Shown here: piece after piece, positions 1-64,000 of the stretch | How the letters are laid out: each line of letters opens with the position of its first letter | Position numbering within the stretch: position 1 is the first letter of the stretch | Virus record (IMG/VR): IMGVR_UViG_3300047200_000500 | Coordinates: 64,001-128,000 of that record | DNA length: 64,000 bases | Reading direction: 5' to 3' (one strand) | Origin: a virus | Program-made: the position numbers and the translations under genes | The notes under the pieces: generated by a model | What the model was told of the DNA's origin: nothing | The model's input: the letters and a program-made list of their open reading frames with translations, nothing else | Database searches by the model: none

Positions 1-2
1 CA

Positions 3-1145
3 ATTACTTCTGACGGTACAGCGAATCAATATGTCGATATATTAAAAAACAATGTTTTAGATGATCCAATCATTGTTCACATTGAAACTGGGTCAAGTTC
101 TACAGAATGGACTAGAATTGATTTCTTAGAAAAAGCTGATGCTAATTCTGAAGTTTTTGAAGTGACACATCTTGATGATCGTACAAGAGTCATGTTTGGC
201 GATAACAGTAATGGTAAGATACCAATTGATGGTCAATTAATAAGAATTAGTTATAGAATAGGTGGTGGAATAAGAGGGAGAATAGGTGGCAATACAATTA
301 ATGAGAGCAGGACTATAAGTGGTAGTCAATTTGCAGCTACTACTGTCTCATTTAACAATTCTTCTCCATCTCGTGGTGGATATGATGATGAAAACTTAGA
401 TGATGCGAAAAAACGCGCTCCAAGAGAATTTGCTACCCATAATAACATAGCGACTTCTGATGATTACGTATTTGTTTCATCTACATTTAAACACCCTGTA
501 TATGGTGCAGTTTCTAAATCTGTCGCAGTTGTCAGAACTGGTATCGAATATGGCAATCCGGCAGATGGAGACACTAATTTAGATTATGTCGTTCAACAAA
601 TACGTGCTGCTCCCACAGTTGAAGAAGCTAAGCAATATCTATTAGCAAATTACGTTAATAAAAATGTTGTTGACATGTTTTTATTACAAGAAGGTGACAA
701 TTTACCAATAATTCCAAGTATTGGACTTAAGACAGCGCTTAGTAATTATATTTCAACTCTTAATGTGTTTACAGATGAACTTAGAATTAATGATGGGTCA
801 CTCTTACCTGTTAATTTGGAATTAACTGTTGTATTAACAAGAAATGCTGATGCGGCAACAGTCAAAAGTCAGGTATTATTTGCTATAAATAATGTGTTTG
901 ATTTAACTAATAGAAATATGGGCCAAGAATTTAACAGAAGTGATCTAATATATGGAATAAAAAATGTTGATGGTGTTAAATCAGTTGACATGTTTAATCC
1001 TACTGATGATTACCCGCCACTTAGAAGAATTGTAACTAAAGATGAAAGGGCAGCTAATATTCAAGGAGTTGGCGTTAACGAATTAATAGTACTTGGTTCA
1101 CAAAATATCCAGTTTTATCTTGAACAAGGTAATATTAACATATAA
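3..1145 (+). CDS. gp6: Baseplate wedge protein, T4 gp6/baseplate J-like (5'-truncated by the window)
   Basis: Frame is open from position 3. Motifs 'VMFGDNSNGKIP', 'ISYRIGGGIRGRIG' and 'GGYDDENLDDAKKRAP...ATSDDY', plus a C-terminal 'SDLIYGIKNVDGVKSV', are typical of gp6/J wedge proteins. Confidence 0.85.
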   Translation: MTSDGTANQYVDILKNNVLDDPIIVHIETGSSSTEWTRIDFLEKADANSEVFEVTHLDDRTRVMFGDNSNGKIPIDGQLIRISYRIGGGIRGRIGGNTINESRTISGSQFAATTVSFNNSSPSRGGYDDENLDDAKKRAPREFATHNNIATSDDYVFVSSTFKHPVYGAVSKSVAVVRTGIEYGNPADGDTNLDYVVQQIRAAPTVEEAKQYLLANYVNKNVVDMFLLQEGDNLPIIPSIGLKTALSNYISTLNVFTDELRINDGSLLPVNLELTVVLTRNADAATVKSQVLFAINNVFDLTNRNMGQEFNRSDLIYGIKNVDGVKSVDMFNPTDDYPPLRRIVTKDERAANIQGVGVNELIVLGSQNIQFYLEQGNINI

Positions 1146-1146
1146 T

Positions 1147-1425
1147 ATGACCACATCATCAACATTTTGTCGTAAAGCTATTAATTTGAATTTTGTCCAT
1201 GCTAGGATTCCGCTGATAAAAAAAGATATTAAAAATACTGCCATGTATTCTGATGTTTTTCCAGTAATAAAGAATACTTATTTTAATGTTCATGCTGATG
1301 GAATATTTTCCGAGTTATTACACCTTGTTGATACTATCCCATGTTCTGATAATAATTTAATTGCACTTGGTGTTATTAATCAATACAATGATAGTCAGTC
1401 TAATATTTCAGACATTGATAATTAG
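1147..1425 (+). CDS. Hypothetical protein
   Basis: ATG at 1147 directly follows the gp6 stop and the ORF fills the gap to the next gene. Confidence 0.5.
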   Translation: MTTSSTFCRKAINLNFVHARIPLIKKDIKNTAMYSDVFPVIKNTYFNVHADGIFSELLHLVDTIPCSDNNLIALGVINQYNDSQSNISDIDN

Positions 1426-1442
1426 TATATCAAAAATAATTC

Positions 1443-2180
1443 ATGGCTATAATAGGACCATCTGAAGGGCCAGCAGTATTAAAAATTGATAGTAATCCTA
1501 TCAAAGCTGAAGTGTTGTCTCATTTTGGTCATCCTACTATTCGTGTTGAGTTGGATGAAACAGCACTTGAAATGATATTAAGAACAGCTGGTGATTTGAT
1601 GGCTGGCTATTTTCCATTTGAAGAAAAAAGAGCCTATTTTTATACAAAACCATTAGTTGATGAATATCCTCTTCCAAAAGATGCATATTGGATCAAGGAT
1701 GTAAAATGGGATCCATCAATAACAAGGGTTGGTGATATTTTTGGCGCTGAAAGTTATTTATTTAATGTAGGTAATGTAACAGGTATCCAGAATTTACTTC
1801 TTGATTATCACTTACTTCAATCATATCGTAAATTTAGCCAGAGAATGCTTGCAACTGAAGGTCAATGGGAAGTTAAAGGTGACAATTTAATTAAACTTGT
1901 TCCGATTCCTAGGGGTGCGTTTCCAGTATTTGTTGAATATTTTCCTGCAGTTAATCAATGGCGCACACCGGCAGCTAGAGAATTGACACGCAGACTTGTA
2001 ATAGCCGAAGCTTCAATGATATTAGGCAATATTAGAACTAAACGTGCTCTTCCATTACCTGATGGTGGAACATCTACTTTTGGTGGTGAAACGTTATTTG
2101 CTAAGGGATATGAAGAAAGAGAAAAGGTTTATAAAGAGGCATTACTACTTGGGGAGCCACCTGGCATATACGCTTTGTGA
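1443..2180 (+). CDS. gp13: Neck protein (head-tail adaptor), T4 gp13-like
   Basis: 'FGHPTIRVELDETALE' N-terminal motif and C-terminal 'LGNIRTK..LPLPDGGTSTFGGETLFAKG.EE...GEPPG' match the gp13 family. Confidence 0.8.
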   Translation: MAIIGPSEGPAVLKIDSNPIKAEVLSHFGHPTIRVELDETALEMILRTAGDLMAGYFPFEEKRAYFYTKPLVDEYPLPKDAYWIKDVKWDPSITRVGDIFGAESYLFNVGNVTGIQNLLLDYHLLQSYRKFSQRMLATEGQWEVKGDNLIKLVPIPRGAFPVFVEYFPAVNQWRTPAARELTRRLVIAEASMILGNIRTKRALPLPDGGTSTFGGETLFAKGYEEREKVYKEALLLGEPPGIYAL

Positions 2181-2227
2181 TTATTGATATTTAATGTTTC
2201 AAATTTAGTGTATATAAAAAATAAATT

Positions 2228-2677
2228 ATGGACACTAAATTATTAAGCAAATTAAATAAATGTGTTACTTATAATGACATATTATTACTATCTGAAGATT
2301 TGTACAGTAGTGGGATTTTAATCCAGAGAACTAATTCGAATAAAATCATTTTGTGCGTTGTAAATGAAAAAGGTAGGGTCAGCTGTAATAAAATATTTGA
2401 AGATTTTGTTCCATTGACATCATGTGGAAATGAAGGCGGAATGCTGCCAAATAAAATATTGTTAAATATTATAGAATTTGTTAATAATATCAAGGATGCG
2501 GTCAAAATAAATAATCAAATTATTAATGTAAATGCTATGTATGGAACATCTTTAAGTAGATTGTCAATAAATAATGAAGCAGAAAAATCAATGGTTGAAG
2601 AACTTAAAAATGCATTATTGATCGATGATGTTGATGCTATTTCAAGAAGTTGCAATGGTGAATATGATGAAATATAG
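2228..2677 (+). CDS. Hypothetical protein
   Basis: 149-aa ORF in the + strand operon. Confidence 0.55.
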   Translation: MDTKLLSKLNKCVTYNDILLLSEDLYSSGILIQRTNSNKIILCVVNEKGRVSCNKIFEDFVPLTSCGNEGGMLPNKILLNIIEFVNNIKDAVKINNQIINVNAMYGTSLSRLSINNEAEKSMVEELKNALLIDDVDAISRSCNGEYDEI

Positions 2678-3008
2678 ATTTACTGTTCCAAAGTCAAGAG
2701 GAATACCGCAATCTGCTGCTATAAATCCTGACACTACTGCGGTGATTACTAATGATTTGTTTTTACATTTACTGTTTGGTAGGATAGCTGCTTCTGATAA
2801 TAGCACACATGAACTTAATACCAAATATGATCCAGAAACTGATGTTTTATCATTAGAAATACCAGATGAATTTATTGATCTAATAGAAAAGATTAAAAAA
2901 GATCAGAAATTACAGAGATTTATCGATTGGTTGGTGTCAGGTTTAGCAGCAAGTTCTATTTCATATGATAATAGCACATCTGGATTAATTGCTCAAAATT
3001 TACAATAG
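2664..3008 (+). CDS. N-terminal part of a fibre/virion protein; reading frame breaks at about 3000
   Basis: Ends in 'AASSISYDNSTSGLIAQNLQ', a fibre-type repeat normally followed by xAIDE. The -1 frame is open from 2975 to 4168. Confidence 0.55.
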   Translation: MMKYRFTVPKSRGIPQSAAINPDTTAVITNDLFLHLLFGRIAASDNSTHELNTKYDPETDVLSLEIPDEFIDLIEKIKKDQKLQRFIDWLVSGLAASSISYDNSTSGLIAQNLQ

Positions 3009-4168
3009 CTCCTTTAGTAAATTATCAACTAACCGCTAATGAATACAGTTATGTAGTTGTCAATTATAATAATGGGATTCCAATATATCAGGTTGTCACT
3101 AATAACACATTAATAAATCATGCAGATATTATTGCTGTTTGTAATGTCATATGGGAATCTGTTGGATTAATTAATGAAGCACACATATTTAATGTTGGAG
3201 AATATGGCCTAGGTTTAACAAATAAAGTAAGTCATAGATTAATTCATACTGAAAGATTTGGATATCAAAATGGTTTGATGCTTGAAGAAATACCAACAAG
3301 ATATATTACTATTGATGATGGCACTATTTGGTATGATGGTGAAGAAATCGTTCTTTCTCCTATAGATACATCAGCTACTAATTATCATCTTTATTATCAT
3401 TCTGCTCCAAATGTTTGGACAGCGGAACATAGAAGTCAGTATCCAAACACTGAGTATGATGATAACACTGGTGGATTAAAGACACTGGATAATAATAAAT
3501 GGGGTGTTATTTGGGTTTATCGTGGCATCACAGGCAGTGATGTTTATGTTGTTCTTGGTGGAGCAAGCTACAATCATCTTCTTGATGTCCAGTCAACTCA
3601 ACCACCAGCGAGTTTACCATCTGTAATTGCAAAACAAGCTGTGCTTGTTGGTAGAATTATTATTAAAAAGAGTGATACTACAGCCACTCAGATAGACTCA
3701 TCTTTTAGTGTTATTTTCACTCCATCCGGTGTTATATCACATAACGATTTATCTGATATTCAAGGTGGTACAACTAATCAATATTACCATTTAACAAATC
3801 GACAGGCAACTGGATTAATCACTAAAACTGTTACGTTTGTGATCGATGGTGGAAGTTCAGTTCCTTTAATTGGAGCATATGCATCTATAGTTATTCCATT
3901 TGCTGGAACTATAACTGGATGGAAGATTGTCTTAGATGTGTCTGGGTCTTGTGTGTTAGATCTCTGGAAACTCAATGCAGCTAAACCAACTATTGCTAAT
4001 ACTATTACGGCAGCGGCAAAACCAACATTGGTTACTTCAGCATATGTTGCATCGTCTACGTTAACTGGTTGGACAACGGCAGTGGTGGTGAATGACATCA
4101 TGACAATAAATTTAGATTCAGTAACCACTTGCAAGAGAATAACATTGCAATTGGAGATTGCAATCTAA
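2996..4168 (+). CDS. Fibre/virion structural protein, C-terminal part (frame open about 90 codons upstream of the ORF-track start at 3275)
   Basis: Protein-like sequence 'FTIAPLVNYQLTANEYSYVVVNYNNGIPIY' has no start codon. It contains 'HNDLSDIQGGTTNQYYHLT' and a C-terminal beta domain 'FVIDGG...PFAGTITGW...SGSCVLDLWK' seen in phage fibres. Confidence 0.7.
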   Translation, partial: KFTIAPLVNYQLTANEYSYVVVNYNNGIPIYQVVTNNTLINHADIIAVCNVIWESVGLINEAHIFNVGEYGLGLTNKVSHRLIHTERFGYQNGLMLEEIPTRYITIDDGTIWYDGEEIVLSPIDTSATNYHLYYHSAPNVWTAEHRSQYPNTEYDDNTGGLKTLDNNKWGVIWVYRGITGSDVYVVLGGASYNHLLDVQSTQPPASLPSVIAKQAVLVGRIIIKKSDTTATQIDSSFSVIFTPSGVISHNDLSDIQGGTTNQYYHLTNRQATGLITKTVTFVIDGGSSVPLIGAYASIVIPFAGTITGWKIVLDVSGSCVLDLWKLNAAKPTIANTITAAAKPTLVTSAYVASSTLTGWTTAVVVNDIMTINLDSVTTCKRITLQLEIAI

Positions 4169-4362
4169 TGCCTCTTCCATCTCAATTACTAGAAGGAGTT
4201 GCACAGTTAGTAAGAGAATGTTGCAACGAACAAAATAACTACACCCACTATGAAATGGTGACTATAGGTGAATTCAACTACAAAGTTTGTATAAAATTAT
4301 ATGATGTAGATGATGAAAAAGATGCAAAGATTACTTCTATTACCGTAAAAAGAGAAGATTGA
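4168..4362 (+). CDS. Small hypothetical protein (MPLPSQLLEG...)
   Basis: TAATG overlap with the upstream stop; ends 3 nt before the next ATG. Confidence 0.55.
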   Translation: MPLPSQLLEGVAQLVRECCNEQNNYTHYEMVTIGEFNYKVCIKLYDVDDEKDAKITSITVKRED

Positions 4363-4365
4363 TTT

Positions 4366-7300
4366 ATGCCAGATTTTAAAACTTTAGTTTATTCCTTGAC
4401 TAAAGATGCCTCTTTAGGCAATTTTCAATTTTTATCTTCGTCAAATACCGCTTCTGATATTTTATTAAATAATGGTGCTAATTGGAGTAATCAGACCGCT
4501 AATATTACACCGCAATCAAGTGTTGCTGTTAATATATTAAATATAGCTGGAATAAATTATGGTGCTGTAGGTGCTGTATGGTATTTTGGGTCAACTGCGA
4601 AGTTCGATACTTTAGATATTCAATTCTCTAATAATACAAGCACGAACGCAACAAGAACAACTACTTGGGAATACTGGAATGGTTCAGTGTGGACTGTAAT
4701 GGATCAGACGGGTTCTACAGCAAGAGTAACTGCTTCGACAGGTGCATTTGCAATATCTAACGCTACAATTATTCAACTTAAATTTCATCCTGATATTTAC
4801 AATAATTGGTTAACAACAACAGTTAATGGTGGATCTGCACTTTACTATATAAGATGCACAATAGGAGTCGCGGCTTTTACAACAGCAGCATTTAGTAATA
4901 TAAGCATTTGGGACCATTATACTAATTTCGGTTTCAATAACTTTGATAAAGTCTACACAACAGTTGATGATGTTGCATTTACTGATGTAACTCTTGTCGC
5001 TCGATCTACTACAACTGGTGCTTTTACTTTTATTTCTAATACAACCAATGCCCGTTTTTATATTGGATTGGATAGCGATAATCTATCTGGATTTAGAGTT
5101 ACACTTTCAACAGCAGGAACTACCGGAACTGGAATTTACGAATATTGGAATGGATCAACATGGACTGCTCTTTCGTATGAGTGGTTTGGACTTTTAACGA
5201 CTGGTAATGCTGATCTTGTAAATTTAAAGACTACTAGTTCTGGATTCATAATATTTAAAGGTTCTCCTGCTGGATGGGTTACTTCTGCTGTAGATGGAGT
5301 CACGAAGTATTGGATTCGCTATAGAGTAACTCTTGCTTATGTTACTCAACCAATATTTAGTTCTTTGATTGCATTTAAAGACAGAACGCTAACAAGAACA
5401 GTATATATTCCAGAAACTTCAAATAGAAGTTTCAAAAGCGTTTTTGCTAAGATTCATTTTTATAATCCACTTACAACATCATTAGGAAGATTCATTATCC
5501 AAGGTAGACTTGGAAGTGGATCGTATATTCCTGCTACTATAGGGACATCTAATGCACCTACCGGGACATTCTCTTCAGTAGATGGGAAACTATTTTCAAC
5601 TACATCAAATGATGCTGTGTTTACTGATGAAACTTCAGATGCCTCCACATCAGGTGGTAACGATGTTACTGTAACTAATACAGTTAATTCTAATATATAT
5701 TTTGGTTTTCCAAATGATGTAAAGTGGAAGAATAATGTAATTTCATTGGCTATAACTCCGAATAATCTTTTTGATGGTGGCGTTGTTATTTGGGAATATT
5801 GGAATGGATCATCTTGGACTGCATTCACTCCAATTGTAGTTAATGCTGACATTAGTTTAAATCAAAAGGCCAATACAGTTATCAATGTTCAGATTCCATT
5901 AATTTCAAATTGGGTATCAAATACTGTAAATTCATTTACTGGTTACTTCATTCGCAGAAGAATTACAACAATTTATTCAACTGCTACTACATGGAGTAGA
6001 GTTAGTTTTAATTTACCAATAACGAATGAAACTCAGTGGACAAACACTGGTGAAAATAATTCAAATGGACTTCTTGTTGACTTAACTTCTCTATTTACAA
6101 GTCAGTTTTCTGGAGTATCACAACAACTTGATTTAAAAGTCGCTATGGAATCCGTAAATGGTATTCTAGGTGACTTTCCTATTATGTCTGGTGAGTTATA
6201 TATTACTTATGCTGCTGATAATCAAATAACTAGAATAAAAACAGTTATTATTCCATTAGACTCATCGGCATCAGTTCTAACAGGAACTCTTACAAGTATT
6301 GGAAGCAATCAGATTCCACAGCTTTCAACTTATCTTCCTGAAGCATTAAAGACCATAAGAAACTTCTATATAGTCTTTACTGGTGAAGATTGCTGTTCAG
6401 TTGGTTTATCTACAGAATTTGCCATGAGACTTGATAGTGATGCGGCAAGATATACATGGGGACAGTTTTCCAGCGGATTAACTGGAAACTTAGTGAAGTA
6501 TATCTTTACTAAAGATGATATAGCAACCGGTTCGACTCATGATATTCAAATGGCTATTACTGCACGCAATACTAGCGTAAAGAATTGGCAGATGTATGCA
6601 GTAGTTACTTATGAATATGATTCATTTGCGACAGAAAGAGTTATAAACTCATTAATGTTGCCATTTGAAACTTCAAGCACTTTCTTATCTCAAGATAATC
6701 CTTTGCTCCCAGAAAAGGTTAGAAAGAGTTTCTACATTCAAGAGCCTGGAATAATTGACAATGAAAGAATAGGATGCTACCTATCCTTTACTGATTTAGC
6801 TAATCCATTCCTAAATATAAAGGAAATGAATGAAGCTAATTTCACAGCGGTTTCTTGGATTGCACCATCAACAACTTGCGGTGGTTTCAGGTACTCTTGG
6901 AGACTTCCATCTCAGAATTTATCAAGAGGATTAAATACCATTGGCGTTGATATGTATGGGAACGCTAAGGCATCAGCAGAGCCTTCTTGTGCTTATACTT
7001 GTGGTTATTTTTTAGTAAATTATCGATCTGATATAGCTACAACAGGAATTGAATCACACAACAAGATGATCATGTGCATGGCAGCTGTCCAGAATATGAA
7101 TATTAGAGCTAACAGAGGTAATAATAATTTAACTAATCCATTTACAAATTGGTTTTTAAATGACTTTGGATTAATTGGTGAATTCTATCAAGTGACTAAT
7201 CCGAATACTTCAGTATCTATTGATAATAGATTCTCTATAGAGAACACAGTAAATACTCTTAATACGAGAGCTATTCTTGGCATTGGGGGTGGATTGCAGG

Positions 7301-7758
7301 ATTTGGAATCTCTTATGTATGATTCTATCATTAGTGATAGAGACTTAATAAAGAAATACCCTGGCGATATTCATGACCATAGAGTTGTTGATTTGTTCGC
7401 TGGCGGCAACTGGTTCATTGGCTATGGATATTTCTCAACAATAGGTGGAATGTATACCGTAGCCGCTTGTCATGAGATATATTATAATATAACTGGAAGT
7501 GTTGTTGGGTACTCTGGAGATGGATCTGGATTAACGGTTTCATTTTATGATAAAATAACATCAGATCTCTTATTCTCAGTTACAACAGTAATTGGTGGAA
7601 CATTTTCAGCAGTTTGGTATGATAACACAAGAGACATTGTATGTGATGTATACGATACTGGCTTAAATAAATATGCAAAAAGTCCACCTGGATTAGCTGG
7701 AGTTGCACCATTTGTTTGTAATTTGAACAGCGGCACTACTTCGTATGCATTTTTATAA
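4366..7758 (+). CDS. Large S/T/N-rich virion protein (fibre or receptor-binding-like) with three tandem beta domains
   Basis: 1130 aa; three repeats of '(W/Y)EYWNGSxWT...(Y/F)(Y/W/F)IR'; lies among neck and tail genes. Confidence 0.7.
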   Translation: MPDFKTLVYSLTKDASLGNFQFLSSSNTASDILLNNGANWSNQTANITPQSSVAVNILNIAGINYGAVGAVWYFGSTAKFDTLDIQFSNNTSTNATRTTTWEYWNGSVWTVMDQTGSTARVTASTGAFAISNATIIQLKFHPDIYNNWLTTTVNGGSALYYIRCTIGVAAFTTAAFSNISIWDHYTNFGFNNFDKVYTTVDDVAFTDVTLVARSTTTGAFTFISNTTNARFYIGLDSDNLSGFRVTLSTAGTTGTGIYEYWNGSTWTALSYEWFGLLTTGNADLVNLKTTSSGFIIFKGSPAGWVTSAVDGVTKYWIRYRVTLAYVTQPIFSSLIAFKDRTLTRTVYIPETSNRSFKSVFAKIHFYNPLTTSLGRFIIQGRLGSGSYIPATIGTSNAPTGTFSSVDGKLFSTTSNDAVFTDETSDASTSGGNDVTVTNTVNSNIYFGFPNDVKWKNNVISLAITPNNLFDGGVVIWEYWNGSSWTAFTPIVVNADISLNQKANTVINVQIPLISNWVSNTVNSFTGYFIRRRITTIYSTATTWSRVSFNLPITNETQWTNTGENNSNGLLVDLTSLFTSQFSGVSQQLDLKVAMESVNGILGDFPIMSGELYITYAADNQITRIKTVIIPLDSSASVLTGTLTSIGSNQIPQLSTYLPEALKTIRNFYIVFTGEDCCSVGLSTEFAMRLDSDAARYTWGQFSSGLTGNLVKYIFTKDDIATGSTHDIQMAITARNTSVKNWQMYAVVTYEYDSFATERVINSLMLPFETSSTFLSQDNPLLPEKVRKSFYIQEPGIIDNERIGCYLSFTDLANPFLNIKEMNEANFTAVSWIAPSTTCGGFRYSWRLPSQNLSRGLNTIGVDMYGNAKASAEPSCAYTCGYFLVNYRSDIATTGIESHNKMIMCMAAVQNMNIRANRGNNNLTNPFTNWFLNDFGLIGEFYQVTNPNTSVSIDNRFSIENTVNTLNTRAILGIGGGLQDLESLMYDSIISDRDLIKKYPGDIHDHRVVDLFAGGNWFIGYGYFSTIGGMYTVAACHEIYYNITGSVVGYSGDGSGLTVSFYDKITSDLLFSVTTVIGGTFSAVWYDNTRDIVCDVYDTGLNKYAKSPPGLAGVAPFVCNLNSGTTSYAFL

Positions 7759-7790
7759 AATGCTCAATCCACACTAATAAAATTTAATTT

Positions 7791-8204
7791 ATGGCGGTAA
7801 TTATTAAAAATAAGCTTTTAGTTATAGGGAATAATGTATTAGTCCCAGGCCATGAACCATTGTCTGAACAAACAACCAACAATTTAACTATAGCATTACA
7901 AGGTATCAATTCTTTTCTTCCAACTAGTGTTGCTTTGAATTTAATTCCAGGATCTAGAGTGGTAAAAGATCAGCTTAATTTTGGAACATATGGAAGTGGG
8001 AAATATTTTGAATTGCCTAGTGGCCCACCACCTGATGGTTCATGTCCAACAAAATGCATAGAAGATTGGTACAAAATTTTAAGAGATGCAGCTAGAATTG
8101 CCACTAGTGAATATAATGGATCAGATGAATGTGATTCATATAATACAGATTCGTGTGATACTAATGACTATTTTGCTGACTTAGATCCAGCGAAGAGGCC
8201 ATAA
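7791..8204 (+). CDS. Hypothetical, probably structural protein with Cys/Asp-rich C-terminus
   Basis: 137 aa, coupled by TAATG to the gp14-like gene. Confidence 0.6.
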   Translation: MAVIIKNKLLVIGNNVLVPGHEPLSEQTTNNLTIALQGINSFLPTSVALNLIPGSRVVKDQLNFGTYGSGKYFELPSGPPPDGSCPTKCIEDWYKILRDAARIATSEYNGSDECDSYNTDSCDTNDYFADLDPAKRP

Positions 8205-8815
8205 TGCCAAACAGCAGATTTGATTTTGATGACGAATTGCAACAAGCATATTCTTCGTTGCAAAATGCTAATGATCATCGTACTGATGCTCAAAAAGATA
8301 ACAGCAAAGTTGCTGTTTATGATCATAGTAATCCAGAAATTGCCAATATGGAAATGGAGGCATTAAATTTGGTTCAAGATTCTGGTGCTCCTACTTTAAT
8401 TTATCTTCGTTCTGATGATACTGGACAGACTGATGAGACTTATAATGAAACATCAAATCCGATTTATTTGCCGCCAGTTTTAGTAAAGGCAATGTATAAA
8501 CCAGAAAGCATTACATTGGTTAAAGTAAAATGGGGAATTGATGCTGATGCAAAGTTTAAAATTCATTATTCGCGTGCATATCTTCTTGGACTGTTTGGAT
8601 CTAGACTGATAAGAAATGGTGATATCATTTCTGTACCTCATAATACTCTTATACAAACACAGGCTACTGAATTTTTAGAAGGGAAAATCAATCGTCTTGA
8701 TAAATTTAGAGTTGTGCATGCTCAAGATACTGGAAATTTTAATTTTAGATGGTTATATTGGACTTGCGATGTTGAGCCATTAAGTGGCGATATTGCAATA
8801 AGGCCATCAACTTAA
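8204..8815 (+). CDS. gp14: Neck/head-closure protein, T4 gp14-like
   Basis: 'DETYNE...KWGID...F.IHYSR...RLIRNGDII.VP' pattern and position before the tail terminator. Confidence 0.7.
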   Translation: MPNSRFDFDDELQQAYSSLQNANDHRTDAQKDNSKVAVYDHSNPEIANMEMEALNLVQDSGAPTLIYLRSDDTGQTDETYNETSNPIYLPPVLVKAMYKPESITLVKVKWGIDADAKFKIHYSRAYLLGLFGSRLIRNGDIISVPHNTLIQTQATEFLEGKINRLDKFRVVHAQDTGNFNFRWLYWTCDVEPLSGDIAIRPST

Positions 8816-9069
8816 TGTCCACAACATCAAACTGGAATGATGTTAGGCAGGGTGTCATCAATGCGATGGCTTCTCATCAAAATAATTTTAAAACCAAAGC
8901 TTTAGCTAGTGTAAAAAACAAGCTTGATGCAAAGGGTATTAATTCGTCTGTAAATGGTAATTCGGTTGAAGCAACGGCTTCTTCTGCTGCTGAATATGGT
9001 ATTGGTAAGGTTTATTTTGATGAGGTGTTCAAAGATATTAATAACCAATCATGGGTTGATAGCATATGA
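8815..9069 (+). CDS. Small hypothetical neck-region protein
   Basis: 84 aa, translationally coupled on both sides; contains 'AEYG'. Confidence 0.55.
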   Translation: MSTTSNWNDVRQGVINAMASHQNNFKTKALASVKNKLDAKGINSSVNGNSVEATASSAAEYGIGKVYFDEVFKDINNQSWVDSI

Positions 9070-9992
9070 CTATTCATCAGTTTAATTTTAATCAAGGCCA
9101 AGAAAAGTTGGATCAATTTATACCAATTACTTCAAATAATGAAAATGAATCAACTAAACCACTTGGTTCTCCTGTTGGTAATGATGACAGAGATGATCTA
9201 TACTATGGTAAAGACGAACCTCAATTAGCTAGTAATTTTGTAGATGACCCTATTGATATAAACTTTGTTGAAGAAGTAAGAGAATTAAATGAACCAGGAT
9301 TTCATTTTATTGATGCCGCAATTAAAAATTATTTTAGTGGTATAAGAATACCAGTTAATAAAGGAACAGAAAAGTATAGAATGATGGGTGTCAAAATTTC
9401 TGGTGGAGAAGCGTCAACATTAATAATGTCTGATAAGGATATAAGGGGTGGAAGATTATCATTACCTATAATGTCCATCACTAGAACTGGAGAAAATCCA
9501 GATCCAAAAAGATATTCTCCTGCTCTTCTTCCTATTAATAGAAGATATCGCAATAATGGAAGAAGAGTGGAATTAATATATAGACCAGTCCCTTATTTGC
9601 TTGATTATGCATTAGAAATTTGGACAGAATTTAAAAGCGATGCTGAACACGCTATTTATTCGATACATTCAAGATTTAATCCATTAGCGTCATTTCATTT
9701 AAATGACGCAACTGGAACTACTTTCGAATTAATAATGAAATTGATGAGCAGTTCTGATAGTAGTGACTTGGAAGCAGATTCGACTACTCATGCTAAAATA
9801 AAAAAGACAATCAATATTCAAGTAGAAGGTTGGGTACCGTTACCAACCAAAATTGTTCCAACTATTCTTTCTAATCCTATTTCGATTAAAGAAGGAATTG
9901 GCATACTGGGCGGCAATAACCTAACATTGTCAAATGATGGCCAAATTCGATATGGTGGTGAAACGTACTTAGTAGAAAGAGACAAAGGATAA
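9066..9992 (+). CDS. gp15: Tail sheath stabiliser/terminator, T4 gp15-like
   Basis: 'LPIMSITRTGENPDPKR', 'PVPYLLDYALEIWT' and 'TINIQVEGW' are gp15-family motifs. Confidence 0.8.
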   Translation: MTIHQFNFNQGQEKLDQFIPITSNNENESTKPLGSPVGNDDRDDLYYGKDEPQLASNFVDDPIDINFVEEVRELNEPGFHFIDAAIKNYFSGIRIPVNKGTEKYRMMGVKISGGEASTLIMSDKDIRGGRLSLPIMSITRTGENPDPKRYSPALLPINRRYRNNGRRVELIYRPVPYLLDYALEIWTEFKSDAEHAIYSIHSRFNPLASFHLNDATGTTFELIMKLMSSSDSSDLEADSTTHAKIKKTINIQVEGWVPLPTKIVPTILSNPISIKEGIGILGGNNLTLSNDGQIRYGGETYLVERDKG

Positions 9993-9995
9993 AAG

Positions 9996-10394
9996 ATGAC
10001 TGACATGGCAACTCCTACTAAAAATCCTCTTTCTATTAGAGAAATTCGTAAGATTAAGAATGATAAACGTCAATTAGAAGTTGATAAATTGAGAATATAT
10101 AATATAACAAGATTACAAACTATAAATATCCAGATGTATGGCAAGACTTCCAGGTTGGTTCCATATCAGCAGTCAATACAAATTGCTCCGGGACGCCATG
10201 TTGATATTCCAACATCAAGACTGATGAATGAACAAATAACAAATTTAAGAAGAAGTGGTTTTATTCGTACAGTTAAAGTAAATTCTAAAGATCAAAAGAT
10301 TGAATTAAAGAATGATAGTGATAACAAAGAGGCTTTATCTAATATTCCAGATAAAGTAAAACCAAATAAGTTAAAGAATAATAAGAAGTCATAA
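9996..10394 (+). CDS. Hypothetical basic protein upstream of the sheath gene
   Basis: 132 aa, AAGGA SD, followed by a terminator hairpin. Confidence 0.6.
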   Translation: MTDMATPTKNPLSIREIRKIKNDKRQLEVDKLRIYNITRLQTINIQMYGKTSRLVPYQQSIQIAPGRHVDIPTSRLMNEQITNLRRSGFIRTVKVNSKDQKIELKNDSDNKEALSNIPDKVKPNKLKNNKKS

Positions 10395-10417
10395 ATAATC
10401 TTGTTAAAGCTTTAAGT

Positions 10418-10451
10418 GCAGCCCTGGCAATAACCAGGGCTGTGTCGTTTG
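10418..10451 (+). terminator. Putative intrinsic terminator
   Basis: GCAGCCCTGG-caataa-CCAGGGCTGT hairpin with a weak T tract. Confidence 0.6.
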
Positions 10452-10519
10452 TAATGTTCTCTGACAAAAATATTCATGGCAAAGATACATTAACTTAATC
10501 AGACCAACCGGAGTAAATA

Positions 10520-13459
10520 ATGGCTACCTTCCTCTCGCCTGCCGTTTTCGTAAATGAGATTGATCTCTCAGCTTTACCGGCTGGTTCATCGGGGATAATC
10601 CCAGCTTTTCTTGGCACTGCAAGCAAGGGAATTTTAAATAAAGTTTATTCAATATCGAATGCTCAGCAATATATTGATACATTTGGTAATCCATTTCCAG
10701 AAAGTTTCCTTGGTTATGCAGTTTTGGCCTACATGGAAGAAGGCAACCTCGCCTATGTAATGCGTGTTGGTGTTGAATGTGAAGATGGCCAACCCCAAGA
10801 ACTTTCCAGTGTTTGCATTGATACATCTGGAAATTTTGGTCATGGATGGGGACGCATACCACTCTTTAGCGGTATAGATTTTGGCAGAATCAATACTAGA
10901 ACTGCTGGTACTAATGGCTGGTCATTCCATGATGCATCTGTTACATTCGTTGAATTTAATGATGCAGTAGTTGATGTTGGTACTGCTGGTCCAACCTCAG
11001 CTTCATTGACATTCGTTGGCTCTGATTATGTCGGGTCAACAGATGACAGCTTTTTACTTTTAATCACTGGTAAACCAACTGTTACTGGTGGGGCACCAAT
11101 AAATGGTGCCACTTATGTAATCATCAGAGCTTCTGATGGTGCCACAGTGGCAAATGGCACTTTAACAGAAAGTGTTACTCCTGGAACTAGTGATAATATT
11201 CTTGTTGTTGATGGCGTAGTAGCTCAGATTGTCATGGGTTCTGCTGGCCCATATCAGACTCTTGATATTAACGATAGTTTCAGATTCTCAGTTGTACCAA
11301 ACAATCGTAATTTCTCGGTTCGGATCGATAATGAAAGTCCGTTAAATGTCAATGTTCATACAATGCCTATCGCAACATATACCACTGCTGCTAGTCTTGC
11401 GGCTGCGATAAATGCAATAACTGGCATGTCTTCAGAAAATTTCTTAGTTATTGATAATGGTGATGAAAGTGCGACATTACGCACAAAGATTGCTGGCCAG
11501 ATGATCCAATTATGGAATTATGCTGAAGGCACTGAAACCACAGTTGTTCCAAATTACCCTGCAGAAGCTTTTGCCATTGAAATTGGACAAAGTTTATATG
11601 CATTTGATATTCCACGGTCTAATTTAATTGGCACTCAGACTGGGGTGTTTAACATATCCAGTTCCAATAATGTGGTGACGATTGAATTAAACGATACCAG
11701 CATTACTCAGTTCACTGCAACTTTACCAACTGGTCTTGGATTACCACCATCAGTAATAGCATCAGCCATAAATGCTGCTGCAACTATTCTTGGTGATACT
11801 CTAGTTAGATCATATGCTCTTACGATTCCTGGTGGTGATCAAGTACTTGTGATCGAAACGGTTGACGCTCATCGTTTCGGTACTATTAAAATGCTGGCTG
11901 ATGGTTCTCATCCAAAAACTCTTAATTTTGCATCCCAGGTCGGCATCCAATACCCATATACTGAATCATATCGTGGGTTTAGCGATTCTCGTGTAGAATT
12001 ACCTGCTGGTGGTGAGGTTACTCAGCAAGAACCTCTTTCTTGCGAACAATATGCTGGCGGAGATGTAACTAAAGCTGCTCAATGCCAGATCGATAGTGAC
12101 TATTATGGTAATGTGGTTGGATGGTTTGTGGCTCCTTCTCCTGGTACTTGGGTAGCTGGTTACAAGATTAATATCAGCATATTCAAAGGATCAAATGTTC
12201 CAGCTGGCAGATATGAGATTACTTTAAATGATGCCAATGGAATAGTTTTAACAAGACTGCAAAATGTGTCATTTGATAAGCGTGATACTGTCAATTACAT
12301 TGGTGTACTTGTTAACCCAAATGGCCTTGTAGTTGACCAAACCAGTGATGTCGGTGGAAATGAATACCTCCGCTGGATCGATCGTCCAAGTTACCTCAAT
12401 AATGATGTGAATGATCCCAGCACATTTGAGGTTCGTCAACCTGCCCAGATATACAACAAGTCATTTGATGGCCAAGCTAACGGAATTCCGACAGATCCTA
12501 TTTTCTCGACGGAACTTGATCGTGCGATAATTGGTAACCCAGCCGATATGACTGGTATCTATAAATTGGCAAATCCAGAAATGTATGATATCACGTTGAT
12601 GATCACTCCTGGTTTCAGCAGTGGTGCGGTGATCACTACTGCTCTGTCAGTTTGCACCCAGCGTGGTGATTGCTTCTATATAGTTGATTCGCCATTCGGT
12701 CTTACTGCGCAGCAGGTAGTTGATTGGCACAATGGTCTGCTCTTCACTGATCTGCGTGTTGCTCTTGACAGCAGTTATGGCGGCTTATACCACCCATGGA
12801 TCAAGATATTTGACCAATACAATGGTGGCAATATTTGGGTACCACCCTGCGGCCACATTGCTGCGGTCTTTGCTCGTACTGACCGTGTGGCCGAGATGTG
12901 GTTTGCACCTGCTGGTCTGAACCGTGGTCAATTCATTACTGCGCTTGATGTTGAAGTAGAACATCCACGTGGTGATCGCGATCTGATGTATGGTTATGGT
13001 AACGCTGTCAACCCAATCCTTAAATATCCTCAACGCGGAATTTACATCTGGGGCCAGAGAACTCTTCAACGTAAGAATAGTGCTCTCGACCGCATAAATG
13101 TCCGTATGCTCTTGATTGCCATCAAGAAAGCTCTTGCTGGCCCTCAGGGATTACTCAATGAGTACCTCTTCGAGCAGAATGACAGAATCACTCGCCAGTT
13201 AGTCAAAGGTTCAATAGACAATTATATGTCTGATGTTGCTGCTCGTCGTGGTGTGACTGCCTGGAAGACGATCTGTGATGATAGCAATAATACTGCTATA
13301 AGAATAGATCGCAATGAACTCTGGATTGCACTTCTGATGAAGCCCACTCGCGCTATCGAGTTCATTGTTTTAAATGTTGGAATAATGAGAGATGATCAGA
13401 GCTTCGTGGCTGAAGAAGTACTTGCTGCAGTTGGTGTAACAACTGCCGCAGTTGCCTAA
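10520..13459 (+). CDS. gp18: Contractile tail sheath protein with large inserted domains
   Basis: 'FLSPAVFVNEIDLS', 'WFAPAGLNRG', 'IWGQRTLQ..SALDRINVRMLL' and 'KPTRAIEFI'; GGAG SD; 979 aa. Confidence 0.95.
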   Translation: MATFLSPAVFVNEIDLSALPAGSSGIIPAFLGTASKGILNKVYSISNAQQYIDTFGNPFPESFLGYAVLAYMEEGNLAYVMRVGVECEDGQPQELSSVCIDTSGNFGHGWGRIPLFSGIDFGRINTRTAGTNGWSFHDASVTFVEFNDAVVDVGTAGPTSASLTFVGSDYVGSTDDSFLLLITGKPTVTGGAPINGATYVIIRASDGATVANGTLTESVTPGTSDNILVVDGVVAQIVMGSAGPYQTLDINDSFRFSVVPNNRNFSVRIDNESPLNVNVHTMPIATYTTAASLAAAINAITGMSSENFLVIDNGDESATLRTKIAGQMIQLWNYAEGTETTVVPNYPAEAFAIEIGQSLYAFDIPRSNLIGTQTGVFNISSSNNVVTIELNDTSITQFTATLPTGLGLPPSVIASAINAAATILGDTLVRSYALTIPGGDQVLVIETVDAHRFGTIKMLADGSHPKTLNFASQVGIQYPYTESYRGFSDSRVELPAGGEVTQQEPLSCEQYAGGDVTKAAQCQIDSDYYGNVVGWFVAPSPGTWVAGYKINISIFKGSNVPAGRYEITLNDANGIVLTRLQNVSFDKRDTVNYIGVLVNPNGLVVDQTSDVGGNEYLRWIDRPSYLNNDVNDPSTFEVRQPAQIYNKSFDGQANGIPTDPIFSTELDRAIIGNPADMTGIYKLANPEMYDITLMITPGFSSGAVITTALSVCTQRGDCFYIVDSPFGLTAQQVVDWHNGLLFTDLRVALDSSYGGLYHPWIKIFDQYNGGNIWVPPCGHIAAVFARTDRVAEMWFAPAGLNRGQFITALDVEVEHPRGDRDLMYGYGNAVNPILKYPQRGIYIWGQRTLQRKNSALDRINVRMLLIAIKKALAGPQGLLNEYLFEQNDRITRQLVKGSIDNYMSDVAARRGVTAWKTICDDSNNTAIRIDRNELWIALLMKPTRAIEFIVLNVGIMRDDQSFVAEEVLAAVGVTTAAVA

Positions 13460-13498
13460 TTTAACAAGCAAACCTAAGTTATCAACGGAGAAATAAAC

Positions 13499-14014
13499 AT
13501 GCCAGGATTTAAAATAGGCGGCTCAGGTGATCCTGCCGTTTCTACGATTGAATCACATCGTAAGCATCGTTGGCTCTTTTCAGTAATATCTGGCGGATCA
13601 GATGTTACAAAGAAAGAATCAGTATATTTATCAAGTGCTCAACGCCCACATGCTATCATTGATGAAGCGATAATGCACCATGATCAGGAACAGGTCTATT
13701 TTGCTGGTAAACATCATTGGGATCCAATAACATTAGTATTCTATGATGTTTATGGTGAAGGGGAAACCAGTAGCGCTATTTGGAAATGGTTAAACAAGGG
13801 TGTTGATATTAAGAATGCCACTGCTGGTCTTGCTGCTGATTATAAAAAGGATAGCACTCTTGAACTGAATGATGCTAAGGGCACTGCGAATGAGACATGG
13901 AAGATCTATAACAGTTGGGCCATTGATGTAAATTATAATGATCTTGATTACAGCAATAGTGAGATTGCTACTATTGACGTAAGCATGAAATACGACAGAG
14001 CAGTAAGAGAGTAA
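13499..14014 (+). CDS. gp19: Tail tube protein
   Basis: Directly after the sheath; 'YFAGKHHWDPITLVFYD', 'YKKD..LE...G...ETWKIYNSW' and 'LDYSNSEIATIDVSMKYD'. Confidence 0.92.
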   Translation: MPGFKIGGSGDPAVSTIESHRKHRWLFSVISGGSDVTKKESVYLSSAQRPHAIIDEAIMHHDQEQVYFAGKHHWDPITLVFYDVYGEGETSSAIWKWLNKGVDIKNATAGLAADYKKDSTLELNDAKGTANETWKIYNSWAIDVNYNDLDYSNSEIATIDVSMKYDRAVRE

Positions 14015-14053
14015 CAATATTTAATTAGGTGTTAACAATATTTAATTAGGTGT
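14012..14053. repeat. Perfect 21-bp tandem duplication TAACAATATTTAATTAGGTGT x2
   Basis: 14012-14032 is identical to 14033-14053; the unit begins at the tube stop codon. Confidence 0.9.
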
Positions 14054-14055
14054 TT

Positions 14056-14093
14056 CAATTGAGCCAGCCTTAACGGGCTGGCTCAATTGTTTG
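14056..14093 (+). terminator. Intrinsic terminator after the sheath-tube operon
   Basis: CAATTGAGCCAGCC...GGCTGGCTCAATTG, 14-15 bp stem, then TTT. Confidence 0.8.
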
Positions 14094-14130
14094 TATTCAT
14101 CCATAGAGTAATTATGACAAGGAATTTAAA

Positions 14131-15066
14131 ATGAGTAATGAACTTCCAGATGTTGTAAAAGAGAATGCCGCTAAATCAGCGCAATTAAATCAACCACAAT
14201 ATGATGTGTTAGATGAGATATTGAAGAAATCAGATGATTTTTTCATGCCATGGGAAAATGTTGAACTTCCCAGTAAGGGGATCTATTATAGTAATATGCC
14301 AAAGGGTATCATTAAAGTTAGACCAATGGGTATAGATGTTGATAAAATGATGGCTAATCAGAGAATAGTGCAAAGTGGTGATTTACTTAATAAGATAATT
14401 GAAGCATGTGTACAACTTCCTGATGGCATGACTGTTCAAGATCTTCTTGCTGGTGATCAATTCTTTTTACTTTATTATCTCCGTGGTATAACTCATGGCT
14501 CAGATTATGAGTTTGTTACTGATTGTCCGCATTGTGGGGTTAAGAGCACATATGATTATAATTTAAGTGATTTATCTAAAACTATTAAGGGACCAAATCC
14601 TGAATATCCAGTTGAACCAATGAGCGTTGAATTATCATTTATTAGTGGTAAGATTGGTAAGAAAGTGGAAGCACTTGTCAGATTAGTTAGAGTTAAGGAT
14701 GTTAGTGCAATGTCTAAGGGAAATAATACTGTAATAGATCCGTTAAGAAGAGGAAAAGCCAGAGTACGTGGCCAAGGAGCACCAAAAGTATCAAAACAAG
14801 ATGCTGATGATCTTTATACTAAAAATATATCTATGACTATAGTTGGATTTAGAGTTGACGGGATTGAATTTAAAGATGATAGAAAGTCTCAATTAATAGA
14901 TAAATTGCATCAGAAAGATTCTGCCACTATACGCGAGTTTATTGATTCTGTTACACCTGGTATTGATACTTCTGTTGAAGTAACATGTCAGAATGAAGAA
15001 TGTAAGAAGGATTATAGTATCAGTTTACCGTTTGGTGAGAACTTTTTTCGCCCATCTAAAAAGTGA
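14131..15066 (+). CDS. gp26: Baseplate hub/tail assembly chaperone, T4 gp26-like
   Basis: 'VELPSKGIYY', 'DLLAGDQFFLLYYLRGITHG.DY...CPHCG', 'TPGID...C...C' and terminal 'NFFRP'. Confidence 0.75.
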   Translation: MSNELPDVVKENAAKSAQLNQPQYDVLDEILKKSDDFFMPWENVELPSKGIYYSNMPKGIIKVRPMGIDVDKMMANQRIVQSGDLLNKIIEACVQLPDGMTVQDLLAGDQFFLLYYLRGITHGSDYEFVTDCPHCGVKSTYDYNLSDLSKTIKGPNPEYPVEPMSVELSFISGKIGKKVEALVRLVRVKDVSAMSKGNNTVIDPLRRGKARVRGQGAPKVSKQDADDLYTKNISMTIVGFRVDGIEFKDDRKSQLIDKLHQKDSATIREFIDSVTPGIDTSVEVTCQNEECKKDYSISLPFGENFFRPSKK

Positions 15067-15274
15067 AGCATTAGAGTCTCAATACTGGGCAATTTGGGAA
15101 CATATATTCCTAATGAAGGAATATTGCCATTTTAATTTATTTGAACTTAAAATGATGACAGGCGAAGAAAGAACATGGTATATTAACAGATATAAAGAGG
15201 AACAAGAGAAGAGACAGGCAGAGGAACAAAAGGCACATAAACGCTCATCCCCGCCGAATATTAGGCGGAGATGA
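15047..15274 (+). CDS. Chaperone C-terminal extension (gp51/GT-like), probably reached by a +1 frameshift
   Basis: 'YWAIWEHIFLMKEY.HF...ELKMMTGEERTWYINR' lies in the +1 frame overlapping the gp26 end. The protein-like part begins before the ATG at 15113. Confidence 0.6.
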   Translation, partial: FAHLKSEALESQYWAIWEHIFLMKEYCHFNLFELKMMTGEERTWYINRYKEEQEKRQAEEQKAHKRSSPPNIRRR

Positions 15275-15276
15275 TG

Positions 15277-15286
15277 CAAATATAAT
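15277..15286 (+). promoter_or_regulatory. Representative late-type motif YAAAWWTA (CAAATATAAT)
   Basis: Similar motifs at 1431, 7778, 23017, 26158, 31787, 40243, 48057, 49968, 53579, 62520 and 62801, each 12-14 nt before an ATG. Confidence 0.55.
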
Positions 15287-15289
15287 AGT

Positions 15290-16129
15290 ATGAGTGATAG
15301 ACTTAATGCGTCTGTTGGCGGAAGTGTCGCTTTAAATGCGGCGTTTGCCAATAATGGTGTCCCTACTGACCCATATACTATTCGTGCTGTGAGGATTTAT
15401 AAGCAGTCGGTAAGAGAAGAAAATAAAGTTTTAGAAATATTAGTACCGCCACCTGGATCAACTGATTACCAATCTGTTTTTGATTCATTATTTCAAAGAG
15501 TACAAGATCCAACTGTTAGTGAAACTGGTGTATGTGGAACTGATATTGGTCCACATTATCTTCCAGGGGCATATGTATTGAATCTTAATTTGCCATGCGA
15601 TACATTTGAAGCTGGTGTTTATTTTGATGTCTGGTGTTTTGTTGGAGATCTAAATTGTTATACTGATCAGAGTGTTATTAACTGGGATGATGAGTCAATG
15701 TGGACTTGCCAGTGCAATAAGTTTTTTCTTAGTTCAGCCAACAATTGGCAAATGGATGATGATTTAACTAATATTAGGTTAGGATTTGACCCACTTGATT
15801 CAAAATTTATTCAACCAGAAAAGAGAATGTTAGAAGTTGGCATGATGCCTCTACCTTTATATGATTACGATTATAAGAAATTAGCACCATTAATACCTGC
15901 TTTAAGAGGTAAAATAACTATTGAAACTCAAAATTGTGAAACTATTGTCAATGATGCAGATATGAAAATTGGTCTCAGATCTGGCTCGTACAGATCAAAT
16001 CCATATGTGTTAAAATATTTACTTGATACCTCTAAATTCTTTAAAGGAACTTATAAATATAGAGTTTCAGTAGGATTACCTAATGGTGAGACTCGTGTTT
16101 CAGACAACTTTTATTTTACGGTGCGCTAA
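15290..16129 (+). CDS. Putative structural protein (beta-sandwich-like, Cys-rich)
   Basis: 279 aa; 'AGVYFDVW' and 'KGTYKYRVSV' strands; late-type motif upstream. Confidence 0.6.
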   Translation: MSDRLNASVGGSVALNAAFANNGVPTDPYTIRAVRIYKQSVREENKVLEILVPPPGSTDYQSVFDSLFQRVQDPTVSETGVCGTDIGPHYLPGAYVLNLNLPCDTFEAGVYFDVWCFVGDLNCYTDQSVINWDDESMWTCQCNKFFLSSANNWQMDDDLTNIRLGFDPLDSKFIQPEKRMLEVGMMPLPLYDYDYKKLAPLIPALRGKITIETQNCETIVNDADMKIGLRSGSYRSNPYVLKYLLDTSKFFKGTYKYRVSVGLPNGETRVSDNFYFTVR

Positions 16130-16605
16130 TGAAAACTTTAAATCAAAACGGACTTAAAAAATTGGTTGAATATGTTAATGCTGAATATGATAAAAAATTT
16201 ATAATTAATAATGGATACCTTGAATTAGATGATAAATCTGAAATTATTATTGAAGATCTAAAAAAACATAATATATTATTAAAAGAATTTTCTCATGAAA
16301 AAGATTTAAAGAGATATGATGTTATAATAGAAGATACTCCTGTATCTTCAGTTCCAGAATTGGCATCAAATAAAACCAATATCGATAACAGTGGTAAAGA
16401 TTATAAAGATGAAAAAGATATGAAAGAAATGGTAAAACAAATATTACCATATTTATCTCAATATTTTCCAACTAAAGAAGAAATTAATGATGCTTTAAAT
16501 GATTTACGTGGTCAATTGGTTGATCCAATTGAATTAACTAATTTGTTTAAAGATATATCATTAAAAGTAAAGAAAGATCAAAGTAAGTTATCTAAGATAA
16601 AATGA
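16129..16605 (+). CDS. Hypothetical protein, possible internal head protein
   Basis: 158 aa, charged, with several (I/L)xE motifs. Confidence 0.55.
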   Translation: MKTLNQNGLKKLVEYVNAEYDKKFIINNGYLELDDKSEIIIEDLKKHNILLKEFSHEKDLKRYDVIIEDTPVSSVPELASNKTNIDNSGKDYKDEKDMKEMVKQILPYLSQYFPTKEEINDALNDLRGQLVDPIELTNLFKDISLKVKKDQSKLSKIK

Positions 16606-16865
16606 AATTAGATAGTTTAAATAAAAATAATATTAGTCTTGGGTTGAAAAAGACTAATCCATCATTTAGTGTTCCTATGTCTAATAGTTTAGTAATTAAT
16701 AATAAGATGAAGCAGGATGAAAAAGAAAATGAAAAAAGTAATGTCTCTACTGTTGATCAAGCATTAAGAACTAAAAAAATAATTGATACCCAAACGATAA
16801 GTGATCCAAACAGAAATATTCCAGATATTAGAAGACCACCTAATATTAATAACATACCAGCATAA
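16602..16865 (+). CDS. Hypothetical protein (MKLDSLN...)
   Basis: 87 aa, overlapping the upstream stop. Confidence 0.5.
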   Translation: MKLDSLNKNNISLGLKKTNPSFSVPMSNSLVINNKMKQDEKENEKSNVSTVDQALRTKKIIDTQTISDPNRNIPDIRRPPNINNIPA

Positions 16866-16905
16866 CACCTTATCAAATCTAAATAAAGCATCAGGAGATA
16901 TTAAG

Positions 16906-18840
16906 ATGGAACTCATTGATCGTCTCAAAATAATACTTGAAGCACCAGGAGATAATGAAGATATTGATGATGTTATTGATTCAGAGCCAGAAGTTGATGA
17001 AGGCGATACTGATGTCAAAGTTGATGATAATGCCGAGGCTGCAGCTGATGAGGAAAAATCTGAAGTTGAACAATTAATTGATAAAGAAAAAGGCGTAATT
17101 GATTGGACTGGCATACCTAATCCAATGCCGGGTAAAACTCTTTCTGACTTAAAGGGATCTAAGGTTAAAGGCATACCTGCTGTTAAATTGCCATTGGAAA
17201 ATGGTTGGACCAAAGAAGAAGTTATATCAGCACTCAAACCAACTATAATTTATTTTGCTAAGAAATATTCAACTCCAACATTTAATGTTGAGGAAGCTAT
17301 TGCTGAACAGATGACCGGAGTACTTGAAGCTCTTAAAAATGATAAAGGAATTGCACCATTTACTTCACATGTATACCGTTATCTTTCAACATCCGCTCAA
17401 AGAGGTGCTGGTAAGGCTTCTAATATTTCTGGTGTCCCACAAACTAAAGGCGGTAAGTATGATCACTTAGCCGCTTCTAGAGCAGCGGTTAGTGCTGATG
17501 CTCCAATGCCTGGAGATGCCGAAGAAACTTATTCTAGTCAGATCTCTAGCCATTATGATCAAGCTGGTGAATTGGCTAGTAAACAGAGAACAATGACTAA
17601 ATTGATTTCCCATTTATTAAATGCCCCTTCTGTTGGTCTTTCAGAAAAAGAGAAACTTGTTTTAATGGCAACTTATGGTATAGGACAAGATGGTAAAATT
17701 GGCGAACCGAAGACTAGTAAAGAAATAGCTGATGCTTTAGGCGGAGTTTCTGTTGTAAGAATTAGTCAAATTAGAACTGGTGCACTCGCTAAAATTCAAG
17801 AATATGTCCAAGCTCGCAAGTTTAAAGATGAAGGCCAAGCAGCACAATCTCTTGGCATTGAAGAATCTAAACTTATTGCTATTGCTGAAGCTTTTGCAAG
17901 AATTATAAAAGAGACGATTCAACTTGAATATGAAATGTATTCCGAAAGACAAATAATTGAAATGAAGACAGATTATCGTGGAAGAAGCGAATCTGTTAAA
18001 ATTCATGTTAATTCTGATACATATGAAGTTGAAAATGCATTAAATGAAGAGAATGAAAGTATACTTGGACATGTAACTGATGAAATATTAAATGAAGCAG
18101 TTGATCTGGCAAGAGCTAAAACTTCAGGTCAATATTTTGCCGAAATGGTCAACAATGTTATAAGTATGCAGGCACAACCAGTTCTTGCCACTATAAATAA
18201 TACTATTTCTAAAGGTGAAATTCCATTCATTTATGTTAATAAGCCAGGAGTAGAAAGGGCAATGGGTGCCGCTGAGAAAGCAGTATTTGGCAAAAGATTT
18301 AATGGGAAATATTATGGTGGTGGGGCATCAAGGATAAATGCTTGGTATTATCAAAATGATGCTGCTGAACAAGTCAATAAAATGCATGAAATAATGGCAA
18401 ATAAAGGATTTGCAGAGTTCAAGGCCGATAGTTCTGGTAAGACAATGAGTGAAGATATCAACCAGGAAACTTTAAAGCCTGGATCATATTCAACTGAAGT
18501 AAGAGTGCCATATTTGGATGGTAGTGGTAGTACCACATATAATGTTGTTTTTGATATATATGGTCAATTTTTAGAAGAACTTGATATAAAAGCAATAGAT
18601 GATGTTGATACTGGTGAAATGAATATCGATCTTGTTACTGTTAATTTAGATGAAATAGAAAAGAAAGTAAATGAGAAAATAAAGTCTCGTGAAATTAGAT
18701 CTATGTCATATGATAAAGATAGACTTAAGCAACTTCAAGATATGGTTGCAAACGATGAAGAACACCAAGCAAAAATTCATAAATTCGAAAATCAATTTGC
18801 TGATTTACAACCACCAGATAAAGAAGATGGGAAAAGCTGA
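16906..18840 (+). CDS. Multidomain protein containing a sigma70-family domain (regions 2 and 4)
   Basis: AGGAG SD and ATG at 16906. Region 2-like 'IIYFAKKY....FNVEEAIAEQMTGVLEALKND...PFTSHVYRYL'; region 3-like 'VSADAPM'; region 4 HTH 'LSEKEKLVLMATYGI......PKTSKEIADALGGVSVVRISQIRTGALAKIQ'. Confidence 0.8.
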   Translation: MELIDRLKIILEAPGDNEDIDDVIDSEPEVDEGDTDVKVDDNAEAAADEEKSEVEQLIDKEKGVIDWTGIPNPMPGKTLSDLKGSKVKGIPAVKLPLENGWTKEEVISALKPTIIYFAKKYSTPTFNVEEAIAEQMTGVLEALKNDKGIAPFTSHVYRYLSTSAQRGAGKASNISGVPQTKGGKYDHLAASRAAVSADAPMPGDAEETYSSQISSHYDQAGELASKQRTMTKLISHLLNAPSVGLSEKEKLVLMATYGIGQDGKIGEPKTSKEIADALGGVSVVRISQIRTGALAKIQEYVQARKFKDEGQAAQSLGIEESKLIAIAEAFARIIKETIQLEYEMYSERQIIEMKTDYRGRSESVKIHVNSDTYEVENALNEENESILGHVTDEILNEAVDLARAKTSGQYFAEMVNNVISMQAQPVLATINNTISKGEIPFIYVNKPGVERAMGAAEKAVFGKRFNGKYYGGGASRINAWYYQNDAAEQVNKMHEIMANKGFAEFKADSSGKTMSEDINQETLKPGSYSTEVRVPYLDGSGSTTYNVVFDIYGQFLEELDIKAIDDVDTGEMNIDLVTVNLDEIEKKVNEKIKSREIRSMSYDKDRLKQLQDMVANDEEHQAKIHKFENQFADLQPPDKEDGKS

Positions 18841-18941
18841 AAAAGGATGTTAACGGTAAAGTGACTGATGAAGATGGCAAAGGATATGTAAAGGATGAAA
18901 ATTCTTCACATTATAAATTAAAAGTGATGTATTTAATTTAA

Positions 18942-20912
18942 GTGTTAATAACTTTATTAGATAATCATAAAATCCAGTTGTCTCAAGTATTTCCTCAACA
19001 AGAGGAAGTATTTGTAAAGCATTTTAGTGTTCGTGATCCTAAGGCTATATATTCAAGATCTGCCATTAGAGGAGGTGGGGGTTGGGATGGTGTGTGGCGT
19101 AAGTATAATAAAAATAATCAAACTTTAAGACGGCCATTTTTAGCTGAATTGGTACAACTGTGTAAAGAAAACAATTTTCCATATGAAATAATTGATAGCA
19201 GAGAAAAATCAAAATATCCAAGACCATCGGTTGGATCATTTGATAACGCTTTAATTGATGGTATTGAATTACGAGAAAATCAAATTGATGCATTAAATGC
19301 TGTTTCAATGTCTGGTGATGTCGAAAAAGATTTAATTTCTGAGACAGGAATGATTCATCACGCTACAGGGTCAGGCAAAACTGAAAGCTTAGCTGGGATT
19401 ATTAAATTATTCAGATGTCCAACAGTAATCATAACTGAACAAGTAGTAGTGTTGGATCAAATAATGAAAAGAATAATTCTTAGAAATGTTGTCCATAACA
19501 ATGATATTGGCCTTTTTACATCTGGGTTTACACCAGATAATAATTTGGTAATTGTTGGATCAATACAGGCATTACAAACCCCTGTAAAACCAAAATGGGC
19601 TGAATTTAATATTAGATTATCAACTATAGAAAGTGATTTCAAGAAATTAATGTTATCTGATTATGAAAAAGCTGTTGATTCTATTGGCAAGGCTAATGCT
19701 AATCATTGGTTTAAATCAATAATGATTGATAAGTTTAAAACTAAATTTATTAAAGATAATCTAATCTTTAAAAATTATGTTGATTGGACTAAGGAAAGTG
19801 ATTGGAATGATATTACATTTGTTGATGTAGTGTTAAATAACAAGGAATTATTAAATTTATTGGATAAAAATGAACGAGAATTGTTTAGTATTGATATATC
19901 TGTATTGAATAAAAATGAACGAGGACTGTTTAATGTTAATGCGTCTGGAGATTTCTCAAAATATGTTGAAAAAGCAATCCAAATATTTCAACCAATTGTA
20001 AAAACTAAATATTTTGATATAGCAATGAAAGGATATCATTCAAGGTTTGCAAAATCGGAATTAATACAGAGGTTGGTTAATAAATGTGAGATGTTAATGA
20101 TAGATGAGGCTGACAAAGGTTCGTCAAAATATTATGAACCATTATTCAATAATTGGTTTAATGGCAGATATATATATGGTTTTTCAGCAACACCTTATGA
20201 TAAGGATAAACCAGTTGAGAAATTGTTGTTGAGGGAACGATTTGGATCAATATTATCAATTGCTAATAGAAAGGACATGACAGAAATTGGTGCCATTCAA
20301 CCAATAAAATTCTACATGATTCAACATGGTAAAGAAGACCCATTAGATAAAACAGCGTTTGATATAGCTGAAAAACGAGAAATAATTGAAAATGAGGAAT
20401 TTCATAAAAAGATTATATCTATTATTAATTCGTTTCCAAATGAAAATTTTTTAATATTAGTTGACACTGCTGCGGTTGAGATATTGGGCGATATTTTAGA
20501 AAGTAAAATTCCTGGATCAGTGTTTATATCCGGCACTACAATTCGTTCTAAAAGAAATATTGCATTAAAAAATTTTGAAGAAAAAAAACTTAGAATTTTG
20601 ATAGGATCAAAAATTGTGAAACGCGGCCTAGACCTCCAAGGAGGTGCCGATAATGTCATCATGTTAGGTGCTGGTAAAAAAGAATCCAACATTGACCAGA
20701 TTATCGGAAGAGCAGTTAGAAAAACGAAAAGAGGTTGGAGCAGGGTTTTTGCATTTTACATGACTGGCAATTATTATTTGTTAACGCATTCAAGAAGACA
20801 ACTTAAGTTCATGATTGGTTTGAAAGAGTATCCGATTACAGTAGTATATGGCGGAAAACAGGTCCCTGGTGATCATTTTGTTAAAAAGAGGTACAATATA
20901 AGGTTATGCTAA
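18942..20912 (+). CDS. uvsW: SF2 DNA helicase, UvsW-like, with a large insertion
   Basis: Q motif 'LRENQ', Walker A 'ATGSGKT', 'IDEAD', 'GFSATP', 'RGLDL' and 'QIIGRAVR'. Confidence 0.85.
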   Translation: MLITLLDNHKIQLSQVFPQQEEVFVKHFSVRDPKAIYSRSAIRGGGGWDGVWRKYNKNNQTLRRPFLAELVQLCKENNFPYEIIDSREKSKYPRPSVGSFDNALIDGIELRENQIDALNAVSMSGDVEKDLISETGMIHHATGSGKTESLAGIIKLFRCPTVIITEQVVVLDQIMKRIILRNVVHNNDIGLFTSGFTPDNNLVIVGSIQALQTPVKPKWAEFNIRLSTIESDFKKLMLSDYEKAVDSIGKANANHWFKSIMIDKFKTKFIKDNLIFKNYVDWTKESDWNDITFVDVVLNNKELLNLLDKNERELFSIDISVLNKNERGLFNVNASGDFSKYVEKAIQIFQPIVKTKYFDIAMKGYHSRFAKSELIQRLVNKCEMLMIDEADKGSSKYYEPLFNNWFNGRYIYGFSATPYDKDKPVEKLLLRERFGSILSIANRKDMTEIGAIQPIKFYMIQHGKEDPLDKTAFDIAEKREIIENEEFHKKIISIINSFPNENFLILVDTAAVEILGDILESKIPGSVFISGTTIRSKRNIALKNFEEKKLRILIGSKIVKRGLDLQGGADNVIMLGAGKKESNIDQIIGRAVRKTKRGWSRVFAFYMTGNYYLLTHSRRQLKFMIGLKEYPITVVYGGKQVPGDHFVKKRYNIRLC

Positions 20913-20943
20913 TATTGACATGATTTAATAAGTAAATAATTTT

Positions 20944-23019
20944 ATGACGAATTCGGTGAAAAAAGCTAAGGAAATCATTCCTACGCTTTCAGAAAAATCT
21001 TTACCATCTCTAGCGTTAGAACCTAAGATTAAGCCTAAGAACCATTATTTTGATAATGATTTGGTTCAAGAAATTTTAAAAAGATATGTTGCTCGTGGGT
21101 GCGTTGACATAGAATTACGTGATGAAATAATGCACCATGCTGAAGAATTGATAAGACAAGTAATCAGAGCGCATAATTTTGAACATATTTTTCCAAATAG
21201 AGACAGTTCATCAGCATTAGAATTATTCCAAGTGGCCTATTGTGTATCGTTAGATACCATGTTATTCACTGACAATGGGATAATGAAAATAAATGATATA
21301 ATTAATAACAGTTTTAATAGACAAATACTTTGTAATGGATTAATTGGAGAAATTGATATCATGGTAAATGGAATTAATGGATTATCAAAAGCTAATAAAT
21401 ATTGCTTAAGAAATAATATTAAAACAAAAAAGATTAAAATTAAATATGATTATGAATTGGAATGTACTAATGATCATCCAATTTTAGTTTTAAAACCTGA
21501 TGGGCATAAATGGATAAATGCTGGTGATCTTAAGAAAAATGATTATGTTGGTTTACAATATAATCAAAATATTTGGATTAATAATAATAAAATAGATTTT
21601 AAACCATTAACTAAAGGTGGTACCACTTACATGTGGAATCCACCTTCAGAATGGACTGAAGAATTAGCATATATAGTAGGATTAGTAGTCTCAGAAGGAT
21701 CAGTTGAGGATTATAGAATTGTAATTTATAATGGAGAAGTAAATGAAATATTACAAAATAATAATTGCGGGCTAATTATTAAATATGATGGTAATCTTAC
21801 TAATGCGATAGGATGTATAAGGTTTGCAGAATTTATAAAATGGTTAGGGATTAGCAATAGTGCATTAACAAAAAAAATTCCAGAGCAAATTTTGAAATGT
21901 TCTAAGAATATTATATCATCATTTTTGTCAGGAATGTTTGATGGTGACGGTCATTCTAATAAAAGCAATGGAAGAGTTGGATATACATCATCTTCAAAAA
22001 TTTTAATTGAACAATTAAGAATGTTGATGTTAAACTATGGAATAGTAACCCAAAAAAGTGCAGATAATAGGAAATTCAGTTTGTTTAGAAATAAAAAATG
22101 TGACAAGCATACATCATGGCAAGTATTATTTCCAACAATTGATTCAATGATATTTTATAATGAAATAGGATTTAAAATAAAACGAAAGCAAAATAATAAA
22201 GTGAAATTGTCAGATATTCCATTTAGATATTTATATGGTCACTATAAACAACATACTGGAAATATTCTTAAATATATTAAAAAATTAGATCGTAAATGTT
22301 TAAAACCAAGAGATATAATTACACCTAAAATATTATCAAGATTGTTATTGGTTAAATCAGCTATTAATACTGAATCTTATAAATATTTATCTGAAAGATT
22401 ATCTGAATGTTCTGGTAATAATAAGATAATATGGTTGCCAGTCAAGGAAATAAATGACAGCATATCAGATGTCATTGATATTACAGTTCCACTTGAAAAC
22501 AATTTTGTAGCCAATGGTATAATAACCCATAATTGCCAGATCGAGAAAGTTTTATATAAATATGATCCACAACCAGGATCACCAAAATTATTCAATTTAT
22601 GGAGCCAGGTAAGCAAGACGCGAATTTTGGCATACTTGAAAAAAGAGAAAAGAGACAAAAAGAATGTCGTGAGTTATAAAGATTTCTTAAACAGAAAACA
22701 GAAAATCAAATTAAAAAATTCAACAGATATTGATTTGTGGTTAAAAGAAGCAAGGGAGATGTTAGAATATAATGAAGATTTTTTAAAGATAGTAGATGCA
22801 ATAGAAAAAATTTGGTATGATGATGAAAAATCTCATGATGGACTAATATCAAAAATTGAAAAGACTAGTGGAAAGAACAGGAATATAATAAGCCATTTTT
22901 TCAAAACAATAAGGATAAGAAGAGATGAGTTTACGGTTAATTTACTTGAAGTTAAAGACCCTAAAGATCCTGATGCTAGTGATGTAGAAGATTTCTTTTA
23001 TATTGACCATGATCAATAA
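20944..23019 (+). CDS. gp55: Late sigma factor (T4 gp55-like) interrupted by an intein
   Basis: Exteins 'KNHYFDN', 'ELFQVAY|CQIEKVLYKYDP' and 'KLFNLWSQVSKTRILAYLKKEKR' resemble the gp55 pattern (HYVNN...NFDP...FAYFTQI...RIKKEK). Spliced length is 260 aa. Confidence 0.7.
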   Translation: MTNSVKKAKEIIPTLSEKSLPSLALEPKIKPKNHYFDNDLVQEILKRYVARGCVDIELRDEIMHHAEELIRQVIRAHNFEHIFPNRDSSSALELFQVAYCVSLDTMLFTDNGIMKINDIINNSFNRQILCNGLIGEIDIMVNGINGLSKANKYCLRNNIKTKKIKIKYDYELECTNDHPILVLKPDGHKWINAGDLKKNDYVGLQYNQNIWINNNKIDFKPLTKGGTTYMWNPPSEWTEELAYIVGLVVSEGSVEDYRIVIYNGEVNEILQNNNCGLIIKYDGNLTNAIGCIRFAEFIKWLGISNSALTKKIPEQILKCSKNIISSFLSGMFDGDGHSNKSNGRVGYTSSSKILIEQLRMLMLNYGIVTQKSADNRKFSLFRNKKCDKHTSWQVLFPTIDSMIFYNEIGFKIKRKQNNKVKLSDIPFRYLYGHYKQHTGNILKYIKKLDRKCLKPRDIITPKILSRLLLVKSAINTESYKYLSERLSECSGNNKIIWLPVKEINDSISDVIDITVPLENNFVANGIITHNCQIEKVLYKYDPQPGSPKLFNLWSQVSKTRILAYLKKEKRDKKNVVSYKDFLNRKQKIKLKNSTDIDLWLKEAREMLEYNEDFLKIVDAIEKIWYDDEKSHDGLISKIEKTSGKNRNIISHFFKTIRIRRDEFTVNLLEVKDPKDPDASDVEDFFYIDHDQ
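21241..22533 (+). mobile_element. Intein (431 aa) with LAGLIDADG homing endonuclease
   Basis: Starts 'CVSLDT'; block B 'LECTNDHPIL'; LAGLIDADG motifs 'IVGLVVSEG' and 'LSGMFDGDG'; ends 'VIDITVP..NNFVANGIITHN' followed by Cys+1. Confidence 0.93.
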
Positions 23020-23029
23020 AATATAAATT

Positions 23030-23611
23030 ATGGCTATTCCTAAGTCAGTTCGTGAAAGGATTCATCGTAAGGTTAGGGGTAAAAAAGTAACTCCTGATAG
23101 CGTTAATATAGCAGGAAGAATAGCGGTCAAAAAAACTGCCGATAATGATCCTAATATCAGTGACATAGATGAAAAGAAATTTGCCGAAGATATAGTTAAA
23201 TTTTACAGGGGTGGTGAACCAATGATTGATGAGGATGTAATAGGATTTATTGATATATTAATTGATGAATCTATAAAAATGGAAGGTAAGCATCCTTTAA
23301 AGGTGGAACGTTTAAATGAAATGAAAGAAATAGTTAAGAGTAAATTAATTGAATCAACCGATAAATCTGAAATTGAACTGAATTTTAAAATAACCACAAA
23401 AGATAAATCTACTGCTCAAGGATTAAAAGACCTTATTCACACTCTTTCTGGCTTAGGCGGAGCAGGATGTAGCAGAGAAGTAAAATTATATTTTGACGGT
23501 GATGGACATAATAGATTTAAGATAGATGAATTTTCAACAATTGGTGCCGAATTGTCAGATAACAAATGTGATATGGATAAAGATATAATTAATATTGGAT
23601 CATTCGATTAG
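23030..23611 (+). CDS. Hypothetical protein, possibly protease-processed head protein
   Basis: 193 aa; internal LIDE, RLNE and KLIE motifs, then a compact 'GCSREVKLYFDGDG' domain. Confidence 0.6.
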   Translation: MAIPKSVRERIHRKVRGKKVTPDSVNIAGRIAVKKTADNDPNISDIDEKKFAEDIVKFYRGGEPMIDEDVIGFIDILIDESIKMEGKHPLKVERLNEMKEIVKSKLIESTDKSEIELNFKITTKDKSTAQGLKDLIHTLSGLGGAGCSREVKLYFDGDGHNRFKIDEFSTIGAELSDNKCDMDKDIINIGSFD

Positions 23612-23621
23612 TAAATAATAT

Positions 23622-24212
23622 ATGACTGAAGAACTATCAGAACAGCCACTAGATCCAGACTTGCAATCATTGATGAATGAACTTGGCAAAGTTGAAGGTG
23701 AAATACCAAAGCCTGATATATCCAAATTAGAAGATATCAAGGTTGATGTAAAACAAGAAGAAAAAATTGATGTAAAACCAGAAGATAAACTTGTAGAATT
23801 AAAATCTGAAATAATAAAAGATGCTGAAATTAATGAGATGAGTGAATTTGAACTTAAAAAGGCAAGGATTCAAGAAAGATTGATTGGTTTAATTGATACT
23901 CATTGTGATAGTGCTACAAGAATTATAGAAGATGTAGAATCTGATAGAACTAAATGTGATGATGTATACAGCATATTATTTGCAAAATTGCAAAATAATG
24001 ATTATAGAGCATCTGATGCTGCGGCTATTACTACTGTCCTGCAAGTTAAGGCTGATATAACTAAAACTAGAGCAAATATGATGGATTCTGTAGCTAAATT
24101 ACTTGGATCACTTAAAAATAATAATACAATTAACACAGGTGATTCAAATTCTGATGGATTATCACAAGAAGAAGTTAATAGATTATTAGATAGGCCAAGT
24201 GGTACTAAGTGA
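23622..24212 (+). CDS. Putative terminase small subunit
   Basis: Helical protein overlapping the terL start (GTGA); assignment is by position only. Confidence 0.45.
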   Translation: MTEELSEQPLDPDLQSLMNELGKVEGEIPKPDISKLEDIKVDVKQEEKIDVKPEDKLVELKSEIIKDAEINEMSEFELKKARIQERLIGLIDTHCDSATRIIEDVESDRTKCDDVYSILFAKLQNNDYRASDAAAITTVLQVKADITKTRANMMDSVAKLLGSLKNNNTINTGDSNSDGLSQEEVNRLLDRPSGTK

Positions 24213-26128
24213 TCACAAAGGAACAGAAAAAGGAAATTTTAAAAAGATGTAAAGCATCTTTTGTTTATTTCTGTACTAATTTTTGTAAAATCAAGCATCC
24301 TAATGCTGGTATTATACCATTTAATTTGTTTGAATATCAAATTGATTCTGTTAAAGCGTTCCAAGAGGAAGATCGAGTTGTTTATTTGAAATGTCGTCAA
24401 AGTGGTATTTCTACATTAACTGGTGCATATGCTTTGTGGACTGCGATGTTTCATTCAAATAAAAAAGTTCTAGTTGTTAGTAAACGAGACGAAGATGCCA
24501 TAGCTTATTTAGACAGAAATATCAAGTTCGTTTATGAAAATCTTCCTGCAGAGATATTTCATTGTACATTTGGTGATCCTCGTTCTGGGATGAATAGAAA
24601 ATATGCACCTCCAAAATTATGGAATGAACATACTGTAGGATTCTTTCAAGGTTCTGAAATTAAATCATTAACTAGTTCTAAAGATACTCTTCGTTCTAAT
24701 ACCGCTTCATTAGTTATTATAGATGAGGCCGCGTTTATAGTTGAAATGGAAGCAATGTGGCTTGCTGGTCAGCCGACTTTAATGCATGGTGGTCGCGTAA
24801 TAGTTATCAGTACAACTAATGGACGTGGTGGATGGTATTATAATACTATTGAAGACGCTAAAGAGAATAAAAATCAATTTAAAGTAATTGAAATTCCATG
24901 GCACAAGATGAATTGGGTAATTGAATTCGTTGACGATATAACAAGACGTAAAGTTAGAATCGCACCGTGTGACAATATTGTAAAATGCACAACAGAAGAA
25001 GATAAAGCAAAATATGGTGAATTTAAGAGTCCATGGTTAGAACGCCAATACAGGGAACTTCAAGAAAAAGGTGAATCTTGGAAATTTAGGCAAGAAATAT
25101 TAATGGAATTTATTGGTGCTGGTAATACTGTATTAGACAAGGATTCAATTACTAGAGTGACAGAGGAAGCAGATTCTAGTTATAAAATGATTGATAAGCC
25201 GGTGGCCTATGTAAATCCTAACATTAATGAACGTTCTTACCTTGATTTCAATAAGTGTTTGTGGATTTGGAACATGCCGGTGAGAAGGAGATCGCCAATT
25301 GTTGATGCCACTAGCAGAATTATTAAACCTGGGGATGATGGACACAGATATGCAATAGGTGCTGACGTTTCGACAGGCGAATCAACTGACTATCATGGTG
25401 CTGAAATTATTGATGTAACTGAATCTGAACAAGTCGCAGAATTAAAGTTAAAATGCCCCATAGATGAATTTTCTAAGATGCTTGATTATCTTGGAAGATT
25501 TTACAATAATGCCCTTCTCATTGTTGAGCGTACTGGCATAGGTGAGGCAGTAATCCAAGATTTAAGGAATACTTTATTCTATCCTAATTTATTTTATAGA
25601 AGGTTGCCTAATGGTCATAAAGATAAGAGGGCTGGATTTCCAACAGGTTCAACCACTAAAGGATTTATAGTAAAAGCCATAACAGAAAATATTGGTGTTG
25701 GAGATAGGGGAATAAAGTTTAAATCGTCCAGATTAATAAGAGAATTAAATTGTTTTATTCACCTTGGTAATGGCAGGGTAGGAAATGAGCCAGGCGCTGG
25801 TAATAATGATGACTTGGTTATATCATCTGGCTTAGCGTGTATGGGAATTATTGAAGCAATGCAGACCCCATCTGGTCTGTTACCAATGAGTTCGCAAAGT
25901 GTTTCTGATGTTTATGATGAGAAATTAACTATGACAATGGATGATATAATTCAAAAAGGTGGACATAATCTAATGTTTCCAATTATGACTACTACTGAAA
26001 CTGATGATTTTAAAACTGTTGAACAGACATTGATGCAATTTGCCACTCAACTAGGTGGTATAACAATGGATATGGTTGATAAGAAAAAAGGAATGATACC
26101 TATTAAAGATAAAAAGAAATATTTTTAA
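24209..26128 (+). CDS. gp17: Terminase large subunit
   Basis: 'PFNLFEYQ', Walker A 'KCRQSGIST', Walker B 'IIDEAAF', 'ISTTNG', nuclease 'IGADVSTG' and 'NDDLVIS'. Confidence 0.96.
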   Translation: MITKEQKKEILKRCKASFVYFCTNFCKIKHPNAGIIPFNLFEYQIDSVKAFQEEDRVVYLKCRQSGISTLTGAYALWTAMFHSNKKVLVVSKRDEDAIAYLDRNIKFVYENLPAEIFHCTFGDPRSGMNRKYAPPKLWNEHTVGFFQGSEIKSLTSSKDTLRSNTASLVIIDEAAFIVEMEAMWLAGQPTLMHGGRVIVISTTNGRGGWYYNTIEDAKENKNQFKVIEIPWHKMNWVIEFVDDITRRKVRIAPCDNIVKCTTEEDKAKYGEFKSPWLERQYRELQEKGESWKFRQEILMEFIGAGNTVLDKDSITRVTEEADSSYKMIDKPVAYVNPNINERSYLDFNKCLWIWNMPVRRRSPIVDATSRIIKPGDDGHRYAIGADVSTGESTDYHGAEIIDVTESEQVAELKLKCPIDEFSKMLDYLGRFYNNALLIVERTGIGEAVIQDLRNTLFYPNLFYRRLPNGHKDKRAGFPTGSTTKGFIVKAITENIGVGDRGIKFKSSRLIRELNCFIHLGNGRVGNEPGAGNNDDLVISSGLACMGIIEAMQTPSGLLPMSSQSVSDVYDEKLTMTMDDIIQKGGHNLMFPIMTTTETDDFKTVEQTLMQFATQLGGITMDMVDKKKGMIPIKDKKKYF

Positions 26129-26169
26129 TATGAAAACTGTATTTGGTATTATCTAAGTAAATATAAATC

Positions 26170-27867
26170 ATGAGTTTTGTATTATTTGATAAAATCAGAT
26201 TATTATTTAAACGTAGTAATATATATTCACATGAAAACATTTTACAAAATCAACCAGATATTTCGAAGGTTTATACTAATCAAAATAATATAATTGATCT
26301 TCATGATCCCTCTTTTTATATTGAACAAAGTAATGTACAAATAAATAGACTCGAAAGATATAAAGACTACGACCAGATGAATGAGGTTGGCGAAATATCG
26401 CTAGCCTTAGATTTATATGCTGATGAATGTTCACTTAGAGATCCTGAGAGAAACCATTCAGTATTTGTTAAAACATCTAGTATTAGATTAAAGCAAGAAA
26501 TAGAAGATTTGTTATATAATACTCTTAATATAGATTCTCAAATTAGACCAATTGCTAGATATTTATCTAAATATGGTGATTATGCTTGTGAAATAGTAAC
26601 GACTTCCAATAGAGATGGTGTTGCATCTATCAAGACAATGTATATGTATAATTTTACTAGAGTTGAAACTAAATTTGGTGATTTGGTTGGATTCTTTTAT
26701 CAATTACCTGGCGAAAAGCCAATATATTACCATCCATGGCAAGTTGCTCATATAAGACTTACTGATTTTGAACAATTATATATGCCATATGGCAGATCAA
26801 TACTTGAAGGTGCTCGTCGTGATTGGCGCAGATTACGGTTAATGGAAGATGCTGCATTAGTATATCGTTTGGTCCGCGCTCCAGAAAAGCGAATCTTTAA
26901 GGTCCCAGTTGGTAATTTACCTCCTAAAGAACGTGAACAATATATCCAGATTATAGCTAGACGGTTTAAGAAACATAAATTTATTGATCCTGTTACTGGC
27001 GCAATGAATGAAAAATATGCACCTCACATTCAAGATGATGATTATTGGGTTCCTGTAACATCAGATGGCACAGGGGTTGAAATTGACACATTGAAGGGCG
27101 CTGAAAATCTTGATGCCATTGCTGATATTGAATATTTCAAAAAGAAAATGATATCAGCACTTAAGATACCATTTAATAGAGTTGGACTAGCTCAAGAGGG
27201 TTCAGATGCCAGTAAGACGGTGGCCCAACAATCTCCAGAATTTGCTAAAGCTATTCAATGGATACAAGACCAATTAATAGTTGGCATCAAGAAAATAGTA
27301 TTAGTGCATCTTGCTCTTAGAGGGTTTAGTGTTGATGATATGAAAGATTTTGAGCTTAGCATGACTTCTGCTAGTGCTATTGATGAACTTTATAGGATTG
27401 AAACTTGGGCTAGTAGGGTTGACATAATGGGTGGATTAAAAGAACTTAAAATATTCCCAGATGAATGGATTGTAGAGAAATTTACAGATCTTACCAAAGA
27501 TGAGCTTGAAGTTATCAAGAGAACTATGGATATGAAGAAATCGCAGGAGAGCGGCGGTGAAGAGGGAGAAGATTTCTTTGAAGATGTTAATATAAAATCA
27601 TTGGTCATAAATGAAAGAAAAGTTGATTTAAAGGAAGCTGTTGAAAAAGTTGCTGCTGCAAAGATCAAATTTGGCCCTCATGCATCGTTTAATAAATTAT
27701 TAAATGAAAATGAATTTGATGGAATAACGCATAAAGGTAAAAGGCTTGAATCAGGCATTGAGAAAAAAGATCAAGTTATTACTGAAATGAAGACTTTTTT
27801 GGAAAGTATTAGTTCAGAAGAGGTATTAACTGAAGACACTGGCATAACAGCTGCAGATGTACCCTGA
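26170..27867 (+). CDS. gp20: Portal protein
   Basis: 'PYGRSILE', 'LRLMEDAALVYRLVRAPEKRIFKVPVGNLPP', 'DDYWVP' and 'DIEYFKKKM..ALKIP'. Confidence 0.96.
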   Translation: MSFVLFDKIRLLFKRSNIYSHENILQNQPDISKVYTNQNNIIDLHDPSFYIEQSNVQINRLERYKDYDQMNEVGEISLALDLYADECSLRDPERNHSVFVKTSSIRLKQEIEDLLYNTLNIDSQIRPIARYLSKYGDYACEIVTTSNRDGVASIKTMYMYNFTRVETKFGDLVGFFYQLPGEKPIYYHPWQVAHIRLTDFEQLYMPYGRSILEGARRDWRRLRLMEDAALVYRLVRAPEKRIFKVPVGNLPPKEREQYIQIIARRFKKHKFIDPVTGAMNEKYAPHIQDDDYWVPVTSDGTGVEIDTLKGAENLDAIADIEYFKKKMISALKIPFNRVGLAQEGSDASKTVAQQSPEFAKAIQWIQDQLIVGIKKIVLVHLALRGFSVDDMKDFELSMTSASAIDELYRIETWASRVDIMGGLKELKIFPDEWIVEKFTDLTKDELEVIKRTMDMKKSQESGGEEGEDFFEDVNIKSLVINERKVDLKEAVEKVAAAKIKFGPHASFNKLLNENEFDGITHKGKRLESGIEKKDQVITEMKTFLESISSEEVLTEDTGITAADVP

Positions 27868-27905
27868 TAAAATATATCAACGCAAAAATACCCTAAATTA
27901 AGGTA

Positions 27906-30008
27906 ATGAGCATGAATAAGCAACCGACTCTTGCCACCTCCAAAGTTACGATGGATGCTCGCAAGTTGCTGAGCACTATCAACCAAGGATATGCAGGTCA
28001 GATATCGGTCATGGAGAACCGACTGCAAAAACTTGGACTGGAATTAAACAGAAAATTCCGTTTAGTTTCTCTTGCCAATAATGCATTAATGTTTGAAGAT
28101 GTAAAGTCTAATAATTATTACCGTGCTGATTATAAGATTGCTGAGCATCAAATTACTCTTGAAAATATTAAACAGATTGTTGTTGTTGATGAAAAGAAAC
28201 CAGAAATCTTTAATAAAGCTTGCCGTGAGTTAGTAGAAGCTATTGAAAATGATGATTCTTCAAAGGCTGATAAGATTTTTGGACAGATAGAGAAGGGGTA
28301 TTGCACACCTAATGTTATTCCTGAGAGTGGCATAGTTAAGACTCGTGATGGTGTTGTTCAGCGCATTCATATCAATGAATCTATCATATCAGAATCAATA
28401 TATCCAGTATTAGTGAAGACAATTAAGGAATCAATTACTTCTGCAAAGATGGTCATTAAAGAAGGTGTAATAACCTATAATGACCAGAATGTGAAATTAC
28501 CTGTATCTAAGTTAACTTTACGTCAGGTTAACGCTCGCCACATGAGGAATGTGGCTGAGAGTGCTTATCAGAGTGATAATTTTGGTAAGCTTATCAAGGC
28601 TTGTGCCGCTCACATTTCTAATGCTAATATTCGCGAGGCTATCAAACTGTCTAAGGATTTCTTAACTGAAGAGCAGGAATTCACTCTCCTCAATAAGGAT
28701 GAGTTTGGAACATTAATTGAAAATACTTTATTCTCGAATGGTATCTTTAATCATAAGATAGTAGAGGATACCGCAAACACCCTTTGGGAAACCAATTGTT
28801 TTGTTAATAAAGATGCCATCTTGAAGGAATGGAAGATAGCTGCTGAAGATATTAAGTCAAAGAATTTAACTGAAAATGTTAAGTTACTTGAGGATGTTTC
28901 AAATAATCCAAAGAAGTTCTCTGAAGCTTATGATTCATTTGTTAAATCAGTTCTTGTTGAGGACATGTCATCCAAGGCTGTAAAGGCCCAAGCATACCTC
29001 AATATGCTCAAACTGGTCAAGAATGTTGTTTCTGGATCTGACGCTGACGCTGCAGTACAGGGAGCAGTGGATGATCTTGTAATTCGTCTTGAGAGTGATA
29101 TTAATAATATTGATGATGCAACCCTTTATGAAGTTGAAGATTTACTCGCCACAGTTGGTTCTGATTTAATCACAGACGTTCAGACACTTGGCGATTTCAA
29201 CAAGATACCTGAGCCTCAAGCTGTTGACCAGTTTGGTGCACCTTCTGATATTGAAGGTGAATTTGCTGGTGATATGGGTGAAGACTTTGTTGCCCCATCA
29301 GTTGGCGGTGCAGGCGGAATGGGTGAGGCTGGTGCTGCTGGCGATATGGGTGCTCCTACCGCAGACATGGGCGCTCCGGCCAGTGCAACTCCTGGTGCAG
29401 AAGGTGGCATAGAAGTAGCTCCTGAGGTAGTTCCTGGTGCTGAAGAGGAAGAGGAAGAGCCAGTACTAGATAGTAAGAAAGTTGACGGAAAGGCTATTAG
29501 TGAAAATTCTGATTATAATACTCCCAAAATTGATGAAAATTTAAAAGTCAATGAAAGCTATGGTGAAAGCGATAAGCCATGGGAAAAGAAGGATGATAAG
29601 AAAGTAGAAGACAAAGTGGAAGACAAAAAGGATGATAAGAAAGTAGAAGAATCACTTGTTGCTGTTGCTAATAGTGATGAAAAACTCATTGAAATAGTCA
29701 GCGCTGCAATGAATGCAGATGACAAAACTGATGATGAAGTTAAAAAAGCTGATCCAGCCCCTGCCGCTGATAAACCAGAAGGTGAATTAATTCAAGATTG
29801 CGATGAACCAGTGGTTAAAGAGGACAGCAATATAACTGATCCTGATAGCAAGAACTATGCTGGCCACCAAGATGATAAGAAAGATCATGAAGGCGTGAAG
29901 AGAAATAATCCTCCTAAATTCAGTGATGAAGATTTTAATGGTACCGAAAAAGCTAAAACTGGCAAGGATAAGCCAGAAGCCGGTCTGACAAGCGCTACTA
30001 AGGAATAA
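27906..30008 (+). CDS. Prohead core/internal scaffold protein
   Basis: Between portal and protease; acidic low-complexity C-terminus with many xxE sites. Confidence 0.65.
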   Translation: MSMNKQPTLATSKVTMDARKLLSTINQGYAGQISVMENRLQKLGLELNRKFRLVSLANNALMFEDVKSNNYYRADYKIAEHQITLENIKQIVVVDEKKPEIFNKACRELVEAIENDDSSKADKIFGQIEKGYCTPNVIPESGIVKTRDGVVQRIHINESIISESIYPVLVKTIKESITSAKMVIKEGVITYNDQNVKLPVSKLTLRQVNARHMRNVAESAYQSDNFGKLIKACAAHISNANIREAIKLSKDFLTEEQEFTLLNKDEFGTLIENTLFSNGIFNHKIVEDTANTLWETNCFVNKDAILKEWKIAAEDIKSKNLTENVKLLEDVSNNPKKFSEAYDSFVKSVLVEDMSSKAVKAQAYLNMLKLVKNVVSGSDADAAVQGAVDDLVIRLESDINNIDDATLYEVEDLLATVGSDLITDVQTLGDFNKIPEPQAVDQFGAPSDIEGEFAGDMGEDFVAPSVGGAGGMGEAGAAGDMGAPTADMGAPASATPGAEGGIEVAPEVVPGAEEEEEEPVLDSKKVDGKAISENSDYNTPKIDENLKVNESYGESDKPWEKKDDKKVEDKVEDKKDDKKVEESLVAVANSDEKLIEIVSAAMNADDKTDDEVKKADPAPAADKPEGELIQDCDEPVVKEDSNITDPDSKNYAGHQDDKKDHEGVKRNNPPKFSDEDFNGTEKAKTGKDKPEAGLTSATKE

Positions 30009-30013
30009 GGGTC

Positions 30014-30670
30014 ATGCAGGTCCTATCCAATAGAGTGATTACTAAAAATCAGGTAATCCGGGATTATTACCCTCTCAAGGTAATAAAGCAGGACTCTATA
30101 CTTGCCGAATCGGCAAATGGATCACCAAAGCGTCAGGTTACACGTCTAACCAGTTTGGTTCAAAAAGCTGAAGATCCAAACGAGAATGGTAGAATCTATC
30201 CACTTGAAGTAATGACTGAGAGTGTTAAAGCTATACAGCCAATGTTGAAAGAGCGTTCAATCTTGGGTGAGATGGATCACCCAGATGATGCTAAAATTCA
30301 TACAGAAAATGCTTGCATATTGTTAACTAAGTTATGGATGGAAGGCAAGAATGTTTATGGTCAGTTTGAGATCCTTGAAGGAATGCCTAAGGGGCAGATG
30401 CTCAAGGCTCTAATTGACCAAGATGTAAGAGTCTGCATTAGTAGTCGTGGTGTGGGTGATCTTGAATCGTATCTTAGTGAAGATGGTAATGAGTTTAATA
30501 GAGTTCTTCCAGGATTTAAGTTCGTAACCTTTGATGCTGTTAATGAACCTAGTGTTAATGGTACTAATCTTAGCATAATGGAAAGCAAGATCCGTGTTGC
30601 TCGTAGCAAGTCACGTATTGATCTTGAAAAACAGTTCCTCACTGAGACCAAACTTACTTTCAGAGTTTGA
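30014..30670 (+). CDS. gp21: Prohead protease
   Basis: 'NENGRIYP', 'GEMDHP', 'ISSRGVG' and 'FDAVNEPS' are T4 gp21 catalytic motifs. Confidence 0.95.
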   Translation: MQVLSNRVITKNQVIRDYYPLKVIKQDSILAESANGSPKRQVTRLTSLVQKAEDPNENGRIYPLEVMTESVKAIQPMLKERSILGEMDHPDDAKIHTENACILLTKLWMEGKNVYGQFEILEGMPKGQMLKALIDQDVRVCISSRGVGDLESYLSEDGNEFNRVLPGFKFVTFDAVNEPSVNGTNLSIMESKIRVARSKSRIDLEKQFLTETKLTFRV

Positions 30671-30722
30671 TCAAATATATTTCAACCACCATTTTCAAAA
30701 CCTAAGTCAAGGAATAAATCAA

Positions 30723-31718
30723 ATGGATCGCGCTACAATAATCAAAGCCCTTAAAGAAGAGATTGATGCCGTCGAAAAGGCTGATGGCAAGGGTGTTGCT
30801 AAAAAAGAAGTAAAGGAAGTTAGTGGAGTTAGTGCTGATGGAAAATCAGAAAAAATCAAGCTTAGTGGTGGTGAAACCACAGTTGGTGGTGATGCTGGTG
30901 GCGTGACTAAAGGTGGCAAGCCTGCCGAAGGTTGCTGTGAACCGGCTATTGAAAAGGCTGATGGTAAATCAGTGGCTTCAGCTAAGACAGGCGATGCCAA
31001 AGTTGGTGGCGGAGCAGCTGACGGTAAAGCAGTTTGCACTGCTGATGGTAAATCAGTAGCTACTGCTGATGCCAAGATCAGTCCAGACCTTAAGGGGATG
31101 GACAATGCAGTTGGTGAGAGTATAACCCTCCCTCATGATGTACTGGTCGAGATGAATGGCAAGCAGATGACTCTTAAGGCTGGCACCAAGGTGTGCTTAG
31201 TCAAGGAAGAGGAAGAGTGCGAGAAAAATGATGAGAAAAAGAAAAATGAAGAGCCGCCTGTCGCAGCAGAACCTGGGGCTTCAGTAACTGTTGAAGACAA
31301 TAAAAAGAGTAATAAGGTTGTTAATGAGGAAATTCCTGATTTCCTTAAAGATGAAGGAACTAAAGATGCTGGCGAAGAGGCTGGCGAAGAGGCTGGCGAA
31401 GAGGCTGGCGAAGAGGCTGGCGAAGAGGCTGGCGAGGGCGAAGTAGAATTTGGTGCTGGTGACATGCCAAGTGATGAAGCAGATCTGCCCGCCATAGTTG
31501 AACCGGAGAAGGAAATTGAAGGAAGTGCACTTGATAAGATTGTAGCCTCTCTCGATACCCTGGCTGATAGCTTCCGTGAGTTTGCTGCAGAAGAGAAGAG
31601 CGAACCACAGCATGGTGGTGAGGAAGCTGGTACTGGTGAGAAGGAAGAGAAGGAAAATACTGAGTTTAATACTCAACTTGAGTCATTCAGCAAGAGAAAA
31701 GGTAAACTGATCAAGTAA
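30723..31718 (+). CDS. Acidic prohead core protein with ADGK and EEAG repeats
   Basis: AAGGA SD and ATG at 30723; five ADGK motifs; highly acidic. Confidence 0.7.
   Translation: MDRATIIKALKEEIDAVEKADGKGVAKKEVKEVSGVSADGKSEKIKLSGGETTVGGDAGGVTKGGKPAEGCCEPAIEKADGKSVASAKTGDAKVGGGAADGKAVCTADGKSVATADAKISPDLKGMDNAVGESITLPHDVLVEMNGKQMTLKAGTKVCLVKEEEECEKNDEKKKNEEPPVAAEPGASVTVEDNKKSNKVVNEEIPDFLKDEGTKDAGEEAGEEAGEEAGEEAGEEAGEGEVEFGAGDMPSDEADLPAIVEPEKEIEGSALDKIVASLDTLADSFREFAAEEKSEPQHGGEEAGTGEKEEKENTEFNTQLESFSKRKGKLIK
31368..31436. repeat. In-frame 12-bp tandem repeat GCTGGCGAAGAG x5.7 (AGEE)
   Basis: Five perfect units plus a partial unit. Confidence 0.95.
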
Positions 31719-31744
31719 TTAGTCAATACAGTTATTGCAACTGA

Positions 31745-31783
31745 TTTCACCCCAGGCTAAAAAGCTTGGGGTGAAAAGTTTTT
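31745..31783 (+). terminator. Intrinsic terminator
   Basis: TTTCACCCCAGGCT-aaaa-AGCTTGGGGTGAAA, then a T run. Confidence 0.8.
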
Positions 31784-31798
31784 GGACAAAGATATAAT

Positions 31799-32254
31799 AT
31801 GAAGTTGTCACTGATAAATGAGTCTAATAGAGAAGATAGAGAAATACTATCAAGACAAGCTGAATTTGAAACAGTTCTTTTATATGAGCCAGAATTTGAA
31901 TCAATGGAAAATTATGAAATTTTAGATTATTGCACGAAACAATTTACTACTAATACTCCTCCTGGTATAACACCAATAAATGCCAAAGTAATATGTGCTG
32001 ATACTAAAAATGTGGATGATGATAGATTATTTAAAGCTGTTTTTGTAACTTCAATTGAAGATTTCATAAGAAATTCGATAGAGTATGACAATGATGTGTA
32101 TGATATATTAGATGGTATTAAGGTTGCCACCCATGATAAATCAATTATGGCGGCAGCCAATAGATTTATGAGAGACAAATCAAATAATTTTAAAGTAGCA
32201 AAAATTGGTGGTGGAAATGAAATATCAGATATTGATGTTACTCAACAATTTTAG
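31799..32254 (+). CDS. Hypothetical protein with capsid-targeting-like N-terminus (MKLSLINE|S)
   Basis: 151 aa, late-type motif 12 nt upstream. Confidence 0.6.
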   Translation: MKLSLINESNREDREILSRQAEFETVLLYEPEFESMENYEILDYCTKQFTTNTPPGITPINAKVICADTKNVDDDRLFKAVFVTSIEDFIRNSIEYDNDVYDILDGIKVATHDKSIMAAANRFMRDKSNNFKVAKIGGGNEISDIDVTQQF

Positions 32255-32255
32255 T

Positions 32256-32414
32256 ATGAAACTTTCATCAATTAATGATAGGGCACCAAAAGATAAGAAG
32301 GTTGTAGATCTTAGGAGTAAACCAGAAGAAGATAAAGTAATAGATGCCAGAACACCATCAAAGAAAAATGATGGTTTAGGTAAAGGATGGAGAACGTTGC
32401 GTCAAGATGCGTAA
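32256..32414 (+). CDS. Small protein (MKLSSIND...)
   Basis: ATG 1 nt after the upstream stop; N-terminus resembles that of 31799. Confidence 0.5.
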   Translation: MKLSSINDRAPKDKKVVDLRSKPEEDKVIDARTPSKKNDGLGKGWRTLRQDA

Positions 32415-33043
32415 TCTGTCTGATATTTGTATTGTTTAAAATAATGCTCAACAAATAATTTTTTGTCGTCGTTTTCTTCTAAATCTATAAGTATCTTATT
32501 ATTAATGAAGAAATTAAATTTATGTATGCCTAAATAATAGTTTTCTTCAAATCTTATATTGTTATTGGTCAATTTCTTTTTTAAATCGTTATGATCACGA
32601 GTTCCAAATTTCAAGTTCATCTCCTTTTTGTCCTTAGCTGTTAATACTTTAATTCTATAATCATCATCTAGCCATTTATTTTTTATCTTATTTGATATGT
32701 CTTCCCTATAATTTTTGGACTTCCATAATTTTTTAACTCTGTTACTATTATCTGATTTATTTTTGGAATCTTGGTAAAATTTCCTCAATGATTTACTTAT
32801 TTTATCTGCATTTTTAGCATTGTTGATAGTTGCTATCATACTCATTTTGGATTTTACAACGCTACTAGCTAATTTCTCCAGTGATCTTTCTTTAGATTCA
32901 TGTTTAAATTTTTTAGATTGGGTGGTTTTTTTGATTTTGCAATTTCTGCATATGAATTTTTTGGGGTCGTTTCTTGATAACCATCTGTTTAGAAATTCAT
33001 ATTCTGTTTGGCATTCTTTACATGTGGCTTTAATTTTGTTCAT
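32402..33043 (-). CDS. Degenerate free-standing endonuclease-like protein (Zn finger, NUMOD-like helical repeats, eroded PD-(D/E)XK/DUF559-like end)
   Basis: CKEC...CRNC; 'KISKSLR..', 'REDISNKIK.KW' repeats; 'FNFFINNKILIDLE' lacks the usual D...E..G..H residues. Confidence 0.5.
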   Translation of the reverse strand: MNKIKATCKECQTEYEFLNRWLSRNDPKKFICRNCKIKKTTQSKKFKHESKERSLEKLASSVVKSKMSMIATINNAKNADKISKSLRKFYQDSKNKSDNSNRVKKLWKSKNYREDISNKIKNKWLDDDYRIKVLTAKDKKEMNLKFGTRDHNDLKKKLTNNNIRFEENYYLGIHKFNFFINNKILIDLEENDDKKLFVEHYFKQYKYQTDYAS

Positions 33044-33181
33044 ATAGTGTTCGAAATTATTTATTTACAGTGAAATACATTCATAATTATACTAAATTAC
33101 TTGTTGATTAACAAAATTACAATAACGGGTGAATTAATACATAATTCATTCGATTCCGTCACTAAATGACAAGGAAACCAG

Positions 33182-33892
33182 ATGGACCTCTCCAAAATCG
33201 AAGCAATCCTCAAAAAGATGAACATCTCTGAGGAAGCTATCAAGGAATTCACTACCACTGTTAGTGAGCATTTTGTTTCTAAGGAAAAGGCGCTCAAAGA
33301 AGAGTTTACCCAACGTTTAAATAAAGCTAAACAAGTGTGTGTTGAAGAAGTTGAAGCACACAAATCAAACCTTTCTCGTGGTGTCCAGCGCTTCTTAGAA
33401 GCTAAGGTCACTACAATCGAAAAAGCTGCTTCCAAAAAGCATGCTATTGAGGAGTCTGAAGCTACCACCAAACTCAAGCATCTCAAAGCATTGCTTGAGG
33501 GAATAAATGTGGATAGCGCTCAAACCAATCAGGCTCTCCAGGCTGTCAAGGAAGAGAAGGCTGCTGTTGAGAAACAGCTTGTTGAATCTCGCGAAGCACT
33601 GCAACGCGAGAAGGCTAAGGCCGGTAAGCTCTCGGAAATAGCTGAAAAGTCCATGGCACGGCAGAAGGACCTTGAAGGTAAGCTGCAGTTAGTGGAAAAG
33701 AAGCTGGAAGAGAGTAAGGTTGCTCCAGTCCAGGAGAAGACCTTGGCAGAAGAGAAGCAATCTGCGGCTAAGCCTCAGACGACAGTAGTGGCGGAGAGTA
33801 CCAAGCAGAATGCTGCTAAGCCTACCGCTAAGCCTGCTCAGAACGAGCCATCGAATGAAATCGATGACATCGCCCAGTCCCTGGAATCCTGA
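33182..33892 (+). CDS. gp22: Major prohead scaffolding protein, T4 gp22-like
   Basis: Coiled-coil, E/K/A-rich, immediately upstream of the capsid gene; AAGGA SD. Confidence 0.75.
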   Translation: MDLSKIEAILKKMNISEEAIKEFTTTVSEHFVSKEKALKEEFTQRLNKAKQVCVEEVEAHKSNLSRGVQRFLEAKVTTIEKAASKKHAIEESEATTKLKHLKALLEGINVDSAQTNQALQAVKEEKAAVEKQLVESREALQREKAKAGKLSEIAEKSMARQKDLEGKLQLVEKKLEESKVAPVQEKTLAEEKQSAAKPQTTVVAESTKQNAAKPTAKPAQNEPSNEIDDIAQSLES

Positions 33893-33927
33893 ACCCTCTA
33901 TCAACCCTCCCACCAACGGAGATCCAA

Positions 33928-35422
33928 GTGAACAAGCGTCAAGAAGTCCTCTTAACTGAGGCTAAGAAGAACGAACAGGTCCACAAGTGGGCCAAAGTTC
34001 TCAACAAAATGCCCGAAGTCAAGTCCCGCAGCAAAATGGGACTCATGGCTTCGATCATGGAAAACCAGTACAACCACATGAAGGGCGGCGGCGGAAGCCG
34101 TATCCTTTTTGAGGATGCTACCACCACCAACAACATCGCGGACTTCACCCGCTTTGCCCTCCCCCTCCTGCGCAAGAGCTACCCCAAGCTCATCGCTGAC
34201 GGCCTCGTGGGCGTGCAGCCCATGTCGCAGCCCGCTTCGCTGATCTTCTACGTCCGCTATCGGTATGGCATCAGCAAGGGCCAGACTGTTGCTGGTACGC
34301 AGATCATGCGTCAGAACACCTCGCAGGCTTACGCTCGTCAGAATGGCTGGGCGCTTGATCCTTACTACAGCTCGCAGACTGTTAAGGACGAGAACCTCAC
34401 CATCGCTGGTGGCGTGATCAGCGGTCAACTGGCCCAGAAGCCTGTTCTGGCTGGTACCGTGGTGGTCAACGTCTACGCAGCTGACACCAACTCGTGCGAC
34501 ACCCCCACCCCGCTGCTCCAGGTTAGCTTCGACAGCAAGGGCGCACCCGACAACGTTCTTATTGGCAACGTGACTGGTCTGACGATCGACACCTCGACAA
34601 GTGGTGCTACGTCCTTCAACCACAACACTGGCACTGTGAACATCACCGTTTCAAGCGGTACGTTCCCAGTTGGTGCCTTTGCGACTGTCGATTACGAGTT
34701 CGACCTTGAGAACAACCCCTTCCAGCCGGAAGTGACTCTCTCGATCGACAGCGACTCGGTTTCGGCCATCACCCGCAAGCTGAAGACCTCGTGGAGCCTT
34801 GAGGCTGCTCAGGATCTCCGTGCACAACATGGACGCTGAGGCCACCCTGACCGACCTGATGGGTGATGAGATCGTCGCTGAGATTGATCGTGAGATCATC
34901 AACGACCTGATCATCGCTTCCAGCATCCGCGCCACCCACAACTTTGCCACCGCAGCCGGTGCTTCGGTCAACTTCATTGACCGTAACATCGCCCTGTTGT
35001 ACAAGACCCTGGAAGTGGCGAACGTCATCCATCGTACCACACTCCGTGGTCCGGCCAACTGGATGGTGACTTCGGCTGATATCTCAAGCAAGTTTGAGCA
35101 GCTGAACGACTTCCGTGGTAGCGACGTGCTGGCCACCGATGGAATCGACATTGGCATCACCAATGCTGGAACCATTCAGGGCAAGCTGAAGCTCTACAAG
35201 GATCCTCTCTTCCCCAACTGCAAGATCCTGATGGGCTTCAAGGGTAACAGCGCACTGGATGCGGGTTACTTCTACGCCCCCTATATCCCGCTGCTCAGCA
35301 CCCCGACTGTGCTTGATCCAAACAGCTATACCCCTAGTAAAGGCGTGATGACCAGATACGGGAAAAAGCTGATAGAAGATGGTGGGTTGTTCTATGGAAC
35401 TATTAACGTCAGCAACCTGTAA
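33928..35422 (+). CDS. gp23: Major capsid protein (T4 gp23 family), split by a frameshift at about 34819
   Basis: 'GVQPMSQPASLIFYVRYRY' and 'RKLKTSWSLEAAQDL' in frame 1; 'DAEATL...EIVAEIDREII', 'RGPANWMVTS', 'YFYAPYIPL' and 'GVMTRYG' in frame 2. Confidence 0.95.
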
Positions 35423-35447
35423 TTCGGATCAGAAGTAGTCGAAAGAC

Positions 35448-35487
35448 GCATCGAACCCCAGGTGAAAGCCTGGGGTTCGATGTTTTT
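35448..35487 (+). terminator. Strong intrinsic terminator after the capsid gene
   Basis: CATCGAACCCCAGGT-gaaa-GCCTGGGGTTCGATG followed by TTTTT. Confidence 0.9.
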
Positions 35488-35596
35488 GTACATAGAAATG
35501 CCCATAAGAAGCCTGTAAAAATAATATGATGTAAACAGTAAATAATTGTGTTAAATTGCAAAATATATAAAATAAGAGCACTTCTATGGAGAACAC

Positions 35597-37321
35597 ATGA
35601 AGTATTTTTTTGAAGAAGTATCCAAATTGTATGAGCAAGGAAAATCGCAAAAACAGATATCTGATGAATTAGGTTGTGGTCTTAATACTGTTCGTAGAAG
35701 AATGAAAGAATTAAAATTGGGTGGTAAATCAAAAGGGATAAGAAATTATCAGATTAATGAATCTGTTTTTGATAATATTAATACAGAAGAAAAAGCTTAT
35801 TGGCTTGGATTTTTATTGGCTGATGGTTGTATTGCCAAGTCTGCAAAAACAAGAAGAGCAATAAAAGTATCAATACAAATAAGAGATAAAGAACATTTAC
35901 TAAGATTAGCTAAATTTTTTAATTTTAATGGTAAGTATATTTTCGATAAGAGAAATAATCATGAAAGAATTGGATTTGTTTTTAATTCTGTTAGGTTATG
36001 CAATAAATTAATAGAATATGGATGGCTTGAGTTCAAAGAAAATGGCGATACTAAAATATTAAATATTAACGAAAATTTATTTAGTCATTTGTTCCGTGGA
36101 TATTTTGATGGTGATGGATGTATTTCAAATTGGATTAATAAAAAGAAAACATGGTATATCCATATAGTATCAAATAATCGTAAGCCACTTGAATATTTTA
36201 ATTCAAAAGTTCCAGTAAGTTCAGTAGTTAAAGATAGGATTAATAAAAAATCTGGCAATAAAACATATACGATAAAATGGAGTGGGCTAAACAATGTTAG
36301 ATCAATGATTGGTTATATTTATGATAATAGTAATATTTATTTAAAGAGAAAATTTATAAGATGTTCCAATATTGATAATGATTTATTTGTGTTTAGATCA
36401 ATTCATTCGTTTAGTTTTAATGGAATTAAAAGAACCAATGATATAGATAAAATAGTTTGTGAAAGATTAATAGAATCATTTTCTAATATTTTAATTGATT
36501 ATGGTTGGTCGAATCCACAATTTGATTATGAATATGATATCAATGAATTAAAAAAATTTGATATTAATAAATGTATATGTGAAAATTCATTAATAACTGT
36601 TAATGGTAAAACTCCTGGAAATGATACAATTTTACATTTCCAATCTGATATTTGGAAAATAAGTCAAAATTCAAAACCATCAATATATGAATTGTCAAAT
36701 CATAAAAATATTGTAATTAAGGCTATTAATCAATTTTTTAAACAAGACAATAGTTCCTTATCATCAACTAGACTTATTAGAGAATTACAATTTGCTGGAT
36801 TTACAAAAGCGTCAATCTTGTCTGTTCCAGTAATCATGGCAGCAATTAAAAAATTCAATTTGTCTGGTAGTTGGTTTGATCCGTGTGCTGGATGGGGAAA
36901 TAGATTATTAGCTGCTCATATTCTGAAGATTGATTACAATTGTACTGATCCAGGAATTTGTTATGAAGGATTAAAAGAATTATCTTCTAATATAAAATCA
37001 ACTGCAACTGTTCAAAACAAAAAATGGCAAGATGCTGAATGGATTAATTGTGGATTTGTATTAACATCACCTCCTTTTTGGAATAAAGAAAATTATTTAG
37101 ATAATGTTGATTACGGAACATATGATAAATGGTGTGGTGAATTTTTATTTCCATTAATAGAGAAATCTAAACAATATTCACAAAATATTGTTTTTCATGT
37201 TGATAAAAGAATGATTAGCAGTATATCTGAAAAGTATAATACTGAGATTGTTCCACTGACTTCCTCAAATAGACATAAAATGCCAACTGAATATTTTATA
37301 AAAATTAATGAATGTATTTAA
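35597..37321 (+). CDS. HTH + LAGLIDADG homing endonuclease fused to an amino-DNA-methyltransferase-like domain
   Basis: 'AYWLGFLLADGCI' and 'HLFRGYFDGDGCI'; C-terminal 'FDPCAGWGNRL' (SAM-binding) and 'TSPPFWNKENY' (catalytic motif). Confidence 0.8.
   Translation: MKYFFEEVSKLYEQGKSQKQISDELGCGLNTVRRRMKELKLGGKSKGIRNYQINESVFDNINTEEKAYWLGFLLADGCIAKSAKTRRAIKVSIQIRDKEHLLRLAKFFNFNGKYIFDKRNNHERIGFVFNSVRLCNKLIEYGWLEFKENGDTKILNINENLFSHLFRGYFDGDGCISNWINKKKTWYIHIVSNNRKPLEYFNSKVPVSSVVKDRINKKSGNKTYTIKWSGLNNVRSMIGYIYDNSNIYLKRKFIRCSNIDNDLFVFRSIHSFSFNGIKRTNDIDKIVCERLIESFSNILIDYGWSNPQFDYEYDINELKKFDINKCICENSLITVNGKTPGNDTILHFQSDIWKISQNSKPSIYELSNHKNIVIKAINQFFKQDNSSLSSTRLIRELQFAGFTKASILSVPVIMAAIKKFNLSGSWFDPCAGWGNRLLAAHILKIDYNCTDPGICYEGLKELSSNIKSTATVQNKKWQDAEWINCGFVLTSPPFWNKENYLDNVDYGTYDKWCGEFLFPLIEKSKQYSQNIVFHVDKRMISSISEKYNTEIVPLTSSNRHKMPTEYFIKINECI
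37313..37321 (+). promoter_or_regulatory. Representative second motif TGTATTTAA
   Basis: Identical at 18928 and 41149; variants at 2209, 14092, 39014, 57315 and 33073-33079 (minus strand). Confidence 0.45.
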
Positions 37322-37334
37322 TTTTAGAGCATCA

Positions 37335-37424
37335 GCCGCAGGTCGGCATAGCTACGATCCCAAATGTGGAAAGTAGCAACGGGAAATGAATCCTAGTCGC
37401 CTGCGGCGTCTCAACGAGGACGCC
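37335..37424 (+). ncRNA. Candidate structured cis-regulatory RNA (riboswitch-like)
   Basis: GC-rich island with GCCGCAGG/CCTGCGGC, CGGC/GTCG, GCTAC/GTAGC and GGGA/TCCT pairings, plus a competing GGCGTC/GACGCC hairpin over a GAGGA SD. Confidence 0.55.
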
Positions 37425-38657
37425 ATGCCAGCTTCAACAAGTACAAATGATAAACGGTCTAATTTTAATAGACCATCAGAAGGACCAATCATTGTTGATA
37501 ATGATGATATAATTATCAAACCTCTCACGCCTGGACGGCGAACTGTTATAATTTCTAAAGATGGAACTTGTGACATAGTTTCAGATCCAACCATCAAAGA
37601 ATTAACTGAAACTATAAAATTATTGGCATCAAAATTTAGTGATTTATATAAGAAAGATCTTAATGGAAGAATGGATGAATCAGCCATAGCGGCGTCTGAA
37701 GCATTTCAAAAGCAAATTAATGATTGGGAAATTGTTAAAAAAGAACTTAATGTGAATGATAAACAGAAAAAATTTCCACTTTCTAATGCTTATGCAAAAG
37801 AGATGATATGGCATCAAACCAATGGTTTTAATAGGAATATTAGAGTTTTTTCTTTAAAATATCGTCCAAATGGTGACATCATTAAAGATGACATTATTAA
37901 AGATGGCTACATGATATTAACACCATTTACATATAAAAAGAATAATACTAAAAAATTTTTATTTAAAAAAGTTGATGGAGAATGGAAAATGGATATCAAT
38001 AAAAAATTGCAAGTTCTTTGGTATAAAAATGAACTTATAGCAATAATTTCTCAAGAAACAATCGTTACCAGTGGTGGGGCTATTTGGAATTCTAAATATG
38101 ATAGCATTTTTGATCTATCATTTTATAAGGCTAATTTTATTAAATTTCAAGATGGATCAATGAAGGAAAATGGCGTTAATGGTATTACTAATGAAGTATT
38201 ATTATCCATATTAATAAATCGGTTTGATGATATGGATCGCGATGACGATAAAAAAATCTTAGAATTATTACAAAGTGCTAGGTTGTGGATGTATAAGCGT
38301 ATTTTGGATAAACACATTAGCGAATACAATTCAGATAACACTACAAATTTTGAACCAATAAGGCAAGGTTGCCCATGTAAAACTATACCAGAATATGAAG
38401 AATATGAGAAAAAACATGGCGAATGTCCGTGTAAATATGTCAGGAAATTAAGTGTTGGTAGTAAATTTAAAAAAGATGATGAAAAGTGTATATGGGAAAT
38501 TGTTGATTATGGTATTGCATATGATGGGTACACACCAACATATAAAGTAATTAACGAACATGGAATTAGTGGTGAAGAATATGCCAAAATTGTTGATGAC
38601 GTGATGCTCGGTAAATTTAATAGTGATAAAATATACAGGAGGTTAAGGTTGATATGA
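37425..38657 (+). CDS. Mosaic protein containing a Tad1-like hairpin domain
   Basis: GAGGA SD before the in-frame ATG at 37425. Internal 'IKFQDGSMKENGVNGITNEVLLSILINRF...LQSARLWMYKRILDK'. Confidence 0.6.
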   Translation: MPASTSTNDKRSNFNRPSEGPIIVDNDDIIIKPLTPGRRTVIISKDGTCDIVSDPTIKELTETIKLLASKFSDLYKKDLNGRMDESAIAASEAFQKQINDWEIVKKELNVNDKQKKFPLSNAYAKEMIWHQTNGFNRNIRVFSLKYRPNGDIIKDDIIKDGYMILTPFTYKKNNTKKFLFKKVDGEWKMDINKKLQVLWYKNELIAIISQETIVTSGGAIWNSKYDSIFDLSFYKANFIKFQDGSMKENGVNGITNEVLLSILINRFDDMDRDDDKKILELLQSARLWMYKRILDKHISEYNSDNTTNFEPIRQGCPCKTIPEYEEYEKKHGECPCKYVRKLSVGSKFKKDDEKCIWEIVDYGIAYDGYTPTYKVINEHGISGEEYAKIVDDVMLGKFNSDKIYRRLRLI

Positions 38658-38974
38658 TTTTCTTCATTGATTTTGATGGTACTGTCTGCCCAGATGGTGA
38701 TCCGCAGCCAGAATGCCGCGAGGTATTAAAAAAGTTAAAAGAAGATAATCATACCATAGTAATGTATTCGTGTAGGTCTAATCCTAGTTGTGTTTTTGAC
38801 CATGAACAAGCCACTAAAGAGATGATTGAATATTTGAAGAAACATGATATCCCGTTTGATGGAATAGAACCTAACAAGCCATTTTTCAATTTTATTATAG
38901 ATGATCGGGCATTAGGCATACCATTAACCAAGGCTGGGGATGTAGATTGGGCGAAGATTAAAACATTAATTTAA
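38654..38974 (+). CDS. Minimal capless HAD-superfamily phosphatase
   Basis: 'IDFDGTV', 'YSCR' and 'KP....IIDDRA'. Confidence 0.85.
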   Translation: MIFFIDFDGTVCPDGDPQPECREVLKKLKEDNHTIVMYSCRSNPSCVFDHEQATKEMIEYLKKHDIPFDGIEPNKPFFNFIIDDRALGIPLTKAGDVDWAKIKTLI

Positions 38975-38981
38975 ATATACG

Positions 38982-39014
38982 GCCCCAACAGAAATGTTGG
39001 GGCTTATTGTTTTT
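38982..39014 (+). terminator. Intrinsic terminator
   Basis: GCCCCAACA-gaaa-TGTTGGGGC, then TTATTGTTTTT. Confidence 0.8.
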
Positions 39015-39025
39015 GTATATAAGAC

Positions 39026-39898
39026 ATGGACTTGATTTTAGATGATAGACCACAACATGATTTTAATCGTTGGTATCACGACATATTGATAAAATCAGGA
39101 TTGTTTACTGTAAAATATGGGCGGATGTCAGAACATGACAGAATGCTTGAATTAGATAAAGTAGTGTATAAAAAAGGCAGACGACACCGGCATGGACAGA
39201 TATCATTTGCTAGGGTAGATGGTAAATTAGTGGTTTTCGATACCCAATTTGGTGATGGTTTTTCAGCAGATTATTTAAAGAATGGATTATTAAACAAAAT
39301 ACCAACTGCAGCTTACATTAAGTATAAACAAAATCCAGAATTACAAAAATTATTAAATTGTCCTCTTGTAGTATGGTCAATGTTCCCAGCTGGATGGGAG
39401 TTGGTTAATAAATTCATTTATAATTCTCATTATTCAAAATACAATATAATGGCGTCTGGCATGCATAGTTTAAAGGTAATGCAAAGAGTTGATTGGTTTG
39501 AACATGCTAAAACAATAGGTATTGATACTAAAATTGCAATACCAGGTACACAATATCTTGAATTGTTGAAGAAATCTAGATTTGGAATAATTTTATCAAT
39601 AAGAGATGAGAAAAACACCAGAGAATATGAATTCATATCAAATTTTATGCCGTTAGCATTAAATTATAAACCAGAATTTGAATTTGATTTTTATCCTGGT
39701 GAACATTATTTGTATATTAAAAATATTAGTGACTTATCTAGAATATTAACTGAAGACACATATAAATACAGTGCTAAATCTAAATACATATGGGAAAATT
39801 ATTTTAGGCCAGACATGGCATCTAAAATATTATTAAATAAGATAAAGCCTCATAATGGGGTATTGAATAGTTACAAGAGTTTGATGAGTAAAACTTAA
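39026..39898 (+). CDS. Putative GT-B glycosyltransferase
   Basis: C-terminal 'YLELLKKSRFGI.L....KNTREYE....PL.....FYPGEHYL' pattern. Confidence 0.6.
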   Translation: MDLILDDRPQHDFNRWYHDILIKSGLFTVKYGRMSEHDRMLELDKVVYKKGRRHRHGQISFARVDGKLVVFDTQFGDGFSADYLKNGLLNKIPTAAYIKYKQNPELQKLLNCPLVVWSMFPAGWELVNKFIYNSHYSKYNIMASGMHSLKVMQRVDWFEHAKTIGIDTKIAIPGTQYLELLKKSRFGIILSIRDEKNTREYEFISNFMPLALNYKPEFEFDFYPGEHYLYIKNISDLSRILTEDTYKYSAKSKYIWENYFRPDMASKILLNKIKPHNGVLNSYKSLMSKT

Positions 39899-39912
39899 AA
39901 TAGGTAATTGAA

Positions 39913-40245
39913 ATGAAAAAAGTTATTAAATATAGATTAAATGCTAATGGCACGATACCAACTTTTCTTTATTTAGGAAGTGATGGTGTTGGTGGAATGT
40001 ATTCATTTGATACTAAAGATCATGCACCTCCACAAGAATTGTTATTGATCGGAATTAGCATTGATAATCCAGTAGTTGGAGAATTTGAAGTAATACCAAC
40101 AAAAGCTGATCTTGAATCCTATCTTATCTCTATTAGTGCTGGCTGGACTTATTGTACAAAACCAGGAACTAATCCAATTCCCTTTGATCCAGTTACTGCA
40201 GCAACGTATGTATGGGATAGACTAAATGCTCTTAATACCAAATAA
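39913..40245 (+). CDS. Hypothetical phage protein
   Basis: 110 aa, clean ORF. Confidence 0.6.
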   Translation: MKKVIKYRLNANGTIPTFLYLGSDGVGGMYSFDTKDHAPPQELLLIGISIDNPVVGEFEVIPTKADLESYLISISAGWTYCTKPGTNPIPFDPVTAATYVWDRLNALNTK

Positions 40246-40255
40246 AATATAAAAT

Positions 40256-41131
40256 ATGATTACTAAGCAAGATATTATAGTCGAAAACAAAAATGGAATA
40301 TTCCTTATTCCAGAAGGTACTGAAATAGCAGCTGTTGATCAAACTAAGGTTGATGAATATAGAAAGGCGTTTATAGATAGTATCGGTAATGCTAAAGTTG
40401 AACAATACAGAGAAAGTGAGCCATCCGAAGAACAGACTAGAGATCATCCAGGAGTTGCTGGATATGAATTCATTGTTAATACAATAAAATTTCCAATTAA
40501 TGTAAATATACAATCTGCAGCAGATATGGCTGCATTTAAAGTAGCTTTATTTGATGAGGAACAAGAATTTGGTGAAACTGATAATATTTATACTTTTATA
40601 GATAACCCAGTAGATTATGTTTCAAGAATTGAAACACTCGATTCAGATTATGGCGATGTCTATAATGGGTGGACTGAATTTGGTGTCAGTAGAGAGGGTG
40701 GAAAGTTCTATTTCAAAGGTGATTTTCAATCATCAAGTGATGATGGCAATTTTTTAAATTTCAATAATTGGGCTAAAAATAAATCATTTTCAATAACCCA
40801 AATGCCAGGTAAACCAAAGCCTGATTGGTCGAAGAAGGGTGAACCAGTTCCTAATCTTCAAGTAAGGGGTGATTCTGGCGAATCAGTCGGTGGCGTGCAA
40901 CGCCATGAAGGCAGCCACTTAGTTGATAAATCGATAAAATCATTAACTGGTGATAGAGAATATAAATTATTGAAGACTTATAAGGATTATGTTGATAATA
41001 AATATGCGAGCAAGCGTCAAGCTAGCGAATATGATAAGAAGAAATATGCGGAATTTGTGGCGCAAAAGAAAGCAGGAAAATTAAACGTTAAGGCATTAGA
41101 ATCTGCCTTGAAAGCTTTAAGAGGATATTGA
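40256..41131 (+). CDS. Hypothetical, possible internal head protein (MITKQDIIVE|N)
   Basis: 291 aa; late-type motif 13 nt upstream; C-terminal 'KALE|SALK'. Confidence 0.6.
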   Translation: MITKQDIIVENKNGIFLIPEGTEIAAVDQTKVDEYRKAFIDSIGNAKVEQYRESEPSEEQTRDHPGVAGYEFIVNTIKFPINVNIQSAADMAAFKVALFDEEQEFGETDNIYTFIDNPVDYVSRIETLDSDYGDVYNGWTEFGVSREGGKFYFKGDFQSSSDDGNFLNFNNWAKNKSFSITQMPGKPKPDWSKKGEPVPNLQVRGDSGESVGGVQRHEGSHLVDKSIKSLTGDREYKLLKTYKDYVDNKYASKRQASEYDKKKYAEFVAQKKAGKLNVKALESALKALRGY

Positions 41132-41163
41132 TTTTTATTTGTGATTAATGTATTTAATAATTA

Positions 41164-41595
41164 ATGTCAGATAATTATATTCTGTTTACAACTTCAGATC
41201 TCGTAAACGAGCTTAGAAAATATTCTAACGCTTATGCTTTAATATATGTTAAACATGATGAAGATGTTGGGCCAAATGCTATAAAAACTCAAATAAATTG
41301 TTTTGAAACTGCAAAAATGCAAGTATTTGGGCTTACTGCTAAATTAAATTGGTGGTTAAAGGACAGATTAAAACCACAAAATAAATCCAATATTGAATAT
41401 GATGATACTGCTGCTTTATCAATTAATAAAGAAGGTAAAGAAATATTAGAAATATTAAAAAGCCGATGTAATGCTGGCGTTGCTGCTATTGTGTTTAAAG
41501 ATGAACATGAAGTGTTTTTACTTAATTGGGAATCAGCAAAAGGACAGTCAATTGGTTTAGCTACTGAATTGTATGAAAAGATCATGGAGCAATAA
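41164..41595 (+). CDS. Hypothetical protein with an internal duplication
   Basis: 'LVNELRKY.NAYALI...QVFGL' and 'ILEILKSRCNAGVAAI...QSIGL' halves. Confidence 0.55.
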   Translation: MSDNYILFTTSDLVNELRKYSNAYALIYVKHDEDVGPNAIKTQINCFETAKMQVFGLTAKLNWWLKDRLKPQNKSNIEYDDTAALSINKEGKEILEILKSRCNAGVAAIVFKDEHEVFLLNWESAKGQSIGLATELYEKIMEQ

Positions 41596-42456
41596 ATGGG
41601 AGAAGGTCACGACTTGTTTATGGATTTGCAGCCAAGCTACCCAATGCGTTCTGTTGGGAAGCCAAAAATGGCTGGGCCTGAGACATGTGAAAAATGCGGA
41701 ATGGTGATGTATTATGGCAAAGAAGATCATAAATGCAGTGGATTTTCATCTCTTGCTGTGGTTGAAAAACCAAAAACTTATTTTGAAGAATTAGAAGAAG
41801 AAGCTGGCAGATATGGTGGAAAGTATGTTGGTGTATTATATCCGAAATTTATGCTTAGTGCTTATTATTATGTTCATAATGATAAATGGTCATTTTCAAA
41901 AGGTGGTAATCCAGAGACATTTATAGATCACCATCTTGGTGAATGGGTTTCTAAAATTCCTCATAAAGATGTGTATCTGCAAATATTGTCTAATTCTGTT
42001 AAAGCAGATGAGAATTTATTTAAGTTGTTATGCCTTAGACTTAACTATGCTCTTTATATTGGTAAGGAGTCTGTTTCAACTGAAATAAAGATTCATAAAA
42101 ATAAAGTTGGTCATTTATTATTTAATGAATCTACTAAAGTGGTTGATGGTGAAATTGTTTATGATGGAAAATTAGAAACTTCTAATCTTAAAGACGAAGA
42201 AATAGAAGAATGGGCAAAAAAATTCTATTCAGCTGAAGAAACTATATCGCAATCTAAATCTGGTTTACCAGAGCATATACTATACTATATCAATAATATG
42301 TTGCTTGAATATGGATATAAATTAAATCCAGATGGTGAAGCCGTTTATCAAGAATTAAATAAATTAAATAGAGTTTTTATTGAAGAAGGATTAGTAGCTA
42401 GAGTTGCGTTCTTGACCATAATATCATCAATAAAAGAAACAAAGAGGATATCATGA
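41596..42456 (+). CDS. Hypothetical protein with N-terminal CxxC..HxC motif
   Basis: 286-aa ORF, coupled to neighbours. Confidence 0.55.
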   Translation: MGEGHDLFMDLQPSYPMRSVGKPKMAGPETCEKCGMVMYYGKEDHKCSGFSSLAVVEKPKTYFEELEEEAGRYGGKYVGVLYPKFMLSAYYYVHNDKWSFSKGGNPETFIDHHLGEWVSKIPHKDVYLQILSNSVKADENLFKLLCLRLNYALYIGKESVSTEIKIHKNKVGHLLFNESTKVVDGEIVYDGKLETSNLKDEEIEEWAKKFYSAEETISQSKSGLPEHILYYINNMLLEYGYKLNPDGEAVYQELNKLNRVFIEEGLVARVAFLTIISSIKETKRIS

Positions 42457-42932
42457 ATATCACAAATGGTATGAATGACGCCATGGAGAAACTGGGCATG
42501 AAAATAGGTGACGCTATTAAAATTACCGCACCATTCAAGGGGTCGAAAAAAGACTTCATTGGAAAATTTGGATTCATAGAGGAAGATGCTGGACTCATAC
42601 AAGGTGTGAAGCATTATATAGTGATATTATTGGAAAATGATGGTATTCCATTTGGTAATGGTCCAGTTCCTATTTCATCTATCGAATTAACGGATGATCC
42701 AATTGCTTTAAATGCTTATAAGATTTTTAATGAAAATATTAAAAAAATAATGGAAAATACTAAATCACAGGCTATTGATATTGACAAGGGTTTAGAAGAA
42801 TTATCAAAGAAGCATAATTTATCAATTGCCAAACTTAGAGAGATATATACCGATGTATTTGAACTCACCAAGGGAATAATTTATGAGAATCAAGATCAAG
42901 GAAAACAAGAAAAGCAAGAAGATAAGAGATGA
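42453..42932 (+). CDS. Hypothetical protein (KOW/SH3-like N-terminus)
   Basis: 'MKIGDAIKITAPFKG...FIGKFGFI'. Confidence 0.5.
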   Translation: MNITNGMNDAMEKLGMKIGDAIKITAPFKGSKKDFIGKFGFIEEDAGLIQGVKHYIVILLENDGIPFGNGPVPISSIELTDDPIALNAYKIFNENIKKIMENTKSQAIDIDKGLEELSKKHNLSIAKLREIYTDVFELTKGIIYENQDQGKQEKQEDKR

Positions 42933-43164
42933 TGCAATTAATGCAAAAAGGTTTATAAGACTTGATGTTGGTGGTCGTGATATATATGAATCAGTCTATA
43001 AATTTATTGAAGACAATATTATTGCAAAGGGTGGTGCCATGGGCAAAGATACCAAGCGGTTAACTGCCAAAGCAATCATTGACTTTGCTAATATTCAATT
43101 AAACGGAGTGCGTAAGCGTTCTAAACCACGGCTCGATGCCATTATAAATCATTGTTCTGAATGA
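42883..43164 (+). CDS. Hypothetical basic protein
   Basis: 93 aa; AAGGGA SD. Confidence 0.5.
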   Translation: MRIKIKENKKSKKIRDDAINAKRFIRLDVGGRDIYESVYKFIEDNIIAKGGAMGKDTKRLTAKAIIDFANIQLNGVRKRSKPRLDAIINHCSE

Positions 43165-43445
43165 AAATCGCCCATATAGATCTATACTTTCATCTCCCAG
43201 ATGATCACGATGATAATGATTTAATAGTTTTATTAGAACAAATCATAGAATATAAACTAATTAATCAAAATAAAACAGAAAAATCACCAGTTGTAGATGA
43301 ACTTAAAAACACTAAATCAATTAGTAAATACGGATACGATGTAATGATGTACAATAAGTTTATGAAATCAGTTAAGGAAAAAGGCTATAAGTTGTGCGGA
43401 GATGTTAGATTTATTAACGCTATGTCTGATAAGATAAACCTTTAG
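43161..43445 (+). CDS. Hypothetical protein
   Basis: ATGA-coupled 94-aa ORF. Confidence 0.5.
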   Translation: MKIAHIDLYFHLPDDHDDNDLIVLLEQIIEYKLINQNKTEKSPVVDELKNTKSISKYGYDVMMYNKFMKSVKEKGYKLCGDVRFINAMSDKINL

Positions 43446-43454
43446 GAGAATAAC

Positions 43455-43670
43455 ATGCATGGTCACGTCCACATTTTTGAATTACCAGATAATTCAAAAC
43501 TCGCTTGCTATAATATTCAATTTATGAATAAAGATGAGCTTGGAATAATTAAACTAGCTCTTGATAAGGTAATGCCTAAAGACAGAAATGAAGTTTATAA
43601 TAATGTTGTCGCTACTGTTAATAATATAATTATTGATGGTGTAAAAGCCACATCACCTAAAATTCCTTAA
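43455..43670 (+). CDS. Hypothetical protein
   Basis: AGGAG SD; 71 aa. Confidence 0.55.
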   Translation: MHGHVHIFELPDNSKLACYNIQFMNKDELGIIKLALDKVMPKDRNEVYNNVVATVNNIIIDGVKATSPKIP

Positions 43671-43766
43671 AGAATATATTAACTAAACAAAATTCCCTGT
43701 TAAAAAATAATATCAGCAATTCTGCTGATGTTTATAACAATGAGACTATAACCCCAGGAGGTAAAA

Positions 43767-44216
43767 ATGTCTCTTCAAAGTGGCGATGTGCTTCGTGGTT
43801 CTGTTAAACGCTTCAATTCCAAGCGTGGATTTGGCTTTGTCCAAATCACTGGTGAATCGACCAGTGAAGAGGATGATGTTTTTGTTCACCAGTCTGATAT
43901 TGACATGGAGGGGTTCAGATCCCTTAATGTTGGTGAGGATGTGGAATTCACTCTTGAGATTACTGCCGAGAATATGCTTAAGGCAAAATCGGTGAAGCTC
44001 ATTAGTGTTCGTGTTCCATCTGCCCCTTCCTCCCATCATACTTCTTATCAGTCACCTCGTGGTGCTGGTGGGCCTCTTGTTGATGCTGGACAGCGTGCTT
44101 TGGTTCGCACAGAACGTTTGGAACGTCAGATGAAGAAGCTGATTGAGATTCTGACGCGTGACAATGATGGTGTAGTCCTGGAATCCCAGGATGTCCAGGA
44201 AATCTATACCGCCTAA
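43767..44216 (+). CDS. Cold-shock domain protein with C-terminal extension
   Basis: RNP1 'RGFGFV' and RNP2 'DVFVHQS'; strong AGGAGG SD. Confidence 0.9.
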   Translation: MSLQSGDVLRGSVKRFNSKRGFGFVQITGESTSEEDDVFVHQSDIDMEGFRSLNVGEDVEFTLEITAENMLKAKSVKLISVRVPSAPSSHHTSYQSPRGAGGPLVDAGQRALVRTERLERQMKKLIEILTRDNDGVVLESQDVQEIYTA

Positions 44217-44234
44217 ATCCCCTCGCGTGTGATC

Positions 44235-44274
44235 GTTCAGCCGTGGCATAAAACCCACGGCTGAACTGTTTTTA
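44235..44274 (+). terminator. Intrinsic terminator
   Basis: GTTCAGCCGTGG...CCACGGCTGAAC, then TGTTTTTT. Confidence 0.85.
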
Positions 44275-44324
44275 TATATTAAATAATTTACAAAGTCTGT
44301 TAAAAAATATTGAAGGAAATCAAA

Positions 44325-44849
44325 ATGCTCAAGCCTCTCATCTTTTCCCTTATCCTTATCTCTGCTTGCTTTGCGGCGGAAGATAAAGCTCTGCTTCCCG
44401 CATCTGCTGCGACAGCCATGAAGACATATGAGGCCGAACTGGCAAAGGCCAAGGCCGAGTATGACAAGCGGGAGGAAACAGCCAGGAAGGCGTTACTCCC
44501 AGCTTTGGCGAAGGCCAAGGATGCAGAAATGAAGGCCAATAACCTGGAAGGGGCATTGGCAATCAAGAAGAAGATTGAAGAGTTTTCCGATCAACCAACA
44601 AATAGTGTTGTTATAATTTCAGCATCTTATGGATTTACAAAGGACAATACCGTAAATGCACTAAAATATATAATTGAAAAGACTGAGAATGGCACCAAGC
44701 CATATATTGATCATGATAATGCATGGAAGATAATTGGTAATCCAGCCCCTCGCGATCCTAAAGGGTTTTTCATTAAGTACAAGATTAACGGTAAAATAAT
44801 TGAAAAGAGATTTGGTGAAAATGATACTATAGAGTTCAAGGCTGAATGA
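44325..44849 (+). CDS. Secreted protein: signal peptide, helical hairpin and DUF3395-like C-terminal domain
   Basis: 'MLKPLIFSLILISACFA|AE'; 'VIISASYG...IGNPAPRDPK...KYKING..IEKRFGE'. Confidence 0.65.
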   Translation: MLKPLIFSLILISACFAAEDKALLPASAATAMKTYEAELAKAKAEYDKREETARKALLPALAKAKDAEMKANNLEGALAIKKKIEEFSDQPTNSVVIISASYGFTKDNTVNALKYIIEKTENGTKPYIDHDNAWKIIGNPAPRDPKGFFIKYKINGKIIEKRFGENDTIEFKAE

Positions 44850-45564
44850 AATGATCAAAATCAGCCTGCATTAATTTTTTATTATAAGTATAATGAATTA
44901 ATATACCGTTTTTACGTGGTATTTTATTATGAGGAAATCCTATTTTCCCAAGATCCCATTCTTTACACGGAATCAACTGTTTTCTAATTAAAAAATTAAA
45001 TGCAGCTTGATCGAGAAAATGTTTAATTTTTTTATTACAATGTTTTTTAACTTTTAAAATATTTTTCCATACATTAAATAATTGATATATTAACCCACTG
45101 TTTATACAAAATGATCCTGAATTTATGCCATTTTTATTTTTAAAAATCATTTTTTCATCATCGTTAAAATAAATCATATTGCCATCACTGTTCCATTGTT
45201 CTTCGGTATACAATAAGCAGTCACATGCTTTAAATAATTCTTGTATTGGTTTTACACAAATAATGTCGGCATCTAGATACATTATTTGTTTGTATTTCTT
45301 AAAATTTATGAAATTATCCGCGTGCATTCTGAGCAATATTGGTTTTATATCAGTATTTGTTATTATTGTTTCTGATTTTAATTTTAAATGTTCTTTATCT
45401 ATTAAACAAATAATGTCATCTTTATACTTTCCGTTTTTTCTTAAAGAATCAATTAACATATTTGCTTGAATTTGATATTCCGATCCAAATGCTACAATAT
45501 AAATTAAATTTTTTATACCTGTTTGTTTGTCTATACTATCCAAATATTTTGATGTAAATGTCAT
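44836..45564 (-). CDS. GT-A glycosyltransferase (GT8-like)
   Basis: 'IMYLDADII' DxD, 'INSGSF', 'DQAAFN' and 'LIHY'. Confidence 0.85.
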   Translation of the reverse strand: MTFTSKYLDSIDKQTGIKNLIYIVAFGSEYQIQANMLIDSLRKNGKYKDDIICLIDKEHLKLKSETIITNTDIKPILLRMHADNFINFKKYKQIMYLDADIICVKPIQELFKACDCLLYTEEQWNSDGNMIYFNDDEKMIFKNKNGINSGSFCINSGLIYQLFNVWKNILKVKKHCNKKIKHFLDQAAFNFLIRKQLIPCKEWDLGKIGFPHNKIPRKNGILIHYTYNKKLMQADFDHFIQP

Positions 45565-46274
45565 TATTTGATCATATTTTTCATTCTGTTTAATTTTTCT
45601 TGAGGGCTACCCATCAAAAAGTGAAAAACGGCCCCATTCGGTTTGTTATTAAATAACCATTTTTCTGAACTTACCAAATCAATTTTAAACTCATGATAAT
45701 CATGTTTGATCATCATGAGTTTATTAAATGCGGCTTGATCGATTCCTGGAGTTTCCATTTTATTATCTATAATATTTCTCCATTCTTCAAAAAAATTAAT
45801 TTTAGTAATGAATAATCCAGCATTTATTGTGTATCTATCTTTATATCTATTGAATTCTTCATCAGTCATGCATGAGGTATGCAACCACCTTAATCTTGAA
45901 TAACATTGGCCTATTTTCTTTCTTTGTATTGTTACACCAATGTCTTTATTTTTAATATCCCACAATTCATTAAATCTAGATAGCGGTATGGCATCGGCAT
46001 CAATATACATGATTTTATCATAATTTTTTATGTTGATATATTTATCTATGCACATTCTACCTATGATTGGATTTCCAACATATTTATAAATTTTTACATC
46101 ATGTATTGATACATCACAATCAGTTAATAATATTATATCTCCAGAATGAAATTTTTTTAATTGTTCAATATTTATTTTTACTAAATCAAGATACCTACCA
46201 TTCGCGCAATAATACACTAATCTTTTTTCAATTTTGTTGTTAATATTTGATAAATATTTTGTTGTAAAATTCAT
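45564..46274 (-). CDS. GT-A glycosyltransferase (GT8-like), paralogue of its neighbour
   Basis: 'IMYIDADAI', 'INAGLF', 'DQAAFN' and 'VFHF'. Confidence 0.85.
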   Translation of the reverse strand: MNFTTKYLSNINNKIEKRLVYYCANGRYLDLVKINIEQLKKFHSGDIILLTDCDVSIHDVKIYKYVGNPIIGRMCIDKYINIKNYDKIMYIDADAIPLSRFNELWDIKNKDIGVTIQRKKIGQCYSRLRWLHTSCMTDEEFNRYKDRYTINAGLFITKINFFEEWRNIIDNKMETPGIDQAAFNKLMMIKHDYHEFKIDLVSSEKWLFNNKPNGAVFHFLMGSPQEKLNRMKNMIK

Positions 46275-46330
46275 ATAAACTTGGCTTATGAAAATTATGT
46301 TTTATCAATTACCAATTAACAAGCAACTTA

Positions 46331-47032
46331 TTATGCTGATACTAATCTTCCACTGATCGCTTTTTGGTTATTAAATGCTCTTTTAAAACCAAAACGTTTA
46401 GCTTTATAATTGCTTTGATCATCTGAATTAAGCTTTTCCCATTTTTCTTTTTCATCTATTAGAGAAAATGCTAATTGTTTGAAATCTGTATTCATGATTA
46501 TTGATGACAATTTTATAGCTGCATTGTGAATATCATCATAATTGTACGAATCATGTTCAATGTGAATCAATTCAAAACAGTTGGCATCATCTATATAATC
46601 AACTGAAAAATCAATGCCATATTTTGATTTTATTGCTAATAACTTTTTTAATTCTGGACGTTTCTTACACAAATTTTCAATTTGTTTTCTTGCTTCTCCT
46701 TCATATGAATATCGATGTGAAATTAAGCTATGATCAAGGACGATAGAACATTTATGAGTTTGATATACCCAATTATCACAAACACTGGTGTGATTTAAAC
46801 AGTGACCAAGTTGGATATTAAAGTGATTATGAATACTCCGTTCTAAAACTGTAAGTTCGTAGCCGTCACGATCAAAATAATTTAAATGTTCGAACAATAA
46901 AAGGTCTTCTGGAATTGGATCTTTGAATGAGATATTCTCTCTGAAGTCTGATTTGTGGAATTTGAAAATGTCTTGGCCAAGCATATTTTTTAAATACTCA
47001 CCACAATTATAGTTCGCGTAAATATAAATCAT
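46331..47032 (-). CDS. Hypothetical protein
   Basis: 233-aa ORF co-oriented with the GT pair. Confidence 0.6.
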   Translation of the reverse strand: MIYIYANYNCGEYLKNMLGQDIFKFHKSDFRENISFKDPIPEDLLLFEHLNYFDRDGYELTVLERSIHNHFNIQLGHCLNHTSVCDNWVYQTHKCSIVLDHSLISHRYSYEGEARKQIENLCKKRPELKKLLAIKSKYGIDFSVDYIDDANCFELIHIEHDSYNYDDIHNAAIKLSSIIMNTDFKQLAFSLIDEKEKWEKLNSDDQSNYKAKRFGFKRAFNNQKAISGRLVSA

Positions 47033-47648
47033 GCAATTTAATGAATTAAAAGTCTTACTTGAACAAAAATCTACTACGGCAATTAACCAATTGCTAAAGT
47101 TTAAATTTAGTAATTTATTAGATGTAGAAGATATTAAAAAAAGAGTGGTAAAAGAATTTTGTTTAAAAAATGGATATAAGTTGTGCGTTCTTAAAGAAGA
47201 TATTATTGAAGCTGTAATGTCTAGTAAATCAGATGAAATAACGAATTATTTTGAAAGTAAAGGCTTCACAGTTGTTAAAGAAGAGAAATCTAAAGTTATT
47301 ACTGAGGAGAAATCTAAAGTTATTACTGAGGAAATGAATCCTGATTATAAGTCAGAAATGGCTAAATGGGACGTTAATGATCCTCGTAGAAGACTTGGCC
47401 CTGCTCTTGAATCAGAGTTTGCCAAAGCTGCTGTTATAAATGATACTTTAAATTTTGAAGAACCAGATCAAAATGACCAGAGATTTCCTTGGTTTAAGAA
47501 AATACCCCTTAATCATTATGATTTAGCTTGCCCATATTGTAATGCTGTAATGCGTGAAAAAGAATATAGTTTTAAGTATGATGGAGAAAATAAATGCTGG
47601 ACCCATAATTGTAAACCAGATGCAAACATATTAATGCCGCCAAGGTAA
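47031..47648 (+). CDS. Hypothetical, possible head protein (MQFNELKVLLE|Q) with C-terminal CxxC..HxC
   Basis: 205 aa; repeated VITE|E sites. Confidence 0.55.
   Translation: MQFNELKVLLEQKSTTAINQLLKFKFSNLLDVEDIKKRVVKEFCLKNGYKLCVLKEDIIEAVMSSKSDEITNYFESKGFTVVKEEKSKVITEEKSKVITEEMNPDYKSEMAKWDVNDPRRRLGPALESEFAKAAVINDTLNFEEPDQNDQRFPWFKKIPLNHYDLACPYCNAVMREKEYSFKYDGENKCWTHNCKPDANILMPPR
47283..47330. repeat. In-frame 24-bp tandem duplication (EKSKVITE x2)
   Basis: GAGAAATCTAAAGTTATTACTGAG occurs twice. Confidence 0.9.
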
Positions 47649-47674
47649 TTGTTATAAAATTGTAGAGGTGATTT

Positions 47675-48055
47675 ATGATGATTTGCATAGATAAAGAAAA
47701 TGAAACAGGCACTAAGATACTTGTTGATAATAATAGCTACAGAGTGACTGTATGCGATCAGAGTAACAAGTATAGTAATGACTATGAAACGGCAATTTCT
47801 AATAAGTCGTTATTTGCCATGATTAATGGTAAAATTAGACAGATGACTGTAACTGCAGAAACCATCAGATGGTTGATTGCCCACAGTAAGACTGTTGATG
47901 CTATTAGACTTGAAATGAGTGAAGCAAATAAATGTCCTTTGTCATCGGTTAATGCTTCTGATGGTGTGAAAAAATTACAAGAAGAGTTAAAGGAACATGG
48001 TTGGACTAATAAGAAATTGAACGAGATATATGAAAAAGCATATTTAATGGGGTAG
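47675..48055 (+). CDS. Hypothetical protein
   Basis: GAGGTG SD; 126 aa. Confidence 0.6.
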   Translation: MMICIDKENETGTKILVDNNSYRVTVCDQSNKYSNDYETAISNKSLFAMINGKIRQMTVTAETIRWLIAHSKTVDAIRLEMSEANKCPLSSVNASDGVKKLQEELKEHGWTNKKLNEIYEKAYLMG

Positions 48056-48068
48056 TCAAATTTAAAAT

Positions 48069-48965
48069 ATGCGTTCAAAATTAGTATTATTATTTGAAGC
48101 ATCATTTGAAAATAGAGATGCTATAATTGGTCTTGAAAAGGTATTAAAAAGTAGTGGATATTCACATTCAAAACTTAATGATATTTATGATCTAGCTGTT
48201 AGTAAAAACAAGGAATTAAACAAAGAAGAACATGGTGGAATGCGTCCATCATTTGGACAAACTAGTAAGCCAATATCTAAGAAACCAATAGACGAAATTC
48301 ATAAAGAATTGCTTCAAGCTGAAGTTAATAAAATTAAAAAGGCTGAAGATTTAACTAATAATGATGAATATGGAATTGGCAGTAATAAAGAAGAAATAAC
48401 TGATTCTGACATTCCAGGTTCACTTCCAACCGTTTCATATAATGATGGGAATACACCAGGAATAGTTAAAGATAAGTCTATCAGAGATGAAGGTGTTATT
48501 GATTCACTAAAACTGTTAGCGACCAATCTTGGGCCAATGGGCAGAGATAAGGCCATAGTATTAGCTGCTAGATTCGATATTGACAGTGAATTGATTGAGG
48601 CAGCTGGTCTTGGTACTTTACCCCCTAATTATACCGATGAGGATGTTTGGAACATATTAAAATTATCAGCTAATGGAAAGAAAAAATTTATTGATGGTGT
48701 ATGGCAGCCTTTTTATATTGAAGCACTTGAAGATGTGAAAGAATTACCTGGGGATGTTAGAGATCACATTGTTGAACTCCTGACATCACAAGAGCCTAGA
48801 GATATTACTTATCCAAGTGTGAATAAAGATTCATTAGTTGATGATCCCGCAAGAAATCAAGGGGTTAGAAAAGTATATGAGGCTAAATTGGTCGAGGATT
48901 TAGTAATAGAGTCAGAAAATGGCATAAGAATCATATCAACTGGCGCTAGAATAGTAGTAGGATAA
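48069..48965 (+). CDS. Hypothetical, possible internal head protein (MRSKLVLLFE|A)
   Basis: 298 aa, acidic; C-terminal VYE, LVE and VIE sites. Confidence 0.6.
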   Translation: MRSKLVLLFEASFENRDAIIGLEKVLKSSGYSHSKLNDIYDLAVSKNKELNKEEHGGMRPSFGQTSKPISKKPIDEIHKELLQAEVNKIKKAEDLTNNDEYGIGSNKEEITDSDIPGSLPTVSYNDGNTPGIVKDKSIRDEGVIDSLKLLATNLGPMGRDKAIVLAARFDIDSELIEAAGLGTLPPNYTDEDVWNILKLSANGKKKFIDGVWQPFYIEALEDVKELPGDVRDHIVELLTSQEPRDITYPSVNKDSLVDDPARNQGVRKVYEAKLVEDLVIESENGIRIISTGARIVVG

Positions 48966-48966
48966 T

Positions 48967-49323
48967 ATGAAACTATCTACAATAAATGAATCAACAGATA
49001 TAACTGGTAAATTAGACCCGTTAATATCCAAGTATGACGAATTGAGAATTAAAGCTACTGATGAAATGGCAGATCTTCATTATGAATTAATTGTTGATAA
49101 TCTTAGAGGCATTAATACTATTGAGGGATTAAAAAAGTTTTTAAAAACGATACACAATAGTTTGAATAATGAATTGAATGAACTTAATAAAATTAGATCA
49201 ATGATTAAACCAAAAGATACTTTCGAATTTAGTGCGTTTGAAAGTAGGATGAACTCTTATAATAGAGCTATCACCACATATGAAGATATTATTAATTTTG
49301 GAAAGAGTGTTAAATTTTGGTGA
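48967..49323 (+). CDS. Hypothetical protein with capsid-targeting-like N-terminus (MKLSTINE|S)
   Basis: 118 aa, helical. Confidence 0.6.
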   Translation: MKLSTINESTDITGKLDPLISKYDELRIKATDEMADLHYELIVDNLRGINTIEGLKKFLKTIHNSLNNELNELNKIRSMIKPKDTFEFSAFESRMNSYNRAITTYEDIINFGKSVKFW

Positions 49324-49923
49324 TCAAAATGGCAATTTTGTAGGTGCTTCAATTTTTGGTTGACTAGCACGCCATCCAATTGCTTCTACTTCCTTAACAC
49401 GTTCCTCTTCCTCTTCATTTTCTTTTTTGATCATTTGTATTCTGTAATGGTTTATATACATTGTCTCAAGAATATCGTTACGTGCTACCCAAATTGAGAA
49501 TGCTAATGTGCAAAGTGTAATAAAAGAAAACAGACATAAAATGAACACATTATCAGGAAGAAAAGCTCCAGAATTAGCAATGTTTTCGCTAATTGGATTG
49601 TGAAAACTATAAAATGTGTCTTTACAACCCTTAGCGTAATTTATGAAATTAAGCAGCATAATTAAGAAAAATACCCAGAATACACCATATGATGCATAAC
49701 ACAGAAATGCTAATGGCCCAATAAATCCAAATATTCCGCTCTTGCCATATGGAGCCATAACATCAAACCATGGACGCCTATATTCCTTGGGTAATTTAGC
49801 CCATATATGGCACTTTATTGGTATTATAATTAATAGATGAGTTAATACCCCACATACAAATCCGGCAATCGCAATTGCACCAAGTTGGCCCCATCCACTC
49901 TTCTTTTTGTCATCTTCGCTCAT
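49324..49923 (-). CDS. Membrane protein (3-4 hydrophobic segments)
   Basis: Hydrophobic stretches; GAGGG SD; own upstream TGTTATAAAAT motif. Confidence 0.65.
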   Translation of the reverse strand: MSEDDKKKSGWGQLGAIAIAGFVCGVLTHLLIIIPIKCHIWAKLPKEYRRPWFDVMAPYGKSGIFGFIGPLAFLCYASYGVFWVFFLIMLLNFINYAKGCKDTFYSFHNPISENIANSGAFLPDNVFILCLFSFITLCTLAFSIWVARNDILETMYINHYRIQMIKKENEEEEERVKEVEAIGWRASQPKIEAPTKLPF

Positions 49924-49981
49924 AAAATTCCCTCTCTATAATTTTATAACAAATAAATAGTTTGGGTTAAATATAATACAG

Positions 49982-52900
49982 ATGTCCTCACTATTACTAC
50001 AAATAAATCTTGACTTACAAGCTAATAGTGCTATTAATATACTTAATACCATTGAATCATCTGTTGATAAAATAGTCGGCAAGCTTCAACAATTTAGTCA
50101 ATTTTTTAATTCCAATCCGATTAATGTAATTCAACCAAAACAAATTGGCATTGCTAATGATTTGTTAAATGCTGTTAAAGAGATTGATAAAAGTGGATCA
50201 TTTATTAATTCTAAGAATATAGAAGAAATGGCCGCTAGAAAGCAGATATTGGATAATGTAATAAAACAATCTGTTGAATTACAAAAAACTGTTGAAAATA
50301 TGAAGTTATTAAACAAGGGATTAGAAAAACAAAGAGATTTTAATAAGCAGCTTGATAAATTTTATATTGAAGCTAATAAATTTCAAATAGATTACAATGA
50401 TACATTAAAAGATATATTAAGTGGGAAAATCAATGAATTAAAATTGGCCAAATCTCAGCAAAAAGAATTTAATAATTTTGTTAAGTCACTTAGTTTGGCT
50501 GTTAAGTATGAAGGTGATTATTTAAAGAAACTTGGTATGACAGTTGATGAAGCTAGAAAATTACACGAAGCGATAACTGATGTTAATGTTGAAACAATTA
50601 AACAAATTTCTATTTGGGATCGTGTAGTAAGTGCATTTATGGGTTTTTTAAATTTATTACCAACAGCTGGAATATTAATAGCAACATTGAAAGATCCTTT
50701 ATCAGTCATTAAAGATTCACTGAGTGAAATGCATGATTTATGGAAGACTAATAATAAAGTTTCTAATAATTTTTTAATAAATGCCAGTGAAGGATCTAAG
50801 GATCTTAGTAAAACTTTGTTTAAGACAATGCAAGACATTAGTACTGCTGGTGGTGGAATGAGAAAAGATTTTGCGGAATTAGGTATTGATCTTGGCAAGA
50901 ATATTATAACCTTAGATCAAACTAAAGAAGCCGTTAATGCTGTTCTTGCTTCTAGTAGTAAGGGCATTATTGAAAATAATAAGCAACTTGGAATTTATTC
51001 ATCATTGGTTGCTCAGACTTCTAGGGCTACGGGCGTTTCGGCTTCTGCTATAGCTGATCTTACTTTGAAATATAGTATGTTATCTAAAGAAATTGGTGGC
51101 GTTAAAGACCCAAATGTTAGAATGAGACAATCAGCTGTTCTTACTGATGTTTTAGTTAATGTTACTGGAAAATATCAATTTAGTGTTGATGAGACAAGTC
51201 ATGTTGTTTCATTACTTAATAGAAATATGATGTTTTTAAATAAAAATTATAAAGTAAGTGCTGAATTAGCTAAATTAGGAATAACACCAGCTAGTTCTTA
51301 TGCTGTTACTCTGTCAGCTTTAGGTGATGCTGCCAAGAAAATGGGCCATGATTCTAAGACAGCAATGGATGCTTTTTCATCTGCAATAGAAGACCCATTA
51401 AATAACGTTCTTTTACTAGGTAGTGCAATTAATAGTACTGACCCAGGAAAACAAATGTTGGAAATGGGCAAAAATGCTGCAAAATGGTCAGCAATGATTG
51501 AAAAGAACCCGTTGTTACGTGGTCAAGCTAGACAAATGTTTGGAAAGAGTTATGAAGAGTTAAAAGCAATGGCAGATGCTAATACTAAATTAACTGAAAC
51601 TTCAAAATTGAACGCTGATGGAACTGTTGATTTAATTGCTTTAAATAAAGAAATGGCCGATTCCAGCAAAGCTGCAGAGGCTAAGACCACTGCACAAAAT
51701 AATGCTAATAATAAACTGACTGAGGCTCTTGATAAATTAAGGATAATGTTCGGTAATATAGCCAATGGTATGCAACCTTTTATTGATGCTCTTACATGGC
51801 TTGTCAGTTTGCCTTTTGCTCCATATATTATTGCAGGAGTGGGAGCACTTACTGCTTTAGGTGGCGCAGCAATTATTGCTCAGAAATCATTTTCATTCTT
51901 CAAAGATGGGATAATGTCAGTTGTTGATAATGTTAAAGGGATGGTTGGATGGCTTAAAGGGGGAAGTTCTAGTATTGGGAAATTAGGTGAATCGATGAAA
52001 ACTGCTGGTGAAAGCAGTAAATCGTTAACTGCTGCTTCAAAAGGTGGAGGTGGGCTTAAAGAATTTGCTGGTGGTATTAAAGATTTTATTAATACACTTG
52101 GCGAAATTAAAATTGGTAATGCTTTAAAGGCCGCAGCGGCTATAGCAATAATTGGTGCTGGATTAGCTATTGGTGTCTATGCGTTAAATAAAGCTTCTGA
52201 GGGGATGACTCCAGCACAAGCTGCAGGGTTGTTAGTCACAGTTGGTGGGATAACTGCTGTTACATATATCTTATCAAAAATGGGCAATATTGGACCAAAT
52301 GCTTTAATAGGAGCAGCACTTGTTGGGGGAGTTGGTCTTGCACTTGCTCTTAGTGTAGCAGCTTTAAACATTGCTTCACAGGGAATAACACTTGAACAAA
52401 TAGGGATGTTGGGAATAATGGTTGGTGGATTACTCGTTACAATGGGCATTTTAGCTCTCATGACTTCTCTTGCTGCACCAGCTTTACTTGGCGCTATAGC
52501 TGTAGGGGCAGTTGGCCTTGCTCTTGCCTTAGGTGTTGGATCATTGGGTCTGGCTTCTCAATTGTTAGATCGTAATAAGATGGAACTTCTTGGGATAATG
52601 ACTGCTGGGTTGATGGTATCAATGTTAGCATTTGCAGGAATTTCATTTATTGCCGCCCCAGCAGTAGTTGGAGCTATAGCTGTTAGTGCGGTTGGTGTGG
52701 CTCTTGCTGTTGGTATAGCTGCCTTAGGTTTAGCTTCTAAATTAATTGATCCAGATATAGGTGATAAATTTAAAAATTTAGCATCAGGAATAGCTCATTT
52801 AGCGCTGACCTCTGTAACTGGACCATTGGCATTAATTGGTGCAATAGCAATAGCTGCAGCAGCGCCATTATTGGCCCTTTCATTGGTGACCCTTGGAGCC

Positions 52901-53566
52901 GCTACCTCATTGTTCGGGGAAAGTGTTGTAAATGCTATAGTTTCGCTCTCTGCGGCAGTTGCTAGCATACCAGCTGGATCTGGCCCCGCATTAATCAGCA
53001 TGGCTGCTGGTCTTACAGCATTTGCCGCTTCTCTAGCTGGTGGTGCCATATTCTCATTCTTTAGTGGTGGGATGGTCAATAATGCTAAAGAAATGGGTAC
53101 AGCAATGCAGACATTACTTGGTCCAATAACACAGCTTGGAAGTGTTGGTGATCAAGTTGCTAAATCGTTTGTTTCAATAGCTGATGGATTAAAAGTGTTT
53201 GTAAATGCTATAAATGATAGTTCTGGTTGGTTCTCTTCGTTTGAGAGTAAAGCTGAAAAAGTTGCTGCTGCAATGCGTAAGATATCTGAACCAATGAAAG
53301 ATATGCGTGGTGTTTCAATTGGCAGTGAAGTTCCTGCTGAAGAAATTAAAAAGAGTCTTGCATTAACTATCGAGTCATCGAATAAATCAAATCAAGAGAT
53401 GGTTAATGAATTAAAGGAGATTAAGAAATTACTTTCTGACAAATCAGATGATAGTGTTGGTGATAAAATGGATCAATCGGTTGATATTCTTAAGAAAATT
53501 CTTAATGAAATGGTGTTTAGTAGTGGATTTGGCGCTACATCAGCCAATGCTGATTATAACGCTTAA
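49982..53566 (+). CDS. Tape measure protein
   Basis: 1194 aa, helical, with long A/G/L-rich hydrophobic repeats; followed by baseplate genes. Confidence 0.85.
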   Translation: MSSLLLQINLDLQANSAINILNTIESSVDKIVGKLQQFSQFFNSNPINVIQPKQIGIANDLLNAVKEIDKSGSFINSKNIEEMAARKQILDNVIKQSVELQKTVENMKLLNKGLEKQRDFNKQLDKFYIEANKFQIDYNDTLKDILSGKINELKLAKSQQKEFNNFVKSLSLAVKYEGDYLKKLGMTVDEARKLHEAITDVNVETIKQISIWDRVVSAFMGFLNLLPTAGILIATLKDPLSVIKDSLSEMHDLWKTNNKVSNNFLINASEGSKDLSKTLFKTMQDISTAGGGMRKDFAELGIDLGKNIITLDQTKEAVNAVLASSSKGIIENNKQLGIYSSLVAQTSRATGVSASAIADLTLKYSMLSKEIGGVKDPNVRMRQSAVLTDVLVNVTGKYQFSVDETSHVVSLLNRNMMFLNKNYKVSAELAKLGITPASSYAVTLSALGDAAKKMGHDSKTAMDAFSSAIEDPLNNVLLLGSAINSTDPGKQMLEMGKNAAKWSAMIEKNPLLRGQARQMFGKSYEELKAMADANTKLTETSKLNADGTVDLIALNKEMADSSKAAEAKTTAQNNANNKLTEALDKLRIMFGNIANGMQPFIDALTWLVSLPFAPYIIAGVGALTALGGAAIIAQKSFSFFKDGIMSVVDNVKGMVGWLKGGSSSIGKLGESMKTAGESSKSLTAASKGGGGLKEFAGGIKDFINTLGEIKIGNALKAAAAIAIIGAGLAIGVYALNKASEGMTPAQAAGLLVTVGGITAVTYILSKMGNIGPNALIGAALVGGVGLALALSVAALNIASQGITLEQIGMLGIMVGGLLVTMGILALMTSLAAPALLGAIAVGAVGLALALGVGSLGLASQLLDRNKMELLGIMTAGLMVSMLAFAGISFIAAPAVVGAIAVSAVGVALAVGIAALGLASKLIDPDIGDKFKNLASGIAHLALTSVTGPLALIGAIAIAAAAPLLALSLVTLGAATSLFGESVVNAIVSLSAAVASIPAGSGPALISMAAGLTAFAASLAGGAIFSFFSGGMVNNAKEMGTAMQTLLGPITQLGSVGDQVAKSFVSIADGLKVFVNAINDSSGWFSSFESKAEKVAAAMRKISEPMKDMRGVSIGSEVPAEEIKKSLALTIESSNKSNQEMVNELKEIKKLLSDKSDDSVGDKMDQSVDILKKILNEMVFSSGFGATSANADYNA

Positions 53567-53592
53567 TATTAGGTTAGGTAAATATAATACAT

Positions 53593-54162
53593 ATGGCATT
53601 TATTCTAGCTGATGCTGATGTGGATGCTCTCAAGCAGGTTAATATCAAGGGTAATCCGTCTGGGTTTACCCTTAATAGTGATAATCTTCAATTTCCACCA
53701 ATTATTACTAAAGATACTAAAAATGCGAATTGGCATACTACTGATGCAATGTCGTATGAACCAATAGCTTTCTTTAAATCTGCCAATCCGAGAGACTTAG
53801 GATTAGAATTTCAATGGATAATAGGTGGAAAATGGGATCCAGATAAAGTTCATAAAACTATAGATGATGTGAAAAAGTATTTTTATACTTGTTATTTAGG
53901 TAGTTCATTCCAACAATACCCGATAGTAGAAATAACAAAATTATATAATATAATAACTCAAAGAACTACTTGGAGATTAAATAGTGTCAATGTTGTTTAC
54001 AGTCCTGAATTGGTTAATGTTAATGGAAAATGGTATCCACTTAATGTAAAACTTTCTATGGACTTATTATCTATTACTAAACTTAAGGGTGATCAAGGTG
54101 GTGATACCCCAATGCAAGAACTTAATACGCTTGAAGATAGTCCAAAGCCTGGTTGGTATTAA
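53593..54162 (+). CDS. Baseplate tube-initiator-type protein (gp48/CIS-tube-like)
   Basis: 'ITKDTKNANW......YEPIAFF.....R.L.LEF', 'WRLNSVNVVY' and 'PLNVKLSM'; follows the tape measure gene. Confidence 0.6.
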   Translation: MAFILADADVDALKQVNIKGNPSGFTLNSDNLQFPPIITKDTKNANWHTTDAMSYEPIAFFKSANPRDLGLEFQWIIGGKWDPDKVHKTIDDVKKYFYTCYLGSSFQQYPIVEITKLYNIITQRTTWRLNSVNVVYSPELVNVNGKWYPLNVKLSMDLLSITKLKGDQGGDTPMQELNTLEDSPKPGWY

Positions 54163-54164
54163 AT

Positions 54165-54470
54165 ATGGCATTAAGTTACAGTAGATTCAGAAATACTTCA
54201 TTAGTGAAGACCCAAAATGGTGCGGAAACTTATGGGTTAATGGAGGGATTTGATGTTTTGAAGAATTTAACTGGTGATCAATATCAAAACTGGATAACTG
54301 AAAATAAGTATGAAGGAAGGCCAGATTTAATAGCTTTGTTTTTTTATAATCTTTCATATTATGATTGGGTGATCATTATGGCTAATAGGCCAAAAAACCC
54401 TTTAAACTGGCCGAAAACTGGTGATGTAATAAAGATACCCAATCTTAGTTTAATTAGGACATTATTCTAA
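54165..54470 (+). CDS. gp53: Baseplate wedge LysM-like protein, T4 gp53-like
   Basis: 'EGRPDLIA..FY....YDWVI.MAN...NP....TGDVIKIP'. Confidence 0.8.
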   Translation: MALSYSRFRNTSLVKTQNGAETYGLMEGFDVLKNLTGDQYQNWITENKYEGRPDLIALFFYNLSYYDWVIIMANRPKNPLNWPKTGDVIKIPNLSLIRTLF

Positions 54471-54967
54471 TGCCTGGATTTAAAATAGGCAACCAAGGTG
54501 ATGGACCTAATGCTACTGCGGAAGTATTTCGCACACATAGATTTATATTAAATAGTTTTCTTGGCAAACCAGGTAATAAACCACCATTTGATATGTTAAA
54601 AGATGTTGATTTACCAGATCGTATAATAGAAGAAATACAAATTAAGACTCCTGGCGCTACTTATAAATTCGGAAAACAACTTGGATATACTGATTTAAAG
54701 TTAGTGTTCTATATTCCAAAAGATTTATTGTCAAAACTTGAAGAAATGTTCGATGATGTCGGAAATAATAAAACAGGAATACAAGATTTTAATACATACA
54801 TGGATGAAGTTGTGTTAACAATGCAACTTAAGGAACAAGATTTTAAATTTACATTTAAAAATGCTTGGATTGGTAATATTTCTTATGGCCAATTATCATA
54901 TGGGTCATCAGAATTAAAATTAGTAACAATAACTGTAAAATTTTCATGGTATAATACTCAGGTTTAA
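54470..54967 (+). CDS. Tail tube paralogue (gp54-like baseplate-tube junction protein)
   Basis: Tube fold motifs 'YKFGKQLGYTDLKLVFY' and 'FKNAW...ISYGQLSYGSSE...ITVKFSW'; N-terminus MPGFKIG is shared with gp19. Confidence 0.75.
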   Translation: MPGFKIGNQGDGPNATAEVFRTHRFILNSFLGKPGNKPPFDMLKDVDLPDRIIEEIQIKTPGATYKFGKQLGYTDLKLVFYIPKDLLSKLEEMFDDVGNNKTGIQDFNTYMDEVVLTMQLKEQDFKFTFKNAWIGNISYGQLSYGSSELKLVTITVKFSWYNTQV

Positions 54968-54971
54968 AATT

Positions 54972-56210
54972 ATGGAACATGCCGGAGCAGATGTTGAAGT
55001 TATAATATCGATAGAAGACGGGCCTAATCTTAGTCATTTTGTTAATAAGTTTCAATGGAAATCATTAATTAATGGTGGATATTCTGTTTATGCCTTATTC
55101 AATGATCCTCATCTTGCGGCGTTTCAAAGCATTGCTAATGAGAAATATTTAAGAGATGCTAGAAAAAAACCAACTAAGATAAAATGGAAATTGAAATGGA
55201 GAATAACTGGGAAAGAAACTGATGAACGTATAGCTTATATTACTGATCTTGACGCCATTACTCCAGAAGGCGGTCAATCGTCTGGTTTCTTTCAATTTAT
55301 TGCTATTGATCCTCCAACATGGTATTTGAATTGGGGAGATGCTGAAGGAAAAGCATATAAAGGTAAAGTATCTGATGTGATAAAAAAGATTATTCAAGAT
55401 TATGCTCCAGGAATATCAGCAGATGTTGGTGAAACTTCTGATAATAAAGAAAATTATTGGTATATGATGAGGCAAGATCCTAAATCGTTTTTGATGTCAT
55501 TAATTGATTGGTCATCATCAATAACCAATCAGAAAACTCAATGGATTGTCGCGAGTGTTGATGAAAAAATAGTTGTCAAAGAACAAGCAGAACTTCCTAG
55601 TGGAAGTTTTGGAGATTATGTTGTTAACTCAAATGCTCCAGGTGCTGGAAATGTAATTTCTTGGCAATTGTTAGAAAACAATTATTTATCAAACTTGCAA
55701 ACTGTTCTAGGGACTGCTGGGATATCGGCTGTGTCTGGCTTGTATTGTGATAAGAAGAACACTATTACAAAGAGTAAGATTAAAATTAATGATGCAAATA
55801 CCAGCAATAAACTTAATATAGATTTAAAACAAGATCAAAGCTTTACTAAACCAACTGATGAGGATCGTGGCTGGACACAAATAATGGCTGTACCAGAATG
55901 TAGTGGCGGAGAGTTGGGAATAAAATATCAAGATTATATTGATGGTAGAGCAAGAGTAATGTTTTTGAATATGCTAGAAGGATTAAATAGGATAAAGTTA
56001 AAAGTAGTTGGGAATAATAAAGTACATGATAGTAGCAATCTTGGTGGATATACTGTTAATTTAACATGGGTTGATGTAAACAGTACCCCATATGGTGGCA
56101 ATGGAAAATGGTTATGTTATGGATTCCAACATACAGTATTTGCTGGCATGTGGACTACCGACTTATATTTAAACAGGCTGGATCAAGATAGTGCTTCTCA
56201 AAAGCGCTAA
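54972..56210 (+). CDS. Baseplate hub protein (gp27/gpD-like)
   Basis: 'YKGKVSDVIKKII', 'GNGKWLCYGFQHT...WTTDL.L.R' and position in the baseplate cluster. Confidence 0.7.
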   Translation: MEHAGADVEVIISIEDGPNLSHFVNKFQWKSLINGGYSVYALFNDPHLAAFQSIANEKYLRDARKKPTKIKWKLKWRITGKETDERIAYITDLDAITPEGGQSSGFFQFIAIDPPTWYLNWGDAEGKAYKGKVSDVIKKIIQDYAPGISADVGETSDNKENYWYMMRQDPKSFLMSLIDWSSSITNQKTQWIVASVDEKIVVKEQAELPSGSFGDYVVNSNAPGAGNVISWQLLENNYLSNLQTVLGTAGISAVSGLYCDKKNTITKSKIKINDANTSNKLNIDLKQDQSFTKPTDEDRGWTQIMAVPECSGGELGIKYQDYIDGRARVMFLNMLEGLNRIKLKVVGNNKVHDSSNLGGYTVNLTWVDVNSTPYGGNGKWLCYGFQHTVFAGMWTTDLYLNRLDQDSASQKR

Positions 56211-56276
56211 ATAAAAATTGCTAAAAGCAAATAATTTCGGGCAAAAATATTTCAGACCTACACAAGGAACAATCCC

Positions 56277-56705
56277 ATGGCCGACCAACCCGCCAACACA
56301 GCAATTTCAGTCTTCCGTACAGTCCGTACGCGGACTGATGTTAACCGTAACGCCTCCATCAAGCAGATGGCTCAGCGTCTTGGTACCAGAGTGGTAATCG
56401 CCCCTGGTGAGGAAATCGACGCCTACTACGCACTGGCCGATACAGCCGCTGCTTCCGCTGCAGCTGGCGTCCCAGGTCCCAACCCCGGTTGGAGATATGG
56501 TATGCCAGTCGTTCTTGAGACCCGCACACGCGCCACTGTGAATGATGTTTATGCAGGTGTGGCTTCTCTGGCCTTCCCTGTCAAGATCGTCGGTAACGGC
56601 AATGATCTCTTCATTGAGAAGGCCGCTGGCCATCTGACTGATGACCTGCACACTCAAGTTCGCGCTGTTGCTCCCCTGCCTCGGGGCCTCTTCCGCGCTA
56701 TCTGA
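56277..56705 (+). CDS. Highly expressed small protein, candidate capsid decoration protein
   Basis: GC-rich codon usage like the capsid gene; AAGGA SD; own late-type motif and terminator. Confidence 0.55.
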   Translation: MADQPANTAISVFRTVRTRTDVNRNASIKQMAQRLGTRVVIAPGEEIDAYYALADTAAASAAAGVPGPNPGWRYGMPVVLETRTRATVNDVYAGVASLAFPVKIVGNGNDLFIEKAAGHLTDDLHTQVRAVAPLPRGLFRAI

Positions 56706-56722
56706 ACTTGGCTTTAGTGCCG

Positions 56723-56759
56723 AATTTGACCACCTGTGCGATCCACAGGTGGTCAAATT
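56723..56759 (+). terminator. Long perfect hairpin (terminator or processing site)
   Basis: AATTTGACCACCTGTG-cgatc-CACAGGTGGTCAAATT, 16-bp stem. Confidence 0.75.
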
Positions 56760-56796
56760 GTATCTGGGAAATAAAATATAACAAAGGAACAAACAA

Positions 56797-57306
56797 ATGA
56801 CTGCTCTCTCCACTGGTCCATTAAGCGTAAGCCAAGTCACTAATCAACATATGTTTATTCCGTTTGTGGCTGTAATGCAAGTTAATTTCCCATCTGGATA
56901 TGGTAATCGTTGGGAACGTTATGATGAGCTTGTTAAAATTGCCAATGTGGCAGAGAATGAAATAAATGCATTTATTAAAGCTAATGGATATGCAACTGAT
57001 TCTTCAAATCCTGTTAAATTTACAATCCCATATGGTGACAATGTTGCGAAAATGACCCTCAATGGAAATATTTTACGTACCCCAAGAAGTAGTATTCCTA
57101 AGAGTTCAACACTTGCTGTAACCGTTTTGAATGCTGGAAAGGGAGTAGTTGGATATGGATGTACAAATGCCGCCAATAAAATACCTGACCCTTATTTTGA
57201 TGCTTTTGCTGATCAATTAATCAGTTCGTTAGAATCAATCATTACAAATGCAACTGTTTTAAGCGTGGAAGTTGCTGGCATCAGATATGGAGAACGCGGC
57301 TTATAA
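56797..57306 (+). CDS. Hypothetical, probably structural protein
   Basis: AAGGA SD; 169 aa. Confidence 0.6.
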   Translation: MTALSTGPLSVSQVTNQHMFIPFVAVMQVNFPSGYGNRWERYDELVKIANVAENEINAFIKANGYATDSSNPVKFTIPYGDNVAKMTLNGNILRTPRSSIPKSSTLAVTVLNAGKGVVGYGCTNAANKIPDPYFDAFADQLISSLESIITNATVLSVEVAGIRYGERGL

Positions 57307-57328
57307 TTTGAAATAGTATTTTAGTATA

Positions 57329-58279
57329 ATGATACTTTGCGAATTTCACCGCCATTTTGGTGGGTCAATTTCTATAGAAACAGTTAGTAAAATATCTGGT
57401 ATTCCTTTAAATGAAGTAAGAAGGTCAATGGTTTTTGACCCTCAGAATGATAACTTGGGTTATAAGTCATTTTTTAAGAAATTTAACATATTGGACAATA
57501 TTAGTTGGAATTATGAAAACATTTCATTGACTGTTCAGGATGTGGTATGGAAGCTAAAGCAGGAAGGCATTCAATATGCAGAAATTAAATTTTCAGTTAA
57601 TAAATATTTAAAACACATTAATACTCCACTTGAAGATTTTATATTGTGGTTTGCCAATGAATTTGAAACTTTCTCATCAAGTGTAGGGATAACTGTTGAT
57701 TTAATATTATCATTAAAACATGATATGGACAAGAATTTGCAAATAAAAATAGGTAATGTTATTAAAAATGATACAGTAGCTGAATGCATTGCTGGAATTG
57801 ACATAGTTGGAGATGAACATTATTTTAATGTTGAATTCTACAGACCAATATATGAAAACTGGCATGCCGCAAAGCGTGTGTGTATGGCTCATGTTGGTGA
57901 AATTAATAGGCCACAAAATGTTATCGATGCCATAAATATTTTAAAATTAGACAGGGTATGTCATGGCATAGCTGTAGCTGATAATAAAGAATTGGCTAAA
58001 ATGACTAGCGATAAATTGATATCATTTGATGTTTGTTTAACTAGTAATCTATGCACAGGGGTTGCTACAATAGGTAATCATCCAGTAAAAAGGATGATTG
58101 AGAATGGGTTTATTGTTAATATTGGTACGGATGATCCGGTTATTGTTGATACTAACATAAATGCAGAATACGATTTTTTAAAGAAAGAGACAGGGTTATC
58201 AAATAAAGATATTAATAAAATTAAAAATAGTGCCTACAATTTTTCTGCACAAGAAATAATTAAAAGAAAATCTTTATGA
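57329..58279 (+). CDS. add: Adenosine deaminase family metallo-hydrolase
   Basis: 'EFHRHFGGSI', 'GIDIVGDE', 'AHVGE', 'RVCHG', 'VCLTSN' and 'GTDDP'. Confidence 0.88.
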   Translation: MILCEFHRHFGGSISIETVSKISGIPLNEVRRSMVFDPQNDNLGYKSFFKKFNILDNISWNYENISLTVQDVVWKLKQEGIQYAEIKFSVNKYLKHINTPLEDFILWFANEFETFSSSVGITVDLILSLKHDMDKNLQIKIGNVIKNDTVAECIAGIDIVGDEHYFNVEFYRPIYENWHAAKRVCMAHVGEINRPQNVIDAINILKLDRVCHGIAVADNKELAKMTSDKLISFDVCLTSNLCTGVATIGNHPVKRMIENGFIVNIGTDDPVIVDTNINAEYDFLKKETGLSNKDINKIKNSAYNFSAQEIIKRKSL

Positions 58280-58473
58280 CTTCTGGTGATTTTTTAACAG
58301 AGATGGCCGAAGAACCAGAAATTAATAAAGCTGGATTAGATCCAGGTTTTGTAGCAATGTTGCAGCGTATGCACGAATATTCTCCAAAAGTACATGAGAT
58401 GGTTAGGAAATTAAGGCGTGAAATTTATGTTTCTATAATGCAAGATAAAATTAATGGTAAAATATATATTTAA
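58276..58473 (+). CDS. Small hypothetical protein
   Basis: Translationally coupled on both sides. Confidence 0.5.
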   Translation: MTSGDFLTEMAEEPEINKAGLDPGFVAMLQRMHEYSPKVHEMVRKLRREIYVSIMQDKINGKIYI

Positions 58474-59900
58474 TGACAATTCATTATACAACAGAAGAGT
58501 TTATACAAAAAGCCCAAAAAATCCATGGTGATAAATATAATTATTCGTTGGTTGATTATAAAAAATACAATATCAAGATAAAAATAATTTGTCAAATTCA
58601 TGGAGTGTTTGAACAAAATCCAGCTTGTCATATTCAAGGTCAAGGATGTCCGATTTGTCATGGATGTAAAAAAAGTAATAATGAACAATTTATACAAAAA
58701 GCAAATAAAGTTCATAATAATAGGTATGATTATTCAAAAGTTAATTATGTAAGATCTAACTATAAAATTAAAATCATTTGTCCTGTTCATGGTGAATTTG
58801 AACAAATTGCTGCAAATCATTTACGTTATGGATGTCATTTGTGTTATAAATCATATAATTCTAATATAAAGGAATTTATTGATAAAATAGAAAAAATTCA
58901 CGGTGATAAATATGATTATTCAAAAGCTGATTATAAAAATTCATTTACTAAAATTAAAATTATTTGTCCTGTTCATGGTGAATTTGAACAAACACCAAAC
59001 AGACATCTATCTGGTCAGTGTGGTTGTCCTAAATGTCCGTCAGTGATTTCTTATGCCCAACAAGAACTTATTGATTTTATAAAGGAAGACAAGACTATAA
59101 ATGATCGTGAAGTTATTAAACCAAATGAATTAGATATTTTTATTCCAAGTAAAAATATTGCTATTGAATATCATGGTATTTATTGGCATAGTTATAATAA
59201 GTTGGAGTCTAATATAGAAAAATATAAACACCACAACAAAGCATCAATTTGTTTTGATAAAGGTATTCAATTAATACAAATTTTTGAAAATGAATGGCTA
59301 AATAAGAAAAACATTGTAAAGTCTATCATTAATGCTAAATTAGGAATTAATAATAAAATATTTGCGCGTAAATGTGAGATTAAAGAATTATCATCCAAGG
59401 AATTTAATGAATTTTGTAATAAAAGCCATATTCAAGGAAAATTAAATTCAGTTATAAAGTTAGGATTGATACATTATGATAGATTAGTTTGTGTCATTGG
59501 TTTTAATAGGCATTCGAGGTATGATTATGAATGTACTAGATTTTGTAATGAATTAAACGTTAATGTTGTTGGTGGCGCATCAAAGTTATTTAAATATTTT
59601 TTAAATAAATGGAAACCTAATTCTATTTTATCGTTTGCTGATAGACGATATAGTAATGGTAGATTATATAAAACATTAGGATTTGAATTAATTGGGGTTA
59701 CTGATCCAGGGTATTTTTATTTTAAAAATGGTGGTGATATGATATTGTACTCTCGTCAACAGTTTCAGAAACATAAACTTAAAAATAAATTAGATAATTT
59801 TAATTCTGATTTATCAGAGGCTCAAAATATGTTTAATAATAAATATAGAAGACTATGGGACGCAGGGCATTGGAAATTTGTATGGTCAAATATTAAATAG
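58473..59900 (+). CDS. Free-standing homing endonuclease: three Zn-ribbon repeats plus Hef-like PD-(D/E)XK nuclease
   Basis: 'KIKIICPVHGEFEQ...H..G.GCP.C' x3; 'ELDIFIP..NIAIEYHGIYWHS', 'IFARKCEIK' and 'RLWDAG'. Confidence 0.8.
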   Translation: MTIHYTTEEFIQKAQKIHGDKYNYSLVDYKKYNIKIKIICQIHGVFEQNPACHIQGQGCPICHGCKKSNNEQFIQKANKVHNNRYDYSKVNYVRSNYKIKIICPVHGEFEQIAANHLRYGCHLCYKSYNSNIKEFIDKIEKIHGDKYDYSKADYKNSFTKIKIICPVHGEFEQTPNRHLSGQCGCPKCPSVISYAQQELIDFIKEDKTINDREVIKPNELDIFIPSKNIAIEYHGIYWHSYNKLESNIEKYKHHNKASICFDKGIQLIQIFENEWLNKKNIVKSIINAKLGINNKIFARKCEIKELSSKEFNEFCNKSHIQGKLNSVIKLGLIHYDRLVCVIGFNRHSRYDYECTRFCNELNVNVVGGASKLFKYFLNKWKPNSILSFADRRYSNGRLYKTLGFELIGVTDPGYFYFKNGGDMILYSRQQFQKHKLKNKLDNFNSDLSEAQNMFNNKYRRLWDAGHWKFVWSNIK

Positions 59901-59902
59901 GT

Positions 59903-60631
59903 ATGAAAATATCATCTCTACATGTTTTGTGTGAGGGTTACTCAAGAACATATAAGTTTGGATATGATAATTTTAACATTGATCCAAGACCAAATGTTGT
60001 AGCTTTAGGTAGGTGGGTAAACCATAAAGGCACTAAGCTTCTTTGTGGAATCAATTTAAATTATCTTTCTGATGATCAAGTATTGGAGCTTCAGAAAAAT
60101 CTTCAAACAATTCTTGGAGATAGAAACCTTAGGCGCAGGGTTAGAAAATTACGTGGATTAATGCCTCAAATATTTGATCGCGCTTATAGAACTTACAATC
60201 AAGATCATGTTAAAATTGTTGCCCCAGGAACTCTTAAATTCTTTAAAGAGCCAAAACCTCAACCTATTAAAGAACCAGTCACTAAGGCTATTGAACCAAT
60301 AAAAGCTAAAAAAGAATTAAAGAAGCCAGATGATGTCTCTAAAGATATAAATAAGATCGATAAAGATGAAAGAGGTATTGATTTTGATAAGGAAGAACCA
60401 GAACAAGATGATAAAGATATTCTAAGCAAAGAAAAAAAGGTTGCTTCAAAGGATATTAAACTTCAAAAAGGTGAACCTATTAAACTTGTTGATCCTAGGA
60501 AAAAAATTAAAGAACCTATTGAACCTGATAAAGATGCTAATTTTGGTAATTCAAAACCAGAAATTGTTGAGCCAGAAGATTTAGATTTTGAAGATGGTGA
60601 AGAGGATACAGATGAAGGAATTCCTAAGTAA
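59903..60631 (+). CDS. DNA end protector-like protein (T4 gp2-like) with charged tail
   Basis: 'DPRPNVV.L......LLCGINLNYL...AYRTY'; N-terminal VLCE|G. Confidence 0.55.
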   Translation: MKISSLHVLCEGYSRTYKFGYDNFNIDPRPNVVALGRWVNHKGTKLLCGINLNYLSDDQVLELQKNLQTILGDRNLRRRVRKLRGLMPQIFDRAYRTYNQDHVKIVAPGTLKFFKEPKPQPIKEPVTKAIEPIKAKKELKKPDDVSKDINKIDKDERGIDFDKEEPEQDDKDILSKEKKVASKDIKLQKGEPIKLVDPRKKIKEPIEPDKDANFGNSKPEIVEPEDLDFEDGEEDTDEGIPK

Positions 60632-60638
60632 ATAGGAT

Positions 60639-61328
60639 GTGGTTTACGAAAAAGGCAAGATTCCAGATTGTAGTAATGTAGAAGAGTTAAAGTCTTTTTT
60701 TAAAGATCATGAAGATTACACCACTCTTGAAATAGCTTTAAGATATAAAATCGCTCCAGGAAGTTTAAGATGTTGGAGAGTTAAAGCTGGCCTTAAATCA
60801 AAAACAGCCCATTCTGAATTTTTGAAGTCACATAAACTGCAAAAAAAACTTATCATTGAACATGTACATGATCCATTAATATGGGATAATAAAGAATGGT
60901 TTGAAAATGCTTATTCTAAATATGGAATAATAACAATTTCTAAAATAATAGGTAAAACTATTAGGACTGTTCAAAAAAGATTAGCAAAGTATGAAATTAA
61001 GACAAAACTCTGGAAAGATTCTATAAAAAGTAAAAATCCATATAATAATGAAGCCTGGATAGTTGAACAATATTTTACTAATAAAATTGGTGTTGCTAAA
61101 ATGGCTAAAATAGCTGGTGTTAGCATATATACCATGTATGATTGGTTAGTAAGTAAAGGAATTTACCCAAGATCAATAAGCAGGGCTGGTGCTATATATA
61201 GATGGCGTATGTTAAAAATTAAAAAGAAACTAAGATTAGAAAAGTACAATAAAGTATATGGAACAAGCTTTCAGAGTTTTAAAGAAGTTGCTGATGCAAG
61301 ATCCAAGGATAAAGAAGGTAAAGTCTGA
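60639..61328 (+). CDS. Tandem-HTH DNA-binding protein
   Basis: Three HTH-like repeats: 'TTLEIA..Y.IAPGSLR.W', 'ISKIIGKTIRTVQKRL' and 'MAKIAGVSIYTMYDWL'. Confidence 0.65.
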   Translation: MVYEKGKIPDCSNVEELKSFFKDHEDYTTLEIALRYKIAPGSLRCWRVKAGLKSKTAHSEFLKSHKLQKKLIIEHVHDPLIWDNKEWFENAYSKYGIITISKIIGKTIRTVQKRLAKYEIKTKLWKDSIKSKNPYNNEAWIVEQYFTNKIGVAKMAKIAGVSIYTMYDWLVSKGIYPRSISRAGAIYRWRMLKIKKKLRLEKYNKVYGTSFQSFKEVADARSKDKEGKV

Positions 61329-62466
61329 TTACAATGGTTTCATAGTCTATTGGAATAATCATATTAAAGAAAAAATCCAGATAGCTAGGAGATATTACGG
61401 TAAAAAAATAAGATCAAAGAAAAAGCATTTTTTATTAGTTGTTCCAGAAGTTTGGTGGTGGGATAAATTATCAAATGATAAAATAGTAGCGAGGCATTTT
61501 AAATATAACATAAACGAATTAGAACTTAATAATAGTGATGAATATTTCAATTTATCTAAATGGTCATATCAAGATTTTGAAACATTAAAATTTTATGATA
61601 AATTAATGTTCATGCATGGTTTGCTAGATTTTATAGTCGAACACGGATGGAAACCATTTAAATATCCAGATGAAGTACTAAGAGAGAATTATCAAAATAT
61701 TTTAAATGAAGGAACTAACAGTCATAGAAGAAGAAATGGTTACAGATTGGCGAAGTATTTTTTTAAAAATAAGGATCGTCCAGGTGATTTAATTCTTGAA
61801 CATTTTATGCCAAATGGTCACTATAATTTAAGTAATAATAAATTTATTTATAATTTTAAACATAAAAATACCATCTGCAGATGGTATAAAGCAATAAGAA
61901 GAATAATACGTAAAAATAAATGGTTTAAAAAAGAAGAAATTAATAAAACAATAGATTTTGACTATAAAACATTAATAAAAGCAATAAAGGTTTCTGATAG
62001 GCGTCAAAAATTCTTTAAATCTTTTAAGTTCAGGCCAATAGCTTTATATAGAGTAATAATAAAAGATCTTGGATTATCTGGTAAAACATTTTTTGATTTT
62101 GAGCCTAGATATGGAGAAAAATTTTTAGCGGCGGTAGTAGAAGAATGTCCATATTATTTTAGACCAACCTGCCCGTTTGATACTTATTATAAAGATGTTG
62201 CCAAATTTATAGAATATGATGATATAAGTGAAGAAGATAAATCAATAAGATATGATTTTTCAATAATTGATTTTGATTTTAAATTTAATAAATCAGTTTT
62301 TGATTATTATATGAAAAATTATTTCAATAAAATTGATGTTAACGTAATATTTGTTAGTAATCCTTATGTTGAAGAAATTATGAAAAAATATCCACCAACA
62401 AAAAAGATTCCAATGAGGATATGTCATTTTGAACCTTTAAATGGATATTTTTTCATATATAATTAA
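61258..62466 (+). CDS. Degenerate DNA methyltransferase-like protein
   Basis: 'FRPIALYRVII...FFDFEPRYGEKFLAA' resembles F(R/K)P..DP.AGWGGRL; the SPPY position is replaced ('YDFSIIDFDF'). Confidence 0.45.
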   Translation: MEQAFRVLKKLLMQDPRIKKVKSDYNGFIVYWNNHIKEKIQIARRYYGKKIRSKKKHFLLVVPEVWWWDKLSNDKIVARHFKYNINELELNNSDEYFNLSKWSYQDFETLKFYDKLMFMHGLLDFIVEHGWKPFKYPDEVLRENYQNILNEGTNSHRRRNGYRLAKYFFKNKDRPGDLILEHFMPNGHYNLSNNKFIYNFKHKNTICRWYKAIRRIIRKNKWFKKEEINKTIDFDYKTLIKAIKVSDRRQKFFKSFKFRPIALYRVIIKDLGLSGKTFFDFEPRYGEKFLAAVVEECPYYFRPTCPFDTYYKDVAKFIEYDDISEEDKSIRYDFSIIDFDFKFNKSVFDYYMKNYFNKIDVNVIFVSNPYVEEIMKKYPPTKKIPMRICHFEPLNGYFFIYN

Positions 62467-62531
62467 CCAAATATGACTTTCCGTGAATGGATTGCCTATT
62501 ACACGTCATGATTTGTGTTCAAATTTAATAT

Positions 62532-62771
62532 ATGAGCTTCAATGACATAACCATAATTAGAACTTTACCAATAGTTGGTAAATTTGTTAAAGTAGCTGAT
62601 GATAACAATAATCTTCCTAAAGTACATCCATCTGAAGTACCCTATCCTGTTTTAGAGGCTAGTCCGACTTCAAAAATGGAATTCATTGAATTTCCAGCTG
62701 TTACTGCTGATAGTCAGACGAATGTTGATTATCAAAAGGTTGTTAAAGATATTGCATTAGCTAAACTGTAA
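62532..62771 (+). CDS. Hypothetical protein
   Basis: 79 aa, late-type motif 12 nt upstream. Confidence 0.55.
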   Translation: MSFNDITIIRTLPIVGKFVKVADDNNNLPKVHPSEVPYPVLEASPTSKMEFIEFPAVTADSQTNVDYQKVVKDIALAKL

Positions 62772-62812
62772 ATTAATTACTGGAGTAACTGGTTTGTGAT
62801 CAAAAATATTAT

Positions 62813-63733
62813 ATGATTGATTGGAACATAGTAAAAAAATTACATGTTGAATACAATAATAAACAAATAGCTGAAAAATTAAATATTTCAATTGGATCAG
62901 TACAAAGAATAATGAGAAATATTAATGAAGGTAAAGTAAGAAATAAGATTAATAATCCTGAACCAATATTTAAAAGATTGCATTTATCGGAAAATGAATA
63001 TATTAAATTATTAAATAAATTATATTGGTCAGATAATCTCTCTCAAAGGAAAATAGCCGCTGTTTTTAATGTTCACCAAAGGACCATTGAGATTAGTTTT
63101 AAAAAATATAATATTAGAACTAGATCTTTGTCAGAAGCATCAAAATGGGAACAAAAGTCTTGTAATTTAACACCCGATCAAATAGAAATTATTGATGGGT
63201 TAATGCTTGGTGATGGCCATTTAGATAAATCAAATGTTTCAGCTAGAATTCAATATGTCTGTAAGTTTAAAAAAATCTTAATTGATATTACTAAAGAATT
63301 CAGTCAATTACATTTTAGTGAGCCATGGGGTACTAAAATTTCTAATGAATCATGGAGAACTAAAAATAAATGCTGGTTTATAAAATCATCATTTTATAAT
63401 GATTTGTTAGTTCATAGAAATAGATGGTATAAAGATATTAAAATAATACCAAATGATGTCATGTTAACTGCAAAATCATTTTATTGGTGGTTCATTGGTG
63501 ATGGATATATTAAAAATAAATGTGTAGAGCTTTGTACTGATAATTTTAAACATGTCCATCTTGAAAAATTGCAATTAAAATTAAATAATTTAGGCTATAA
63601 ATCGTCAATTACTACTAGAAAAAGATTAAAGTTTAATCGTGATTCTAGTAGTAGATTTATTAATAATATTGAAAATAATAATAATATTGCACAAGAATAT
63701 CAATATAAATTTAACAAATTTCACGAGGTGTAA
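62813..63733 (+). CDS. HTH + LAGLIDADG homing endonuclease
   Basis: 'IIDGLMLGDGHL' and 'WWFIGDG....VELCTDNF'; two N-terminal HTHs. Confidence 0.85.
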   Translation: MIDWNIVKKLHVEYNNKQIAEKLNISIGSVQRIMRNINEGKVRNKINNPEPIFKRLHLSENEYIKLLNKLYWSDNLSQRKIAAVFNVHQRTIEISFKKYNIRTRSLSEASKWEQKSCNLTPDQIEIIDGLMLGDGHLDKSNVSARIQYVCKFKKILIDITKEFSQLHFSEPWGTKISNESWRTKNKCWFIKSSFYNDLLVHRNRWYKDIKIIPNDVMLTAKSFYWWFIGDGYIKNKCVELCTDNFKHVHLEKLQLKLNNLGYKSSITTRKRLKFNRDSSSRFINNIENNNNIAQEYQYKFNKFHEV

Positions 63734-63739
63734 TATAAC

Positions 63740-64000
63740 ATGAAAAAAATTTCCTTAATAAGTGGCTGTACAGGACAAGATGGCTCATATTTAATTGATC
63801 ATTTATTAAGTTTAGGATATGTTGTGCATGGTATTATTAGAAGATCATCTTCTTTTAATACGAGTAAAATAGATCATATAATAAATTCAAAAGCACATGG
63901 CTCAACATTTTTTATGCATCATGGTGATTTAACTGATTCTAATAATATCAATAAATTGGTTTCTGAAATAAAACCAAATGAATTTTATAATTTAGGAGCT
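63740..64000 (+). CDS. gmd: GDP-mannose 4,6-dehydratase (3'-truncated by the window)
   Basis: Translated by hand: MKKISLISGCTGQDGSYLIDHLLSLGYVVHGIIRRSSSFNT...HGDLTDS...KPNEFYNLGA; GAGGTG SD. Confidence 0.93.
   Translation, partial: MKKISLISGCTGQDGSYLIDHLLSLGYVVHGIIRRSSSFNTSKIDHIINSKAHGSTFFMHHGDLTDSNNINKLVSEIKPNEFYNLGA

Follow-up and report, generated by a model that had tools for sequence, protein, structure and literature searches.

A sigma-70 core behind a candidate capsid-targeting leader in an uncultured T4-like phage: a sigma factor that may be injected with the DNA

Introduction

The early transcription of phages is known to follow one of two routes, using either promoters read by host sigma factors or a complete RNA polymerase that is injected with the genome, as in N4, phiKZ and the crAss-like phages. 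In freshwater sediment, the genome of a T4-like phage that has not been cultured contains a gene that raises the question whether a sigma factor can also travel in the phage head. A preliminary description of a stretch of 64,000 nucleotides of this genome (the window) had read the 644-aa product of this gene, here called P0001, as a late-made sigma factor embedded in a polyprotein, which is trimmed by a T4-type protease and injected into the host. No description of a packaged sigma factor was found in the literature searched, jumbo-phage reviews included. In the following, the sigma domain, the candidate cleavage sites, the genomic context and related genes of other contigs are used to judge this reading.

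Results

The gene encodes a genuine sigma-70 core

The acidic 644-aa open reading frame could be verified as a real gene. It is preceded by a Shine-Dalgarno sequence (AGGAG) 9 nt 5′ of the start codon and the start Met is the same in the orthologues. Its product has a pI of 4.8 overall, in contrast to a pI of 8.8 for the sigma core (aa 64-320). The features of the gene and of the head genes discussed below are listed in Table 1, where a slash within a motif marks a putative cleavage position.

Table 1. Features of the P0001 gene and of related genes in the window
Feature	Position	Strand	Description
P0001, whole gene	16906..18840	+	644 aa: leader, acidic linker, sigma core, three C-terminal modules
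Upstream elements of P0001	16879..16897	+	CTAAATAA at 16879-16886 (TAAATA at 16880-16885); AGGAG ribosome-binding site at 16893-16897
Leader, aa 1-12	16906..16941	+	Amphipathic helix ending I-L-E/A-P; candidate capsid-targeting propeptide with candidate gp21-type site
Acidic disordered linker, aa 13-63	16942..17094	+	43% D+E, poorly conserved; from pLDDT, composition and alignment
Pre-region-2 segment, aa 64-103	17095..17214	+	DWTGIP..PGKTL..DLK and PLENGWT; region-1.2-like position
Sigma region 2, aa 104-180	17215..17445	+	Core-binding and -10-recognition helices; from Pfam, TIGR02937, profile against PDB and Foldseek
Region 3.2-like linker, aa 181-222	17446..17571	+	Residue alignment to SigB and SigA
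Sigma region 4, aa 223-303	17572..17814	+	Helix-turn-helix; from PF04545, profile against PDB and predicted fold
Invariant LG[IL]EE/S, aa 317-321	17854..17868	+	Candidate second cleavage site just past region 4
C-terminal domain 1, aa 318-437	17857..18216	+	Helical hairpin and beta meander, pLDDT >90
Variable C-terminal modules, aa 438-644	18217..18837	+	aa 438-505, then beta domain 526-566 and helices 581-630
Prohead protease of the T4 gp21 type (S77)	30014..30670	+	phrog_207, E 5e-43; orthologues Peptidase_S77 (PF03420)
Acidic scaffold-like protein	30723..31718	+	331 aa, pI 4.5, follows the protease; from position and composition
151-aa protein	31799..32254	+	Leader MKLSLINE/S; variable slot between scaffold and capsid genes
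Major capsid protein, gp23-like	33928..35422	+	Sites LLTE/A and ILFE/D; a gap of 5 nt interrupts the gene in the window
118-aa protein	48967..49323	+	Leader MKLSTINE/S; orthologue in contig L002 lies two genes downstream of the small sigma P0029

The sigma70 domain that had been proposed at 17215-17805 (aa 104-300) was recovered both by profile searches and in the predicted structure. Pfam Sigma70_r4 (PF04545) matches aa 244-298 with 29 bits at a cut-off of 24.1 and reaches 33 bits in the genome scan. The match to Sigma70_r2 (PF04542) is weak on the single sequence (12.6 bits, cut-off 24), and TIGR02937 scores 37.7 bits, below its cut-off of 42.9, which marks P0001 as a divergent member of the sigma-70 family. 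When the profile of the P0001 family was compared with the PDB, SigB, SigA and RpoD were matched over regions 2, 3.2 and 4 with E values of 1e-18 to 1e-14, and Foldseek assigned the predicted fold to sigma chains with a probability of 1.0. Judged from profiles and structure model together, P0001 holds a genuine sigma-70 core with regions 2, 3.2 and 4 at aa ~104-303, and regions 3.0 and 3.1 are absent. Within the region 3.2-like linker, VSADAPMPGD aligns with the sigma-finger motif, and the pLDDT is low at 195-219. The segment ahead of region 2 has the invariant columns D66, W67, T68, G76, K77, P96, L97, G100 and W101, and distant homologues have aa 88-186 in common with P0001. The predicted function of P0001 is to bind core RNA polymerase and to provide promoter-specific initiation.

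Searches of 50,697 phage records at the DNA level and by tblastn gave no match to the whole protein or to aa 60-320. Likewise, no match was obtained in PHROGs with the whole protein; the core alone hit phrog_351 (‘RNA polymerase sigma factor’) with an E value of 7e-7.

The N-terminus resembles a cleavable T4-type leader

KIILE/A at the N-terminus had been interpreted as a T4-type leader, and the homologues agree with this. The candidate site I10-L11-E12/A13 is of the [LI]-x-E type, and its Glu does not vary among 12 close homologues; in a set of 30 homologues, at least 90% retain it. Many distant members of the family also begin with a helix ending in [LIV]-x-E, followed by A or S. In P0001 a helix is predicted for aa 2-11, followed by disorder (pLDDT <50 over aa 12-63).

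The leader of P0001 itself was found only on sigma orthologues and not on other protein families, so that it could be intrinsic to the sigma family instead of a transferable tag. Distant members with a similar N-terminal helix sit among non-structural genes. The N-terminus is acidic, with a single helix and 50 residues of disorder in the prediction, and could act like sigma region 1.1; none of the profile matches was specific to region 1.1. A complex prediction of the leader (aa 1-45) with the scaffold-like protein gave a score of 0.00, which, as a value obtained without controls, speaks neither for nor against binding.

Internal sites and C-terminal modules

Besides the leader site at E12, the cleavage sites named in the preliminary description end at E320, E328, E336, E381 and E397. 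Every one of them is present; the number of [LI]xE sites, however, is not above chance, with 13 in P0001 compared to 8.9±2.6 in shuffled sequences (p≈0.09). Thus, the picture of a polyprotein studded with protease sites is not supported. Sites 328, 336 and 397 lie inside confidently predicted helices, site 328 is retained in 4 of the 12 homologues, and only E12, E320 and E381 are invariant. For LG[IL]EE/S, G317, E320 and S321 are invariant or nearly so, and the site is located at the end of a weakly predicted linker (aa 304-317). A cut at this position, beyond region 4, is a conjecture, and the proposed trimming to a free ECF-sized sigma was not corroborated, as it comes down to the single invariant site E320 and this linker.

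C-terminal domain 1 is found in most of the closer homologues (E <1e-30). For aa 438-505 there is an ACT/ferredoxin-like hint in VIA-align, with a Z of only about 7. For the C-terminal domains as a whole, Foldseek gave no significant match in the PDB, the Z values in VIA-align were at most 7.3, a range expected for unrelated folds, and the BFVD and ESM Atlas features yielded nothing. No known fold was found for these domains.

Genomic context

The gene had been placed in the morphogenesis cluster behind a late-type motif. It does lie between tail and head genes, but it belongs to the cluster only loosely, because its immediate neighbours, a helicase gene and a gene with an intein, do not belong to the head. 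The order tail sheath, tube, hub, three genes, sigma, helicase and, further on, TerL, portal and protease is fixed in five related contigs (L004, L019-L022), so that the expected synteny of the homologues was found. The helicase gene that abuts the sigma gene bears a replication-class upstream motif; this motif resembles the phiEco32 gp36 promoter. The late-type promoter proved to be weak. TAAATA occurs 404 times in the genome and is thus unspecific, the structural genes have a stricter motif, GTAAATAT, that does not occur upstream of P0001, and the upstream CTAAATAA motif is missing at the orthologue in L004. Among the public sequencing runs, no RNA run is listed that holds this phage.

Between the contigs, the sigma factors are 58-72% identical, compared to 73-88% for most of the flanking virion genes. 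By this measure, the sigma evolves faster than most of its flanking virion genes.

Head genes and small paralogous sigma factors

The head genes on which the proposal depends could be confirmed. The protease at 30014 is of the gp21 type by both its PHROGs match and the Pfam family of its orthologues. The capsid protein carries both sites ascribed to it, LLTE/A near the N-terminus and ILFE/D at the maturation position, where T4 gp23 has FLTE/A. The scaffold-like protein had no family match in the searches and is named from its position and composition.

Two sigma lineages may be distinguished in the clade, a universal P0001 type of 540-780 aa and an accessory type of 227-245 aa. The latter is represented by P0029 (227 aa) and P0110 (245 aa), the core of which is 36% identical to that of P0001. 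P0029 begins with MKLSLINE/S and P0110 with MKIS..FINE/G, and this leader, MK[LI]S..INE/[SG], is also present at the N-terminus of no fewer than four further families of unrelated proteins (proteins of 151, 118, 128 and 164 aa). The synonymous sites and the upstream DNA differ between the genes with the MKLS leader, which argues for selection on the peptide. In a small ORF (32217-32414), a variant leader, MKLSSIND, begins at a Met inside the frame.

In contig L026, the gene of P0110 is flanked by those of the scaffold and gp23. The same slot is occupied by the 151-aa protein in the window and by another MKLSLINE protein, of 164 aa, in L027, whereas L028 has no gene there. By analogy, this recalls the internal-protein genes of T4-type phages, which are likewise variable. 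A small sigma with a shared leader in the head module is the strongest evidence obtained here and lay outside the view of the preliminary description.

Discussion

A possible route into the head

In our estimate, the chances are about even that P0001 is a head-packaged sigma factor, cleaved at its leader and delivered with the DNA. Packaging, cleavage, ejection and activity on the host polymerase are inferred from sequence, and the following course may be envisaged. P0001 would be made together with the virion proteins and loaded into the prohead, with the amphipathic helix of aa 1-12 targeting it to the scaffolding core. The gp21-type protease would then cut after Glu12, as it does in the T4 internal proteins, gp22 and gp67. 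The mature protein would stay in the DNA-filled head and be ejected with the genome, after which its regions 2 and 4 would bind host core RNA polymerase and direct it to phage promoters ahead of phage protein synthesis. A second cut after E320, in LG[IL]EE/S, may release a sigma of ~33 kDa from the C-terminal modules.

This course is favoured by the sigma core, the conserved leader Glu, the likeness to T4, the S77 protease, the capsid site and the synteny, as well as by the leader that the small paralogue has in common with unrelated proteins, by its slot in the head module and by the faster evolution of the sigma. It is weakened by the number of [LI]xE sites, which is at chance level, by the late motif, which is weak and not conserved, and by neighbours that are not head genes. 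Furthermore, the internal proteins of T4 are basic, and the acidic P0001 (pI 4.8) is unlike them in this respect.

Alternative explanations

P0001 could instead be an ordinary intracellular sigma factor, made during infection and turning the host polymerase towards the middle or late promoters of the phage. Its N-terminal helix and acidic stretch would then be a region-1.1-like autoinhibitory or DNA-mimic element, a role that is possible for such an N-terminus and counts against packaging. The C-terminal domains would tether it to the replication or packaging machinery, comparable to T4 gp55, which contacts the clamp and the terminase. The complete sigma core fits this explanation, as do the helicase gene next to it with its replication-class motif and the restriction of the P0001 leader to its own family. 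The distant relatives in cultured cyanophages are sigmas without a leader, whose genes lie among small hypothetical genes and apart from the structural ones, and distant members with a leader-like helix lie in non-structural regions; both observations speak against packaging and for a function inside the cell. Sigma factors are common in large myoviruses without a polymerase of their own (PMC7824862; PMC13282480), and the interaction of T4 gp55 with the terminase is cited in PMC9026906. What this explanation leaves unaccounted for is that even divergent homologues keep the Glu with which the helix ends, the leader common to a small paralogous sigma and unrelated small proteins, and the small sigma in the scaffold-capsid slot. 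Moreover, a leaderless, 271-aa sigma-like gene in the genome (Sigma70_r4, 36-39 bits) could fill the intracellular role. An intracellular sigma is a realistic possibility, but one that we consider to be rather the less probable outcome.

The same leader and head-module evidence would also fit a protein that is packaged and does not initiate transcription, such as a core or scaffold element, a DNA-binding protein or an injected decoy for host core polymerase or host regulators. This would agree with the large C-terminal part without a known fold and with changes at aligned sigma-70 residues for melting and -10 recognition, where H155, R158 and Y159 of P0001 stand at what we take to be Y430, W433 and W434 of E. 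coli. Alternative sigma factors also lack the Trp dyad, however, the alignment of regions 2.2, 3.2 and 4 with functional sigmas is good, and a decoy has no need of the conserved helix-turn-helix of region 4, which makes such a role improbable.

Implications of a packaged sigma factor

Extended from P0001 to the whole group, the claim would be that a clade of uncultured T4-like phages packages and injects sigma factors of two lineages by means of cleavable leaders and so turns host core RNA polymerase to phage promoters ahead of phage translation. We hold this wider claim tentatively, at slightly under an even chance. If it is true, injection of the specificity subunit alone would add a third and cheaper route to the two known ones, freeing early transcription from the availability of host sigma factors and possibly from anti-phage measures directed at early promoters. 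The cargo of T4 capsid targeting would then include a transcription initiation factor as well. The leaders MELIDRLKIILE/A and MKLSLINE/S are directly testable as targeting tags. Such an injection might be connected with unusual chemistry of the DNA, in view of a PurZ-like gene, or with phage-specific promoters of the AATGTATTTAA type. The best NCBIfam match of the PurZ-like gene is PurZ, with 133 bits where the cut-off is 300, and archaeal-type PurA scores equally high.

Comparison with known systems

The closest parallel is found in IPI-III and Alt of T4, proteins with a capsid-targeting sequence that are processed by gp21 and leave the head together with the DNA. Both systems have a short N-terminal leader ending in [LI]-x-E before A or S and an S77 protease in the genome, and the MKLS leader likewise occurs on unrelated proteins, with genes in or beside the head module. 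Alt, in addition, reprograms host RNA polymerase on entry. The cargo differs, being a sigma here and an ADP-ribosyltransferase or anti-restriction protein in T4; the leader of P0001 is private to its family, and the comparison is on our side one of genes only. In the T4 record, IPII and IPIII begin with MKTYQEFIAE/A and gp22 with MLKEQLIAE/A, and gp67 has a helix, ..FAE/A and an acidic run. The targeting role of the leaders of T4 prohead-core proteins is reviewed in PMC9026906. Residues 1-63 of P0001 are most like gp67 in their layout, with an amphipathic helix, an L/A-x-E site before Ala and a long acidic run; gp67 differs in being a core protein of 80 aa that lacks any additional domain, and the likeness is one of layout rather than of demonstrated homology.

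Virion RNA polymerases (N4 vRNAP, the multisubunit vRNAP of phiKZ and AR9, and that of crAss-like phages) are comparable in that transcription machinery is delivered with the genome and early genes are freed from host promoter specificity. They are injected as complete polymerases, whereas here the specificity subunit alone would enter and use the host core, and the two are not homologous.

With the phage sigmas made after infection (T4 gp55, SPO1 gp28, phiEco32 gp36 and the S-N03 sigma), P0001 has the sigma-70-family fold and presumably the binding of host core polymerase in common. Architecturally, gp55 consists of region 2 only and lacks regions 3.2 and 4, both of which P0001 has. BLAST with gp55 found nothing in this genome; the 251-aa intein host protein has no BLAST similarity to gp55 and gave nothing informative in the PDB. 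Similarly, BLAST revealed no resemblance of phiEco32 gp36 to either P0001 or the 271-aa sigma, and the sigma of phiEco32 and SU10 is, in contrast to the proposal made here, a middle gene. Relationship to the small paralogue can be detected for the cyanophage sigmas, but that of S-N03 is without a cleavable leader and is encoded among small hypothetical genes.

Genomic context of the sigma factor gene

The window covers bases 64001-128000 of its parent IMG/VR virus record, which comprises 169.6 kb (estimated completeness 46%), and the phage occurs in freshwater-sediment metagenomes. The gene of the 644-aa sigma-70-type protein P0001 starts with an ATG located 9 nt behind AGGAG, and its start methionine is common to all close homologues. 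Its position is fixed between tail and head genes, and the related contigs (L004 and L019-L022) keep the same succession of sheath, tube, hub, three small genes, sigma factor, helicase, intein-host gene, two further genes, terminase, portal, 700-aa protein and protease. A LAGLIDADG intein interrupts the 691-aa ORF (Pfam Intein_splicing, 57.8 bits; LAGLIDADG_3, 49.6 bits); the 251-aa orthologue of this ORF in L004 lacks the intein and shows 70-77% identity on either side of the insertion.

Features of P0001 and of genes discussed in the text (aa, residues of P0001; nt, window positions unless stated)
Feature	Location	Remarks
P0001 gene	nt 16906-18840 (+)	
Helix	aa 2-11	
Disordered stretch	aa 12-63	43% acidic, poorly conserved
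DWTGIP...PLENGWT segment	aa 64-103	strongly conserved
Sigma region 2	after aa 103 to about 180	
Region 3.2 linker	aa 181-222	
Sigma region 4	aa 223-303	
Linker	aa 304-317	weak
Domain	aa 318-437	confident prediction, in most closer homologues
Variable modules	aa 438-644	
691-aa ORF	nt 20944-23019 (+)	
700-aa protein	nt 27906-30008 (+)	acidic, conserved
Small ORF	nt 32217-32414	
Endonuclease-like gene	nt 32402-33043 (-)	213 aa, Cys-rich
Major capsid gene	nt 33928-35422	
Endonuclease-like gene	nt 35597-37321 (+)	574 aa
Adenylosuccinate-synthase-like gene (L023)	G000:C1:7249-8475 (-)	
Sigma-like gene (L024)	G000:C1:150646-151461	outside window, 271 aa

Sigma core and putative promoter motifs

The sigma-70 core proved genuine by Pfam, by profile comparison with solved structures and by structure prediction. 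Sigma70_r4 matched aa 244-298 with 29 bits (cut-off 24.1), the Pfam region 2 match was weak, and TIGR02937 aligned to aa 104-300 below its cut-off. A 30-member family profile matched solved SigB, SigA, RpoD and RpoS over regions 2 to 4 including the region 3.2 finger motif (E = 1e-18 to 1e-12), and in a Foldseek search the AlphaFold model (pLDDT 73.7) matched sigma chains at a probability of 1.0. The core lacks regions 3.0/3.1, and no convincing structural relative of the C-terminal part was found.

The L024 protein contains region 4 only (Sigma70_r4, 36-39 bits), has a zinc-ribbon-like N-terminal part without leader and matches phrog_351 (E = 1e-13). Possibly, a gp55-type factor is also present in the genome; T4 gp55 matched nothing there, and the intein-host protein showed no BLAST similarity to it. 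For L023 the best NCBIfam match was PurZ (133 bits, cut-off 300), with archaeal-type PurA level with it; a diaminopurine (Z) genome is possible.

The late motif proposed upstream of P0001, CTAAATAA, did not hold up, as TAAATA is ubiquitous in this AT-rich genome and the motif is absent from the L004 orthologue. Genome-wide, two motif classes lie 11-16 nt ahead of start codons. This fixed spacing points to promoters whose mRNAs would be leaderless or nearly so. GTAAATAT precedes structural genes (portal, tube-like, tape-measure-like; e.g., window positions 26157, 53578 and 47018), and (AA)TGTATTT[AT]A precedes replication-type genes and the helicase adjoining the sigma gene (e.g., 18928, 41149 and 57316). 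The latter resembles the phiEco32 gp36 promoter, tAATGTATAtA (PMC4281155); a search for sequence similarity between gp36 and the sigma factors of this phage found none. Speculatively, both classes would be the natural targets of an injected P0001.

Candidate leader and protease sites, and small sigma paralogues

The N-terminus of P0001 and its close homologues, M-[ED]-[LFY]-I-x-[RK]-L-[KR]-x-I-L-E/A-P (/, putative cut site), is better conserved than the rest of the first 60 residues. The Glu before the cut site is present in all 12 close homologues and retained in at least 90% of a set of 30; an amphipathic N-terminal helix ending in [LIVF]-x-E is also found in many distant members. P0001 is not studded with protease sites beyond chance, since 13 [LI]xE sites compare with 8.9±2.6 in shuffled sequences (p≈0.09). 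Only E12, E320 and E381 are invariant. Of the sites listed behind region 4, 328 (poorly conserved), 336 and 397 lie inside confidently predicted helices.

P0001's own leader was found on sigma orthologues only and on no other protein family. A small paralogue from a related phage, P0029 (227 aa, both Pfam regions, core 36% identical to P0001), starts with MKLSLINE/S, and this leader is also carried by unrelated proteins, namely 151-aa and 118-aa proteins of the window, the 117-aa orthologue of the latter near the P0029 gene, a 128-aa protein on three IMG/VR contigs and a 164-aa protein in L027; the variant MKLSSIND begins at an internal Met of the small ORF. Codons and upstream DNA differ among the bearers, hence the peptide itself is conserved. 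P0110 (57% identity to P0029; MKIS...FINE/G) is encoded in L026 between the scaffold and gp23 genes, a slot occupied by the 151-aa protein in the window and by the 164-aa protein in L027, and empty in L028. The internal-protein genes of T4-type phages vary in this same way. The leader shared by small sigmas and unrelated proteins, together with this slot, leads us to infer that a sigma factor is cargo of the leader system in this clade; P0001, the larger and universal paralogue, carries a candidate leader of its own that is built in the same way.

The 700-aa protein encoded between portal and protease has no family match. From the Met at which its L026 orthologue starts, it reads MDARKLLSTINQG (TINES in L029), similar to the MKLS..INES leader, and it may be a large internal protein of the head. 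A frameshift at window position 34816 divides the major capsid gene. A Logan contig of run X1 contains five extra letters (TCAAG) behind this position, which would restore the frame, and the gene is unsplit in L026 and L027 (471-472 aa), so the split is probably an assembly or strain variant, not a broken gene. This stretch is unusually GC-rich (0.48 vs. about 0.32). Of the flanking endonuclease-like genes, the 574-aa one matches endonuclease and HNH-endonuclease PHROGs, and in L026 a DUF723 gene directly follows that of the protease; the head module here seems to be a common site of mobile endonucleases.

Proposed packaging of P0001 and comparison with T4

The preliminary observation stands in part, and leader, synteny and protease support the proposed packaging in part; the site excess and late motif did not stand. 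That P0001 is packaged, leader-cleaved and injected is, judging from these sequence features, about evenly balanced. Its action as an ordinary intracellular sigma factor is possible: distant relatives with the N-terminal helix lie among non-structural genes, and relatives from cultured phages, e.g., the sigma of cyanophage S-N03, lack the leader and lie amid small hypothetical genes. Both findings limit the packaging reading, as does the restriction of P0001's leader to sigma orthologues, while the conserved leader and the fixed position favor packaging. Packaging without a role as initiation factor is improbable beside a core matching solved sigmas over regions 2 to 4. An alternative role for the acidic N-terminus would be that of an analogue of region 1.1; an acidic run also follows the leader of T4 gp67. 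No description of a packaged sigma factor was found in the literature searched.

The phage encodes a gp21-type protease, and its capsid protein carries L-F-E/D where gp23 is cut. T4 leaders are capsid-targeting sequences removed by gp21 (PMC9026906). In the T4 record, IPII/III start with MKTYQEFIAE/A, gp22 with MLKEQLIAE/A, and gp67 with a helix, FAE/A and a long acidic run. The putative P0001 leader appears to share this design, a short N-terminal helix ending in x-E/A.

Follow-up and report, generated by a model that had tools for sequence, protein, structure and literature searches.

A conserved structured RNA leader at the translation start of a Tad1-like gene in an uncultured T4-like phage

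A GC-rich leader of 117 nt, running from position 37314 to the start codon, precedes a Tad1-like gene (hereafter gene X) of an uncultured T4-like phage. The leader lies in a window of 64,000 nt (the whole stretch of DNA that was analysed) and is a genuine, conserved, structured RNA of the + strand that stands outside every described family. We put at about 0.6 the probability that the stretch from 37314 to the start codon is the 5' leader of the gene X mRNA and acts in cis as a translational gate. The original prediction, of a new cis-regulatory RNA, is borne out in that the element is conserved, has a definable strand, is attached to the Shine-Dalgarno sequence (SD) and AUG and belongs to no family; it is not borne out by two-sided covariation, which is absent from the three available sequences.

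The element was found in only two other phage contigs (L002 and L005), with one copy per genome, which rules out a multi-copy or mobile mini-element. In all three genomes it falls in the interval that separates gp23, the capsid gene, from gene X, and in every case it is joined directly to the SD and AUG of the latter, though both flanks differ among genomes. The gp23 terminator region is different in each. In the window, an ORF with HTH and LAGLIDADG domains and C-terminal MTase-type motifs (35597-37321, + strand; Pfam LAGLIDADG_3 at 8e-9, phrog_4645 endonuclease at 7e-49) directly abuts the 5' edge of the element, and at the same spot L002 and L005 carry different endonuclease genes.

Within this variable setting no other block of the locus is as well conserved as the element, whose conservation begins and ends sharply, at 37314 and 37429. 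The window copy is identical to that of L002 at 116/117 positions and to that of L005 at ~104/117. By comparison, the third codon positions of the near-invariant gp23 are 74-85% identical to L002 and 65-66% identical to L005, so that the difference between element and third-position divergence has P ~1e-7 and ~1e-8 for the two comparisons. Because the identity of the element far exceeds that of gp23 third positions, strong selection must act at the nucleotide level; judged from these alignments, it is as strong as that on the first and second codon positions of gp23.

Folding of the + strand gives a compact structure, all named features of which are on that strand. The GC content peaks at 56% per 80 nt against a genome background of 32%, and the GC-rich island in AT-rich DNA described in the original prediction is thus real; each of the helices named there was also located in a check of the sequence, and ViennaRNA recovered both the three-way junction and the SD hairpin. 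The 5' edge of the conserved block is the leader GTATTTAA-NN-TTAGAG-Y-ATCAG (37314-37334), which is kept in 3/3 genomes, with unrelated sequence 5' of it, and which includes the stop codon (37319-21) of the preceding endonuclease ORF. Helix P1 joins GCCGCAGG (37335-42) to CCTGCGGC (37400-07; CCUGCGGC in RNA letters) and is evident from the sequence, from ViennaRNA and from RNAalifold; it is extended by P1b, CGGC (37344-47) with GTCG (37396-99), which includes one G:U pair. These enclose two hairpins. P2 (37351-37377) is built on the stem GCTAC (37351-55) / GTAGC (37373-77), above which come an internal loop of 2x2 purines and a second stem, UCC(C)/GGA, capped by the apical loop, while P3 (37381-37394) has the form GGGA-AAUGAA-UCCU, with GGGA at 37381-84 and TCCT at 37391-94. 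The junction formed by P1/P1b, P2 and P3 measures ~65 nt and has strands of 3, 3 and 1 nt between its helices.

Downstream, the 3' strands of P1b (GUCG) and P1 (37396-37407) run directly into the SD hairpin, GGCGUC(U)-loop-(G)GACGCC (37405-37424; GGCGTC at 37405-10, GACGCC at 37419-24), with GGC 37405-07 common to P1 and the hairpin. The SD, GAGGA, occupies 37416-20 and the ATG begins at 37425. It had been proposed that this second hairpin covers the SD: this holds for G37418-A37420, which are paired, and fails for G37416 and A37417, which lie in the loop. RNAalifold further pairs a short 5' strand, P0 (GCAU, 37329-32), with AUGC at the start codon (37425-28); AUG 37425-27 is thereby paired with the leader, and in L005 it is predicted to pair with an extended SD hairpin instead.

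The distribution of substitutions bears on both the structure and the strand. Among 13 substitutions, nine lie outside helices, three are G:C/G:U exchanges that preserve pairing, and one breaks a terminal pair; that only 1/13 breaks a pair is of modest significance (randomisation P ~0.04). The exchanges would be A-C mismatches on the other strand, and the conserved RNA is therefore that of the + strand. The 5' strands of P1 and P1b (37335-37347) are unchanged across the three sequences, and it is in their 3' strands (37396-37407) that L005 differs: the P1b G:U becomes G:C, a P1 G:C becomes G:U, and one terminal pair is broken. The stems of P2 are invariant, whereas its internal loop reads GA/AA in the window and AA/GA in L005 – a flip that suggests shape, not sequence, is read – and its apical loop shows an A-to-G change. 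Likewise, the stem of the SD hairpin is invariant and its loop variable (one substitution plus a one-base deletion). Of the nine substitutions at unpaired positions, seven are accounted for by J2/3 and by the loops of P2 (the apical one, and both sides of the internal one), P3 and the SD hairpin. Two-sided compensatory changes number 0 pairs, against three one-sided compatible changes and one broken pair; with only three sequences, two of them nearly identical, covariation statistics are without power.

The ViennaRNA minimum free energy is -40.9 kcal/mol, and the fold z-score of the window copy is -2.99 for the + strand and -1.40 for the - strand (-3.12 and -2.6 for the L005 copy). Taken alone these z-scores are modest: what is decisive against chance is the conservation. 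In the nearest-neighbour model, the proposed layout of an aptamer plus expression platform proves energetically coherent. GGC 37405-07 can pair either with GCC 37335-37, completing P1, or with GCC 37422-24, completing the SD hairpin, and the two conformers are isoenergetic in 3/3 sequences (-43.0 vs -42.9 kcal/mol). In silico, then, the platform shares nucleotides with the junction and the two folds are mutually exclusive, with a common segment of only 3 nt and with G37418-A37420 paired in both conformers. The 7-bp SD hairpin is worth -10.6 kcal/mol by itself and -1.5 once its outer three pairs have gone to P1; the modelled cost of opening the ribosome-binding site (RBS) is 8-10 kcal/mol, rising to 15-18 when the outer GCC of P1 is blocked. 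A search for a pseudoknot or loop-loop partner returned only 4-bp AU-rich options, and no conserved complementarity of >=5 bp between unpaired segments.

These features suggest a mechanism. The leader would be transcribed together with gene X, and the GC-rich hairpin 37405-24 would lock the SD GAGGA together with the nucleotides that follow it as far as the AUG, with the AUG itself paired to GCAU. Full closure of P1 (8 bp) would take three G:C pairs from the hairpin, leaving a 4-bp stem that a ribosome could melt; with P1 incompletely closed, the 7-bp hairpin would keep the site shut. The folded junction would thus serve as an anti-sequestor, corresponding to the ON state, and the equilibrium between conformers would control translation, possibly set by a trans-acting factor that binds the junction. 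Coupling to translation is indicated because conservation continues into the SD and AUG.

Gene X itself (37425-38657, + strand) encodes a protein of 410 aa whose core is Tad1-like. The profile built from four homologues, in all of which the Met-Pro start is kept, matches PDB 8KBB Tad1 (E = 3.3e-8 over ~65 residues), and the Tad1-like segment originally read in the downstream protein is accordingly substantiated; the segment is common to ~260 representative proteins. The protein is 48% identical between phages whose capsid C-terminal halves are ~97% identical, so gene X appears, by sequence, to be a fast-evolving Tad1-like gene of the anti-defence type. Further homologues are P0004, P0005 and P0006. 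Initiation at 37386, through the structure, would have spoken against a leader: that ATG falls in the P3 loop and is not conserved, a G-to-A change making it ATA in L005, and in the homologue alignment invariance begins only at the Met of 37425. Translation therefore starts at 37425. Given this ATA, and stops in every frame of the element, the element is neither coding nor an N-terminal extension from 37386.

Searches for known families gave no assignment. Rfam 15 at the gathering threshold produced no match over the whole window; relaxing the limit to E = 10 produced nothing over 37305-37440 (136 nt), nor at the element within 32000-39000 (7 kb). The same search on the L005 copy picked up just one family, weev_FSE, a trivial hairpin similarity scoring 15.6 bits where the threshold is 40. 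ARAGORN found zero tRNA or tmRNA genes in the whole window. A known RNA family is thus ruled out: the prediction that the element is no known riboswitch, tRNA or ribozyme stands, and the Rfam scan likewise gave no known independent sRNA. Scans of IMG/VR for further copies gave the same two contigs plus chance matches in GC-rich DNA, and there were none in GenBank phages (DNA and protein), in JGI metagenomes or, by pattern scan, in 185,579 GTDB species genomes. In the literature searched, there was no riboswitch or structured leader tied to an anti-defence gene.

Nor do promoter or terminator signals account for the element. The TGTATTTAA motif (37313-21, + strand) is kept along with it, and is neither enriched in the genome nor recognisable as a promoter. 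A repeated promoter motif was rejected, since GTATTTAA is seen 5 times against 6.5 expected; near-matches to the leader 22-mer lie in unrelated, apparently coding AT-rich DNA. No conserved sigma-70 match was found in the window, L002 or L005. A T4 late promoter inside the hairpin was also rejected: TATAAATA is absent from the element and its surroundings, occurring no closer than 39761, and with the hairpin arms only 6-8 nt apart there is no room for a promoter between them. No intrinsic terminator or attenuator-like site was found at the element in the window or L002; the SD hairpin of L005 is flagged as a terminator solely on account of a weak CCTAATCTTT tail that lies within the beginning of the coding sequence.

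As to what, if anything, acts on the leader, a small molecule, a protein and no factor at all (a constitutive damping or stabilising leader) each receive, over all readings, the same low weight, with the rest, a larger share but still a minority, going to other possibilities. A true riboswitch – the three-way junction binding a small molecule, perhaps nucleotide-derived, with P1 stabilised and translation of gene X turned ON – is unlikely, although the models lend it a coherent form: the conserved GC-rich junction is aptamer-sized (~65 nt), and its P1 extends into the expression platform. Structured RNAs, riboswitches among them, are over-represented in the GC-rich intergenic islands of AT-rich genomes (PMC6429828, PMC8723152), a signature that the element shares. 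Because the conformers are isoenergetic, binding worth a few kcal/mol would be enough to set the state; and since Rfam gave no match, a riboswitch here would be a new class. However, the substitution pattern is not that of a ligand pocket. Such pockets, together with tertiary contacts, are normally the most conserved positions of a riboswitch, whereas here seven of the nine unpaired substitutions lie in loops and junction, one junction-closing pair is lost, and no pseudoknot or loop-loop partner exceeds 4 AU pairs. Known riboswitch classes are, in addition, rarely so narrowly distributed: three phage contigs carry the element, and the pattern scan of 185,579 species genomes gave none. A phage-only class sensing a small molecule of the infection state – at the extreme a host immune nucleotide, with an inducible Tad1-like, sponge-type protein – is accordingly a very improbable version of this reading, and any link of the element to a nucleotide immune signal is pure speculation. 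Variable loops and a broken junction-proximal pair are no less compatible with a structural role or with protein binding than with a ligand pocket. A phage or host protein, possibly the product of gene X, might bind the junction or the SD hairpin and repress or activate translation: helices are kept while loop sequences drift, the SD and AUG lie inside the conserved structure, and control by proteins is the usual mode of translational control in T4-type phages. This reading too is unlikely. To our knowledge the leader is unlike known T4 operators. A RegA-family gene gave no match in the genome fragments, which are 46% and 60% complete, a result to be read beside the control genomes, which likewise gave no match.

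Two further readings carry still less weight. The conservation could be that of DNA – a promoter or operator, a homing-endonuclease site, or homogenisation by gene conversion – with the RNA fold incidental. Each of the three genomes does have an endonuclease-type gene, a different one every time, between gp23 and the element, the insert in the window abuts the element exactly, with its stop codon within GTATTTAA, and the leader 37314-34 is without an explanation at the RNA level. But pairing preserved through G:U is meaningless in duplex DNA, conservation stops at the start codon on its 3' side and does not decay with distance from the insertion site, and there is neither a sigma-70-type promoter nor a repeat of the motif elsewhere in the genome. 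Moreover, the inserts are unlikely to share one site because they are of three different endonuclease types. Sequences already under constraint tend to be the ones that endonucleases target, so that targeting would follow from the constraint more than compete with it as an explanation; we regard the reading as improbable. More improbable still is some other RNA role: a self-cleaving or processing element, a stabiliser of the 5' end, or a separate small or decoy RNA upstream of gene X. A compact, stable, GC-rich fold at the probable 5' end of a message would suit such a role, and decoy and processing RNAs do occur in phages. Against it, ribozyme, sRNA and tRNA-like models were all without a match even at E = 10, junction strands of 3, 3 and 1 nt are unfit for a hammerhead core, the element and gene X have no terminator between them in the window and in L002, and conservation that continues through the SD and AUG speaks for a link with translation.

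The translational gate that we favour resembles known systems in its parts. Structured leaders that hide an RBS are a well-known kind of regulator, and the element belongs to none of the described families. The add adenine riboswitch of Vibrio vulnificus (purine family, RF00167) is a translational ON switch with a three-way-junction aptamer, in which closure of P1 frees the RBS. Like it, the element places a P1-P2-P3 junction just before the SD and AUG, and the 3' strand of P1 is common to the RBS-sequestering helix; unlike it, the overlap is of 3 nt only and there is no match to RF00167 (E up to 10), so that the element is not a family member. In place of the long conserved junction of purine riboswitches it has strands of 3, 3 and 1 nt, and it lacks L2/L3 kissing complementarity. 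In T4 itself, genes e, soc, 49 and I-TevI carry RBS-sequestering hairpins that should silence translation on longer transcripts, a late promoter inside yielding transcripts without the 5' arm. The element resembles these in belonging to a T4-type phage and in its stable hairpin over SD and start codon (7 bp, -10.6 kcal/mol), but contains no late promoter, and its hairpin has a competitor in a further conserved structure, the three-way junction. T4 RegA, gp32 and gp43 also act on translational operators. As in those operators, the element lies in cis at the initiation region of an mRNA, with structure kept while loops vary, although it is far larger and more GC-rich than RegA sites. The orphan motifs of the Breaker-lab GC-IGR and DIMPL surveys (PMC6429828, PMC8723152) are likewise GC-rich structured intergenic islands of AT-rich genomes that precede one gene family; the element differs in lying outside Rfam 15 and in being found in three phage contigs only, a number that cannot give covariation support. 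Binding of a ligand or a protein by the junction would mean that phages regulate counter-defence genes post-transcriptionally; a leader that simply damps translation constitutively would extend the list of phage RNA motifs only modestly. Being small (~100 nt) and synthesisable, it offers a direct object for this question of regulation.

The element, a probable structured leader RNA that runs on the plus strand from 37314 to the start codon at 37425, lies in a T4-type phage whose source record in IMG/VR spans 169.6 kb (32% GC; completeness of about 46% according to CheckV), the window covering its bases 64001-128000. Genes for the prohead protease, the scaffold and the major capsid protein gp23 (Pfam Gp23, 1e-26 and 2e-45) stand in that order, and are followed by a strong intrinsic terminator (35448-35483), a 574-aa ORF (35597-37321) that combines HTH and LAGLIDADG domains with DNA-methyltransferase motifs, the element, and directly 3' of it gene X (37425-38657, plus strand; 410 aa). 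In the window, gp23 is missing 5 nt that both relatives described below possess (TCAAG, flanked by GGATC and TCCGT; 34810-34840), and is consequently split between two frames (33928-34839 and 34799-35422), whereas each relative has it as a single open frame (519 and 508 aa): the split reflects an error of assembly or else a defective variant. A 213-aa ORF with N-terminal CxxC pairs (32402-33043), alone on the minus strand among plus-strand head genes, may be another mobile insert of the endonuclease type.

Protein and DNA searches recovered the element from just two further records, both phage contigs: L002 (IMGVR 3300036886_000323), in which the gene X protein is 78-79% identical to that of the window, and L005 (IMGVR 3300014205_000180, identical to contig Ga0172380_10000144), in which it is 48% identical. 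Neither a pattern search of 185,579 species genomes nor GenBank phages gave a match. All three genomes carry a single copy and share the order gp23, terminator, at least one endonuclease-type gene, element, gene X. The inserted genes differ: the LAGLIDADG/methyltransferase ORF in the window (35597-37321), an HNH/EndoVII-like ORF plus an HTH ORF in L002 (1286-2565), and a 688-aa ORF containing an HNH domain in L005 (40-2106). The gap between terminator and element is thus an insertion hotspot adjoining constrained sequence and, since the genes 3' of gene X are also different in L005, the element travels with gene X.

The block that aligns among the three genomes extends from GTATTTAA (37314) through ATGCC (37429); 5' of it the sequences are unrelated, and 3' of it identity to L005 falls to about 50%. 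Divergence at gp23 third codon positions was taken as the neutral rate. L002 is identical to the window at 116 of 117 element positions, as against 74-85% at gp23 third positions; L005 differs by 12 substitutions and one gap, as against 65-66%. Under the neutral rate such conservation has P~1e-7 and P~1e-8 for the two relatives. The C-terminal half of gp23 is about 97% identical in protein. A strong intrinsic terminator stands just after gp23 in all three genomes, the sequences around these hairpins being different and not alignable. High identity of the element, set against gp23 third positions and the unlike terminator regions, shows that the block is under purifying selection at the nucleotide level, comparable to that on gp23 first and second codon positions. 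Conserved together with the element is its leader (37314-37334; GTATTTAA-NN-TTAGAG-Y-ATCAG), for which we found no sigma-70 match, no repeats in the genome and no convincing pairing partner.

The original prediction described a GC-rich island folded as a three-way junction followed by a hairpin over the Shine-Dalgarno (SD) sequence, and this description holds: GC content peaks at 56% per 80 nt (32% for the record), and all the listed helices are present, namely P1 (37335-42/37400-07), its extension P1b (37344-47/37396-99), hairpins P2 (37351-77) and P3 (37381-94), and the SD hairpin (37405-24). ViennaRNA returns the same fold for the plus strand of 37322-37440 (-40.9 kcal/mol; z = -2.99; 1 of 200 shuffles equally good), the reverse strand giving z = -1.40. 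RNAalifold, applied to the three sequences, retains junction and SD hairpin and predicts a further helix, P0, between GCAU (37329-32) and AUGC (37425-28), start codon included. Nine of the 13 substitutions are unpaired: the internal loop of P2 is affected on both sides, and the others lie in the leader, the apical loop of P2, J2/3, the loops of P3 and of the SD hairpin, and the codon that follows Met. L005 has AA/GA in the internal loop where the window has GA/AA, the same loop reversed. Three more are one-sided and compatible (C:G to U:G in P0, G:U to G:C in P1b, G:C to G:U in P1), and one disrupts the junction-proximal pair of P1b. When the same substitutions were placed at random, about 4% of trials left at most one broken pair. 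The G:U exchanges have meaning on the plus strand alone. No pair changed on both sides, so that formal covariation support is nil, as is inevitable with three sequences.

There is no support for translation through the structure from ATG 37386 (P3 loop), because L005 has ATA there, invariance among the aligned gene X proteins begins only with the Met-Pro encoded at 37425, and GAGGA lies 4 nt 5' of the ATG at 37425. Access to that site may be governed by GGC (37405-07), which pairs either with GCC at 37335-37, forming the outer three pairs of P1, or with GCC at 37422-24, forming those of the SD hairpin. In each of the three sequences these alternative folds are isoenergetic (-43.0 vs -42.9 kcal/mol), and the SD hairpin, -10.6 kcal/mol when intact, drops to -1.5 kcal/mol without its outer three pairs. 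Ensemble calculations put the cost of clearing a 26-nt ribosome footprint at 8-10 kcal/mol if the outer GCC of P1 is available to pair with the GGC once it is released, at 15-18 kcal/mol with that GCC blocked, and at 13.5-15 kcal/mol on RNA lacking the junction. From these energies the folded junction is predicted to be an anti-sequestor of the ribosome-binding site: anything that aids closure of P1 – ligand, protein or Mg2+-dependent junction folding – would then raise translation. A C-to-U change in L005 weakens P1 and also allows the hairpin to extend over the AUG.

The Tad1-like domain attributed to the downstream gene was borne out: a profile of four full-length gene X homologues matches solved Tad1 (8KBB) over about 65 residues (E = 3.3e-8). 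The segment is common to about 260 representative proteins, the longer gene X architecture occurring in only four clusters. In the homologues P0002, P0003 and P0004 about 70 aa (LLPYKEINV...SDIYVSNI...) directly follow the conserved Met-Pro; the window protein (37425-37510 region) does not have them, and has lost this N-terminal module. All four homologues keep a CPC-x15-CPC motif (residues ~328-354; 38360-38450). Its resemblance to the catalytic chain of ferredoxin-thioredoxin reductase is weak (Pfam FeThRed_B, E = 0.0065, below cut-off), and the region may form a C-terminal module that binds a metal or a cluster.

Together these data favor, with a probability of roughly 60%, the view that the element is a real, strongly conserved and structured plus-strand leader, that it represents a new sequence family, and that it is built to gate the ribosome-binding site of the Tad1-like gene. 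The original prediction recognised no riboswitch, tRNA or ribozyme consensus in it; Rfam gave no match at any threshold tried, and neither tRNA nor tmRNA was found. The element is not a repeated motif; no T4 late promoter was found inside it, and no terminator coincides with it in the window or L002. That it senses a ligand is possible, if rather unlikely; that the ligand is an immune signal is very unlikely. Our literature search returned no paper linking a riboswitch or leader RNA to an anti-defence gene. Membership of the add adenine riboswitch class is excluded, because of the Rfam result and because the element has no loop-loop complementarity; the nearest known layout is nonetheless that of a translational ON riboswitch, of which add is an example.
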